A DNA stretch of 64,000 bases from Mizuhopecten yessoensis (lineage: Eukaryota), in NCBI RefSeq assembly GCF_002113885.1, contig NW_018408567.1, positions 1,434,233-1,498,232 on the forward strand, given 5' to 3'. How positions within the stretch are numbered: position 1 is the stretch's first letter; each line of letters starts with the position of its first letter. The notes beneath the pieces are model-generated. The model was given only the letters and a program-made list of their open reading frames with translations. It did no database searches and was not told the DNA's origin. This document shows, one piece after another, positions 1 to 64,000 of this stretch. The position numbers and the translations under genes were made by a program.

Positions 1-2166
1 AACAATCATTACAATCACTACTGGTGTAGATGACCTTTGTTTACTGCTGTACATGTTTTGCAGCCATAAATAAATATAATGTAGAGATGAATGTACCTCA
101 TTGTTAATAAACAATGACGTAGTCCTAACTCAAGGCTGGAAAAAAGAGAACAACAAAAACGATTTTTTTTATTCTTCTATGCTTTGTGGATTCAGTATTA
201 GTAATTTAGATCTATCATATTAAGTAAGTGAATACATGTAGTTTGAACGGGAAGGCATTGTTGTTACCGAACTGTTTTGATAAATTGCTTAGCGACGGAT
301 ATGTTGATGTCTTACCTGTATTGATTTTGGCAGGTTACTAGTTGACTTACCATGTAAAAAAGGGCTGATCTATGTGTGTCACGAGTAATTGAATTCCTAG
401 AACAAACAACTATAAAAAGATCGCTTCCCACTCTCCTTTGGTGTCCTTATGTGTAAATGTTGTGATATATACACATACCGTACCTGTCTGCTACACAAAC
501 GACATATTTAGGTTATATGCTCTGGTAACGTTAATTTTCGAATCGAATGATACATCTGTAAATCTGAAATATTCGGTTTAAACAAAACCAACAACTGGAA
601 CCAGTGATGCAGAAAAAAACGGAAGGATCATGAACACAGCATAAGAAAAGGCAAAACATAGTCTCTGGGAGGGTAAATGTTCCTGTACTTGCAATGGTGT
701 CTGAGATGCTTGTTTAAGTGAATAATATGGTAAATAAACTTTTGAGGTAAAAGGGTAATTGCCTTTTATTAATATCTTACTCTTTGACCGATTTATTTGA
801 TGATATTTGTTGTTTAGAGTATGGTACCATGTGACTTTGATTTATCAAGCCTGGAGGATATGAAGTACAAAATTACAAAGGGAGAGTGCCCATAAGGCCG
901 TTTTTGCCCCTGTACTGCAATTTTATAGAAAGGTACTTCGGCGGTATGCTACTCAAACATATTGCCCGTGATTCGTATTGTTATCTCCCTTCTAAGCAGA
1001 TTTAGTTTTAGACCAGTGCAACTTACCATTCACAAACACACATTGCACTGGTGTACTTTTGTAAACAGTTTACAATGTTGAACTCCTGGAATAGATATTT
1101 TTGTCAGACCAATCAAATAGCTAGCCGAGTGCCACAATTGGCACGACATATTCCAGGGGTTAAAAGAGCGTAATGGAGCGTAACCCCTGAAATATCGAAG
1201 ATGACAATATCTGAAAGACTGCTGTTTCAGATATCTCATGTTACTCATTTCAACTCATAAACGAAACTACTTCAAATCTTTCAAAATCTAGGCTCAAGTC
1301 TATGTTCTCAATGGAATTAAAATGTGCCCATATCACATATTCATGAAATAAATATAAAACGGTTTCCAGATATTTCACTGTTAAGTAGAATAGGTTAGCC
1401 TGACATCCTTACGTCGAGTAAAGTAGAGTTACCAGACATGCATCATTTTATTGCGATCGGCTCTCATGACTTTTTGACACAAAGTATTAAAATAAATTTT
1501 CTTAGCAATGGTTTCATTTGAAACACGTCATGTTATTAAAACACATTACATAGTAATCGACACATGTAATAACAGATAATACATTTTCTACAATGTGTAA
1601 AAAAATAATCGTAAATAGAAATAATACAGTGATATAACTACTCATATTTTTCATTTATCAGCGTTGAGTTGTATTCTATATTAACACAGCCCGAATTTCT
1701 GTAGTTAAAGATGTCTTTTTTATCACTTAATAAAAAAAGGCACGGAGAGGCATTTGCTATTCTCCCATAATTTTATTCCATTGTCTAGATTCCTCGACGC
1801 ATGGATAGTGTTGAATCGTTCACCAATGAGACGAAAATATACTGAAGTGGCCACGTGAAGTGTTTGACCGATATCTCGTCCGGTTGATCTCATGAAAACA
1901 TCATCTGACGTAGAAATTCAAATTTAAACAGTTGACAAAAACAACATAGAAGTTAGTTAAACATTAGAATATAAGATTAGTCACATTACATGTTGCCTGA
2001 ATTCCTTTGCGGATTGTTTCAAAGAAAATTTCTGATTATTGTCTGTCATAGTTGATGAAAAATAAATGATTCGTTAAATCATCACGTTTTAACAAATCAG
2101 GTAGAATAATAACTGTTTGTATGTAGCATGCCCTTCACGGTATCCAGTACATGATTGTCATTTGTT

Positions 2167-2390
2167 TACATGGCGATAAGACTGTCGACACGGTAATTGA
2201 ACTACTGTCGTTTAACGCCTGTCTCTGACGTAGTCTGTTGCGAGCATCTATCTCGTTTTTTTCAGGGTTTCTATAGGTTCCAGGTAGTTCTTTCCTGGTA
2301 GTACCAAGACAGCTTAAACATCATGATTTTGTTTACATTCGGGTTTCGTCCTGCAATCATGATACTTGAGGTTAACGAAGAAGACGCAAA
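2167..2390 (-). pseudogene. Degenerate tandem copy of the 3' end of the CaaX gene
   Basis: 2220-2365 aligns with 2843-2980 (SIMIAGRNPNVNKIMMFKLSW versus SIMIAGRNRSVNEIMTFKMSW). Frameshifted, and the CaaX end is lost (LIAM*). 1870-1990 also matches 2400-2530. Confidence 0.75.
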
Positions 2391-2798
2391 GCGTCGACCG
2401 AATTCTCGTCCGGTTGAACTTATGAAAACATTTTATGACGTAGAAATACAAATATATCAATCTCTGAAGGATGATTTGAATGAAAAAGGTTGCTTGTTAA
2501 ATGTTAGAATAAAAAGTATATCACATAACATATCACACAAAACAACTTGGCGAATTGTTCATCATGCAAAGTTAATTTTCCAATTATTGTTTATAGATTT
2601 ATATACTGTTAAAAAGTACATATCATTTGAGGTCGCTTTAAATGAAACATCAATGCTTCAGCACTTCATCACATTCAAATAAAACAGCTCAAATTATATA
2701 TATACTGAGAAACAACGTGCAGCATGCCTTTTTACTACTAAGCACATGTCCTTGTTTGTCAGTCGGTACAGTTTCTGTACTGTTACAAATTCCATGAT

Positions 2799-3323
2799 CT
2801 ACATGACGGTACAACTGTTGCTAGAGGCCTGTCTCTGTCTTTGTCTCTGACGTAGTCTGTTGCGAGCCTCCATCTCGTTTTTCAGGGTTTTTATTGGTTC
2901 CAGGTAGTTATTTCTCAGCCAGGACATCTTAAATGTCATGATTTCGTTAACACTCCGGTTTCGTCCTGCAATCATGATACTACGGCTGACGACGAAGCGG
3001 TTTTGCACAGCGGTGATCTTGTAAAATGTATTGCTACTGTTACCACACATAGCGTCGTCATGGAAGAATCACTTGTTGATAAGTACGTCAGGAGACAGCA
3101 TCAAGCATATCAGAAAGAGCTGGTCCGTCTCATCTGCCGATAAGGAAGCATAGTTTTGACAGTTCCTCAACCGATTTATATTGGAACCCGCGTCATTGCC
3201 GACCTCCAACACGGAACAGACAGAATTAAGATAGTACATCAGACGGGCTTTTGCGTTATTTGGGATAGACGCCGGTACACTCGTCTTCTCCACTTGCATT
3301 CGAAGACTTCTAAATGCTGCCAT
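2799..3323 (-). CDS. Uncharacterised ~174-aa protein with C-terminal CaaX prenylation motif (CTVM); one in-frame TGA at 3069-3071 (pseudogene, null allele or recoding)
   Basis: ORFs 3069..3335 and 2799..3050 are in the same frame: ...LSPDVLINK*FFHDDAMCG... ATG at 3323 in aagATGg context. Ends with basic RLRQRQRQRQ then SCTVM-stop. Confidence 0.75.
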
Positions 3324-3347
3324 CTTTGTGTCCAATCAACTTCGATC

Positions 3348-3522
3348 CTGTTTGTAGTTATTTGCTTGCTATTGACTTTCACAAGACCTGATGCTAAATG
3401 GAAAGCGATTGCCGCTTGTGATTTTACTTACGTCCTCAGTAATGAAATGTAAAATTTTGACTGTGAAATTGAACGTACATGACACCCTTATATAGCAAAT
3501 CTTGATATCTCCCGGAAAACCC
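3348..3522 (-). promoter_or_regulatory. Core promoter and 5'UTR intron of the CaaX gene
   Basis: TATATAA at 3494-3488 (-); Inr-like ACAGTC ~30 nt downstream; GTAAGT donor near 3431 and aaacAG acceptor near 3348 just before the ATG; kB-like GGGTTTTCC at 3522-3514. Confidence 0.55.
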
Positions 3523-4427
3523 TAGGTCATGACCTCAACATATGCATATCTGGGAACGTTATCAAAAATCAACACGTGAGTACATAGTAGCTAGATATTT
3601 AGGTACCAGGAAGTAACATTATCAGGTGAAACAACAATATACTAATAAATAACCTTCCGCTGCTCAATATTTATGGTTTTAATAAATCCGTATTTCACGT
3701 TTTCTTCACGTTTTCATGATTCTTTTGCGTCAGTGCAATATGATAAACAAACATTAGTAAAAAAAAAATAATACCCAATGGAACATTACAAAATTATGGA
3801 TTGAAGGTGTGGTATTTAGGGGAGTATGCAGACAGAGCAAGGGATACAGTTGCTATTACATTCTTGGGCAGGAGGAACACAACCATGTACAGCAAGGAAA
3901 CGCCCAGAAGTAATGTGGAAGTCAACGCTGTAGAAAATAATGCTAAGTGCTGTATAGAAGGATGGCATACCACCAACAACCACCCACTGGTGTACATATA
4001 ACATACAATTACGTTATCTGATAAAAATACGAGGAAACTGTATCAAAGTAACTTCTACACAAGACAACCACGATCACTTAACCTACAAATGGGATATGAC
4101 AAGGAGATAAATCAATACAATGTGGCCGATATTTTTTCATTTTTTTCATGTTCGACTGTCTAGTTTGGTTGGCAGGTTGCCAGGTGGCTAAGCGGGTAAA
4201 CATTTCTGATATACATATGTACATCAGATACCTAGCTGTAACAAATTATCAAAATATCTTTTTCAATTAACAAACTCTAGTGATAATAGAATACAGATAT
4301 TTTCCTAAAAGTTACCCTTGAGCGCGTATTCATTATTAAGGTTGTTGGTGGATGTGGTATCACTCTTGGTCCCCAGTTCCTCGTTTGTGTTTTCGAATCA
4401 ACACCGAGTTTTAGTTTTACCTTTATA

Positions 4428-5042
4428 CATTTATTGCCCTGGTGTGAGGGAGACCCTAAGAGATGTTTCCCCGATATAAATCATGTTTCCCGTGGGCGAA
4501 GCCCAAGAGAAACATAATTTGTCGAGGGGGAACAACTCTTCAGGTCTCCATCACACCAGAACAATAACTGTTTTATTATTCCGAAATTCCATCTGTGGAG
4601 TCTGTGTTATATACGTATAACAAAAATACATCAACGTTAAGCAATGCAACGATCCCCTGTGTTGTCACTGTTGTGACTGACCTGTTCGCCTTTATTTCAT
4701 TAGGTCTGGTAGTATATATATACTACAAATACTTATCACTTTCAGTGTTTTGATTTTACATCAAATTGAACAACAATTATAGCCCTTCAAGTTCTTCAGC
4801 TGTTGGGAGGTGGAATCTCCCGTTCGCAGTCATTGTTGATGTTTGGGTGTCGTCCGGAACACATCGGGCGTTAGAGAGTCTAACAAAGAGATATCACTCG
4901 TTCGATAATGTGCGAGGGGTTCCGAGAGGGATACTCGACAGGGAAAATGGATCGCGTGAGGGAGACTCGATGTTTTTTAATTCTGTCATGTGATGTGTTT
5001 AAACCAATCAGACACGCTGTAAAATCGATGAGGAATAATAAT
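4428..5042. mobile_element. Non-autonomous Crypton-like element
   Basis: Long hairpin 4432-4567 (ttattgccctggtgtga...tcacaccagaacaataa) centred on GGGCGAAGCCC; ttattattcc/ggaataataa inverted ends; ccaatcaga near the end. Confidence 0.5.
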
Positions 5043-8000
5043 AGGTGTTGGCGCTGTGGTGTATTTTGCCCTTGGATTTTGAAACTAAAAAAATCACGAA
5101 TTCTTTCGATTTTCTATCCAAACGTGTCTCCTTCCATCGTTAAAATCTACAAATGTTTTAGAATCTTCAGTTAAGGAACTGGACGAAGATGACGCAATTT
5201 CCATTTTACATGGTTTCTGCAACAACCTAGTCTATATGTCCCGTGTCGTGCGGTAAACAATGGGCTGACGGCTGGTCTACAAGCATGAAGGTTTGCTAGA
5301 TGTCATCGATTTCTGTAAGTTTAAGTTGAAATCCGCCAACTTAGATGATTTTTCTAGTTGGTATTCAGCTCTACAGCAAAAGAAAACCTATTCCTCTTAG
5401 CCTGTAGAATGATTGTGCGGTCCTGACAGATTGTCGTAAATCTTGGCCTACAATTTGTTGGTGTTTTGCAGACAGAATCACTTGCCTAAGAGCGTTGCCA
5501 CACTCTTCCAATTACACTTTGACTGACAATACAATTTCGGGCCACATGCCAGTTTGAAGCATTCCTTTGGCACTAACAGTCTGCTGCACGTTCAGGTGCC
5601 GCCTTTGAGGCATTTTGTCAATCATAGTCCTAATTCATTAGAGGGATTCACGTCATTTACCAGTAGTGTTTGATGAACATAATATCCAGGTCTCATTTTA
5701 TAATGTTCGGTACATATACAAACTGAGTGCGCTGACTGCCTTTTGTGATGTAGATACAATGTTGCACGTGCACATAAAGATGAAAACAGTTATTTTTAGA
5801 ACAAATAGCAAGCAATTTATTCCCGGCGAATTTTCTTCATTCCTGAAATATGACCCTTAATTTTTTTTCCTGAGTATATTTTGCCCGTATACTGAGGCTG
5901 TGACGTATATTTTGCTTGTGCTTTGAACCTCTGATGTTTATGTAACTAAATATTGATAATGATTATACTGTGTGTGTTGATACTGGTAATAGTTTGCCCA
6001 TGCATGTTGATGCTGTGGTATATCATTTTCTTGGTTTGTTTAATATTGTGTATTAACAATAATATCCTCCTGTCCTGAACTGAGTCTGTGGCATATAATG
6101 GCATATTTGCGGCCTATTGACACCGCTTGCCTAGTTGTACTTGTATGTTGATATTGGTTATATTTTGCCCATGTTGATGCAATGGTATATGTTGTCCTTA
6201 TGTGTTGATATTTTCGTATGTCATTATATGTATATGTGTGTAGAAGACTGATAAATGTTCCTCGAGTATTCGACCTCTGTATTTTGTCGTTATGCTGAGG
6301 CAAATTTCGTCTTTGTGTTTGATTAGAAGCTGTAGTACATATGTTTACTTGCATATTGTCGCTGTGGACTTCTCTAGTCAATATCAAAATACATGAGTCA
6401 CCAGATATCTGTTCATTGAAATCTTTTTAAGAATAGTTTAAACATATTGTATTGCCATACAAAAGAAAAAATGGATATGGCACAAGTTATAATACCATTG
6501 TCAACGCCCCCTCCATTTTAAAGTACAAATATGTGGTGTAATAACGGCTTATATCTAATCACGATGGATTTGGCAAAGTGCCAGACTGTAAAAACGCTCA
6601 AAACTATTGTATCTATTTTATGACGATACCTGGAACTTCTACGTAGCACGTTATTTTGAAGATCTCGAAACAGAGCGCTTAAGAAAGGGATTGCATTCTT
6701 AAAACCACTTATCTAGTACTAGGATTGAGTATATAACTATGGGAATGGTATTGTAACGTCAGTGACCCCTGCACAGTGTCTGCACACCGACACCTCATTA
6801 CCCATGGTGTCCTGGTATGCACTGACATGCACTAGTCACATCTCTTTTGATTTTTTCCCTGATTGAAACCCTATGTAGTATTTCCTGTTTGGTTACAGCC
6901 ATTACAATCACTACTGGTGTTAAGAAACCTTTTTTTACTATACAAGCTTGCAGTCTTGACCGGATGTGTTGAGAGCAATTAGGATTTTGGCATAAAAACC
7001 TGTATTTAGTATGCGTTTTTCGTCTTTTATTCTACAGAATGCGTGTGGTAGATACTGCTTCGTTGCGTGTCGTTTCAGTGCAGTAAAATGACAAACGCTA
7101 GTGAATTAAAAAAGCCACAGAATTGGGAATAACATTGTTTTATGATAAATACGTCAGGCAGATGTACAATCTGTGTTGAAAATGCTGTTAAAAGTTGAAA
7201 ACGAAGTTATGGTGCATGGATAGAAAACGTCGAACTTCATACGAGCCAAAATTATTTCTTCGTCTACATTTCTTTTACTGTATTCACGCTTTCCCCATGC
7301 CTTTTTGTTTTAAAAGCATTCGAAATCTAACAAAAAAATCCTGAGTTTTGATTAATTTTTTTTTTTATTTTTTTCGTTTATTGATGTTAAAAATATCACA
7401 AATATATCAGCATATACATTTAATCTGAAATAACTTGACAAGGTAAAAACGAAAATGACAAGGCAAAAAGTAATTGTTCTTTAATAAACATCATACTTAG
7501 TAAACAAGGTGGGAAATATGACAAAATTTTCTTTCGTGACGTTAAATAATCTTCCTATGACACTACAAATGACTTCAGTAAATTGCGAAATGAATTACAT
7601 TTATTACAAAATATGGTTTGGAGGGTTGATATTTAAAACCTTTTCATTCGTAAATAATTATATGCAGTTTGAACGAGAACATACTGTTGTTATCAGATAC
7701 GTTGCTTAGTTACCTAAGTGGCCTACCTGAATTTGTTTTGGCAGGTAACTTGATGGCTTACCGGGTAAACAAATTGTTGGTCTATGTGCGTCATGAGTAA
7801 CCTAGTTCACAGAACAGCCAACTATAAAGAAGATCTCTTACCGCTTTCATTTTATTATTGTAGGTACATATACAGAATAACGCAGTGACAAAGTAGATGT
7901 GAGCAAATATACTGGAGAACACAGAGAAGCTGCTGTCGACTGCTACAGCACCTAGTCCATTGTCTTCCCTCAATGGCATGCGCGTGCTCAGCATGTGGTG

Positions 8001-9369
8001 GGTCATTCTCGGACACACTTTTGACCATCTCATACAACTTTAAATAACATAACAAATATGTCGACACCAGATAAATTACTCTTAAAGTAGTATTTCATGG
8101 ATACAGTGGAAGCATTAACTTCAGCTATAAGGTTACAGCCAATCTCGGGGACTGAGACCAGCAACGTCATCCAGAATTTACAGTGATAGTCCAAATCTGT
8201 CAGAGTACATACTAGTAATAAATTCTAGCCTTTTTGAGACTGAAACTTGAATGTAGCAACTTATTGTAAGCGAAACCAATTTCAACATATGTTCCATAAT
8301 AGTCAAATACGTAGACTAATATATGATATTATGCCTCATATCATGAAACAGTACACTACGATACATACATATATTATAATAAGAAAGGGACAATTATCTA
8401 AGAATGGCTTTTTTTATAATCTAACACGTGTCATCTGTGAAAAGTTTTCATAACTGAAATCTCCTTAACCCGAAATTTAGTTGATTGAGGGTGTGTTAGA
8501 TGTACAGACATCAGCGTATCCTACTTTGAGGGTTGTTAAATCAATATGGATAAGAAGTGAGCATTTTCTCTTGCAATAAATCAAACCGGTCGGTTTCTGT
8601 TTTAATAGACCGGTTTTAATTCGTCTGTGGCTCCTTCACAAGAGTTCAGTAAGAGTAGTGCATATGAATGTTGTAGAATATAATTATTTTAACTTCTGAA
8701 TGTATTTAAAAGCTGCCATCGCAAAGTGTTCGAACATTTGAATGCTACATGTACTGAGCAATCTCAATCATTGAGTGAACAAAAATGTCGGGCATTGTAA
8801 ACTAACTTTGAACCCGCCTTAACAAAGTGTATGTACGTTTCAAGCATAATGTATTGTGAAATCAACATCAATACGTTTGAATAAATAAATGTATTTTTTA
8901 AAAATAGCCACAAAAAGCGACTGAACGTGTAAACACTAAATGTACTGATATGACCTCATCATTAAAAGTATGTATGGTTTTTAATTATTTAATATATATA
9001 GAAGTCACCATGGACAAGTCATCATCATCAAGTATATGAACGTTTGAAATGTTGAATGTATTTATAAGTTGTCTCCATTATGCGTATGAACTTTTGCCAC
9101 GGGAGCAAGTTTAATGTGTGATTGTGACTACGTTTGTGTGTACCGGAGTTATCTTCCTTCCTATAATCAGTTGATATGAGACATCAAATTATGTTTATAA
9201 ATAAATTATAAACAACGCTTATTTCTTGATTTGTAAATCTAGACGCAACACAAACTGATCATTTATTTGGTTACCATGGGTGAGGGTTGCATTTTATCAA
9301 TGGAATTGATGACTGTCGTCAGAGTTTATAATTGGAAACGAAGCAGGATGTAGGTTGCAACATAGTAAA

Positions 9370-9690
9370 AGACTATATAATATTTTCCCTTTCAAAAGGG
9401 AAAAAAAATTATCACTATATTCAAATTATTCTCTTTGGAAAGGCGCAAAATTTCATTTACAATATTCAATATACCAATTATTCCCCTTGGAAAAGCGCAT
9501 GACACCATTCACCTTGTGTAAATTATTCTCTTGGGAGTGGGCAATTATCAGTATGAGTATAACGAGTATTGCTCTTGAAATCTATTTAAATGTCAGTATG
9601 TATGAGTTTTCCACAATGTTAAAATTATTCTCTCCTTGAGAAGGGGAAAGACTGAATGCGCTTTATTCCAATTGTTCCCATTAGAAATAG
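9370..9690. repeat. Degenerate ~55-bp tandem repeat
   Basis: Recurring aattatt(c)ccct(t/c)ggaaag motif, about 6 copies. Confidence 0.55.
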
Positions 9691-9830
9691 GCAAGACTAC
9701 ATTCACAAGTTTTCAATAAATTTTAACTTAGCGACTCGGAAATGCTGCATTCGTCGCAATCTTTTGATTTTTTGGGGAAGTGCAGAGACTGTTCAGTAAA
9801 TGCAAATTAGAAATACTTTATTTGGATGAT

Positions 9831-12800
9831 TCAGACGGGTTTCGTGGGATCGGTGTAATCTAGATCTGGCGACTCCGACGGCTGCCTTTGGGATTCCGTA
9901 ATACCACGGTCAGACGATTCCGATGGCAGCCTTTGGGATTCCGTAATACCACGGTCAGACGATTCCGACGGCTCCCTTTCGGACTTGGAAATACCGCGGT
10001 CAGATGATTCCGATGGATGCCTTTTGGATTCCGTAATACCACGGTCAGACGATTCCGATGGATGCCTTTGGGATTCCGTAATACCACGGTCAGACGATTC
10101 CGATGGCTGCCTTTGGAATTCAGTAATACCACTGTCAGACGATTCTGACGGCTCCATTTCGGACTTGGTAATACCGCGGTCAGACGATTCCGACGGCTCC
10201 CTTTGGGACTTGGTAATACCGCAGTCAGATGATTTTGATGGCTCCCTTTCGGTGTTGGTAATACCGCGGTCAGGAGATTCCGATTGCTGCGTTTGGGTGT
10301 TGATACTACAGCCGTCAGAAGAGTACGATTGCTGTGTTTGCGATTTACCCATACAGAGGGAGAATACTCTGGTGTTCATCTGGGCATCGCTTTGACTATG
10401 TGAATACACACGGTACCTATTTTGACATAACTTGCAGTGCTTACTTATAATTCGCGTCCGTTATCATTCCAATTCCAGCACTCTCCTTTTTCAGTTGAAT
10501 ATATAGCCATGCATTCTGAAATTCGTTGACCGATATTCATTTCAGTGTCTGGCATTTCTGACAATTCCTTTTCTAAACATGAATACGCGATTTGTCTCTG
10601 ATGCGTACCACCTAGAACCAAGCAATGACGTAACGTGCATATCTTATGAGTGGTGCCAATGGTTTTGCAATTGGGATGTTTAGCTATTGCAATATCGAAG
10701 AATCTTCTTGCATTCAACTCGTCATTCATTGCTAGGTAACAATGCGCTATGGCATTAACAGCCTTGAGGTTCACTGGGTGTTCAGGTGTACACTGTTCCA
10801 GCATGTTTAATGCTTGTTGGTTGTACTCTAAAGCCAGGGAGAAGTTTCCTCTGCAAAGAACAACATGCCAGCATACACCTTTCAATTCTATAATTATGTC
10901 TTTGATCATGTTCCTTATCATCCTCGATACTCCAAGGGTTATGCTCACTTTCACTCTCTACACCCCTGGAATGTGCCATTGTAAAATTGAAGGCACGCAA
11001 CTTGCTATTTGTTGGTCGCAGGACAAAAACTGACCAATCGCTAAGGCCTATACCTGTCCTTTGAAGATTACAGAGAAGCCACCACCGGCTTCAAAGCCAG
11101 TCAATTTGACCTTTACGCGACCGACAGCTTCTTTTGATGTACAACAAATGATCAATCAAGTCTTCTTGTCTCATGCACAAGATGGGACACACTAACCATT
11201 TGATTTAGCTTTAACATATTCCAGGGATGTTGAAAGCGAAAGTGAGTGTACCCCTTGGAGTATCGAGGATGGTTGCGTAAATATCAATTAATTAATTTAG
11301 TTTGTTTTTCCTTTTTGAATAAAAAAGGAAAATAACGGGTTTGCATTGCATTATGAATTGTACTTACATATAATCATATTCTTGATACATTAAACCTTTG
11401 GTTATTTACCACCATGATGGATTTCATTATAGAAATATTTCTCACATTTGCATGTAGACTAATGCGATGTAATAGAGTGTCACTCCTGTGAAATGGTCCA
11501 CCCAGCCATACTGTTTACGGAGTTCAATGGCCTCTTCAAGGGTTTTAAGGGCAGCGTCTGAAGCAAGGAAAACCTCAATCAAATTGTTCTATAAGAGAAT
11601 AGCAACACGTATGTCAGTCATACACTTAGATAGATAAACTTATTAATTCAAATCATCGCTTGGATAAATATGTCCATTCGGAACATTAAGGGTTTTAGAT
11701 GGCAAAGGTTCTGTCTATATTGATACAATGACACAATATTGAAGTTTTGTTTTGGTACATTATTTTGTATTGAAGATTACATCTGAATTATATACAGGTA
11801 GATCTTTGATTCAATTTAAATGTCATTAATATAAATACGTTTTCAGTTATAAATTAACTTATACATATAAAGTTCTCTTACACAATGAGCCGTTAATTAA
11901 TTTTATATTGGTATGAAACACGGTCAGTATACACGTACGTTATTTTTTCGTTATATCCTACTTTATCATACAATGGCATTAATACAAGGGAGAGAAATAC
12001 CGTAGTGGGCAAAATATGATGAAGGCAGTGGCTGCAGATCTTCCAAAACACTAGTTGAAGATTGACAATAGTTTTCAAAGTTTTCAAAATAGACATGATA
12101 TACTTAGTTTAATGTTGGTCTATATTGGCAGTGGCCATATCTTTAGGACCGCAATAAGTGATATAAATCAGTAACATAAATTTTACATTAACCAACTTTC
12201 TGGCTGTTTTACTGGTTGGGTACAACGGCGCATATGGGTAATAATCTTGCATTTGGGTAACAGTTACCCTTTTGAGCAACAACAATTGTATTACTGGAAT
12301 AAGAGTGAAATAAAAACACAAGTTCTTCTAAACGCCAGGAGCAAAAAAAGAATTATTCTTTCAGCAAAATCCAATAATTTACACCATGAAGTTCATTTGT
12401 ACACAAACATTTGTCAATTCTGACGTCTAACTATTTGTGAAAATGGCAAACCATATCAGTGATTTTATTATACACTGACTTCAGTATGTATTCAATATGA
12501 TCATCCAGTGCAAATGTGACAAGTGAGTATGATTTTATCTGTGGGCTATTTATGTGGGCTTCTCAACAACACACTATAAGCAATGGAAGTGATGCAATTG
12601 TATCATNNNNNNNNNNNNNNNNNNNNNNNNNNNNNNNNNNNNNNNNNNNNNNNNNNNNNNNNNNNNNNNNNNNNNNNNNNNNNNNNNNNNNNNNNNNNNN
12701 NNNNNNNNNNNNNNNNNNNNNNNNNNNNNNNNNNNNNNNNNNNNNNNNNNNNNNNNNNNNNNNTAACATTGTAACATTGTTTCATTGTATCATTGTATTG

Positions 12801-15800
12801 TATCATTGTATCATTGTATTGTGTCATTGTATCATTGTATTTTATCATTGTATCATTGTATCATTTGTCGGATTATGTTAAAAGGATGACGTCCTTTTCT
12901 GTTGATAATGTTAAAAAAATGTGTTTTCATTTCACTTTATTCCCCATTTCAATTATGAATTGTTTCTCGAAACGGAACTGTTACCCAAATGCAGGATTCT
13001 TACCAATAATAAACAAAGAAATGGAAATAGCGAGTATCAACTTACTGCAGTTTCCTGACCGAACAAATTGTAATGAAACATTGAGGAGTGCTGGACAAAG
13101 GGTCTCCGCTCTGAAGTAGGAATGCTTTCTTCTCTCATCAAGGGACCATTTGTAATATCGCATGGCGTTGATCTGACTCCGCCCAGCTATTGTATCATAA
13201 TTAAAAGGATGTCAATTACCTTTGTTTAGATAGTGTAAAGTATGCATGTTATATTATTTAAACTATTTCTCTTTACTTATTATTTTCATTAAGTTTTAGC
13301 AGCACGTCACTTGTCGACGGTACAAGTTGAATGGGCTTCAGCCTCTTGTAGTGGGAGTAGATTGTATTTACTTTGGTTATCAATATCTATTTTTGTCGAA
13401 TATTGACAAATTATTAATCAAAATATTAGTGTTGTGAGGTTGAATATACATTAACGTACTCGTGAATTGATCTATACTTTTGCCGGAATCTGGAACTATC
13501 GTTCCACCAGATTCGTCATAGAAGTAACAATACAACATCTGACCTCTTATAACCCGATCTGATAAATATAAATATATATGTATATCTATAAATAGGATAT
13601 TACATGAGTTTCCATTTCATATGAGATTTATGAATTCGTGACGAGTTTCATAAATTTCATATGAAATGAAAACGAGTGTAAGATCATTTTATCACATAAT
13701 CAAGATTTGTGGCATTTATTCGTGCAAAACGACAATTTTCATGCAACCTTGAAATGTAAAAAGCCGCCATATTGACTACAGTGCGTATGTCTGTGACGTC
13801 ATGTACTTGTCCTAGGCGTGACGTCACAATTCAAACAACTGAAACTTACACCCAATCACAGGGCTGATAGGTCATATTACATGTGTTAATACGCAAAAAA
13901 ATATGACATGGGTAAACTCACTGGATAATACAGTATATTGTGTGACAAAAATAAGTATAAGCCTTGACGTACAATTTTCCAACATTAGGCCCATCGTATT
14001 CAGCATTACTGCGATAGCAGGGTGATGCGGAGTGTCACGACAAGCTATCTGCATCGCTCGATCTACAGTTCTTTCTGTATTGCTATGCTTTTCTAGAATA
14101 GAATGAACACATATCAGTTCAATGAAAGAAACAAATGGAAGTTATTATAAACCAAATGAAACGTCTTAATATATTGCAAACATGTGCAACAAAATTTGTT
14201 TTGATTTATCATAAACAATACACATAGAAGATGAACGTTACAACTATATATTTATCGTTTAGTATCTGGAAGAAAAGGGATTTGGTTTGGTTTGGTTTTA
14301 TTTTCTTAAACGTCCTATTAACAGCTTATGTCATTTGAGGACGCGGGAAGAACAGGGAAACAGCGTTAATGGAGTATACTACCACTTATAATATTGCCTG
14401 AGGTTTGACTTATATTCGTCGGTGACTGTAATACGCATGTATGAACTGTGCAAGACGTTTTAATTCTCACCTAAATATACTTCAGATATCGCCAGGTGGG
14501 ACAGCAGAGTTACTTCTCTTCTTGTAATCACTGCATTTCGCTCCAAACAAGAAAGCATTTCCAGTGCCTTAAGCAGCAACCTATATCAAACATTGAAGGT
14601 TTTTGATATGAGTTTGTCAGCCATTGGTATATTATTATTATTATGAAATTGATTATTAATATTTGTATAGTACTAGTACAGTGAATCATAATAATATTCC
14701 CATTTCACTATTTGTTATGTTATTGTTACTTAACTGGTTTTAACATTTATATGTTAATAGTATTGGCCTGCAACTCCTAAATCATCTGCGTTCTTTCAAA
14801 GCTTGTGCTAAAAACGTTGCTAAATCAGCATATATATATTACATACATGCAGTACACTTGAACTCTGTTAAAATTAATTTTAGTAGTGTTTCAATTGAAA
14901 TGTTACAAACTGAGAATGTTACACGAGTTTCAATTAGATATTCTCTCTACGAAACGAGTCTAAAGAATTCATTTTGGAAAATGAAAAAGAGAGAGAAAAA
15001 AGAATATATAACGACATTTTCATAATGGTTTCTTCTGACAGGTAACAGGAACAGCTACAATCAAAGTAGAAATCATAAGTTAAACTTCGATATAAAAAAC
15101 ACTCACGGAACTCTAATTTAAAGATCAAACTTGCCTGCGTCCTTTGTGAGCTTTGCCCCTCCTGTTGTAGGTCATTCCCATCAGGCCAATTACTGCCGCT
15201 AAGTGATAGGAGGGACCACCGATATGCAAGATTGCGTAAGCGGCCTTGCACTGTTCTAAAATCTCATTCTGCTTCAGTTTACCTGAAAACGAAGTTAACG
15301 TTGCTGAGATTAAAGCTGAACCGATTTACTTGACTTGTTAAAGTTTTTTTGATGTACTAATTTATTGCAAAATACATTTTCATTGCGTCATTGAAGTTAA
15401 ATATGAACTAAGAATATCTTAGTTATTGCAATACGGTCGTAACTTTTCGTGATGGTTTTGCTGCTTTGTGCCAGGAGCCAGAGAATGAGCGCTGTATCCC
15501 TTTTGGTTCCGAACACCGAGGCAGCATCCATCAGGCTGCTGTAGAAAAAGTGCACCTCCCGACTGGAGAAACACACGCTAAACAGTTCCTCGGCCGCCAC
15601 GACTGCCTGAAATCAGACAAGTAGTAACTAAACCGGGAAAAAAACGGAAGCATGTTATTCCTTTTATCATATAATCATATGACATTGTAATATCGTATGT
15701 ATATGAATAGCCTCATGAACCCATACACAATCGAAAGCGCTAGAAAGTCTAGTTTGTTTATTTATCTCTATTTACCGATCACAGAGACATGTTTATTTTT

Positions 15801-18800
15801 TTTTTCCTCAACAGTTTATTGCAAAAGAATATGTTGTGGAGATTTCAAAATTTTCTATACCATGAAAATTAACCTACTCTTTCGTTGTTATAAAATCTGA
15901 AGAATATACCGATAAACAGTTTATACCTCCATGTTGAGACCCCATATATGTAAAACATGAGATTAAATTGAGCGTCAAAGTGACATAATGGCGATATTCT
16001 TTTCCATTCTGAGACTCCGTGTCTAAAAATAGTACATTCATAAAATCAGTTTACCTTTATGTTTCCCTGTTTACTCTTTATATACCAGAACAACAACAAA
16101 CACTAGCTCTAACTTCTCAAGGCTTGATATAAAATATTTTCATATACTAAAAGACAGATTTCGCACCAGCTGCACTTGATCCATTAAGTCCGAATTAAGA
16201 TCATTTAACAATGTTTCGGTCCTTCTGGCAAAAAATAATGGAATGACAATGTCAAGGAAAATACAACATTATAAAATATTTTCCCTTATTTTTCCTTTTT
16301 TATCAAGTTATAAATTGATAAAACAAGTTACAAGTGCACCTCCCGACTGGAGAAACACACGCTAAACAGTTCCTCGGCCGCCACGACTGCCTGAAATCAG
16401 ACAAGTAGTAACTAAACCGGGAAAAAAACGGAAGCATGTTATTCCTTTTATCATATAATCATATGACATTGTAATATCGTATGTATATGAATAGCCTCAT
16501 GAACCCATACACAATCGGAAGCGCTAGAAAGTCTAGTTTGTTTATTTATCTCTATTTACCGATCACAGAGACATGTTTATTTTTTTTTCCTCAACAGTTT
16601 ATTGCAAAAGAATATGTTGTGGAGATTTCAAAATTTTCTATACCATGAAAATTAACCTACTCTTTCGTTGTTATAAAATCTGAAGAATATACCGATAAAG
16701 AGTTTATACCTCCATGTTGAGACCCCATATATGTAAAACATGAGATTAAATTGAGCGTCAAAGTGACATAATGGCGATATTCTTTTCCATTCTGAGACTC
16801 CGTGTCTAAAAATAGTACATTCATAAAATCAGTTTACCTTTATGTTTCCCTGTTTACTCTTTATATACCAGAACAACAACAAACACTAGCTCTAACTTCT
16901 CAAGGCTTGATATAAAATATTTTCATATACTAAAAGACAGATTTCGCACCAGCTACACTTGATCCATTAAGTCCGAATTAAGATCATTTAACAATGTTTC
17001 GGTCCTTCTGGCAAAAAATAATGGAATGACAATGTCAAGGAAAATACAACATTATAAAATATTTTCCCTTATTTTTCCTTTTTTATCAAGTTATAAATTG
17101 ATAAAACAAGTTATTTCGCCCGTTTTTCTTCGAGAAAAACCGGCTTTTCGTACGACAAAAATATAAGATACTAATAAAAAGATTTTTTTTTTTAATTCTT
17201 TATGTTGATAAATTCGCTTATTGACATAGTTTACATCGTGCATTTGCATCAACTGTTAAATGAAATAATGAATGTACTCCTTACCGCAATGAGTAAATTA
17301 TTTCCATAAATCAATACAGCTTCTTTGTTACATGTAACTAGTGTAATTGTTGCCTTGTCAACAATGATAATTATTTCTAGTTTGCATTTCACGAACCTGC
17401 ATAAGAAGTGGAAACATTTCCTGTGTACAATGTATCGTCTGCTGCATCAACTGGCGGACATTATCGAAGTATCCATGGAGATAACTTAGCACCCCTTCCC
17501 GCCCGTGTACGTACACCCTTTGGTCAACATCATGTAGAGTCCGACAGAAGAATTTCACAAACTGCAAACGGGCCGGATATAACTCGGCTACATCATGTAC
17601 TTCTTCTGTAAGAAACTCGTGTAGAAATGCGGGTATTTCATATCTGTCAGAATTCGTACTTCTGGACACCAAAGAATGATCACACAACTCAACTAACGAT
17701 GCACAAGCACTGCCCCCAGCCTCTCCAAGTGGTGAAATTATCTCCTTTGCAGCAGATTTGGAAAAGGACCCTTGAAAAAGCGTTAATAGCACAGCCCCTT
17801 TCTTCACGCTTTCCGACATTCGGTCGAAGAAGTTTTGCAGTTTCTGTTTATGAAACGATATGATTTTCATCAGTGATCCAGGGGTCTGTAATATGATGAC
17901 AAGATCTTCAATGCCAACCACTCGTTGAGGGTGGTTCAACAACAAGGCGGCTTCCATTATTATTCCAGGCAAGTACCAACATCCACGAACAATATCATGG
18001 GCGAATGCTGTCAAATCAACGGTACATTCTTGTGCTACAATTTGAAGTAAGATGACCCCCTCTAATTCTGACAAACCTGCTAAGAATGTGGCACGCGCTG
18101 GTACTGAAGATAGATATGTTATTCTCATTTGACTTGATACTAAGAGAAAAATATTTCCTGACAATCTGAGAATCTTCTGGCAAAAGTTTATGAATCGGTT
18201 CTGCAACACTGATGTATGTACAAGACTGTCTACCTTTGTAAATACTAACAAGAACTGACATGATTGGTTGGCGTTCGCCATCAGTCTGAGGTGAGTGATA
18301 ACGCTATGTTCAGTGTCTTCATGTGTGAGTGGAGCTCCTGAACGTTCCAATCCGTCAAACACTCCCCTGACGTATTTATACACTTCAGTGGCATCTGCTT
18401 CTCTTCATATTCTGCTACAAGCTCGTTCTGGATCTACAACAAATGGTAGATATTAATGAGGATGTAAATTGGCGAGAAGAAGAAAAGGGGAAGAAGAAGA
18501 AGAAACAAACAAACTAAACAAAACAATTAGGAAGACTTATAACAAGTATAAAAGTGGACAAAAAAGGGAGGGAAAATATCTTGAACCCCATATACAAACT
18601 GCAGGAGAAAACAGGTTCATGATGACCACCATGACGTGTCAAACCCTTAGTGAAGTCTCTCTAAAGGTTTCCCATGAAAATATCATGACAAAATCGAAGG
18701 CACCCGGTAACTTATTTAATTGGTTCAGGTGAAAAAACTTTACCAATCGATAGACTGATTAGCTTTGAAGACATCCAACTTTAAAGCCAGCCAATAGCGT

Positions 18801-19160
18801 AACGGGCCGGGAGATTCTTTTGAAAAAAACACCTTTTCTATTAGTATTAACCACATGGCGGAGCGTACAGAGCATACGATTTCGTAATTACATATTCCAA
18901 AGTTGTTCAACCAAAAAACAACATTGGTATCTAGCAGAAGCACTAAAGTAGTAATGGACGAAGTAAATGGGCTATATGTGGCGTACCTGATTGGCCAGTC
19001 TCTGTTTTCCAGTAAATGGTGGTCCATAGATCTGAACAAGTCTCTGGCGACTCAACCGGCACCAAGCCTTGATCTCTTCAAGCTCTCGCCTCCTTCCTAC
19101 AAACGGGATCCTCTCGTCTGCCTCATCAACGTTGTCATTATTTTCAGCAAACATCTTCAT
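9831..19160 (-). CDS. STAND-class P-loop NTPase + TPR-repeat protein (NLR-like, NB-ARC-TPR architecture); two apparent frameshifts; 5' end uncertain
   Basis: Exons 19160-18987 (FVGRRRELEEI...IYGPPFTGKQ Walker A), 18433-17397 (LLVFTKVD Walker-B-like, LLVSSQ, CWYLPGII GxP-like, LCDHSLVS winged helix), 15606-15444, 15282-15135, 14580-14471, 14092-13973, 13186-13046, 11557-11446 and 10850 onward (TPR-like helices such as HPAIAVMLNTMG, ALEYNQQALNM). Splice phases are consistent. Frameshifts near 18380 and near 10450. Confidence 0.75.
9866..10320 (-). repeat. 45-bp tandem repeat, ~9-10 copies, encoding ESQRQPSESSDRGIT
   Basis: Unit gattccgtaataccacggtcagacgattccgatggcagcctttgg with period 45; ORF 9831..10409. 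Confidence 0.95.
10918..11272. mobile_element. MITE
   Basis: Inverted repeats catcctcgatactccaaggg...ccctggaat (10919-10972) and ttccaggg...cccttggagtatcgaggatg (11219-11270). Confidence 0.6.
12236..13006. mobile_element. MITE-like element with ~90-bp inverted ends enclosing an (attgtatc)n microsatellite and an assembly gap
   Basis: 12236-12325 is the reverse complement of 12918-13006; 8-bp repeat spans 12596-12865 around the N run. Confidence 0.55.
13585..13945. mobile_element. Crypton-like non-autonomous element
   Basis: Hairpin tttcatatgagatttatgaa...ttcataaatttcatatgaaa; paired TGACGTCA motifs; ccaatcacag. Confidence 0.4.
15548..17112. repeat. Near-identical direct tandem duplication, unit ~784 bp, including part of an NLR-like gene exon
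   Basis: 15548-16329 versus 16332-17112 differ at only about 4 positions seen by eye. Confidence 0.95.
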
Positions 19161-19224
19161 AAGATCAGATGATGTCTGCCAAGTACGTCTAATAATGGAT
19201 ACTGCTATGCATCGGGCATGTATT

Positions 19225-19880
19225 CCCTGTCCGTGGTCTTATTTAACACTATAGACTGTAACACACTCTATAATTCTTGCTGTGGTCCGTATTACATTAA
19301 TGATATATTATAGATTGTAACACACCATGTACTATTATCATAAATTGTATCACAACATGTATTCTTGTCTGCGGTCAGTGATACACTAATATTATAAATT
19401 GTAACTCGTCTATGGTCGGTGATACACTGATATTATAGATTGTAACATACCATGTACTCCTGTCTGTGGTCGGTGATATACTCATATGGTAGATTGTAAC
19501 ATACCATGTACTCCTGTCTGTGGTCGGTGATATTCTCATATGGTAGATTGTAACACACCATGTACTATTATCATAAATTGTATCACAACATGTATTCTTG
19601 TCTGCGGTCAGTGATACACTAATATTATAGATTGTAACTCACCATATGCTCCTGTCTATGGTCGGTGATACACTGATATTATAGATTGTAACATACCATG
19701 TACTCCTGTCTGTGGTCGGTGATATACTCATATGGTAGATTGTAACATACTATGTACTCCTGTCTGTGGTCGGTGATATTCTTATATGGTAGATTGTAAC
19801 ATACCATGTACTCCTGTCTGTGGTCGGTGATATAATATTATAGATTGTAACATACCATGTACTTCTATCTGTGTTCGGCA
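19225..19880. repeat. ~55-60-bp minisatellite with a ~240-bp higher-order repeat
   Basis: Unit gattgtaacataccatgtactcctgtctgtggtcggtgatat..., more than 10 copies. Confidence 0.9.
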
Positions 19881-20236
19881 ATGCACTAAATTTGTAATAT
19901 ATTGTACATCATCATCTATTCCTGTCATTAAGTGACGTGAAGTTTAATCAAGCCCCGTGTTTACAACTGACTACAAGCTTGTGACGATTCCTGTATTGAA
20001 CGTAACATAAAACTTCCCGTCGTAAGGAAAATATTTTGGTTTTACCAACAGACGAGTGTAACCGGAAGTAAAAACGATATGTCCGGAATAAGACCCACAC
20101 ATACATTGTAGCTACTGTCATATTTCTTACGGAGCCTCTAGAGCAAAATAGGCCTAGGCGCAAAAACAGACGACATGAAAGGCGCGTCAACCTGTTCATC
20201 TTTACTGTTGTGTTATTGTTATTTATTCCAGTGTGT

Positions 20237-20450
20237 ATGGAAGAGCATTAGGGACTTGTGGAAAAAGAATTAATTTCGTCTTTTCGACTTACTAACTCGA
20301 AATTTCAAGATACTGACTGGAAATTTCGACTTACTTACTCGAAATTTCGACTTACTAACTCGAAATGTCGGCTGATCATCTGGAAATTTCGAGTTATTAC
20401 GAAAAAAAGAGATTTTTTTCCTTTCTACATGGCCCTAATGTTCTTCCGTA
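20237..20450. mobile_element. MITE with internal 21-bp tandem repeats
   Basis: TIR tatggaagagcattagggac / gccctaatgttcttccgta; internal (tttcgacttactaactcgaaa) x~5. Confidence 0.7.
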
Positions 20451-20509
20451 GTTGTGTCATTGAATTAAATATACGATCAACGTGAGCGAAAGGTTTCCTG
20501 TTATTTGAA

Positions 20510-20868
20510 GATCCCCGTACCACTACCAAATACTGTAGCTAAATATTGGAAACTGTTTTTGAGTAAGAATATGGGCTTGATACATCATTTCTGAAGGAAA
20601 ACCATACCTAACGGGACTTAAATGATAAAGAAAAAGATTTAATAAACAAAATATATGGTCAACAAGAAAGTTCTGATTTAAAAAACACAAGCTGGGCTAG
20701 ACCAGGATTCGAACCCAGCACTTCAATTCTTATACTCTTGCTGAAATAGATTGAACTACCCGTTCAACGGAAGTGTACTAGCCCAAATGTGTTAAAGTTC
20801 TATCAAAACTGAAGTGATGGGGAGGTTACTGTATATAGAAATAAACGGCAGCGCAGTGGGACAGGGAT
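20510..20868. mobile_element. TTAA-flanked (Kolobok-like) MITE with an internal tRNA-like segment
   Basis: tgaa|GATCCCcgtaccact...agtgggacaGGGATC|ttaa; internal ggattcgaaccc (reverse B-box). A related copy lies at ~62905-63245. Confidence 0.6.
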
Positions 20869-23800
20869 CTTAAAGGAGACTTTCGAGTAGACATACCGTT
20901 CAGTAAAAATGAAACGCACAATTATATACATGTATATCCTTCCTTACCGCATTATATATTCTCTTCTGTACTGTATTGGTAAACTTAATACAACACTGAG
21001 ATTCATTGAATACAGTTATGGCTTTCATGTTTAGCTTGTTGGTAAACAAACATCTGTTTAAAAATTGAATGAAACTGCATTTTATGCAAATATGAATTAT
21101 ATTACACCGTCGTTTCAATGTAAATATTAACCCTCAATTAACAGTGATAGTACCATAAAAAAAAGAAAACACAGCTTAAATGAAAATGTGTGCAATGTAA
21201 TGTTAGTTTGCAGATATATCGTAATATCTATACAGTTTATTAATTTATTAGTTTGTCGATAGGATAAATAAGGCAGGGTTATTGAGATATATTTTATGTA
21301 CAAGAGTGAAAAAGGTCAACATGTGACTATACGATGGCGAATATCAGCCAACAAACCATACAGTAAAGTAATCGAAACATGTACGTGTACATAGTACAAA
21401 ATGACAAACTCTAACTCAGTTTTAGAATCAAATTCGTACATAGCAATTGTACAGCTTGGTAACGAAAGACTATATACATTAAGTCATTAACATTCCCGTA
21501 AAAAATAAAGTCGCAGGTTGACAAAAATACATTGGCAAACCAATCAACCATATCGATTGATATGACAAATCCTTCATTTGCATATTTTATTTCAATGCAA
21601 AGGTATACCATAGGCCAATACATATGATCAGGCACTTAAGTGTAGCCCTGAGAAAAATAATAAATAATATAAATAGATAAATGAATAAATAATTCAAAAA
21701 CAATCAATAAAAAAAAATAATATCAGTTTCCGGACCGATATTCTTATGAATAAGTTTTTTTATTTATTAAGGCTAGGTTCAAGAGCCTGTGATATAAGTA
21801 ATCAAAGACAATATATCGTATCCCTGTGACCAAACACTTTGTTTTGGATGTTTCTTTACTAATACAACGGCCAAAATGATCATGGTTAAGAAACAAGATA
21901 GGGGTAGAGAAATAGCCTCTGAAGTACAACCAAGTTCGACAAATTGTCCCTGTCATCTCATATAGGATGTTGCTATCTCATTGGAATATCTGTACTTCAC
22001 ATATCATCTTTTTTTAATGAATATGTTGGAAGAAGATATGTTAAATATTTATACAACGCAGACGAGTGTCACTTCAATCTATCATATCTTACATTTCAAG
22101 TGTACTTTTCTCTCTAATAATCGACATACTTTAAAACATGACTTGGTCTGTTTTGGCTTGATTTTGTCTGCTTGGTTTTTATTTCCGACCAAACCAGACC
22201 AGACCATATTTTATAGTATGTTATCTTGCTCCTCAAGTCTCATCTGCCAGGGTGTCGCAAGTCACACATATATATGGTACACAACGATATGCGAAAAACA
22301 AATATTTGTGTACCATACACAAATGTTCTTTCTTACCAGCTCCAGTCGGCCGTTGTATATATAGTTATCGATTGAAGTCAAATGCAGATGTAAGTGTAAT
22401 AAAGGTATAGTGCTAAAAATTGAACCGTTTTGTACACATTCATAAGCATATCCATACTTATAAAATGATACAAATACACATTAAAACAGGATTCTTTAAA
22501 GAACAAATGATCTAGTAGATGCTGGGGACATGATACATTATCCTAACGTAAGTAAGGCAGTCACAAAACTCTCATTCTCTCTCCCTAACTATCTCTTGGT
22601 TTTTTATGATCTTTTAATTTGGTATAAGAGTGATTTTTAAAGGTTTTCATTTTTTTTTAAAAACAAAGAAGTGCTGATTTCCCTTAAGTTATTTTGTCAG
22701 CGTCATCTTATCTCTATGACTCGTGTAGGACAACAGCCAAACAATACAGCACTAAGATGAACATAACTTGATACTATTATTTCGCCACCCCCAAACTAAC
22801 CCTCTCGTAAAGCTTTGTATGTTGGCAACAGCCATATCAGTGTGCTGTATTTACACATAACGTTAGAAGAACATGATGTTTTTAATCAAATTTTGTTAAT
22901 AATTCCCTTATTTACTTAATGAATATCACTATAATTAATAGGTGATCAGTTTGATACAATATCTTGCATATGGATTTGCTGAAAATTCTATTTTGTATCA
23001 AACAGAAAGCTCAAATCACGCGTACAAGGCAAAACTTTGTACAATATTTAGGACATGCCTTCATCCCATTAGGGTTATGTCCTGGGAGGTTAAAAAACTT
23101 TTAACTTCGTCAACTGTTAACTGGATATAAGACAATTTTGATTGTTGATACTTGGGTATATCATATTTGATAGTAAATGTCGGTGTATTATATCTTGATA
23201 TTAAATATTATGTACTTTCTGTATGTAATAAATGACAACTTCAATCCAGTTCTTTAGACAGGAGAAAACATTCCTTCATATCAGAGTAATGTCTATTTGG
23301 AACAATGATCTGGAGTCTCTTGGTAAACAGCAAAAATCATGCACTCATTGAAAAACAGGCTAGACAATGGTGGAAATCAGAAAACCTTCTATGAGGACTC
23401 TACTCATTAGGGAATAGACTACTATCTGTCCTTTTAAATTATTTCACAATTAATATATAATAAAGTTCATGTCCATACCAGGAGAGGGCTTGTTAAGGCA
23501 TTACGCCTGTTGCCCAATTCCTTTTGAATTTGTATAAGATACAATATTCAATAAAAACTTTGTGAAATTAAAGTTCCACTATCTTGTACAATTAGTTTCG
23601 TACTTTAGAAACGTTTCATAACATGTACGTGTGTCGTACTGAGATATTGTTATGCTGCACAAAAACTGCAAACTACGGTGACCAGACGACGATAATCCAA
23701 AAAGCCGAATGAAACCTTCCAACGTTGAATTTTTGTCGTGAGTATAATTAATTGTTAGACAAATATGGCAGAATAGCTGCCCTATCGCCGACCTACAGAC

Positions 23801-25274
23801 AAGCTTAACTGTTAGGGTCAGGGTGTCACCACATGAAGTAGAGAAGGTCCTTCCTTTATTTATGTGTGACACATGTATTTTAAACATTTTATTCTAACAT
23901 TCAAACAACGTAAAAAGAGCATGACACGTAAAAAAACCGGATTTTTTTTTATTAACAGAACACAATACATCTCCAGCACACACACAGGCATACACACATA
24001 GGGAGATATTAGCAATGTGGCATAGGACTAGTAGTTAGTGCCTGATAAGGCAGCTTCTGCGAATTCCTCAATATTGTATTGATTAATATATATGCTAATT
24101 GTATTGACTGTATAAAATTGTATATCTATGTACTGTAAAGCGCTTTAGAGTGGCTTATGTTAGCTAGATAGGGCTCTATATCAAATGTTGCATATTTATT
24201 TATTTATTTATATATTAACTTTTCGTACTAGACTGGGGTATCTCGAACGTGTTGAAAATTGCCTTGAGTGGGGACAAATAAGCTTTATATTTCATAAGAA
24301 CATTTCTTTATAACAAAAGTTTACAAAAGGCCAAACAATTTCACAATTAATGATATTTATTCAAAAGATATAACCTGACTTGTTTTTATGTAAATGTGCC
24401 CATTGACAATTTAAATGAATAGAATGTGCACAACCTTGATTATTTATTTACAAATTAAATATGCATTACTAATGAAAATAGTAACAAAAACAAGGGGAAA
24501 TGATGCCTGTCCACATAAACAAGTATGCGAACCGTAACATCTGGATCGTGACGTCACATGAGTTAGTCCTACTTCAACTTTAATCTTTTCTCTATCGTCG
24601 TACCGAATATCATGACACGGGTGAGTGCGCATATAGTGCTGATAAAAACATGTTAAAAACAATAACATTTTTTTCCCCAGATGATTTTCCTTTGTTGCCT
24701 TTTCACACTGAGACAGTGGTCATCCATTATTTTGCTTTTTTGAACTGTCCGTACACGCCAGTTATCTGATTATTTATGATAATTAAAAACATAATAACAA
24801 TGGTAGACTGTGAATATTATATTATATAGTGTAGTATGTAGTTTTATAAGATCACTCATTTTTAACTTCTCTAATAATACACATCGCTATTTATAATTAG
24901 CAGGGAATGATTTATAACGTCTATTTTAGAAATAAACATTTATCATCATTTAGTGTCTAGTGCATATGATTTTCTCGTGCATATGATTATATCGTGCATA
25001 TGAGTATCTCATATTTACGTGTCTTTAACTATTACCAGTTTCAAACATCGCAGTTAGCCGTGTACTATAAACTTTCATACCCTCAGAAACTCCAATAGAT
25101 AAATTCAGTCTTACCTCGCTTTGTAATAGTACAAAACGCATATCATAAATATAACCCTGTTAAAGAATTCTTACAGCATGGCCAATAGGATTTACTTACT
25201 ACAAAGCTTTGCGATTAGCTTGACTAATTCGATTTTTATATCATTCACGTTCTTTTTCTTGATAGTAACATCCA

Positions 25275-25580
25275 TGCTTCCCCAACAAATGGTGTTGATT
25301 CGGTATTTAAGAGATTGCTCCGAATATCACGATTTCCGTGATAGATGCCGACTTCTGACTGACAAACTTACAGCACAGCGTTTCCTAAAGATAGTTGATG
25401 TAGACTATTGATATGTTTTATGGTCACAAAGATAATTATTAAGATTTTTTTTCTTTATGTTAAATGAATGTTAGTACTAATTAGCGTGCCTTAATGTTTT
25501 GTTGCCACCAATCCAGTTATCGTTATCACGGCATGGATGAAGCAGAAGACGCTTATCCTTCTGGAACACCTGGTCTTATT
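25275..25580 (+). mobile_element. Penelope-like element RT C-terminal fragment
   Basis: LIRYLRDCSEYHDFRDRCRLLTDKLTAQRF resembles the PLE SQLIRY.R.CS.Y.DF..R...LT.KL..QG segment; followed by gaagcagaagacgcttatcctt...cacctggtc. Confidence 0.6.
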
Positions 25581-28500
25581 TTACCAAGGACCTCTGTGTA
25601 AATCTTTCATTTGTTCATATTTGCCCTTGTTTTAGTTAGAGGTTTTCATTTGTTCTAACTTCTTCAGAAAATGACCCCTTTACATTATGTTAGTCACATT
25701 ACGGGTCAACGTCTTGAGCCAAAACAGCCAACACTAGTGTACCCTATTGGCATTCAGATCGGGGCTCGTAACACAGAAACGCTCCATCCGAAACTGATAG
25801 TACAAACAACACCCATTCAGATTTCATGAACCAGTCCGAAAATAATCAATAAAATTGAAATTCATATTATACCATAAGCAGTAATACTTTTTTATTGAAA
25901 ATTTACTTATAAATAGAAAAATATAATTGTTAAAACATTTAAAAGAAAATTATTAAAAGATTAAAACAAAAACATTTCCATATCAATTGTGCTCATATGC
26001 AGATACATTAACCTTGTAAAGATTCCGTCAACAGTCAATATTTCTGAAGTTCATTGACATCAACAACTTTGATTATATACATTCTAATCAAATGGCAGGG
26101 TTCCAGTTGTTTTACTATAAGCAGTGACTATACCCGAGGTAAACAAAGAAGGGAGGAAATATTATTATCGTTAGTATACCTTTTTTGTCTGATAGACAAT
26201 TAACGCAGGCATTCAACCGAATATATTCCTGGTGCGTTATTGGTTGTTTTCGACGCAGATTAGAACTTATCGCATAACTCTGTTCAGAGGGAAACAATGA
26301 TATAAGATATGTAAAAGTTTCAATGTTAATTCACAAGGTTCAACATTTCTGACTTTAAAGGAGTTAACTTTCATTAAGCTGTTTTGTTCACTTCTCCTGG
26401 TATTAGCTTCACCCAAGTCGTGCTTCACTTGTGGTTACCTCTGACGTAATTCGAGACAGGAATATATTTTTAAGGAAGTACGTATGTTTTATTTTTCATT
26501 CATGTTATTGTATCTTGACGATCAGGACACGGGAAACTGTAAAAATCTATATTAGAAATACATCCTCATTACTTAATTGGTTCATAATAATGGAAATGCT
26601 GACTGATTCGTAATTGTTGATGTCCTCCTAGACTACATTTGTTCCCATTTTTTGCTTTGAATGTTGGAGTGGATTTTGCATTAAGAAGAATTAACTAAGT
26701 TGGGTCAGTATTATGAACAATACTTCAAATATTACATCTACACGGTACGTAAAACTTACATAGGAATGCAATACCAAATTTATCAAAATTAACGTTATGA
26801 AAATGGCATTCACAAGCAATGTATGCTTAGAATTAGCATTTCATTGTTTACTAGTAATGTACAAAGTAGGCGTCCTCATTGGTATTCATAATGTAACTCC
26901 TCGGCGGAAGTAGCCAGGTATACCATGATAGACCGGAAGTTATGCAAAGTAGCCATTTTCATTGTATATCGAAGCATAAACATTTGTATAAATATGTCTC
27001 ACGTATTTGATTATTATAACAGTAAATTTAGAGGTAAATGAAACACTACATTTAAATTGACGCTGATGAATCAAAAACTGTAAAATTATTAGGTCTTTCC
27101 GATTATATTGATGAAAGTAAGCTTGTAAATCTTAATCAATATACTATTTGATCTGAATAGCTAATCTCCATCTACATTAAATGACAAAATCGCTTATCAC
27201 CGTTTAATTGGAATCATTACTGGTATTTAACGAACTGTGAATTTGTTGCACTATTTAGTTAGAATTATTGTTCAAAGAATAATCTGTACTGTCTATATTG
27301 CAAAACTATAGGCATAACTTTCAAAACGCGCCAATGACACTGCTCGCAAGAACGAACAATCATATGTAAAGTGTTCCAAAACACGAGGAAAGGGGTTTAG
27401 TGCCTTTTTTATAACGTTATAACATGGAAACTTTGATTACAGATAAAATAATTATACTCACACTAGTATTTTATGTATTCCCTACCAGAATATATCTCAA
27501 CTACATTGTATAAGGCAACGGCGAACCTTGATAGCCTTGACTGATTGTTTGTCAACAGAGTCGACCATCTCGTTACGTAAAATTAATCTCAGGATATAGT
27601 TCAGGTGAGTGCACGAATCTAATTTAATAACCATATGTTAGGCTATATGCTAAGAAAAAAGTCATTTCAGGGATTAACTATTAAAATGTTTAATAAATAA
27701 TGCTATCATTCATTGCTTTTTGGATGATTTGGTTAGTGACCATTAATTTCAGATAAATTTCTTTGTATTGTCATAGAAAGCGTGTCGTTAAAATAAGGTT
27801 ACTTTCAACCTTTTCCTAATTAATCCAGGGCCGTTTTTATTCCTATAAGCGTCAGACCCATTAAGTTGTTGTTTGTTTTTTGAGGATTTGAAGCCACTTC
27901 TGAAGCTGGGCCTGCTGAGTTGTTATCATGCACATTTTTGACGGCTTTCTTGCTTTTTTTGCTGCTTTATGTTGAAAAATCCTTAACCCCATGGATAATT
28001 TGTTCTGTGTCAATGTACATTTTACTAATGACACGTTTTCCCACTTTCAAAACTACATTGCCATTTTAATCACAGTTTGCAAATATATCTCCGGATTTTT
28101 AGAACTCATCTTGCTGCTATATTGATGTAACTAGCAGACGACAGAAGCTTCAAACAAGGGAGATAATTTATGAACAAAAAATAGTTCTCCCTGTCGGAGT
28201 GCTTGCAAATATGTCAGGCTTTCTGATTGGTAATTTTTCTTGCTAGTTTGTAATCAGTGTTTTGATTGTACAAATCAGCAAAAGTGATATATTTTTCACA
28301 ATATCATTAAGATAAAAAATATCACCTTTATAGAATGAATATATTTCAATATTTCACTGGTAGAAATGTAATAAAGCATTTTTTTTTAAATGTTTGATCA
28401 AGCGTTTTATAACATACGCAATGTTTTATTTATTACACAGTATACCGGATCGGTTCGAATGTACCAATGTTTGGTGTGAGGACCTGACTGATACCGACAC

Positions 28501-28599
28501 GTGATCTGGTACGTAGTTGTATACCGCTGCTTACACTACGTTAACCGCAGCAATACCACGGTACAGAAACAACTCTAAACAACTTGGAGGTCACACAAC

Positions 28600-31500
28600 A
28601 AGGCGAAGGGCCTCAACCACTGGGCCGACATTCTCATCGTCGTCGTCTACTTTGTCATCGTCATCAGCGTCGGTCTGTGGGTATGTATGCGTATTTGACC
28701 CTTGTAACGTTCCATCTGTACTGCCTTTCTTCAAACGGCCATAATCACGTTTAAAGAGTTCTAAGCAGCCAGCTTGTTTGTCTATACGTCGGTTTTAACC
28801 AATAACTGCCGTTTATTGTGGGGACTGTTCTTTTTCATCCTTAATATGATAATCGATTTATGAACTTATCAAATCACAACAAATAACATATAAAGGGTAC
28901 ATAAAATAAGGATTTATGCATTAGCAGGCCTGTTTTCCCTAGTTTAAAATTTATTTTAATGATGAGAGTCTATTCATGAAAAAAAAGCTGTTGATCATAA
29001 GATGATAACAGTAATGTTACGTCAGTTATTTGATTGCTTATCTTGAAGTTAGAGTAAAGGAAACGTGCAAAGGTCAAGACAACAGACTAACAAACACTGT
29101 ATATAGGAATCGCCTATGGCAATCTGATTTAGTAAGTTATACAAGTGTTGGTCTAATTCTGAATGTCATACCGACTATATACCTGTTACGTAGTCATTTT
29201 ACAAGTAAATTCATCACATCTGTGATGAGGTAGACATCATAAACATATCCTAGACAAGGTTAATAACATTGTTGTATTACTGATCTCAGTACAAGGGATG
29301 AGTTTATATGTGATGCGAGGTGTACATTTGACTGTTCTAAGATTTGGATTTCTTAAAGTATAAGTTGTTGAAGATAATGAATGGGGTGGAAGAATATCAC
29401 GGAGGTAAGAAAGGGTTAAATGTTTAATTAATTACTACATAAAATAATAAAATATAACATAGCTTTATTGTTTGTATATATTATTTTCCCGAACTAGTTT
29501 CGAAGTAGAAGGATTATCTGATTGCACCAGATGGCATTCGTTTGTGCAGCATCAATTTGAACTTGGTTCTAATTATAATCCATCGCCTCGTAAACATCCA
29601 CCTCATACAACAAAGACGTACTCAAATAAGTGTATAATAAACTATTTATATTCGTTCCTGATTTTACGATAATAAATACATTTCAACCAACGTAAGGCTT
29701 CATTTTTTTCGATGAGGTTTCACAAATATTTTCAATATAGTTATTCAATTTAATTTTGCTGCAAGAAATAGTCTCAGCTGTTTGTTGAATTTAAGTTTAT
29801 ATTTATATCGTCAAAAATTTACTGATATCAAGTTCAGATTCAATGCCTCATTGATTGCTGGATTTAAACCTTATCGTCTACGTTTTGCTCAAGTGTCATT
29901 ATTTTAAGGTCAATATTCATAAACAAACTTAAATATTTAACGTAAATTGTCTAAATATGTGATATACGTATGAATTGCAAATAGCTCCAAGAGTCTTCAA
30001 TAAGATTAATTAATTTGGAAATATGTGATATCCAAGTTTTACTTTCTAAACAAACAATGTACGTAGTAAGCGTGTCGCAACGTTTCAAGACCGATAGGTC
30101 CATTTTGTCAAGCTTGAAGAGGCTTACCAAATTATCATTAATATCAATTGAAAATGTTAAAGAACAGATCTAGAGCCCTTGGACAATCCAGTAGTTGTTG
30201 ATTTGGTATCTGACAGCACGTTATGTATGAAAGGTTGTTCAAAACTGGTGACAAATCTTCTTTTTTTTAAAAACTATACAATTATTTTCAAATCAATATT
30301 TATTCAAAAATTAATTATTGTTTAATTTTGCCAACCGTTTATTTAACAGCTATTAAACTTATTGTACTCCTATCCTCGTATTCAAAGTTCAACCAGAGCC
30401 CAAAAGTGTACAAAGTCTCTAACCGCAAACTTTATAGCAACTGGCATATTGTTCCAGAGATAATGGACTTTCACAAAATTTCGTCTTTAAATTTCCCGCC
30501 AGATTATACAACGTAGTTGACTCTATAGGTATATTATGTTCTTCTACATTTTAGTCACTTCGAAGACCGAACAGAGGAAATGTGAAGAGCTACTTCTTGG
30601 CGGGGAGGTCCATGCCCTGGTTTACTGTAAGTAAAGTCGACATTGTATTATAGTAAAGACCGTACGTGTGGTAGAACGCCGTATAACAATATATATCAAA
30701 TAATCTAAGATTTTAATATGAAATATGCTACTTTTGTGTCGAGTCTCACACTAAAGTATTGATGTATTCAGACAAGAACCTATGTTTCCTTGTATTTGAT
30801 CAGGTCGGGCGTCACTGTTCTCCAATAATATTGGCAGCGAACATTTCGTGGGCTTGGCTGGAGCAGGCGCGTCTCTTCGGGTATAGCCATGATCTTGTAC
30901 GTATGTAGGTATTAGAGATAGGCCTTGTTTAAGAAGAGTTGTGTTTTATTATGTTTATAATGGTTATATACTTAGTCTTACATGACGGGTTTGAAAGTAT
31001 GTATATAATGGTTTTATCTCTGGTTAACGAAACTCTTTGCAGTCGCTGTAATATTTTTGTGTCATTTATCGAGAATTTTATTTTTATTGTAGGTTATATT
31101 TCTGATCCTTTTATGTGGCTGGCTGTTCCTACCTGTCTACATATCAGCCGGGGTAAGTTAATGGCAGTTTGGACCTGTTTATTTATCTTTCTGTCTGACA
31201 ACATATAGGACAAGGCTGTTTTATGTTTTAGAAATGAATTGTTTTTATTTTACTTATAGTTTGAATATCGTCTAAGTTCATGTAATGACATGTATCGCTG
31301 TGTGTAATGTACGTGTGTGTTCGTGTGCTGGAAGCATGGTATGCTGGTGTGTTTGCCCCCCTGCGATCGCGAGGATCTGATATTGAATGTAAGAGTGCTC
31401 TAAAATGCTGAATGCTTAGCAGGGAACAACCACTATTATTTTTGATGACTCCGTATACCCCGTCCTTGGAATTCCTACATTAGTTGCCTCTCACAAGATG

Positions 31501-32318
31501 TAGTGGGTCCCAGTCGGTGTATTCTTTTTTCAATACCCGACCTACAAGGGTAAAACTGGACGATAATTCGTGATAAAATCAAGATCGCTCCCTACTTCTA
31601 TTTAGGTGTATACACTTCCGGAGTACATCGAGAAGCGCCATGGTGGACGGAAGCTGAGTACGTATTTAAGTTGTATCGCTCTGGTCCTGTATGTTGTCAC
31701 AAAACTGGCCGTGAGTACAAGACATGAGCATCGTATGTCAACTTGTCTAAGCTATACATCGTAAGATATTTTGAGACTGTTTCAGAATTTAGAATAACCC
31801 AATTTAAAATTTAAAAAAATAAATAACTAAAAGAACAGGCATTTTGCGACAAACAAACAAACACACCTGTCTCTTCATAAATGTAAGCATATTTTCCGAA
31901 TCCATGTTTATCCATATGACCCTCGGTTGAGATATGTACCTGTCAATAATTGTATTGCTGGTGATCACGTCGATTTACACCATCTTAGGTGAGACTGATA
32001 TACTCTATCTTCGGTAAGTGTTTTATACACCGTCTGTGGTCTAGGTAAGCATTCTAGGTGTCTATCTAAATAGCATTACCTCCTCATTTTGTCAATATAT
32101 ATAAAAATGATATAGTTCTAATGAAAATTGATAATTTAGGAATGGAAATAAATCGTGGTGATAGGCGTTGTTGTCTTTGTTTCGCTGTATTTGTTCTAAA
32201 ATGCCAGATAGGACTAATATTCTGTTCTATGTGACAGGTGGATGAACAGCAGTGATGGACACTGACACATTCCAGACGGTCGTCATGATACTCGGATCTC
32301 TCTCTATAGCAATTACTG
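28600..32318 (+). pseudogene. SLC5 (SGLT/SMIT-like) sodium:solute symporter pseudogene, N-terminal part only
   Basis: Exons ~28600-28680 (WADILIVVVYFVIVISVGLW), 30555-30626 (NVKSYFLAGRSMPW), 30804-30900 (SLFSNNIGSEHFVGLAGAG, frameshifted), 31093-31152 (GWLFLPVYISAG), 31606-31710 (VYTLPEYIEKRHGG), ~31920-31988 (stop) and 32238-32318 (G*TAVMDTDTFQTVVM). No later exons were found. Confidence 0.85.
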
Positions 32319-32560
32319 GTAAGACACACCACTGACGGTCGTCATGATACGTGGATCTCTCTCTGTAGCAATTACTGGTAAGACACACCACACCATTGAC
32401 GGTCCTCATGATACTCGGATCTCTCTCTGTAGCAATAACTGGTAAGACACACCATTGACGGTCCTCCTGATATCCGGATCTCTCTCTATAGAAATTTCTG
32501 GTAAGGCACACCATTGACGGTCGTCATGATAATCGGATTTCGCTCTATAGCAATTACAGG
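32275..32560 (+). repeat. ~60-bp minisatellite (5 copies) built from an exon 3' end plus splice donor
   Basis: Unit gacggtcgtcatgatactcggatctctctctatagcaattactg|gtaagacacaccact. Confidence 0.9.
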
Positions 32561-33662
32561 GATAATTTCTCGTGCACCGTTCATTAAATATCTCATAATA
32601 ACGGCATTATCTTCATTTTTGCTATTTTACACAAACTTGCATTTTGTCACAGACCTGTATGTTCACCCAGGTGTGAATATAGCACTCCTGTATGTTGAAC
32701 ATAGGTAAATCTTTACCCGAGGATAAGGCTTTACAATTTAGTACGAGGTTTTGACGGTAGATGTTGACTCTATTGTGTGTTACATAAATGGTTAAGAATT
32801 GTTACATACCGTCAATAAAACCATTATATAAAACTGTTTTATAAGTAACATAATCGTTATTAAGGGAATACACCACTCCTACTAAAACGCTTCTCAATAC
32901 AAAAACATATGCTAGGATACGTAGCATAAGTAATATCAGTCATATGTTTGGTTTGTCACAATTAAAACAACTGCATGTAGGTACGTCTTTTTTCCATTAA
33001 TATCCTAATTAGCTCTGCTAGACAGCGAAGTTTCAGATTAAATAACTTTCCGGTGATAATAATGGCTAACATCACTCAGAACACCATATTTGAATTGTGA
33101 GTAAAACAAGCTAAGATAAAAAAAAATAACAATATCTTTATTTGTAACTGTATTAACAATTTCAACATCATATTCATACATATTTTTGTTTATGATCGGG
33201 CTCTCAAATACACACAATCTTTAAGTAATGCTGAGCTACAGTGTTTAGTAATACTAAATGTTAATAAACTGACGCTCTCTACACTTTTCCTCCTATTTTG
33301 AAACACAATAATATCTTACAAGGCACATTTCGGTCACTTTCAACATTACCTTGTAGAAAACTTAATACAATAAGAGGAAAGTTAACTTTTTATATAAATG
33401 CATATACAATGAAAATAAAGTTGTAATTATATTTTGTGGAAGACAATGTTTATATCGAGGGCAATGAAGAACTAACCATTGTAAGATCTAAACTTTTTTT
33501 TCGAGGAACTGACCGGGAAATGGTTGGAGCAAATTAAATTTTCTGTATCTGTTCGTGACGTCTCGTACGTATGCCTCTGTATTTTGACGTTCCTATTTTC
33601 GTGACGCCTTGTGTGTTTACAATTGTTTTGTCGTGTCCATATGTTCGAGACGCCTCGTCTGT

Positions 33663-36600
33663 TTACTTCTGTTTTGCCATTTCCATTTGTTCGTGACGTT
33701 TCGTATGCTGGTTCATATGCACTATATCCCACTTCTTCATCCACGGTCCCTGAATGGTGGTGTCGAACTCGGGATCACATTCCTTGCGAAACAAATAAAT
33801 AGTCAGATATTCAGCAAGATATTCACCTAATTTGATAAAATTCAAATAAAAGAACTTAAATGAAAATGATATCGGTTAACAATACAAGTTCGCTATCGAG
33901 ATTGTGCTATAGGGATCACAGGGAAAAGACAAGAAGATTTGTTTATGTACCTGTGTACATTTTATGAGTCTATGCCTTATATACAAGCACTATATTATCT
34001 GAAATATAACCATCGATCGTGATCTCCAGCTCGAAACAGTATCAAAATATTTCGTTTCAACCATAAGCTCATACTGGAATATTTTCGATTTTCAGAATAG
34101 GTCCTAATTTCAACATTTGAGAAAGTTGATACAACCGAAACAAAACGAATAATATCGTCTTCATTTGCGTATCCGAAGTTACTAATAGAATATTCCCCTA
34201 CATTGAGGATGTGACAGAGAAATCTCCAACCCGGAGATGTGGGGATTGATTGAGGATCTACCGAACAATCACCCCAAGGGATAGAGATTGTTTCTGTAAC
34301 ATCCTCAAAAGCTTATGTTTCTCCTGTACGAGGCTATCTCCCCCTAGGGTTGACAAGCTGATCTTTCCTGGCTGAAACGGGAAACACCTTTGAAGGGTGG
34401 TAGAAATAAAACATAAATTAGTGATGTAGTACTCACAATATCCAAGTCCTTGACAGAATCCTTCTGCAGGGCGGTCCGATCCACGGCCACGAATGCGTCC
34501 CAGTCAATCTTGACATGAGGGTCAGAGGATGACCTCATCATCACGCCGTCCTTCATGTCCCAGAGGCCGTACGGCTTGTCAGGGCGCTGCCATCGCAGGT
34601 CAAGAGCCCAACGCACCTGCTTCGACAAGTTAGGCAGACTGCAAATATATTGATGATTCAGGATAAATGCAGCAAGGTACGCTAGAAATTTAACCATGCG
34701 GTTAGATAGACATCGGATATAGGCAGGCGTTTATTCTTGCTGCAGACAAAAGAAAAAAGCTTGGCAGTCTGCCGTCATCATTGTGATATCAAACGGGATT
34801 TAAATATATTTTGGTGGGATTCAAGCATAATCGTGACGTCAGATCGGATTGAAACATGATGTTAAGCAAACTTTCATCACAGTGATGAACTTAGCATTGT
34901 CCCTCTTCTTCTTTCAATAATAGCATCAGATCATTTGACCGAAAGTCACTGTGCTACGACAACATCAACCTTTCGTTTTTTATAAGCAATAACAACATGC
35001 TATGTCTACATCACAATCAGAAGACATCAAATGATATCCTAATAAGATGCACTGAACGATTTATACATACATTTTATCATTCGTCTCACCATCAGATTTG
35101 ACAGTATGTTCTTTTTTTAATATTTCGCTTAAATATTTTTTCATCTTTTAATATTTAAAAAATCAATATACAATGCCACTTCTTGCAACCTACCTTCTAT
35201 GTGGCGTAGCGTTGTTGAAAAGAAGAAATCCCCCGTATGGTATGGGGCACGTGACAAGGTCTCTGGTAATGTCAACACCTGGAAAATACAGTCACATGTC
35301 AGCTCCATTGGTCGAACACATGATCATATTCATAGTCTTTACGGGATGTATGAAGCCACCTAATGATGCCCAAACCTAACAATGTGTGATAATAGGATGA
35401 AGAAATATTGTGATATACTCAATGCATCTAGCGATTTGTGTATATAAAGAAGATATGTATTAATATATCACCTAGTGACTGGTGTAACGGATGAAGAAAT
35501 CTAGTGATGTAGATAACTAGCCTGTTGTGAGTGAGATGAAGATTTAAGGAGGTACGTACCTAGAGACTTCACCATTTCCTCCTCCTCCAACATCACGTAC
35601 CAGGTACCACCATAGCAACACTGATGCGTCGCGATTTTCCCTGCACTGTGAGCACCCTTGGCAACCTAGTGATAACCATACAATATTTACTTTTACTTCA
35701 TTTTCTTAGGTTTGAAGGTTGAAGTAACCTTTGTTATTTATGTATGGTATAACATATCAGGAAAAAATGCCTAAAGACATCTTCACGTTTATCCTAGATC
35801 CCTATCTTAGTTATGCTGATCGGTACGGTCAACCCCTTTATAGGGTAAAAATGGTATGTTTTTAAAGTATCTTTTAACGCGTATCCGCTGAACTTCATGC
35901 CGATATTTATAATGTACTTATACCAAGTATACCCACTATATGACGCATTTATATTAATGGTGTTGTTAATGGAAAATATTGATTTTGATTTTTCGTAGAC
36001 ATAAGTTAGATAGGTAGTTGTTTTTAAACAGAAGACAATCCTAATAGAACATTGGATATTGTGTTGACCCAAAATAGTACCTTATTCTTCCTCAAACACG
36101 TATTTTGAAATAGATGATAATTTTAATTTATAAGAATTGGAAAAATAGCTGAAAGCTAATACCAAACAACCCCTTTGCCTACCAAAGGTTCCATTATAAT
36201 AAATGGATAGCAAAGATAAAATAGATATGTATACGCATTATATCTTAAACGATTTTCTATTTCTGCATCTTTCAAATAAGTCAACTAGAGTAATTAAGCT
36301 TGCTCCGACTTATCTCACACACCAAGAGCAATTGGTACCTGCATGCCACCATTGAACTCGTCAGTATCCAATAGGGGTATCCAGGCCGTAGGCACCAAAA
36401 CCTTGTAGGAATCGTTATCAAAGTAGGCACTGTCTGTAACAACAAAACGCTATAGGTAGTCAATGCTCACCGTGGGCCTTGTATATAGCAGCGCAGTGTC
36501 ATAGTAAATCATAACTCAATTTTGTACTTTAGAATCTGATTAATTGCACAGTAGCTGCTAATCAATATGTCATTAAAAATATATATTTATCTTTTTTGTA

Positions 36601-39600
36601 TGTTTTACTTGAAAATAAATTTGATAATAAGTATAAATATTTAATATTACAACATATCCATTATCCAAAACAATGTAAGTGTGTTATGTTAGCATAAATG
36701 TTAATTTCTTTCAAATTACTAGAATAAGAAGACTTTGTATTTTTACTTTCGAAGATTAAGGAATCTGCCAAAATCAGCTATGTTTTGAAGTAATCCCAAC
36801 GATTTATCAATTGTCTGGTGGACATTGGATGAAGTTGTCCTTACCTTGGTGCCACGGGACGACTGTTGCCTCGTTCCGGGGTGTTTTGGTGCGGAGGTTC
36901 CAAACGGGGGATGAAGCAATATCAGGCCCTATCAACTGTTCTATGACGTTCAGCAGACGATCGTTAGACCACAGGTCACGATAGGCCTGATCAAACAGAT
37001 ATTGTCGGGGTGGTTTATGGAAATATCTTATAAGTCGTTTTGTTTCAGTATAATTGCTTTTTCGTAATGAACTATGTGATTTAGGTAGTTTATAATGATG
37101 ATTAGTTTCGTACAGCTTTTTCGGAGGAGGGTGAGGAGGATCATAAAATTAATGGGCAGCTAATCTCAGGAAACCTTTCTAATTTTGTTCAACAGTCTAA
37201 ATCATGAAATATAATCGTCAAATATAGAAAGCAAAACAGGGAGATAAACAAAACTATAAAAAATACATTTCAAAAAGAATATCTGCAATAACTTACTAAA
37301 TGTTTTAGAGTATACGATATGTAAAACATTGATTAAAATGAAGGCATTTGTCAATTCGTTATTTTTGTTTATTTATTTATTCATTTTCATTTTGTATTTA
37401 TTTTCTGATGAAGATTTAACAACGCATCGATATTTTGCTCAAAAAGTTTTAACATTAAATTTAAGTGCGATAAGAATTGCTAGCCATTTATTTATTTTGT
37501 GATAATAGAAATACAGTACAAATATACATGGTATCGAAATGGCTTTAAAATGTATATAAATAAATATGATAAAGCAATTTGATACGTTGCAAAGATGATG
37601 TTGAATTTTGGGAGTGTAGTTTAGATATATCATGCAGTAAATAATTTTAAATAAATTATGTAAAATTTTATTCATAATTCTATATAAATGATATATCATT
37701 AAATATATAACCTGGGGTAGCTCTCCTGTCTTATGGAGGATGACATTGGCTCCAGGAAATTCGGTCTCAATCTTTGTTAATCTTTCAAATAATCCATATT
37801 CCTTATACAAATCTATAAAGAGGTAATCAAATGTTTACGATAAACAATCGTTATGTAAACAAAAACATGTTAAAAAAAGCTGCCGTACTATAATAAAATA
37901 AATCTCTAGTTTTAATTAAGAATCATACTATGATACAAAATAATAGTTACAATAAATATTCGTTTGGATTGTTTACAACTTAAAACCCACATGAAGTTAA
38001 CAGAATATCAAATAATATCATGGCAATTAGTGCCCCATTGATATTCTCCTTCAAACCGTACTTATTGAATCGCATATGATATTTATTCAAACAGTTTATA
38101 TTTTGGAACTTATAGTTAAATTTGTTCTTTTGCATCAAATATATTTTAACATTCAAAGACATAAACTGACGACGAAAAAGCAAAGACAAATCAAAGCGTT
38201 GTTATTAGATAAAACCCGCGATGTCTAACTCAGTGCCATTGATAAGGCTTAAGCGTCGAATATTTTCCGAATCAGGGGATGTACTTTTGACAAAACATTA
38301 TGAATAGTCTTCAATAATAATATTTACCAATTAGGGACATACAATGGCATACCAACAGACAGAGCATTAAATATAATCACCACATAATACGTAACAATGT
38401 ATTAGTACAATGTACCTTTATTTTGTCTTATCTCAGCTATCTGTGGCCGAACTAATGGAAAGATGTAACTCAAACAGAAACAAACAAAAAAACTTTTTTG
38501 ATGGCCAAGAGGGACAGTTATTAACACCAAAGTTGATAAAAATAATAATAATCATGATAAAATATAACAAAATATATACCCCCGCTTAAATACACAAGAA
38601 CATATGATGAAGTTTAAGTCGACACAGAACGATAAAACCAAGAATCAGGACGATTCCAAATCGGTTAAAGACACCATGACTCCCACAAGAAGTACTAACT
38701 TTCCAGGAGGATGACCATGTACCATATGCGCTACCCGTGGTTTCTTACGTTTGATTTTCCCCGCCGAGTGTAGTTTCTGGGCTAGCTTTTCCACCAGGTT
38801 CTCTGTCGCCACTCGCACAGCGTCCAGCTCTGCTTTTGAAAAGAAGTCTTCCACAATCAGGTAACCCTGCATCATATACATATATTTCAAAGTTCATTCA
38901 CAGCCAATAACAGTCAGACCTTTGCAAACTTAAAAGCTGGATAACTGTTTTGCATTGGGCTTTTTCCTCATTAGTGTTATCAGTAGAAATTGCGAATCAT
39001 AGGTTGGTTTTTTTGCTTAGCTTGCAATAGGGCCACAGGTTTGATAATTTCCCATGGTATGTTATCCTGATAAAATACTAGCCGCTTCATACCGGTTCGG
39101 CTAGGGAGAATACCTCTTTGGTTCATTCGGTAGAGCGTCGTTCTAGTATGCCGGATGTACCTGGTTCGATTGACAAGGATGACAGATAACCTCTATTACA
39201 GTACCAAATATCATAAAATCGAGAGGAATGGAACAGTGTAAAGCAGAGTCGAATGATGATGGGGTAACATTGTTTTTTTTTTATCCTAAATATAATGTTA
39301 TGAGCCTTGTATTTTATATACAAACCCATAGGTATATAGGTCTCATAGGTAATAACGACAGTATGATCCAATATTGGCACTGGATCCCAACTAACAAATG
39401 TTGGTTGGATGCGTATTACTTATAACGACAGTGTAGACAAAGAAATATGTCACATTTTCAGGACGATCTGCCCCTTTATCAAGACAGGAACATGAAAATT
39501 TACATATCGCATCTTATTATATTTATTATTTTCAGTTTATTTGCCAACTTCTAATTATTTGAAAGACCGTTGGCTCACATTCTGTGCCCTATACTTGACC

Positions 39601-42600
39601 CCTCGAGGCGACTCATGTGTGAGCAATTACAGTATCGCCGGCTCAGAGCATGTACCCTAAACTTGATAGGGACTGCTTTTATCTACCTTTTTCATAATTC
39701 CTGTTAACCTGTTACAAGTACCACCCTGCAATTAAATCTTTATTAAATATTAAGTTATCTATCTTTTGATTTTCTATTATATTTCATTTTATTCAGTTAT
39801 AGGGCGAGTTTTTGTGTGGACAAATCTTTGACAAGTTGATTTTGTACACGACATTTTCGGCACTAATTGTTAGTGCGTTTCTCGGGCTTTATAATCTAAA
39901 CAAGATGTTTATTCGTATTAATAAACAGGGTACCAACATGTTGTATCCATTTTCTTTCACATTACCCCAAGGTTTTCATTTACACGAACTACTAGGACAT
40001 AAGATGTTTCTCACTACATTCACCTGACCTCAAGATGAATTATTTACTATTATTAGCCTTCGGTTCAAGCTAACCGAGGGGATATGCAATTACAACATCA
40101 TATTTGATATAAGTTACTTCTGTTTGTTTATTTATTTTGTATTGTCTAGTGGTGACTGTTTTTCTCTGTTTTATGTTGTGATATGTAAATTTTCATTTTC
40201 CTGTCTTGATAAAGGGGCAGTAGTCCAGTGGCTTACCTCCCGAAATCACAATGTTTGTGCACTTTTGGAAACAAGCATGAAATTTTGCACACATATACAT
40301 ATGACCATTACAGACTTTTTCTGCTGTAGAACCACTTCGACAGCACCACCTGGTGCCAGGTGGCGCCACCTAGCGCCACCTGGCGGCAGAGGTGGGAGTT
40401 TTTTGCTTATATATTTACATAAGTGACCATAACTTTTGATCTAGGTAACATTTTTACATTCTGTTTGCAGCATATATGTCTTGTTACATAATAGCATAAA
40501 ATGGAAACACTTCTGCAACGCCCCCTGGTGTCATGTGGCACCACATAGCGCCACCTGGTGGCAGAGGTGGGATTTTTCGCTTATACACTAACATAAATGC
40601 ACAAACATTGTGATTTTGGGACCTAAGCCACTGGACTATCTGTGCCACTTCCTAATTGAGTTCTAATTTATCTTATAATTGATGTTGCAGGTTTGTGTCT
40701 ACTATGAAGTTCGCATGAACACAAGGCGTTGGATAGAAATGGGCCAGTGAAGAAATCTATCACGGCTATATTGGACAATTTAGCGGGAACACGTGTAGTA
40801 CTTTCATTAGCCATGGCTGAGGTGGACAGCAGAGACGATACAAACGTGTCTATTAAATGGCATCTATGCATATTTTGCCAATCAAATACTTCGGAACATT
40901 TGGAATGTCCAGCAAAATCCAAAGCAAGTGATTCTGGAAAAGGTTACACAACATTGGTGGACTGTTTGAAGGAGTTTCGCAATGCTGAGGTCTTACCAAT
41001 TACCATAGACCTGGTGAATATGGATGTTGAGACATTAAAACGGCACGAAGCTTCTTGGCATAAATCCTGCAGGGTTCAGTACAACAGGACTAAGTTACAG
41101 CGGGTATTGAAGCGCAAGGTGAAGAGCAGTACGTCAGGAAATGATTACGGACTAAGTGATGTTAAAATCACTAGATCAGCAAGCAATCCATCTGCAAGTT
41201 TCAGCGTTTTTTCAGACAAATTATGCTTTTTCTGTGACAAGAGTATTTCGTCTTCAGATAGATACAAGCGTGTGGCTTCAACCTTTGCTTTGGACAGAAA
41301 AATGCGAAAATGTGCGACTGATCTTTGCGACTCTACATTGTTAACCAAATTAGCTGGTGGCGACATGGTAGCTACTGAAGCAGAATACCATGTAAACTGT
41401 TTGACGTCTCTGTACAAACAACATGCACAGTTTTTGGAACAATCACATGAGAGTAACTCCGATGGTAACATTCATGGCATTGTGTTTGCTGAACTGCTTG
41501 CATACATTGACGAGGCTAGGTGTGATGAAGAACGACCTTCGTTCAGGTTAGCTAACCTGGTCCAGTTGTACAATAACAGAATGGGGGAACTGGGTGTTAA
41601 GGACAGTGTGCATGCAACACGATTGAAGGACAAAATCTTGTCACAAATACCAGATCTCTCAGCACATACGAGTAAATGTAGTCAGGGTCAAGGTGTGATT
41701 TTCATGTTTAACTCTGATGTAGCAAATCTTGTACAGGAAGCGAATCGCCATAGAGACTATGATCTGGATGCAATCCATATTGCAAAGGCGGCTGAAATAG
41801 TGCGATTAGACATGTTCGACAATGTGTCCTTATTCAATGGGTCATTTCCACCACAGTGTCAAGAACATGTCATACCCAAGTCTTTGAAGGCATTAGTTGA
41901 CATGGTTCTTCAGGGACCGAGCATAAAGGATCAGTCCGCAAAGGAAGGCTCAGACCTACAAGCAGCCCTAACCATATCACAGATGTTCCTTTTCAATGCT
42001 GTAAAACATTCCAGGCATGCATCTACCTCTGGACAGGTCAGACATAAAGCGGATCGTGAAACACCGCTGCCTCTATATATTGGCCTAAAACTACACGCTG
42101 CAACACGCAAGAAGAGACTGGTTGACATGATGTTTCAGCTTGGCATGAGCGTGTGCTATGACCGTGTTTTGCAGGTTATCACTGATCTGGCAAATGGAAC
42201 ATGTGATAGGTTTGAAGCAGAAGGCGTCGTTTGTCCTGTCAATATGAAGCTAGGACTGTTCACAGTAGGTGCCCTTGATAACTGCGATCACAACCCAACA
42301 TCAGCTACCGCACACGATTCCTTCCACGGAACAAGCATATCACTCTTCCAGTTTCCGACAGAGGCTGTACCTGGAACTGACAGAGGTATAACCTTGCTCC
42401 ATCCTGCATCACCACACGATGACAAGCGAAAGGTTGTGCCACTCCCAGACGCCTATGTAGATGTCCCACCAGCAATACTACGCACAAAAACAATGTGTAT
42501 TCCAGTAGCAATTGTTGGTCCTGTTACGCCAGCTGAAACTTCCGTTCAAGAGGCAATGCTTGAAGAACAAGAATGGCTTGTCCAAGTGAGACGTCTAGTA

Positions 42601-45600
42601 GACAAGACCAAACTTGAAAAAGGTGAATATGTGTCAAGGGCTGCGTATCATGCTTCCCAACAGTCCCAAGAACCACATCCAGTCACCTTGGGTTCCTTGT
42701 TGCCACTCTTTTATGAGAGTGCGCACACAGTTGCCATGGTCAAGCATGGGATGGATGTGATCAGAAATGCAACACATTATGTCAATCCGGGTCAGATCGC
42801 AGTCATGGCTGTAGACCAACCCCTGTATTCCTTGGCAAAGCAGATTCAGATGTCCTGGCCAGTTACACACGGTGAAGACAAATATCTCATTATGTTTGGT
42901 GGGCTACATATTGAAATGGCTGCATTTCGAGCACTTGGTACTTGGCTGCAAGACAGCGGTTGGACATCAGCCCTAGTTCAAGCAGATGTAACAACGCCCG
43001 GCACTGCAGACTCATTTATTAAAGTAGCTCATGTCACAAAGACGAGACATGCCCATCCAGTCATAGCTGCTAGCCTTGCCATCCTCAAGCACAAGGCGTA
43101 CCAGGCGTACATCGATTCACTTCCTGAAGAAGATCCAAAAGTTGAAATTGGCGCCTGGGAGGAGCAACGGGTTGTGGCATGCCCTCACTTTCAATATTGG
43201 TGGCTAACTCTGAAACTGCAACTCATGGTATTGCTGTTCGTTAGAGCTGAACGCGATGGCAATTTTTGCCTCTACGTAGAGACCCTGAACAAGCTGACTC
43301 CGTGGTTCTTTGCACTGGATCAAACCAACTATGCCCGATGGTTACCTGTTCACATTCGAGACTTGAACACGCTTTCACAGGTTCATCCAGACTTACACAC
43401 TGAATTCCAGAATGGTAACTTTGTGATTCACAAAACTGTGGTTTCTGGTCATGAGCAGAACAATGCGATGGTGAAGGGATCTGGGGGTGCAGTAGGCCTC
43501 ACAGAAAACCCGAGTGCGTTCAGACGTTGGATGGTTGCAGGACCTGAGCTAGCAAGGATAACAATTGAATTTGAGACCGCGTTCACTGCTCAAGATGATG
43601 ACACCGGTCACCATGAGCAGACTCCAGCAGTACAAACTGCATTTGCCAAGCAGGTAATGTCTCTAGTGTCAACTATTGAAGACATGGGGAATCCCTTTCT
43701 TGAAGAGAGTGCTGATCTTCTAGTCCTGGATACAAAGGACATAGTCAGTGAGTCCGTAGTTAAGACGGTCAGGAACATAGAACAAATAGGCGTGAAAGCG
43801 TAAGATGCCTATGTAGAGCAGAGGCTAGTGAAGGCAGAAAAACCCATCTCAGACCCCATAGCGAAACAGCAATTGCCACTCTTCAGCAGACCACAGAAAA
43901 AAATCCATCTCGTTCACAGCTGCAAGTAGCTGACCTAGAAGTTGATCGCGAACTTATGTCGCAGCTGTATGTATCCTGCCAAACACGAGCAGTTAACCAA
44001 GACGACTTCTTCATGTATGAGAATCATCCCTACGCACCAAGTCTTTCAGATCATGGGAAGCTGCGTGCAAGCAACAAGTCAGATTTGATTTCATGCCTGA
44101 AAAGCCTGATTACTCCTAAGACTGATGGACCTACAGTGGACTGTATAATCTTGGATGGTGCCACAGTAGTGCATTTACTTGCTCCAAGAACAGCGGCAAC
44201 CTTCAACGAATATGCCTCTGCCATATTTTTGCCATACATTGACAGACAGTTACAGAATGCACAACGCGTGGATGTGGTTTGGGATGCATACATACCGGAC
44301 AGTCTGAAGGAATCAACAAGGAAGAAGAGAGGAACAGGGATCAGACGGAGAGTTTTGGGAACATCTAAAATTCCGACGAACTGGATGAAGTTTCTCTGTG
44401 TGGCAGAAAACAAAGTAGAGCTGTTTGACTTTTTGACACACGCTGTTATAAACAGACAATAAACAGAACACGAGGTGTATGCCACTGATGGAGTAGACGT
44501 ACTCTGCTCCCAACCAAATGCAGACTGTGCCTACATTAGTCCATGCAATCATAAGGAGGCGGACACGAGAGTCATTCTTCATGCCAGTGATGCTGCAAAC
44601 AAAGGCAGTAAAAAGTGCCTTATCAGGACCGTAGACACTGACATCCTCGTTCTAGCGATTGCATATGTAGAGCGAATTGGTGTCGAAGAGTTATGGGTGG
44701 CCTTTGGCACAGGCAAGGGATTTTGTTATCTACCAGCCCATGAAATTGCGTGTGCACTAGGCTCACCGAAAGCTGCATCGTTGCCGATGTTTCACGCATT
44801 CACGGGATGTGATACGGTGTCCGCATTCGCTGGGAAAGGAAAGAAAACCATGTGGGCCGTTTGGCGTGTGTACCCAGAGAAAACAGAAGCATTTGTAGAC
44901 TTGTGCAGCGGCACTGATGTCATTAGTACAGAAGCTACTTCTCTGATAGAGAGATTTGTCATTCTTGTCTACGACCGAACCAGCCAACTCAAAGACGTCA
45001 ATGAAGTTAGGAAAGATCTCTTCACAAGAAAAGGCAGATTCAAGTACGACAGTCTACCTCCAACGAAAGCAGCTCTCACTGAGCATGCCAAAAGAGCTAC
45101 TTATCAAGGTGGCCATGTGTGGGGGCAATCGATCAGATCACAAATAAAACTACCAGATCCGGCAGCGTGGGGTTGGACGAAAACAAACGATGGATGGGAG
45201 CCATATTGGACCCCGCTACCAGAAGCATCAAAGGGATGTCGCGAGCTCATCAAATGTGGCTGCAAGAAAGTGTGCACCACAGGCCGTTGTGGATGTTTCC
45301 GTGCTAAGTTGTCATGTACTACGCTGTGTTCATGCATGTGCATGGATTATGCATAGACAATTGACATAATTAAGGGAGATAAATGATTGCTTGTGACCGA
45401 ACAAAAAGCAATTGACATACCAAGGCAAACACATCTGGTATGCTTTGGAGGCAATGTTGTGGATATTTTCGTTATAAGATGACATTACCATGTCGTATTC
45501 TAATTAACATTTGCATTCTCCATAGACAATTAGTGGCATTATTAAGAACACTTGATCCCAATATAGGGGACTTAAATTGTCGCTTGTGACTGAAACAGTG

Positions 45601-47107
45601 AAATTTATATATATCAAGACAATTAAGCATGACTATGTATTGGAGGTAACTCACTTGCATATATGTAAGATGAGTCAACTATGCCACTAGATGGTGATAC
45701 CTGCCATTAATGCTTCTACTAGAATAATATATAATTAGTAGCAGTGAGCACATGCAACAAATAACATAGTTGTTTGCACAAATGCACATATATTATCGTC
45801 TGAAAACTGAATACACATATTCCAACTACGGTAGATCGAACTTTATTATTAAGCACTTCTGCCACTTCTGCACCACTTAGATACCATGTGACCCTGCACA
45901 AGTGTTTCTATGTTATGCTATGATGTAACAAGACATATATGCTGCAAACAGAATGTAAAAATGTTACCTATATCAAAAGGTATGGTCATTTGTGTAAATA
46001 TATAAGCAAAATATCCCACCTCTGCCGCCAGGTATAGCATAAAATGGAAACTCTTTTGCAGCGCCCCCTGGTGTCAAGTGGCACCACATAGCGCCCCCTG
46101 GCGGCAGAGGTCGCAGTTTTTTGCTTATCTATTTACATAAATGACCATACCTTTTGATATAGGTAACATTTTTACATTCTGATTGCAGCATATATGTCTT
46201 GTTACATAATAGCATAAACTGGAAACACTTCTGCAGCGCCCCCTGGCGTCATGTGGCACCACATAGAGCTACCTGGCGGCAGAGGCGGCAGTTTTTTGCT
46301 TATATATTTACATAAATCTCATATGCTATATAAGATATCTTATATAGCATATGAGATTTATGTAAATATATAAGCAAAAAACTGCCACCTCTGCCGCCAG
46401 GTGCCGCTAGGTGGCGCCACCTGGCACCAGGTGGCGCTGTCGAAGTGGTTCTACAGCAGAAAAAGTCTGTAATGGTCATATGTATATGTGTGCAAAATTT
46501 CATGCTTGTTTCCAAAAGTGCACAAACATTTTGCTAAGCCACTGGACTAACAGATCGCCTTGACAATTTGACAAATGTGTTTGTCTGCACTGTCGTTATT
46601 ACTTCTTTGTCCACAAACCCATATATATATATATATAATACAGATTAACACTGAATCGTTGAAATTGTTTACAATATTTGTTTACTGGCATCCAAAATGA
46701 CACATAGGTTGTCAGTCAACAATATCTATTGTTGTTGTTCGAACTTCAAAATTTAGTTTTCTTTTTCGTTTGATTTCACATCTTCTTCGTCTGGTTTGCG
46801 GTAGCGCACTACAACCATGCGCCTTTGGGCTTCCGTACACAAGGGAGGACAAACCTTAGTTCTCATAAAGAAACGACCTGCCCTCACGATGAGTGATATC
46901 ACGGAATAAGACTAGCTAAGTCCGTGGTGCTATGAAACAAATATCGGTATCCGAACTTATGCTCACCTCTTCGAAGAACTGTTTGATTTTGCTGTCAGAA
47001 AGCTGACCTGATTTCTTTTCTTTCGGTTGTGGTGGCATTGCCCGTATGTCGAATACTTCGGGGTGTACCTCGTCCACGATTCCGCTGTGAATAGTGGCGT
47101 CCGCCAT
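33663..47107 (-). CDS. Phytanoyl-CoA dioxygenase (PhyH) family Fe(II)/2OG oxygenase, PHYHD1-like, 369 aa, 9 coding exons
   Basis: Exons 47107-46967, 38866-38749, 37812-37712, 36986-36845, 36433-36339, 35665-35560, 35278-35194, 34638-34437 and 33782-33663 total 1110 nt, in phase, with GT-AG introns. Motifs FFEEGYLIVEDFFS, PWHQD (HxD), AWIPL...NGGMQV..G.H, PHRS (distal His) and RWALDLR (2OG Arg). Confidence 0.92.
39111..39180 (+). mobile_element. tRNA-derived SINE head or tRNA pseudogene
   Basis: A-box-like ggttcattcggtagagc and B-box ggttcgatt; poor acceptor stem. Confidence 0.45.
40221..46549 (+). mobile_element. Academ (AcademX) DNA transposon, ~6.3 kb, in intron 1 of the PhyH-like gene
   Basis: Termini TAGTCCAGTGGCTTA / TAAGCCACTGGACTA; ~200-bp TIRs; flanks gcag / acag (4-bp TSD with one mismatch). 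TAG...CTA ends, 3-4 bp TSD and the transposase-XPG-Cys8 protein are the defining Academ features. Confidence 0.88.
40813..45356 (+). pseudogene. AcademX transposase + XPG/FEN-like nuclease + Cys8 zinc finger, disrupted
   Basis: Motifs GALDNCD, AVDQPLY, FGGLHIE, NYARWL, HEQNN, HKEADTR..LH, VDTDI, GCDTVSAFAGKGK (H3TH), CGCKKVCTTGRCGCFRAKLSCTTLCSC. Stops at 43801 and 44460; frameshift near 43900. Confidence 0.88.
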
Positions 47108-47959
47108 TGTTAACAAGCTAATAAACAGTATTGTAGGCGGTAGACACGCGATAACTACTGGAGTGAGAACGTCAATCTTTTCAGTCAGGCGCCTTATCGC
47201 GGTGATAACACTTGTACTATGGAAGGGTGTCATTGTCGGGATGTCGTCGCTGTGTAAGTTTGTAAACAGAAGATGTCCTGTAGAGTGTTTTCTGTACAAA
47301 ATCATAGGTTTTATATATATAGTTTCAATTATTATTTAGCAAGCACGCATTACTCGTTTTTCAACAGGAATTGTCGCGATTGCCAACTGTGTAAAAACAA
47401 TCGTCAACAAGCTTGTTACCTTCTTGAAACCATGGACATTCAAGAATTATAATTAAGTTCAGAAGAAAAATAAATGCCACTGCTAGATATGAAGACATGC
47501 AGCTTGGTTAATAAAGACTGAGGACATTTTTTTATGGTAGTTTTCATCTCGCTGGGAAATTTGACAGTGCCTTGTGTGATACGGCTGGTGTCGTTGATGA
47601 AGCAGAAGGCGCTTACCTCTGTTTGGTATTCTCTTGTAGTTTATTTAAGTAGCACAATAGTAAAGTGTACGTATTGTAACCATCATTGTGAACATGCTGG
47701 TACACATATGGATAGATTTGGATATAATTAAGGAATGACTAGGATATTATTTAGGGTTATACGGTATATACCGAAAAACTGTGTGCACTTTTGTGTAAAA
47801 ATCGCTTCGCTACTCCGATTATTCGTTATAAAGTAGTAATAATAATAATGATAATAAAAAACAGCCGGACAAAAGAATTTTGCGCTACACAAAGCACATT
47901 TCATCGCTGAGTAACTTCACCCTATCAGAAGTTAGAATTACAAATACCGCACCAAAAAA

Positions 47960-49143
47960 TATGGCAAGCCAACTTAACATTTATTCAAGGAGCAATGTCG
48001 ATCCTGTATTTCGAAAGAAAATATAAGATATCTTATATAGCATATGAGATATCTTATATACTATATAAGATATCTTATATCGTATATAAGATATCTCATA
48101 TAGTATATGAGATATCTTATATAATATATAAGATATCTTATATACTATATGAGATATCGTATATAGAAATTAAATGAGATGCTATATAAGATATCTTATA
48201 TGATATATAAGATATCTTATATCGTATATAAGATATCTCATTTAATTTTCTATATAAGATATCTTATATAATATATAAGATATCTCATATAGCTATATAA
48301 GATATCTTATATAATTAAAGTCTCGTTACTAAATAAGATATCTTATATAGGAACGAGATTTTAACAAAATGTCGAAAATGAAGTCTCCCCGTCCGGAATA
48401 TCTCGAGGATCTACGTAGGGACAGTAGGCTTGTTGTAACAACACGTGTTCCTGTCGCCGCCATTATGTCTGAGCCCACTTCAAGAGTGCGGGAAATGGCA
48501 GCCTCTGCTTTGGCCGCTATAAGAGAGACAAGGCGAGCTAGGCCTAGGGAAAATACAGCATCCGTACCATCCCTCTCCGCCATTGCGCCCAATGCAATCC
48601 TGAATGTGCTCCGAATGATTCTCGAGGGAGAAATTAGTTTCTGGTTTTTAATGCCACGAAATCTCATTCTATATCAGACATCTCAATATTTCTATATGAG
48701 ATATCTCATGAGATATCTTATATACTTATATAAGATATCTCATTTAATTTCTATATGAGATATCTCATGAGATATCTTACATACTATATGAGATATCTTA
48801 TATAATATATAAGATATCTTATATAGCTATATGAGATGTCTCATATAGAAATTAAATGAGATATCTTATATAAGTATATAAGATATCTCATGAGATATCT
48901 CATATAGAAATTAAATGAGATATCTTATATGCGATATAAGATATCTTATATAGTATATATGATATCTTATATACTTATATAAGATATCTTATATAGCTAT
49001 ATGAGATATCTCATATAGCTATATAAGATATCTTATATAATTGAAATCTCGTTGCTATATAAGATATCTGATACAGAATGAGATTTCGTGGCATGAAAAA
49101 CCAGAAACTAATTTCTCCCTCGAGAATCATTTGGCTTGCCATA
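47960..49143. mobile_element. Non-autonomous TIR element with AT-rich palindromic tandem arrays
   Basis: TIR tatggcaagccaa / ttggcttgccata; (tataagatatctta)n arrays at 48020-48350 and 48690-49070; 48613-48680 inverted against 49060-49131. Confidence 0.75.
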
Positions 49144-51080
49144 AATACCGCACCAAAAAAGGCGGTGTGCGACGTCATCACTTTCTGTGTTGTCTTTTTT
49201 TAATGAAAATTTCAACTATTGGAGGAAAAGTCAAAATTAAATGATTAATAAATAAACACTTACTCAGCTTGTACATGTATCTCGATTCTGAAACAATCGA
49301 GTTGGGTTTTAATTCACGAGAGATTTAATAGCGTAAGTTGGGGTAGTTCAGCCTAACGATAGCCGTATAACATATGGAGAGCGCTAGCACAGACATAAAT
49401 ACCGAACTACTGGCGTAGACGTGCAAACTGTAACGATGTAACACAGCTTATCATACTCTCTCACGGTCAACTACAACCCGCACGTACTCACTATAACGTA
49501 TGTCCTTGGCTCGATGTCATTTTTGGCACGATATAAATAATATTGCATCTGGTATGTTAAATGTGACCCGATAAATCAATAAAAATGTGTAAGAATGACA
49601 AAATTAACTAGTGAATCTCAATGTAATGTATTTGAGCATCGTAGATATTGATAATTGGACTATTGAATTGAAGCACTTTTTGTTTTGAACTCTGCTTCGA
49701 TGTGTTAAATAACAGATACCATACTCATTACAACCATTGTTGACAGATTGCGCAATGGAATTGCAGCTTCAATGGAGTTTCTGCTGTTTCGGTATTGGAT
49801 ATATAAACTCTTTCAAATACACTTTAGGGTGAAGATCTGATAAGTTTAAAGGAGCGGTTATACGCTGTTTACAAACATGATACATCGGCCAATGTTTTTT
49901 ATATACTTTCAAATTAAGTCTGTTCATTTATTTCTTCTTTGAAATATCTGTTTAAGCCGTATTCGCCCGTTAACTGTACGATAATTCAGCATTGAACTGC
50001 TTTCAGTTGGCATCCATATTGCCTATGAATGACATTTGAAAGGAGTTCAGTACTTATATTTACCATTTTTGGAATCTGTTCATCTCATGAAAAATTCAAT
50101 TACACTTATTATTTATTATTCAGCATTTAGTTCAAATAATGTATGTATCGTGTTTGCTTGTTCAAGGAAAAGAACAGCCATCGCCCATGGAGGGTCAGTG
50201 GTATCCAACGTAACAATGATGACGTTATAATAATGATGACGTCGACAATCGGTCCATGGCATTCATAGCCTATATGAATGCCAACTGAATTTGGTAGGGT
50301 TATATAGTGGCAATGTCATTCGATGGTAAATATTAAAGTATAAGTCAACCGCGTCTCAAGGTCACCTTTAATAAAAATGCTTTCGTTATGAATACAAGGA
50401 AATTTTTTATTACAATTATTCCATGAAAATAACCAAGGATCATTTTGTGCCCGTTTGGAATGACTCTCCAATTAATAGGTTCCTGTTATTGTCCCTTTAA
50501 CAAATCAAGATGAGAACCACATACTACGTTTACAGATTCGAACGAGATAAATAAAATCAGAGATAAGAAAATCCTGCATGGATGTGTAAGAATTTTGTCC
50601 TTAAGTTCAATAACAATAAACAAGAAAATCGTGTTGAATGGTTTGTGGGCATACTAGTACCTAATTAATTATTTGCGAGGTTAATTTTCACAGGTACAAT
50701 TTTATCGCGAAATTTAATTGCCACGAATATCCTAAAGCATTTATGAAATAATACAAAAAATACCAGAGGCAATGCCTAGCGTTAGCTACACATCATTGTA
50801 CCCTTATTGTATCCTACCCTTATTATATTTTTTTCAAAATATCTTAGATTTCATTCTCAACGCACTGGTGGCTTATTGCGCATGCACACATTTCACAGCT
50901 GAAATTTTGGGTTTATTTCTAGTTCGTTCACATTCCCCTTGGACACATGATTCATCAAAAAATCAGTATACCGCTAAAATATGACACTTAACTCGTTCTT
51001 CAACTGGTCATTTCCGCTGAGGGCAAGGAGCTGTAGTTTCCGGTGCGGTTTACTTCCGTGTCCGAGGCTGGTACAGCAGT

Positions 51081-51348
51081 TAGCCCGAGAGTCCTCTGGC
51101 CCTGACACCAGACTCCAACACCAGACATCTATCTGTCAAAATGTCTTAAGTCTGGTGTCGGAGCAAGAGGAAAATCGGGCTAGTACAACTGTATACTTAT
51201 CAGGCACACACGTATTAGTGCTGAGCAGTGTTTAGCCCGAGTTTCCTCTTGCCCTGACACCAGAGTTAGACATTTTGACAGATAGATGTCTGTACCTTTA
51301 TGTCAAAATGTCTAAGTCTGATGTTAGGGCCAGAGGAAACTCGGGCTC
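51081..51348. mobile_element. Two adjacent ~100-bp hairpin MITEs with TAG...CTA-type (Academ-like) ends
   Basis: TAGCCCGAGagtcctctggccctgacaccagac...aatcgggCTA (51081-51182); second copy at 51233-51348. Confidence 0.6.
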
Positions 51349-53617
51349 ATCAGTATTGAACTAAAATCTTTGCAATATCTTGGTTGAATCCTTGCTGTGT
51401 GATGAACATGTATTGACTCTGATGTCTCTCCTGCCTAAATTGGAATATTCTTCATGACAATCGTCCAACAACATTATATATTTGTCTGTAGATACTACGT
51501 AGGAATGCTTACGTAAACGGCTCGACTCGTTAGACAATGTGAATAAGGCTACCTAGTTACTTAAATTATCCCATGTACATATTATAGATTCCAAAATCCC
51601 AGAGGTTGCGCTAAAAAAATATATGACATAAAACAAAATTCAATGAAATAATAAAAAAGCAGTCTGAAACGGAGGTTTTTACACCCTTATTGAAAGCGGC
51701 CAGCGTTTTTGATTTCCTGATGGTAAATTGGTTGCTTTTTACACAGTGCCTGCCACTTTTTTGACAGCTGTTACAAGAGAATATGTCCAATTGACAATTC
51801 GTGTCTCTCTTCAGTTACAGTAGATTACGTTCGATAGCCCTGGCTGGCTACATTGTAGTTTTGGAACTAGTCATAATGGTAAAGTTTCCAGTTGGGATGT
51901 TAGAACACTGCGTCGTTGTTAAAGTCGACGTTGGCAAAGAACCATACCATGGACTTTACGAGAACGAAGGGGCTACTTAAGGAGATATTGAGATAAGTAT
52001 CGCGGTGTTACCTGGTCTGCCTTCTCTGAACCTTAAATAAGTCTTCATGGGCGAAATGGCCATACGGACTTTAAGTGTCAATAAAGATGGTCATTGGTGT
52101 CCAAAACGTCAGTTTCCATTGGCAATGTTTTAGCCACGCCGTGTGTGTTTCTCGTGTTAAGTTAGTATTTCGCATTATGTGGTTACATTTATTTCAAAAG
52201 CCCAATTAAACCTTACATAGCTTTCTTTATAAGCTTTCTCTTTTCGATCGTATTTTTAGGAGAAACGCTCATTTTTAATATGACTACCACAACTACATTG
52301 TACATGTAAAAAAACACAAATCTCACTCAAGACTGATTGATCAACCCGCTAGGTATGAGATATATTGATTTGACATGTAGCAGACGACCGAATATAAAAT
52401 AATACTGTTTTGATTTATTTTGTATGCCATACACAACTGTTTGTTAAGCAGGATCTATTTTTTAGACAAGACTAGATCTGCTGTAAATTGGGGCGACCTG
52501 CAGCAAAGTCAATTCTGTATTTGCTATCAAACGAGCCATTTGGTCCTATACAACGTGCAAATCATTAAGTGTTTCTTCAGTTTTCTTATTCATAAAAGTA
52601 TTAAACAGCTTCATCCGAAACATAATTCCTGCTTTAATAATAACATATTAACTTTAAAAGTACAAATTAACAGAAAAAAATACAAATGTCATCAACACGA
52701 AATCTGCATACGGTATAAAAGTGTTTCAGGCGATATGTATACATGTAAAACACGCGCACCTAATTTCAATGACGGGTATGTTGATATTAAACACAGCGTA
52801 TACATTTATCATCCTACCATACAACTATCAAATATTTAGAAATATTTCTATTTTTGTCACATATTTATTTGTGTATTTACCTCTGTCCAGACTACTGTTG
52901 TGAGAAGCACTGACGCTAGTGACAAGCTTTCGCGAGATCAAATATAAGTGTAGGCGGTAATTTGGATATCAAAGAAAAACAACCAGATTTCTAAAGAAAA
53001 TGTCATAGATATCATTGCCGGAGACTTACACTGTCAAATAGAGTATCATGTTATTATGATATTCCACCTTAAGCTGTATCTCATGATGCAGTAGTTTTCT
53101 CGACACGTCGCGGTTGGTGGTTTTCCTTTGAAATAGTTTTTTTTATATGACTTTTAATAGAATAGATGATGGACGCAGGCAATGAGCGTAGCTGCCTTAG
53201 GCTCGAGTAGGTACGTGCCTACACATAATTTTGTGGATTTAAAAAAAAAATTAGTCGGCGTAAATACATAACATTGAAAAAGTGAATATGTGTTTTCACT
53301 AAAATAAAAGATTATACTATATCCAGGATGCTTTGTATAATAGGGGAAATCGCATTTTTAGCTCCAAAAGACCTTGTAACATATAAGTACAATACAACTT
53401 TCAAGCTGACATTAAACAATGATATTACTACAACCAACGGAGAATACGTTTCTTGTCCGGAAAATACGAAACATCAAAAGTTCTGAGACCAAATCAGAGG
53501 ATCCGCCTTGCATTGAAACTGTCTTGTCTTCCGAGGCTACGCAAAATAAGGCGCCATTCTTAAATTCAATGCCCACTCTACCCCGATGTGGTTCGCATGT
53601 GATATCAGTCGGAGCAA

Positions 53618-53851
53618 TAGGGACATGAGAATTTGTTTCAGCTACATTTGGACCTAAACTAAAGTGTTCAGAGTAATTTTACACGTTTTAGGGGTTTGGG
53701 TAAAAATGTAACCCCCAGACTCATATATATATATCATCATTGGGGGCGGCATTTTTACCGAAAATTGATCAAAATCCCCAAAACATGTAAAAATATTCTG
53801 CACCCCTTAGTTTATGTCCAAATATAGCTGTAACAAATGCTGATGTCCCTG
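53618..53851. mobile_element. Foldback MITE
   Basis: agggacat...atgtccct with ~100-bp imperfect inverted arms around a (ta)n centre. Confidence 0.65.
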
Positions 53852-54339
53852 TGAGTCGGAGGTAGGCTAGCAGATTATGACAAGGTGGCAATTTAGAACT
53901 AAGCATGCTTGATAACGAATTTAACCATACCTATTCACTTCGAAAGACGAAATACAAGCTACTCACGCTTCTCTTTTACAATCTTTCCGACTACCCATTA
54001 ATGATAAGGATGGACTCCGGAATTTCACCAGAATCCTTATGAATAACGATTTATCGCGGGCTCATCTTGTTACTCAACCAAGACTTCATGCAAACTTAGT
54101 ACAATTTAAACAGGCTTACAGTCGTATTGTAACTCTGTATACTCGGTAAGTGGAATAATTTGAATATGGAATTTGAAGATGAACAATCTTGAAAATTCTC
54201 TTCTAAAAAATGTTTCTTCTATCGAGCTTTATACTTAACGACCCTTTACACTAGCATTCTTTATACCAAACAGAAGGAACGTCTTCCTTTTTTCTTTTTA
54301 CGACAGGTTTCTTTTCAAAAAGAAGGGCAAACAGCGATA

Positions 54340-54790
54340 AAAAAAAGTTGGAAATAATTGTTGCCCATATTTTGTGAAAAGCACCACAAAGGCTAGAACA
54401 AATGATTGAGTACCTGGTTGAGTTCTTTATTAAGTCCGGTGGCAAGACTTTCAGTTTAACATTCAAATATTTCAACAATATGCTGTCTTTAATATACCCT
54501 CCCGAGCTTGAAATTAATGTTACTACAGGCATTTCTACCTCAGTCACTTCATCATTATAACATAGATGTAGAGTGCTGACGGACTAAGTTACAATACAGG
54601 GTTTTCAAAGATGCAGCTTAATGAAGACTATTGGCAAGATTGTGTGATATGGAGATGGATGTTGTTGATTATGCTCATCATTGTTGTTTTGTTGTCCCTA
54701 ACCCAGTTCTCGTTTAATGGACGTAGCATATCTTGGATTTGACCTATATTTAATTCGGAAGATACTTACCCTTCCTGAACAGCTGGTTTT
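54340..54790 (+). mobile_element. Penelope-like RT remnant
   Basis: FNNMLSLIYPPELEINVTTGISTSVT resembles the PLE IYP.ELEIK.TT motif. Confidence 0.45.
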
Positions 54791-55429
54791 ATTTTCATTG
54801 TATTTTTACAAGGGTCTTCATGCCTTTGTTCACATTTTGCCCTCGTTTTATCGATTTTTAGTTCTCCCTTTGTTTACGCTACGGTGTTCTCTTTTTTATT
54901 TCAAGAACCTCTCTCCCACCAATAAGAATTTAAATTAAGTTTATAGATATTTTAATATAAACTAGCGATAATATTGTCGTCAGTGGAAATTAGTTTGAAA
55001 CTCCTGCTAAAATTCTAACATTAACTTTTACCACTCATTCATATACAATTTCGTACTTTCTGTATATTTAATCATAAAACGCACTGATAAACTTATCAAT
55101 TGATTTTATTAAACTTAAAAACTGCTGTCGTTGACCTGGAAAAAAGCAGCATATTTTTCAGCAAAGTGCCTACACAAGATGTATATCCCAGCTACACCCC
55201 TGCATGCATGCTCATATAATATAATTTTAGTTTAAAAATCACTCCCGTTGTTATATTAGTAGCTTTAGCTAGGTGATTCAATTTCCGTTCAAGACGTCCC
55301 CAATGATTGTCCAAACTAATTTCACAGTCTTAAATTGTTGTAGCCTGTATGACCGACTAAGGAACATTGTTCCATATATCAACAGCTCTGTAGCCAAATG
55401 ACTGTTTCCTGGTATCTAGATGTTCTAGA

Positions 55430-55720
55430 TGTTGAATCTTGATCGTAGAGAGGAAGTTGTCCTCTCTTGGCTCCGTACTGGGAACACACATATATATATC
55501 CTACTCATTCGTACCTTTCAAAACGAGAAGATCAACCTTCATGCCACGCATGTGACACTCCATTTACAGTGGAACATTTTTAATAGAATGTGTCGATTTG
55601 AAACACATTCGTGATAATTACTTTCGAGTCCCGGATATGAAAACTCTTTTCAGTTCCGTGGACTCGAAGGCATTATTTAACTATTTGAAAGCCATTGGTC
55701 TATATTCTATATACTCTGAT
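55430..55720 (+). mobile_element. LINE (I/Nimb-like) ORF2 C-terminal fragment
   Basis: RREEVVLSWLRTG.TH...CHACDTPFTVEHF.IEC (CCHC knuckle)...LFNYLKAIGLY, with frameshifts. Confidence 0.7.
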
Positions 55721-56599
55721 GTCTTTTAACTCACCTTACCCTCTTTGACGTTATACGACATATGTATCACATAGTCCATATAATGATATAATCGTTATGA
55801 TAATATCTCTTTTATCAGTGAACCCCCGTTTTTTTTTATATTTTAATATCTACACATACAATGCAAATGCTTTTAAAAATATTCTTTTCTATCTGATTTT
55901 ATCTTCGCTACTCGATCACATGTTTGTTTAAAAAAATAGATAGATAAACAAGCGTTTCAATATGTAATTATTGATTCGTCAATGACCTATCCGGTGACGG
56001 GCGATGACGGCAAAATGGTACTGAATGTCAATGAAAAGCCAATTCTCCAACCAGTCCGAGAAATAATAAGATTGCAGCACTATGTTCTGTTGTTTTTTCC
56101 AGTCCTGATTCATTGGTTTAGGAAACTATCTGTTATTCCTGTTGAATTAACTTACACTGCAAATTTTCTTTGTATTTTTGTTGCTGTTTTTCTTAAATTA
56201 TCATTTTGTTGTGTTTTTAATGAGCGGAATACCGTAGCGCTATGGCCGATGATAAGAAAAAAATCATCATTTCTGTTGCACATAAGGTTGTGTACTCGCC
56301 TTAGACATGAACATTGGACTCTGACGGCAGATTAAAATGTAGTCTGCTTAGAGCTTAGACCTAAATCAGTCCTGGTCCTATCTTATTATAAACCGTTTTT
56401 CTAAAAACTGGTTCGGATCCAGCAGTGGGAAGGAGATGAATTCTGGAGAAATATAATCTAAATACTAATTATAGCAGTTCGCGGAAATTCCAATCATGAT
56501 CTCTGGATCCTACCAGTAATGTATGGAAAACATCCAAAGGGTTACGAATGTTTCGTTTACAGAAAATCTGACGCTTCAGGGAATTCCATTCATCTATTT

Positions 56600-56706
56600 T
56601 TATGGGCCAATCAAAACGTTTAGAAGTTATATTTAGGAATCGAGCTCGAGGGTGGCCATCTTTTCAGATGACAGTCTTCTCTGGGTCCGTCTTCTCTCGG
56701 TGAGTA
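56600..56706 (+). promoter_or_regulatory. Putative promoter and non-coding first exon of the downstream gene
   Basis: CCAAT at 56607; YY1-like GCCATCTT at 56655; strong donor cg|GTGAGT at 56700. Confidence 0.4.
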
Positions 56707-57239
56707 ACATTAGATATATTTATTTTTTGTATTCTGTAAATTAATGTTTCATAATAACCATTTTCTAATCCTGGTTCACGTACACATGATTATATACTTG
56801 ATCAATGATGCATCCGTTCATGACAACACCTGAAAAATCCGCTTCAATCCATAGCATGTCATACTGATCCAGTAGGCCTAGGTCTCACGCAGATCATGTG
56901 ACATAATGTCAATCACAATTAAGTACAGAAGACACTTGTATTTGCTTGCTAGCTGTAAAAAAATAATAATCCGCATTTCTAACATTGTTAGTTTTTGTTT
57001 GTTTCGCAGTAAAACTGTGTATCGATATATATATATATATACGCCTCTCCATCCTCAACAGAATAGTAGCTAATGTAGGGCCTATCGTGTGTCATTAATT
57101 GTGTCTTCAAGTTTAATACTATGTAACATTGAATTGAGATATGAATGAATGAAGTATATGTTGTCAGCGCTGTGTGGTACAATATGTGTATTGTATGTTG
57201 ATACTGATGATGTACATGTGTATTGTCAAAAAGACAACA

Positions 57240-57900
57240 GTTTGGTTTTAGTTTGGTTTTAAAGGGTTTAACATCTTATTAACAGCTGAGGTAATTTAAG
57301 GATGTACCGCCACAGGTGCACGTGTGAATGTGTGCTGGAGGCAGGCTATGTTAGTGTATTTGCCTCCTTGCGGATTATGAGTGCAGAATTCTGATGCCAA
57401 GTGTATAGTGCTATCTCACTGAAATACCATGCTGAAGGCCCCAGTGTAGCATTCCATCCGGTCACATTATACTGACAAGGGGTTAACCAGTTGTTGCCAT
57501 TCCCCTAAATGCTGAACATTAAGCAAAAAAGAACAACTTCCATTTTTAAAGACTTATTTGGTATATTGTTTCGGCATGGGGACAGAGTTAAGCCATTGCT
57601 CTCCTCCGAAGTGACCGCATGAACTATTCAACGCGTTGAATCTAGAGTCAGAAGTGAGGTATTGCCGAGCAAGGCAATATAAAACAAAAGGTAGTTAGAA
57701 GAAGAGGAAAGTATATATATAAAGATCCCAAATGTTGTATTAGCTAGGTGCAACCGATTTATCATGGTCGCTTTGGTGTCCCCTTAGAAGGTAGCCCAAG
57801 CACAAATGCAAATCCTCAGTTCTGCAGGGGGTTTCCACATTAGTTGCCCCTTATAGAATGCAGTGTGTACATACAACAGCAGGTGTATACTGAATTTCAC
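57240..57900 (-). mobile_element. SINE; related fragments at 14281-14345 and 31310-31550
   Basis: (aaacc)n-type tail and shared body (gtgtgctgga.gca...atgctgaa...agc...aacaac; ttagttgcc). Confidence 0.55.
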
Positions 57901-58169
57901 AATCTCCAACCTGTATGGGTGGAGCATGTATACGTTGACGAACTACTCCAATAGTGTAAGTTATACACTACAAGATATTTTTGACAGGTGCCTACTCCCC
58001 ATATTTTCTAGGTCTTCTTTCAGAAATACTCCACGATGAGGTCATGAACCCAAGTTAACTAAGGCATTCCATTACAATCAATGGAGAGGGTCATGGCACA
58101 AATCTATAATACAACTAAATAGCAAAATATACAGAATATTGACAGTGCTGGGTGATATTATATATATAT

Positions 58170-58262
58170 TTAACTCAGTTCACCCCAGTGAAATTTCATA
58201 ATGAACTATTCCAACCTTTGAATTGGAAGAGTTCAAATGTATCTTCAGGGGTAAATGAGTTG
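58170..58262. mobile_element. ~90-bp TTAA-type mini-MITE; second copy at ~60260-60350
   Basis: ttaactcagttcacccc...ggggtaaatgagtt; the internal sequence is near-identical between the two copies. Confidence 0.6.
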
Positions 58263-58874
58263 GTGACAGTACAAACATGTACTGAGTGATATAGCATATA
58301 GTATTGTACTTAATAATCAGCACTAGAGCTCCTACAGGATGTCAAGTAATTAATTATGTAGAGCGACTTCCTGGTACATTGATCTGTTCGGTATATTTGT
58401 ATAGAAGTCACGTATAGGAGCTCGAGTTGTAAGTTAGGAGACATGTATTTATTGCAAACATGTATCACGGTGGGAGACTACTTCATATTTCAAACTCTAG
58501 GTTTTCACTGTTTTCATACTCTATAGTGCTTCCTAAATAATACATTGACATTGATAGATTCTTATTTATGTCTTCTGTCATGATAAAATTGCTTGTCTCT
58601 TGAGTTCTTTTTTTGACAGCAGCATAACATCTGTTTGTATTAGATGATTGTTGAGGTATGTGGAAATGTTTGGGTAGCACAAGTTTCTGTGGCCTAAGGA
58701 AGATCTAAGGTGCAATGGGTGAGGGAAGATCTAGTGTCCGATACTATACATATGAGACATGGTATGTTCTACCCGTCGGCTATGGTGGTAACTTCGGGAC
58801 AAGTGGGGTCGTATCGGGGGCAACAGCACGGTACATCCTAGGCTAAATGTGATTAGCCATTGAACAGCCAGCAT

Positions 58875-59690
58875 CGAGTGAGTTGTTTGGAGAAAATCTA
58901 TTCAGCTAGTTGTGTGAGGATAGATCTGGTGAATGAGTTGTGTGAGGGAAGATCTTGTTAGTCAGTTGTTTGAGGGAAGATCTGATTAATGAGTTTTGTG
59001 AGGGAAGATCACTTGAATAAGTTGTGTGAGGAAAGATCTGATAATGAGTTGTGTGAGTGAAGATCACTTGAATAAGTTGTGTGAGGAAAGATCTGATAAT
59101 GAGTTGTGTGAGGGAAGATCTCTTGAATCAGTTGTGTGAGGGAAGTTCCGATGATTAAGTTGTATGAGGGAAGATCTGATGAATGAGTTGTTTGAGGGAA
59201 GATCTGGTGGATGAGTTGTTTGAGGGAAGATCTGTTTGATGAGTTGTTTGAGGGAAGATCTGGTGGATGAGTTGTGTAAGGGAAGATCTGATGAATGAGT
59301 TGTGTTAGGGAAGACCTTGTAAGTTAGCTGTTTGAGGGAATATATATATATATAATGATGAGTCAGTGTTGTAAGGGAAGGGAAGATCTTGTGAGTTAGG
59401 TGTGTGAAGGAAGGTCTATTTAGTCAGTTGTGTTATGTAAGATCTTGTGAGTTGTGTCAGTAAAGATCTGGTTAATGAGTTGAATTGGGTGAGGAAAGGG
59501 AAGATCTAGTGAGTTAGATGTGTGTGGAATATCTAGTGAGTAAGTCGGATGGTGAAAATCAAGTGAGTTGTGAGGGAAGATCTTACTACGAGAGAGTTGT
59601 ATCAGAAAGATCTGATGAGTGAGGTCCATGTGAGAAAGGATCTAGCGAGTAGGTTGGGTGAGGGAAAACCAGGTGAGTGACTTGGATGGG
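58875..59690. repeat. ~28-bp minisatellite
   Basis: (gagggaagatctgatgaatgagttgtgt)n, degenerating toward both ends. Confidence 0.9.
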
Positions 59691-59899
59691 AACAGACATT
59701 TATAAGTCTTCTTTTTATTAATGTTTTCCATTTTTCTTTTTCTTTTTTTGCACTGCTAGATTTTGGAACTACATTCAATATTATTATTGCTGATGATAAG
59801 AACCTGTACAGATTGATTGGACAAGATACAAATTGTACCTGAAGCTGATGTAAGTTGTGTCCGTTTGACATCAGAAAGTGGCATTGCCTTGGGAGAGAC

Positions 59900-61909
59900 A
59901 TGGCTGATGCAGAAATGATGGAGGGAAATATATTGCCATGTGCTTATGTGGTGGAACTAATAAAGACAGACCCAACACTAAATAAGAAGTGGACTGAGTT
60001 GTACTCATTCAAAGACGAGATTAAAAGGCTACGCTTGCGATGCGAAGACTTTCTAGCAGAAGATCATTGCTGGTAAGATAGATATTTGCAAAGGTCATAT
60101 AATGAGAAACAAAAACCAGTAATCATGGAACAGTTCTTGTGCTCAAACACAAATTCTGTGCTCAAGCCCAATTTCTTGCCCCAGAAACTAATAAATGAAA
60201 AATCATATTTCGTCAACATTTTTGGAAGATTTTGGAGAGAATTCAAGACGCATTCTGTTTTAATTCATTCAGCTCTGAAATTTCATAATGAACTATTCCA
60301 ACCTTTGAATTGGAAGAGGTCAAATGTGTTTTCAGGGGTAAATGAGTTTAATGTTCACACTTTACTATCTGACCTTATCACATGATATAAGCAAAGTTAC
60401 AAGAAAGTTGGTTTGAGCACAAAATCTGTTCTTGAGTATGAGAATGATTTCATGAATACTGGCCCAGGTATTTAACTTGTAATGGTTGGTGATCTTAAAG
60501 GAATGATTTAGTGAAGTAAGTTGTTTTGATTACCTGAAAATCGAGTCGACACTGAAAATATATATTTCCTAACAAAAGTTTATGTAGTTGATAATGACAT
60601 GACCTGAAGCCAACGTCCAATGAGGTCAGTTTCATCTGATAAAAATAGGTACGACAGAAATAGCACAATTTAATATATCCGGGGCTTTCAGTGTACAGCA
60701 CAATTTACACAATACATCGTGGGAAAGAATTATAAGTAGCATGATATATATACTTCTTATCACATATTTCTGTTCACATTTGGATTTGAATAAAAACGAA
60801 CAGGTTCAATTAGAGCATGCACACATTGAGAGGGTCCTACTGGGAGAATTTCAAACCGCAGAAAGTATGATATCAATAGGGTTAAACATAAAACAGATCA
60901 CTCATTTATAACGATGTTTTAGATGCTGTTGGAAGATGATTTTGATTCAGAATATATGCATATACTTGTATTCAGAGAGGCTAGGCAAATAAAGCGAGAA
61001 GTTACCTTCTCTCCCCGGCTGAAAAGACATTTTTGTTAGCTAGAAGTTCACAGACAGCTGGTGCTAAAATGTACGGCTGTACAGTTAAAGATTTCTCCGT
61101 TACTGATTAAAAATGCCAAGAAAACATTTTCTCTTACCCTGGACAGGTGTATCCGCACTTTTACCGGTGTGAGATTTCCTTGTCTCACCCTAGGGTTGAT
61201 ACGGGGGGATTCCCCTATTCATAACAATGGTATGAGGTCACTTCAGCAATACAATGACGTCACATCAACAATTCATCAACGTCACGTCAACCATGAATTT
61301 AGCATGTAACATTATCATTACATTGTGTATATGACACACATTGGGAGAACAGAGGAAGAGAAAAAGAATCATTCACCCCCTTGTGGGTAAGTTAGGGGAA
61401 TCTCAACCCTCAGTGAAAGATTCTTAAGTTGCCAAACATTCGGCAAAGCCTCGTGTTTTGCAACATAAGAATCTTCCCCCTTGGGTTGAGATTCCCCTAT
61501 CTCACCCCAAGATTCTATTAGTCTCTTGTCAATTTCTCGACATGAATTGTTCATAGGGAGTATTAAACTATATAATCATGGAGAGTTTTGTGACAAAGTT
61601 ATAAAAAAAACTTGCTTCACTAAATTGTCCCTTTAATATTTAATTTTTAAACTTTTAAATAAATCTATTTCCAAAATCCTGTTCATTGTTTTTTATTCTC
61701 AAACAAGGAAGATAAAGCATGAAGTACGTATAATATATAATTCTGTTTATAGGAACCAGGCCTTGAAGGCGTATGAAGAGAGATCCTGGCAAACAGATGG
61801 GCAAACTTCAGAAATGCTCTACAAACTCTTGATTAGATCCTACCACGACAAGTGTCAAAACAATACTGCAGATGGCATCATCATTTCTGGAGATTTGACT
61901 GCTCTGCAG
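59900..61909 (+). CDS. First two coding exons of an unidentified gene that probably continues beyond the window
   Basis: Exon 59900-60072 (MADAEMMEGNILPC...EDHCW, tg|gtaaga) splices in phase 2 to exon 61753-61909 (NQALKAYEE...GDLTALQ|gtatgc). Confidence 0.65.
60870..61525. mobile_element. Crypton-like non-autonomous element
   Basis: Hairpin aggggaatctcaaccc...gggttgagattcccct (61394-61498) around cggcaaagcctcg. Confidence 0.45.
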
Positions 61910-61959
61910 GTATGCCTCCCCGTTAACATTTTACATTTTCAACTTAAGCTGAAATACTT

Positions 61960-62896
61960 ATAGGCCACGACTGCCATTTTGAAAAACTATTTCGAACTTA
62001 ATGTCAAGTTCTGCTGGGCCGATTGAACTGAAACTTTGTAGGAATGATCCACTTAAAGTCCTGACAAAGTGTTGTTATATTTCGGGTCAAACAGAAATCC
62101 AATATGGCTGATACGGCCGTCATTTTGAAAAAATATTTCAAACTTAAAGTCAAGTTCTTCTGTGGCGATTGAACTGAAACTTAATAGGAATGGTTGACTC
62201 AAGGTCCTGACAAAGTGTTGTTATTTTTCGGGTCAATCAGAAATCCAATATGGCCGACACGGTGGCCATTTTGAAAAACTATTTCAAACTTGTAGTCGAT
62301 TTCTGCTGGGCCGATTGAATTGAAACTTGGTAGGAAAGATTGACTCATGGTCCTGACAAAGTATTGTTATTTTTCGGGTCAATCAGAAATCCAATATGGC
62401 CACCACGGCGTCATTTTGAAAAACTATTTTAAACTTATAGTCAAGTTCTGCTAGGCAGATTGAACTGAAACTTTGTAGGAATGATTGACTCATGGTCCTG
62501 ACAATGTGTTGTTATTTTTCGGGCCGATCAGAAATCCAATATGGCCGACATAGCCGCCATTTTGAAAAACTATTTCAAACTTAAAGTCAAGTTCTGCTGG
62601 GCCGATTGAACTGAAACTTGGTAGGAATGATCGACTCATGGTCCTGACAAAGTGTTGTTATTTCTCTGATTGATCAGAAATCCAATATGGCTGCCATGGC
62701 CGCTATTTTGAAAACAACTTTTTCAAACTTAAAAACAAGTTCTAATAGGCCGATTTAACTGAAACACGGTCTAGGAATGATCAGCTCATGGTCCTGACAA
62801 ACTTAAGGTAACGTTATACTTAACTATTTTTTACTCATATTGGTACATATTTCAACAACAAAAATAAATACTGTTAAGGCCCATGGGCCTCTTGTT
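61960..62896 (+). mobile_element. Helentron-type non-autonomous element (HINE/pearl-like) with ~146-bp satellite array, ~5.7 copies
   Basis: Units start near 61975, 62121, 62267, 62412, 62557 and 62703; 3' palindrome AGGCCCATGGGCCT followed by cttgtt. Confidence 0.75.
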
Positions 62897-64000
62897 AGTG
62901 TTCTAAGATCCTCATCCCACTGTCAGAAACTGTAACTACAATTATTGGAAACTGTTTTTTCCCATCATGACTATGGTTTTAATAGATCATTTCTGAAAAA
63001 AACCCCAAACCTTGTGGGACTTTTCCGAGATATCATTTAGATGAAATAAACAAAATATAATCAACAACAGTGTTCTGAGCGTAAAATACATTCGGGGCTA
63101 GACCGGGGTTTGAACCCTTGATATTAGATTGTTATATTATTGCACTTACTAATTTAGCTACCTGACAGATGGAAATTTCCTTGCTGAACTGTGCTACAGT
63201 TAAATCCAAATAGAAGTTAAAGGGAGGTTACTGTAAAAATGAGAAACATATTACACCTCTGTTTGTATTACTGTATAACGAACAGCAATAGTAAAAAATT
63301 GTGACTTATCAAAACAAGACAATAAGGTTGATTACCTTGAAAGATTGAGGGGGGATCTGAACTGTCACCAGTGGGAACTATTCATGTGGCTTATTACTTA
63401 TGAACATCGATCATCAAAAGTCTATAATTGTATAATATTGTTTTACACAGTACAGCTCCTTCTTATCTAAATGCTTGCCTCATAATAGATTAAGACCTAT
63501 GAAGAGTTTTATTGTCTTACATCTAAAGTTGTGTTTGCAGAAGATTTGTTGAACTGCAATAACATTTGATTTATGATAATTTCAAATCTGTTATCGTAGG
63601 AAAAGTACGAGGGAAAGCATTCAGACCTGATTATGGACCTATTGGAGTGTTTGAATGGGGAGAGACAACTGCTGCTACCTGGGAGTCAAGTAAGGATTTA
63701 GCTTGTCACGTTGTAGTCCACAGTGCAGAAAATAGGCAGTGTAATGACTTATTAGTCCCCCACCGGTTCCTGTTTTACACTCCGTCCGTCTGTCATTAAA
63801 TATAGCAGTTGTCATGCTAACCCACAGTAAATCTATGTAATGGTTGACAGAAATTGTTTTAAGTGTCCTGAAAAATGTTAAGCACACTTAGTGACTGCCA
63901 ATTCCGAATCCTGAATTTAAAAACTAATTTAAAATTGTGTTAATTTTTTTTTCTCAGTCTAGATTTAAGAATGTGATCAATCAATCATTATACTGTAATA

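Follow-up and report, generated by a model that had tools for sequence, protein, structure and literature searches.

An AcademX-type transposon in a host intron

The window, by which we mean the whole 64,000-nucleotide stretch of Mizuhopecten yessoensis DNA that was analysed (contig NW_018408567.1), contains a DNA transposon that lies antisense within intron 1 of a PhyH-domain gene, its right tip about 420 bp into the intron. The host gene looks intact. The element and the genes concerned are arranged as follows.

38750-38878, minus strand: second coding exon of the host gene
40221-46549, plus strand: AcademX-type DNA transposon, 6,329 bp, with ends TAG...CTA
40813-45356, plus strand: broken transposase gene
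46967-47107, minus strand: first coding exon of the host gene, PhyH/phytanoyl-CoA dioxygenase-like

Terminal inverted repeats (TIRs) beginning with TAG are a feature of AcademX, a group reportedly defined by Kojima in 2020, and the TIRs of the window element begin in this way. A target-site duplication (TSD) of 3 or 4 bp, a further mark of the group, is present as 3 bp in the full copy C2300, and the window copy has no clean 3-bp TSD, its 4-bp flanks being mismatched at one base. The XPG-like nuclease found in AcademX instead of a helicase has its counterpart in the predicted C-terminal fold of the element's protein, since the model of the last 459 aa (pLDDT 90) resembles the folds of XRN, EXO1, XPG and FEN1 (best E 1.2e-5). 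The ends, the TSD of C2300 and the predicted fold thus bear out the assignment to AcademX made in the preliminary description. AcademX is described as a lineage of the Academ superfamily (PMC10045372) that is abundant in bivalves (PMC10294476), and the element resembles it in the TAG...CTA ends, the 3-bp TSD (in C2300 and most sister families), the long TIRs and the single long ORF ending in a predicted 5'-nuclease fold; unlike AcademX as described in these sources, it has CTCF-like arrays in its TIRs.

Where uninterrupted (copy L077), the transposase gene encodes about 1,520 aa, with a Cys/His-rich N-terminus, a predicted C-terminal nuclease of the XPG/FEN1/XRN fold and a Cys-rich tail. In the window copy 24 bases have been lost near 43439-43447, followed by a stop at 43801, a frameshift near 43897 and another stop at 44460. 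The frames of the central gene region are interrupted or truncated in 3/3 genomic copies having that region. Pfam and PDB sequence searches of the protein gave no convincing transposase match; as regards a DDD/E core of Academ type, there is a weak match to DUF6589 (E 0.0065), and the Cys/His-rich regions give weak PHD-like and CXC-like Pfam hints, all below the cut-off.

CTCF-like clusters in the terminal inverted repeats

The TIRs of the window copy are built from the following parts.

40221-40325, plus strand: left outer TIR scaffold, with a tip box, an AT-rich box about 53 bp in and a third box about 100 bp in
40342-40390, minus strand: left CTCF-like cluster 1, four overlapping units of 10-bp period, the strongest of 22.9 bits, facing the tip
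40517-40565, minus strand: CTCF-like cluster 2 of the left end, located 175 bp farther in than cluster 1
40592-40638, minus strand: inverted internal repeat of the outermost 47 bp
45880-46033, plus strand: inner part of the right TIR, oriented as in the other copies
46034-46317, minus strand: right TIR segment, inverted in the window copy only (as assembled), holding the strong sites 46060, 46090 and 46235
46316-46357, no strand: 21-bp host satellite, two units, in the middle of the fold-back 46222-46451
46383-46438, plus strand: right outer CTCF-like cluster, the strongest site of 22.6 bits, facing the tip
46445-46549, minus strand: right outer TIR scaffold and tip, with 98% identity over 176 nt between the TIRs

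Because of the inverted 47-bp copy, the left end is a closed, MITE-like unit of 418 bp. The right end has 1 to 3 units, the count varying among copies. An array of a similar 21-bp satellite unit is located outside the element at 48021-49084.

The preliminary description reported about 12 CTCF-like matches clustered at both ends and nothing comparable elsewhere in the window. Both points are confirmed by a scan with a zebrafish CTCF matrix from the literature (PMC7182764, Data S1; first 16 of 20 columns, 36% GC background), which may not fit the scallop in that it prefers G at column 5, where the element sites have C, and which gave 12 matches at p<=1e-6 (40352+, 40372-, 40517-, 40547-, 46060-, 46090-, 46100+, 46235-, 46393+, 46403+, 46413- and 46423+). 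All of them are inside 1,120 bp of the ends; the remaining 62.9 kb of the window, the element interior included, has no match. Six sites reach p<=1e-7. The count therefore stands, but not the independence of the matches, which are copies of one unit of about 175 bp; likewise, most of the positions first listed hold, except those at about 45684, which falls short of p<=1e-4, and at 46266, which is decayed (10.4 bits). The consensus of the preliminary description, CCASYAGRKGGCRS, has a single exact match in the window (40548-40561, minus strand), and the seven matches with at most one mismatch are all (7/7) inside the element. The best score was reached in 0/1000 dinucleotide shuffles of the left end and in 2/1000 shuffles of the 65-bp GC-rich core alone; since even the core shuffles reach it so seldom, GC content is not the explanation, and GC-richness was ruled out as the cause of the matches.

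Each cluster consists of overlapping units with a 10-bp period, which have been copied with the 175-bp unit and between the TIRs, and because all the sites go back to a single short unit, they amount to roughly one independent origin. In left cluster 2 the two outer sites, separated by 30 bp, are retained (17.9 and 23.4 bits in the window copy), and the two middle units are decayed. The upstream M2 module, which is optional in known sites, is absent at the four sites concerned (best 1.2 bits at gaps of 4-14). On the side of the host, a CTCF gene is present (L024), with human CTCF as the best PDB match (E 2e-95), and the recognition helices are identical to the human ones in fingers 3 and 5 and similar in fingers 4, 6 and 7. 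Exact matches to the consensus are enriched 15-fold in the scallop genome (679 vs 45 for the reversed control), which likewise speaks for the CTCF reading of the sites. A core match to a published matrix and a host CTCF with conserved fingers 3-7, as expected where CTCF has sites, are thus both found here, and the conservation of CTCF that had been taken as established for bilaterians holds for this host.

The orientation of the sites bears on the earlier proposal that CTCF and cohesin join the element ends through loop extrusion, which we now consider highly improbable. Loop extrusion needs convergent CTCF sites (PMC10658181), whereas outward, and hence divergent, orientation is seen in 16/17 strong sites of the four non-inverted forms, so that pairing of the ends was rejected on site orientation. 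One inward unit in each outer cluster (17.3 bits in the window copy, 22.8 in L077) could provide a weak convergent pair, but the sites 46060, 46090 and 46235 face inward in the window copy only because the segment 46034-46317 is inverted, and CTCF-dependent extrusion is so far reported for vertebrates only (PMC12221973).

The copy number bears in the same way on the proposal that the family acts as a genome-wide seeder of CTCF boundaries. Other DNA transposons are known to act in this way in zebrafish and lamprey. However, DNA, pattern and protein searches of the 988 Mb found only four family loci, a lower bound, and a solo MITE of the 418-bp left end was not found in genome searches; the family's 18-base site word has 9/9 of its exact genomic matches within the four copy loci, only about 2/679 exact consensus matches were placed in the family, and a different repeat supplies 16/20 sampled matches of one consensus word. 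With so few copies and no solo MITE, seeding is largely refuted for this genome, of whose boundaries the family is not a genome-wide source, and we regard it as extremely improbable here, although the case could be different in a host where copies are numerous.

Further evidence comes from the divergence between the duplicated clusters. Cluster 1 and cluster 2 differ by six substitutions, at least two of which are CpG-type transitions; both middle units were destroyed, and the two non-overlapping outer sites changed only at the low-information columns 2, 4 and 10, their scores rising. When the substitutions were placed at random in 20,000 trials, a test designed after the sequences had been seen, both outer sites scored at least 22.5 bits in 0.5% and at least 20 bits in 2.4%. 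This supports the view that the divergence spared the outer sites in a CTCF-compatible manner, as far as the sequences tell. It also bears on the idea that the repeats are recognised by a different host protein, such as an E-box binder of the Snail/ZEB/E2A type. CAGGTG is an E-box consensus, and it is present in several units; nevertheless, the T-to-G change at column 10, present in 46060, 46090 and 46235, which are among the strongest sites of the right end, ruins the E-box and raises the CTCF score, and the CTCF match spans 14-16 columns, which makes such a reader very unlikely.

The same slot in related Academ families

For comparison, 22 Academ families with both ends defined were drawn from 101 candidate loci, one representative each, leaving out further copies and decayed or cut-off loci. 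Over 500 bp from each tip, none of these other families (0/22) has a CTCF match at p<=1e-6. The preliminary description had held that the same motif in Academ ends from hosts without CTCF would speak against its proposal; among the families from other hosts, which address this point only in part, 0/8 have such a match. Instead, a YY1-like word is found in the first 500 bp of 13/22 families (shuffled mean 0.5, maximum 4) and, more narrowly, in the slot 105-175 bp from the tip in 11/22, with 36/40 words facing inward and the first of them 125-158 bp from the tip in 19/23 ends. The slots of some related families hold ETS-, CRE- or NRF1-like words, and counting all four kinds the slot is occupied in 13/22 families, compared with 0-2/22 in four windows of equal size elsewhere, the ETS, CRE, NRF1 and nuclear-receptor words being consensuses that were picked after the ends had been viewed. 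Since 9/22 families have none of the four, a slot word is not obligatory.

Cluster 1 occupies the very slot in which sister families have YY1-like words, a correspondence that the preliminary description does not mention. Bases 16-105 align with those of 11 clade relatives (z 2.9-9.8), with no such alignment over the slot (z -1.4 to 2.6); judged by this alignment, the outer TIR scaffold is homologous across the clade and the slot is not, and the scaffold is likely the part read by the transposase. The sister family P0060 is 65-70% identical to the window family, and its locus was not found in viral or prokaryotic collections. Family B (L030/L031) has an intact frame of 1,529 aa and the same outer scaffold as the window family. 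Members of the clade from cnidarians are known as proteins, under the names Oculina and Actinostola. In the FastTree tree the YY1-slot families W1, W3, W5, W6 and W7 form one clade, so that about eight YY1-slot lineages can be counted, and the YY1-slot state shows no significant clustering on the tree (194/500 shuffles as low). Homologs of class C GPCRs flank the W-family elements. The YY1-like word itself is not specific to Academ: it has 643 copies in the genome, 26 of the first 30 are unlike the Academ ends examined, and several are in other repeat clusters.

These data are relevant to the alternative, raised at the outset, that the clusters are secondary transposase-binding repeats with an accidental likeness to CTCF sites, in this case derived by drift from an older YY1-like repeat that has the RTGGC core in common with them. 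Transposase sites are typically short, overlapping, palindromic subterminal repeats of variable copy number. The right end, where the number of units varies from 1 to 3, would fit such repeats, the out-then-in layout of cluster 1 is like that of the YY1-like words of family B, and the Cys/His-rich regions of the transposase, with their sub-threshold Pfam hints, could bind DNA. Nevertheless, the slot words of related families are unrelated to each other although their outer scaffold has been conserved, lineages with only about 25% protein identity have YY1-like words that are missing from closer ones, the variation between the clusters tracks what CTCF tolerates, and randomly mutated YY1 slots reached 22.5 bits in at most 3/3,600 trials. 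The alternative is thus weakened, and we consider it unlikely.

A proposed host-factor slot and its possible role

The reading that we favour, to which we give about an even chance, is that the TIRs contain a slot for a host factor, which has probably been switched to CTCF in this family and which would keep the ends accessible. The TIRs of this low-copy element carry CTCF-like sites about 110-160 bp from the tips and again about 175 bp further in, that is, where related families carry YY1-, ETS-, CRE- or NRF1-like words. Host CTCF likely binds these sites, and the bound protein would keep the ends unmethylated and the nucleosomes phased, whereby the transposase and the element promoter would retain access; an element that apparently passes from one host to another would be well served by a factor that is conserved throughout bilaterians. 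A protective role of CTCF on transposons has been proposed (PMC3368268). There is no sign of methylation protection here, because the observed/expected CpG ratio of the left end (0.40, on short sequence) is under that of the coding region (0.59).

CTCF may also bind in the service of insulation, shielding the element from silencing or sparing host genes, in the manner of the Su(Hw) array of gypsy. The outward orientation is the boundary layout by the vertebrate rule, the copy and the first coding exon are separated by about 420 bp, and the gypsy insulator carries 12 clustered Su(Hw) sites (PMC2374998). However, any TIR yields outward symmetry, there is little evidence for CTCF-based domains in spiralians, and the same slot holds promoter-type words in sister families, which points to open chromatin over enhancer blocking. 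Insulation as the selected function therefore seems quite unlikely.

The literature covered, which did not extend to most subscription papers and Repbase, contained no paper combining CTCF, Academ and transposable elements, and the closest systems match the element in part. The CTCF-bound DNA transposons of zebrafish (TDR13B, HATN11 and DNA25TWA1; PMC7182764, Table S3) and lamprey (hAT-Tip100 #274; PMC5504073) are likewise cut-and-paste elements with canonical CTCF motifs, but they are high-copy and supported by ChIP, whereas the scallop element is low-copy, has CTCF sites predicted from sequence, and differs in its mollusc host and in arrays whose spacing from either tip is fixed. For mammalian B2/SINE elements a survival benefit of CTCF against methylation and repressive chromatin has likewise been proposed, although these are retroelements with single sites spread genome-wide (PMC3368268). 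Drosophila gypsy is likewise a mobile element in which a dozen or so sites for an architectural zinc-finger protein of the host are grouped together in AT-rich DNA; unlike the scallop element it is an LTR retroelement with one internal array for Su(Hw), of which insulator activity has been shown (PMC2374998). A class II element with an architectural-factor word, parallel to the sister Academ families, is the YY1-motif DNA transposon of Poecilia picta, which differs in being piggyBac-like, and for which a fixed TIR position and word exchange are not discussed in the available part of the source (PMC10760456).

More tentatively, and with considerable doubt, we propose that Academ TIRs may be modular in general, consisting of an outer transposase scaffold and an interchangeable host-factor cassette placed one nucleosome length from the tip and repeated at 140-185 bp, in which YY1, ETS, CRE, NRF1, nuclear-receptor or CTCF words would be exchanged and the bound factor would phase nucleosomes and so license cutting. 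If this were true, an element that moves horizontally would have become bound to bilaterian hosts through its change to CTCF in the window family. The finding bears on the open questions of how a cut-and-paste transposase gains access to ends that are packed in chromatin and how a single element can function in distant hosts, for which the window family (uninterrupted in L077) and family B offer intact frames and a common scaffold with different slot words. Moreover, if CTCF binds, the 418-bp left end would be a compact probe for CTCF function in molluscs, where the evidence is thin.

The transposon, its transposase and the host gene

Three features of the window are referred to below:

40221-46549, AcademX-type transposon (the element), tips TAG...CTA, TIRs 98% complementary over 176 nt
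40813-45356, transposase gene, with two stops, one frameshift and a small deletion that the uninterrupted form in L077 lacks
33666-47107, minus strand, PhyH-domain dioxygenase gene, nine coding segments mapped

The element is inserted, in antisense orientation, in the first coding intron of the PhyH-domain gene. The C-terminal 459 residues of the transposase have a confident predicted fold (pLDDT 90) that matches XRN/EXO1/XPG/FEN1 nucleases, which, together with a 3-bp TSD at the copy on contig C2300, fits AcademX as described in PMC10045372. The 988 Mb genome holds at least four copies of the family, ~98% identical, and all nine exact genomic matches to its 18-base site word lie within these four. 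The exons of the PhyH-domain gene show up to 100% identity to a protein listed under the scallop Mizuhopecten yessoensis and only 40-77% to the Mya homolog. The transposase shares 96-98% identity with Mya arenaria entries (P0113 and P0050), and a word search recovered ~0.78 of the element's words under four organism labels; these two similarities suggest horizontal transfer, which we consider probable.

In every form seen, an inverted internal copy of its first 47 bp closes the left end (40221-40638), which thus looks like a complete 418-bp MITE; no solo copy of it was found in the genome. In the window copy, the right end (46034-46451) is locally inverted and has a perfect fold-back centred on two 21-bp host satellite units, an arrangement that is either a real rearrangement or a misassembly. 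Elsewhere in the window there are an open frame of tandem repeats with SDRGITESQRQPSES-like units (9831-10460) and, on the minus strand, a 348-aa frame (17358-18404) that resembles part of an NB-ARC/TPR-type gene.

CTCF-like clusters and their candidate reader

The preliminary description reported CTCF-core matches concentrated at both ends of the element, and this observation is confirmed. In the window, its consensus matches once exactly and seven times when one mismatch is allowed, and every match lies within the element. An independent scan of this scallop sequence with a zebrafish CTCF matrix (Data S1 of PMC7182764) gave 12 matches at p<=1e-6, every one in the 1,120 bp of element ends and none in the remaining 62.9 kb of the window; the 12 are not independent, because each cluster consists of four overlapping units with period 10 and the cluster was itself duplicated, both as part of a ~175-bp unit and from one TIR to the other. 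Among the individual sites named earlier, that at 45684 falls short of the threshold and that at 46266 is decayed. The best CTCF score was attained by 0 of 1000 left-end shuffles and by 2 of 1000 shuffles of the GC-rich core alone. A CTCF-like word also occurs in most units of a 36-bp tandem array on another contig (L189:2630-2970, C1345), and a similar GC-rich tandem repeat is present at L188 (C602).

The genome encodes a CTCF gene (L024), whose best PDB match is human CTCF (E 2e-95), with identical recognition helices in fingers 3 and 5; the CTCF consensus occurs 679 times genome-wide versus 45 for the reversed control. The two left-end clusters (cluster 1, 40342-40390; cluster 2, 40517-40565), compared by homology in L077, are six substitutions apart. 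In the two outer sites, which do not overlap and lie 30 bp apart, the changes fall only at the low-information columns 2, 4 and 10 and the score rises, and both middle units have lost high-information bases; random placement of substitutions gives the outer-site-sparing pattern in 0.5-2.4% of 20,000 trials. This lends modest support to a CTCF reading, since the test was conceived after the sequence had been viewed, CpG decay could account for some of the substitutions, and the upstream M2 module is absent at the element's CTCF-like sites. A Snail/ZEB-type factor might read the repeats through the E-box CAGGTG, but the column-10 change destroys this E-box, which argues against such a reader.

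It was further proposed that CTCF/cohesin brings the ends together. Such loop pairing is disfavoured: 16 of the 17 sites at p<=1e-7 in L077 and the further copies on C2300, C5266 and C4985 face outward, and the inward right-end sites of the window copy stem from a local inversion of 46034-46317. Loop extrusion depends on sites in convergent orientation, and for spiralians it has yet to be established (PMC10658181 and PMC12221973). The seeding of boundaries across the genome is rejected on the low copy number, and far more consensus words come from another repeat: a different, unclassified family (L168-L187) accounts for 16 of 20 sampled matches of one exact CTCF consensus word with 69 genomic occurrences, a share far above that of the Academ family. 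The earlier interpretation is partly supported, with CTCF plausible as reader and both looping and seeding set aside. The gypsy insulator comprises an array of 12 sites (PMC2374998), and true insulation by the present clusters seems to us quite improbable.

The slot in other Academ families

Candidate Academ loci were fetched from the studied genome (60) and from metagenome contigs (41), and one representative was compared for each of 22 other families in which both ends could be defined; 14 of these come from the studied genome and 8 from other hosts. In the 500 bp next to either tip, none of the 22 has a CTCF match at p<=1e-6. A YY1-like word, patterned on variants quoted in PMC10760456, lies within 500 bp of a tip in 13 of the 22 families (shuffled mean 0.5). 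These words mostly face inward (36/40), the first lies 125-158 bp from the tip in 19 of 23 ends, and second words follow 132-183 bp beyond, resembling the 175-bp spacing of the element's clusters. When YY1 slots were mutated at random, no more than 3 of 3,600 trials attained 22.5 bits. In the slot, the stretch 105-175 bp from the tip, YY1-like words occur in 11 families, ETS-like in 4, CRE in 2 and NRF1-like in 1; 13 of the 22 families have at least one of them versus 0-2 in four other windows, and 9 have none, where the ETS, CRE and NRF1 consensuses are those we assumed and were picked after the ends had been viewed. On a FastTree tree, five of the YY1-slot families group in a single clade, which brings the effective count to ~8 lineages; clustering of the YY1-slot label is not significant, and the CTCF-array family sits among lineages with a YY1 slot and lineages without a word. 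Within the CTCF-array family, bases 16-105 can be aligned with 11 clade relatives (z 2.9-9.8), and the slot aligns with none of them. The alternative that the clusters are transposase repeats appears unlikely.

The YY1-like word also occurs outside Academ: it has 643 genomic copies, and 26 of the first 30 were unmatched to the Academ ends used here. It is found in at least three non-Academ repeat clusters (L119, L120, L132, L138, L142, L143; L125-L140 group), where it often precedes a CCAAT-like word and recurs every 120-270 bp. Several promoter-type words are stacked in the slots of families O and N (L167 and L063 ends; NRF1-like, CRE-like and YY1-like, and ETS, CRE and YY1-like), and nuclear-receptor half-site pairs occur in those of W2, J and Lf. 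Family B (L030/L031; contigs C1613 and C5578 of the studied genome, G000) has frames of 1,529 aa without interruption, TIRs of ~700 bp and 3-bp TSDs, and entries from a sea spider and a priapulid fall into its 90% protein cluster; this suggests recent activity and wide transfer. At L161:5179-9219, an Academ copy hosts a second, nested element that has TAG ends and long TIRs.

Proposed working of the ends

In each end, the outer ~105 bp are conserved, and a variable slot comes next, at a distance from the tip of about one nucleosome length. The outer part is probably read by the transposase, and the slot holds host-factor-like words, in this AcademX family CTCF-like arrays. We give even chances to a reading in which CTCF binds the candidate sites and thereby keeps the ends, and the promoter close to them, accessible. 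The CpG depletion of the left end (observed/expected ratio 0.40) gives no sign of protection. The accessibility reading agrees with the survival role of CTCF for transposons proposed in PMC3368268.

CTCF-bound DNA transposons are described in zebrafish (PMC7182764 including Table S3, and PMC9341505) and lamprey (PMC5504073). In the open-access literature, we found nothing joining CTCF with Academ or subterminal host-factor sites with YY1, and no report of a fixed host-factor slot in TIRs. Judged from its sequence, the element is a CTCF-array version of the proposed host-factor slot in Academ ends, with binding predicted.
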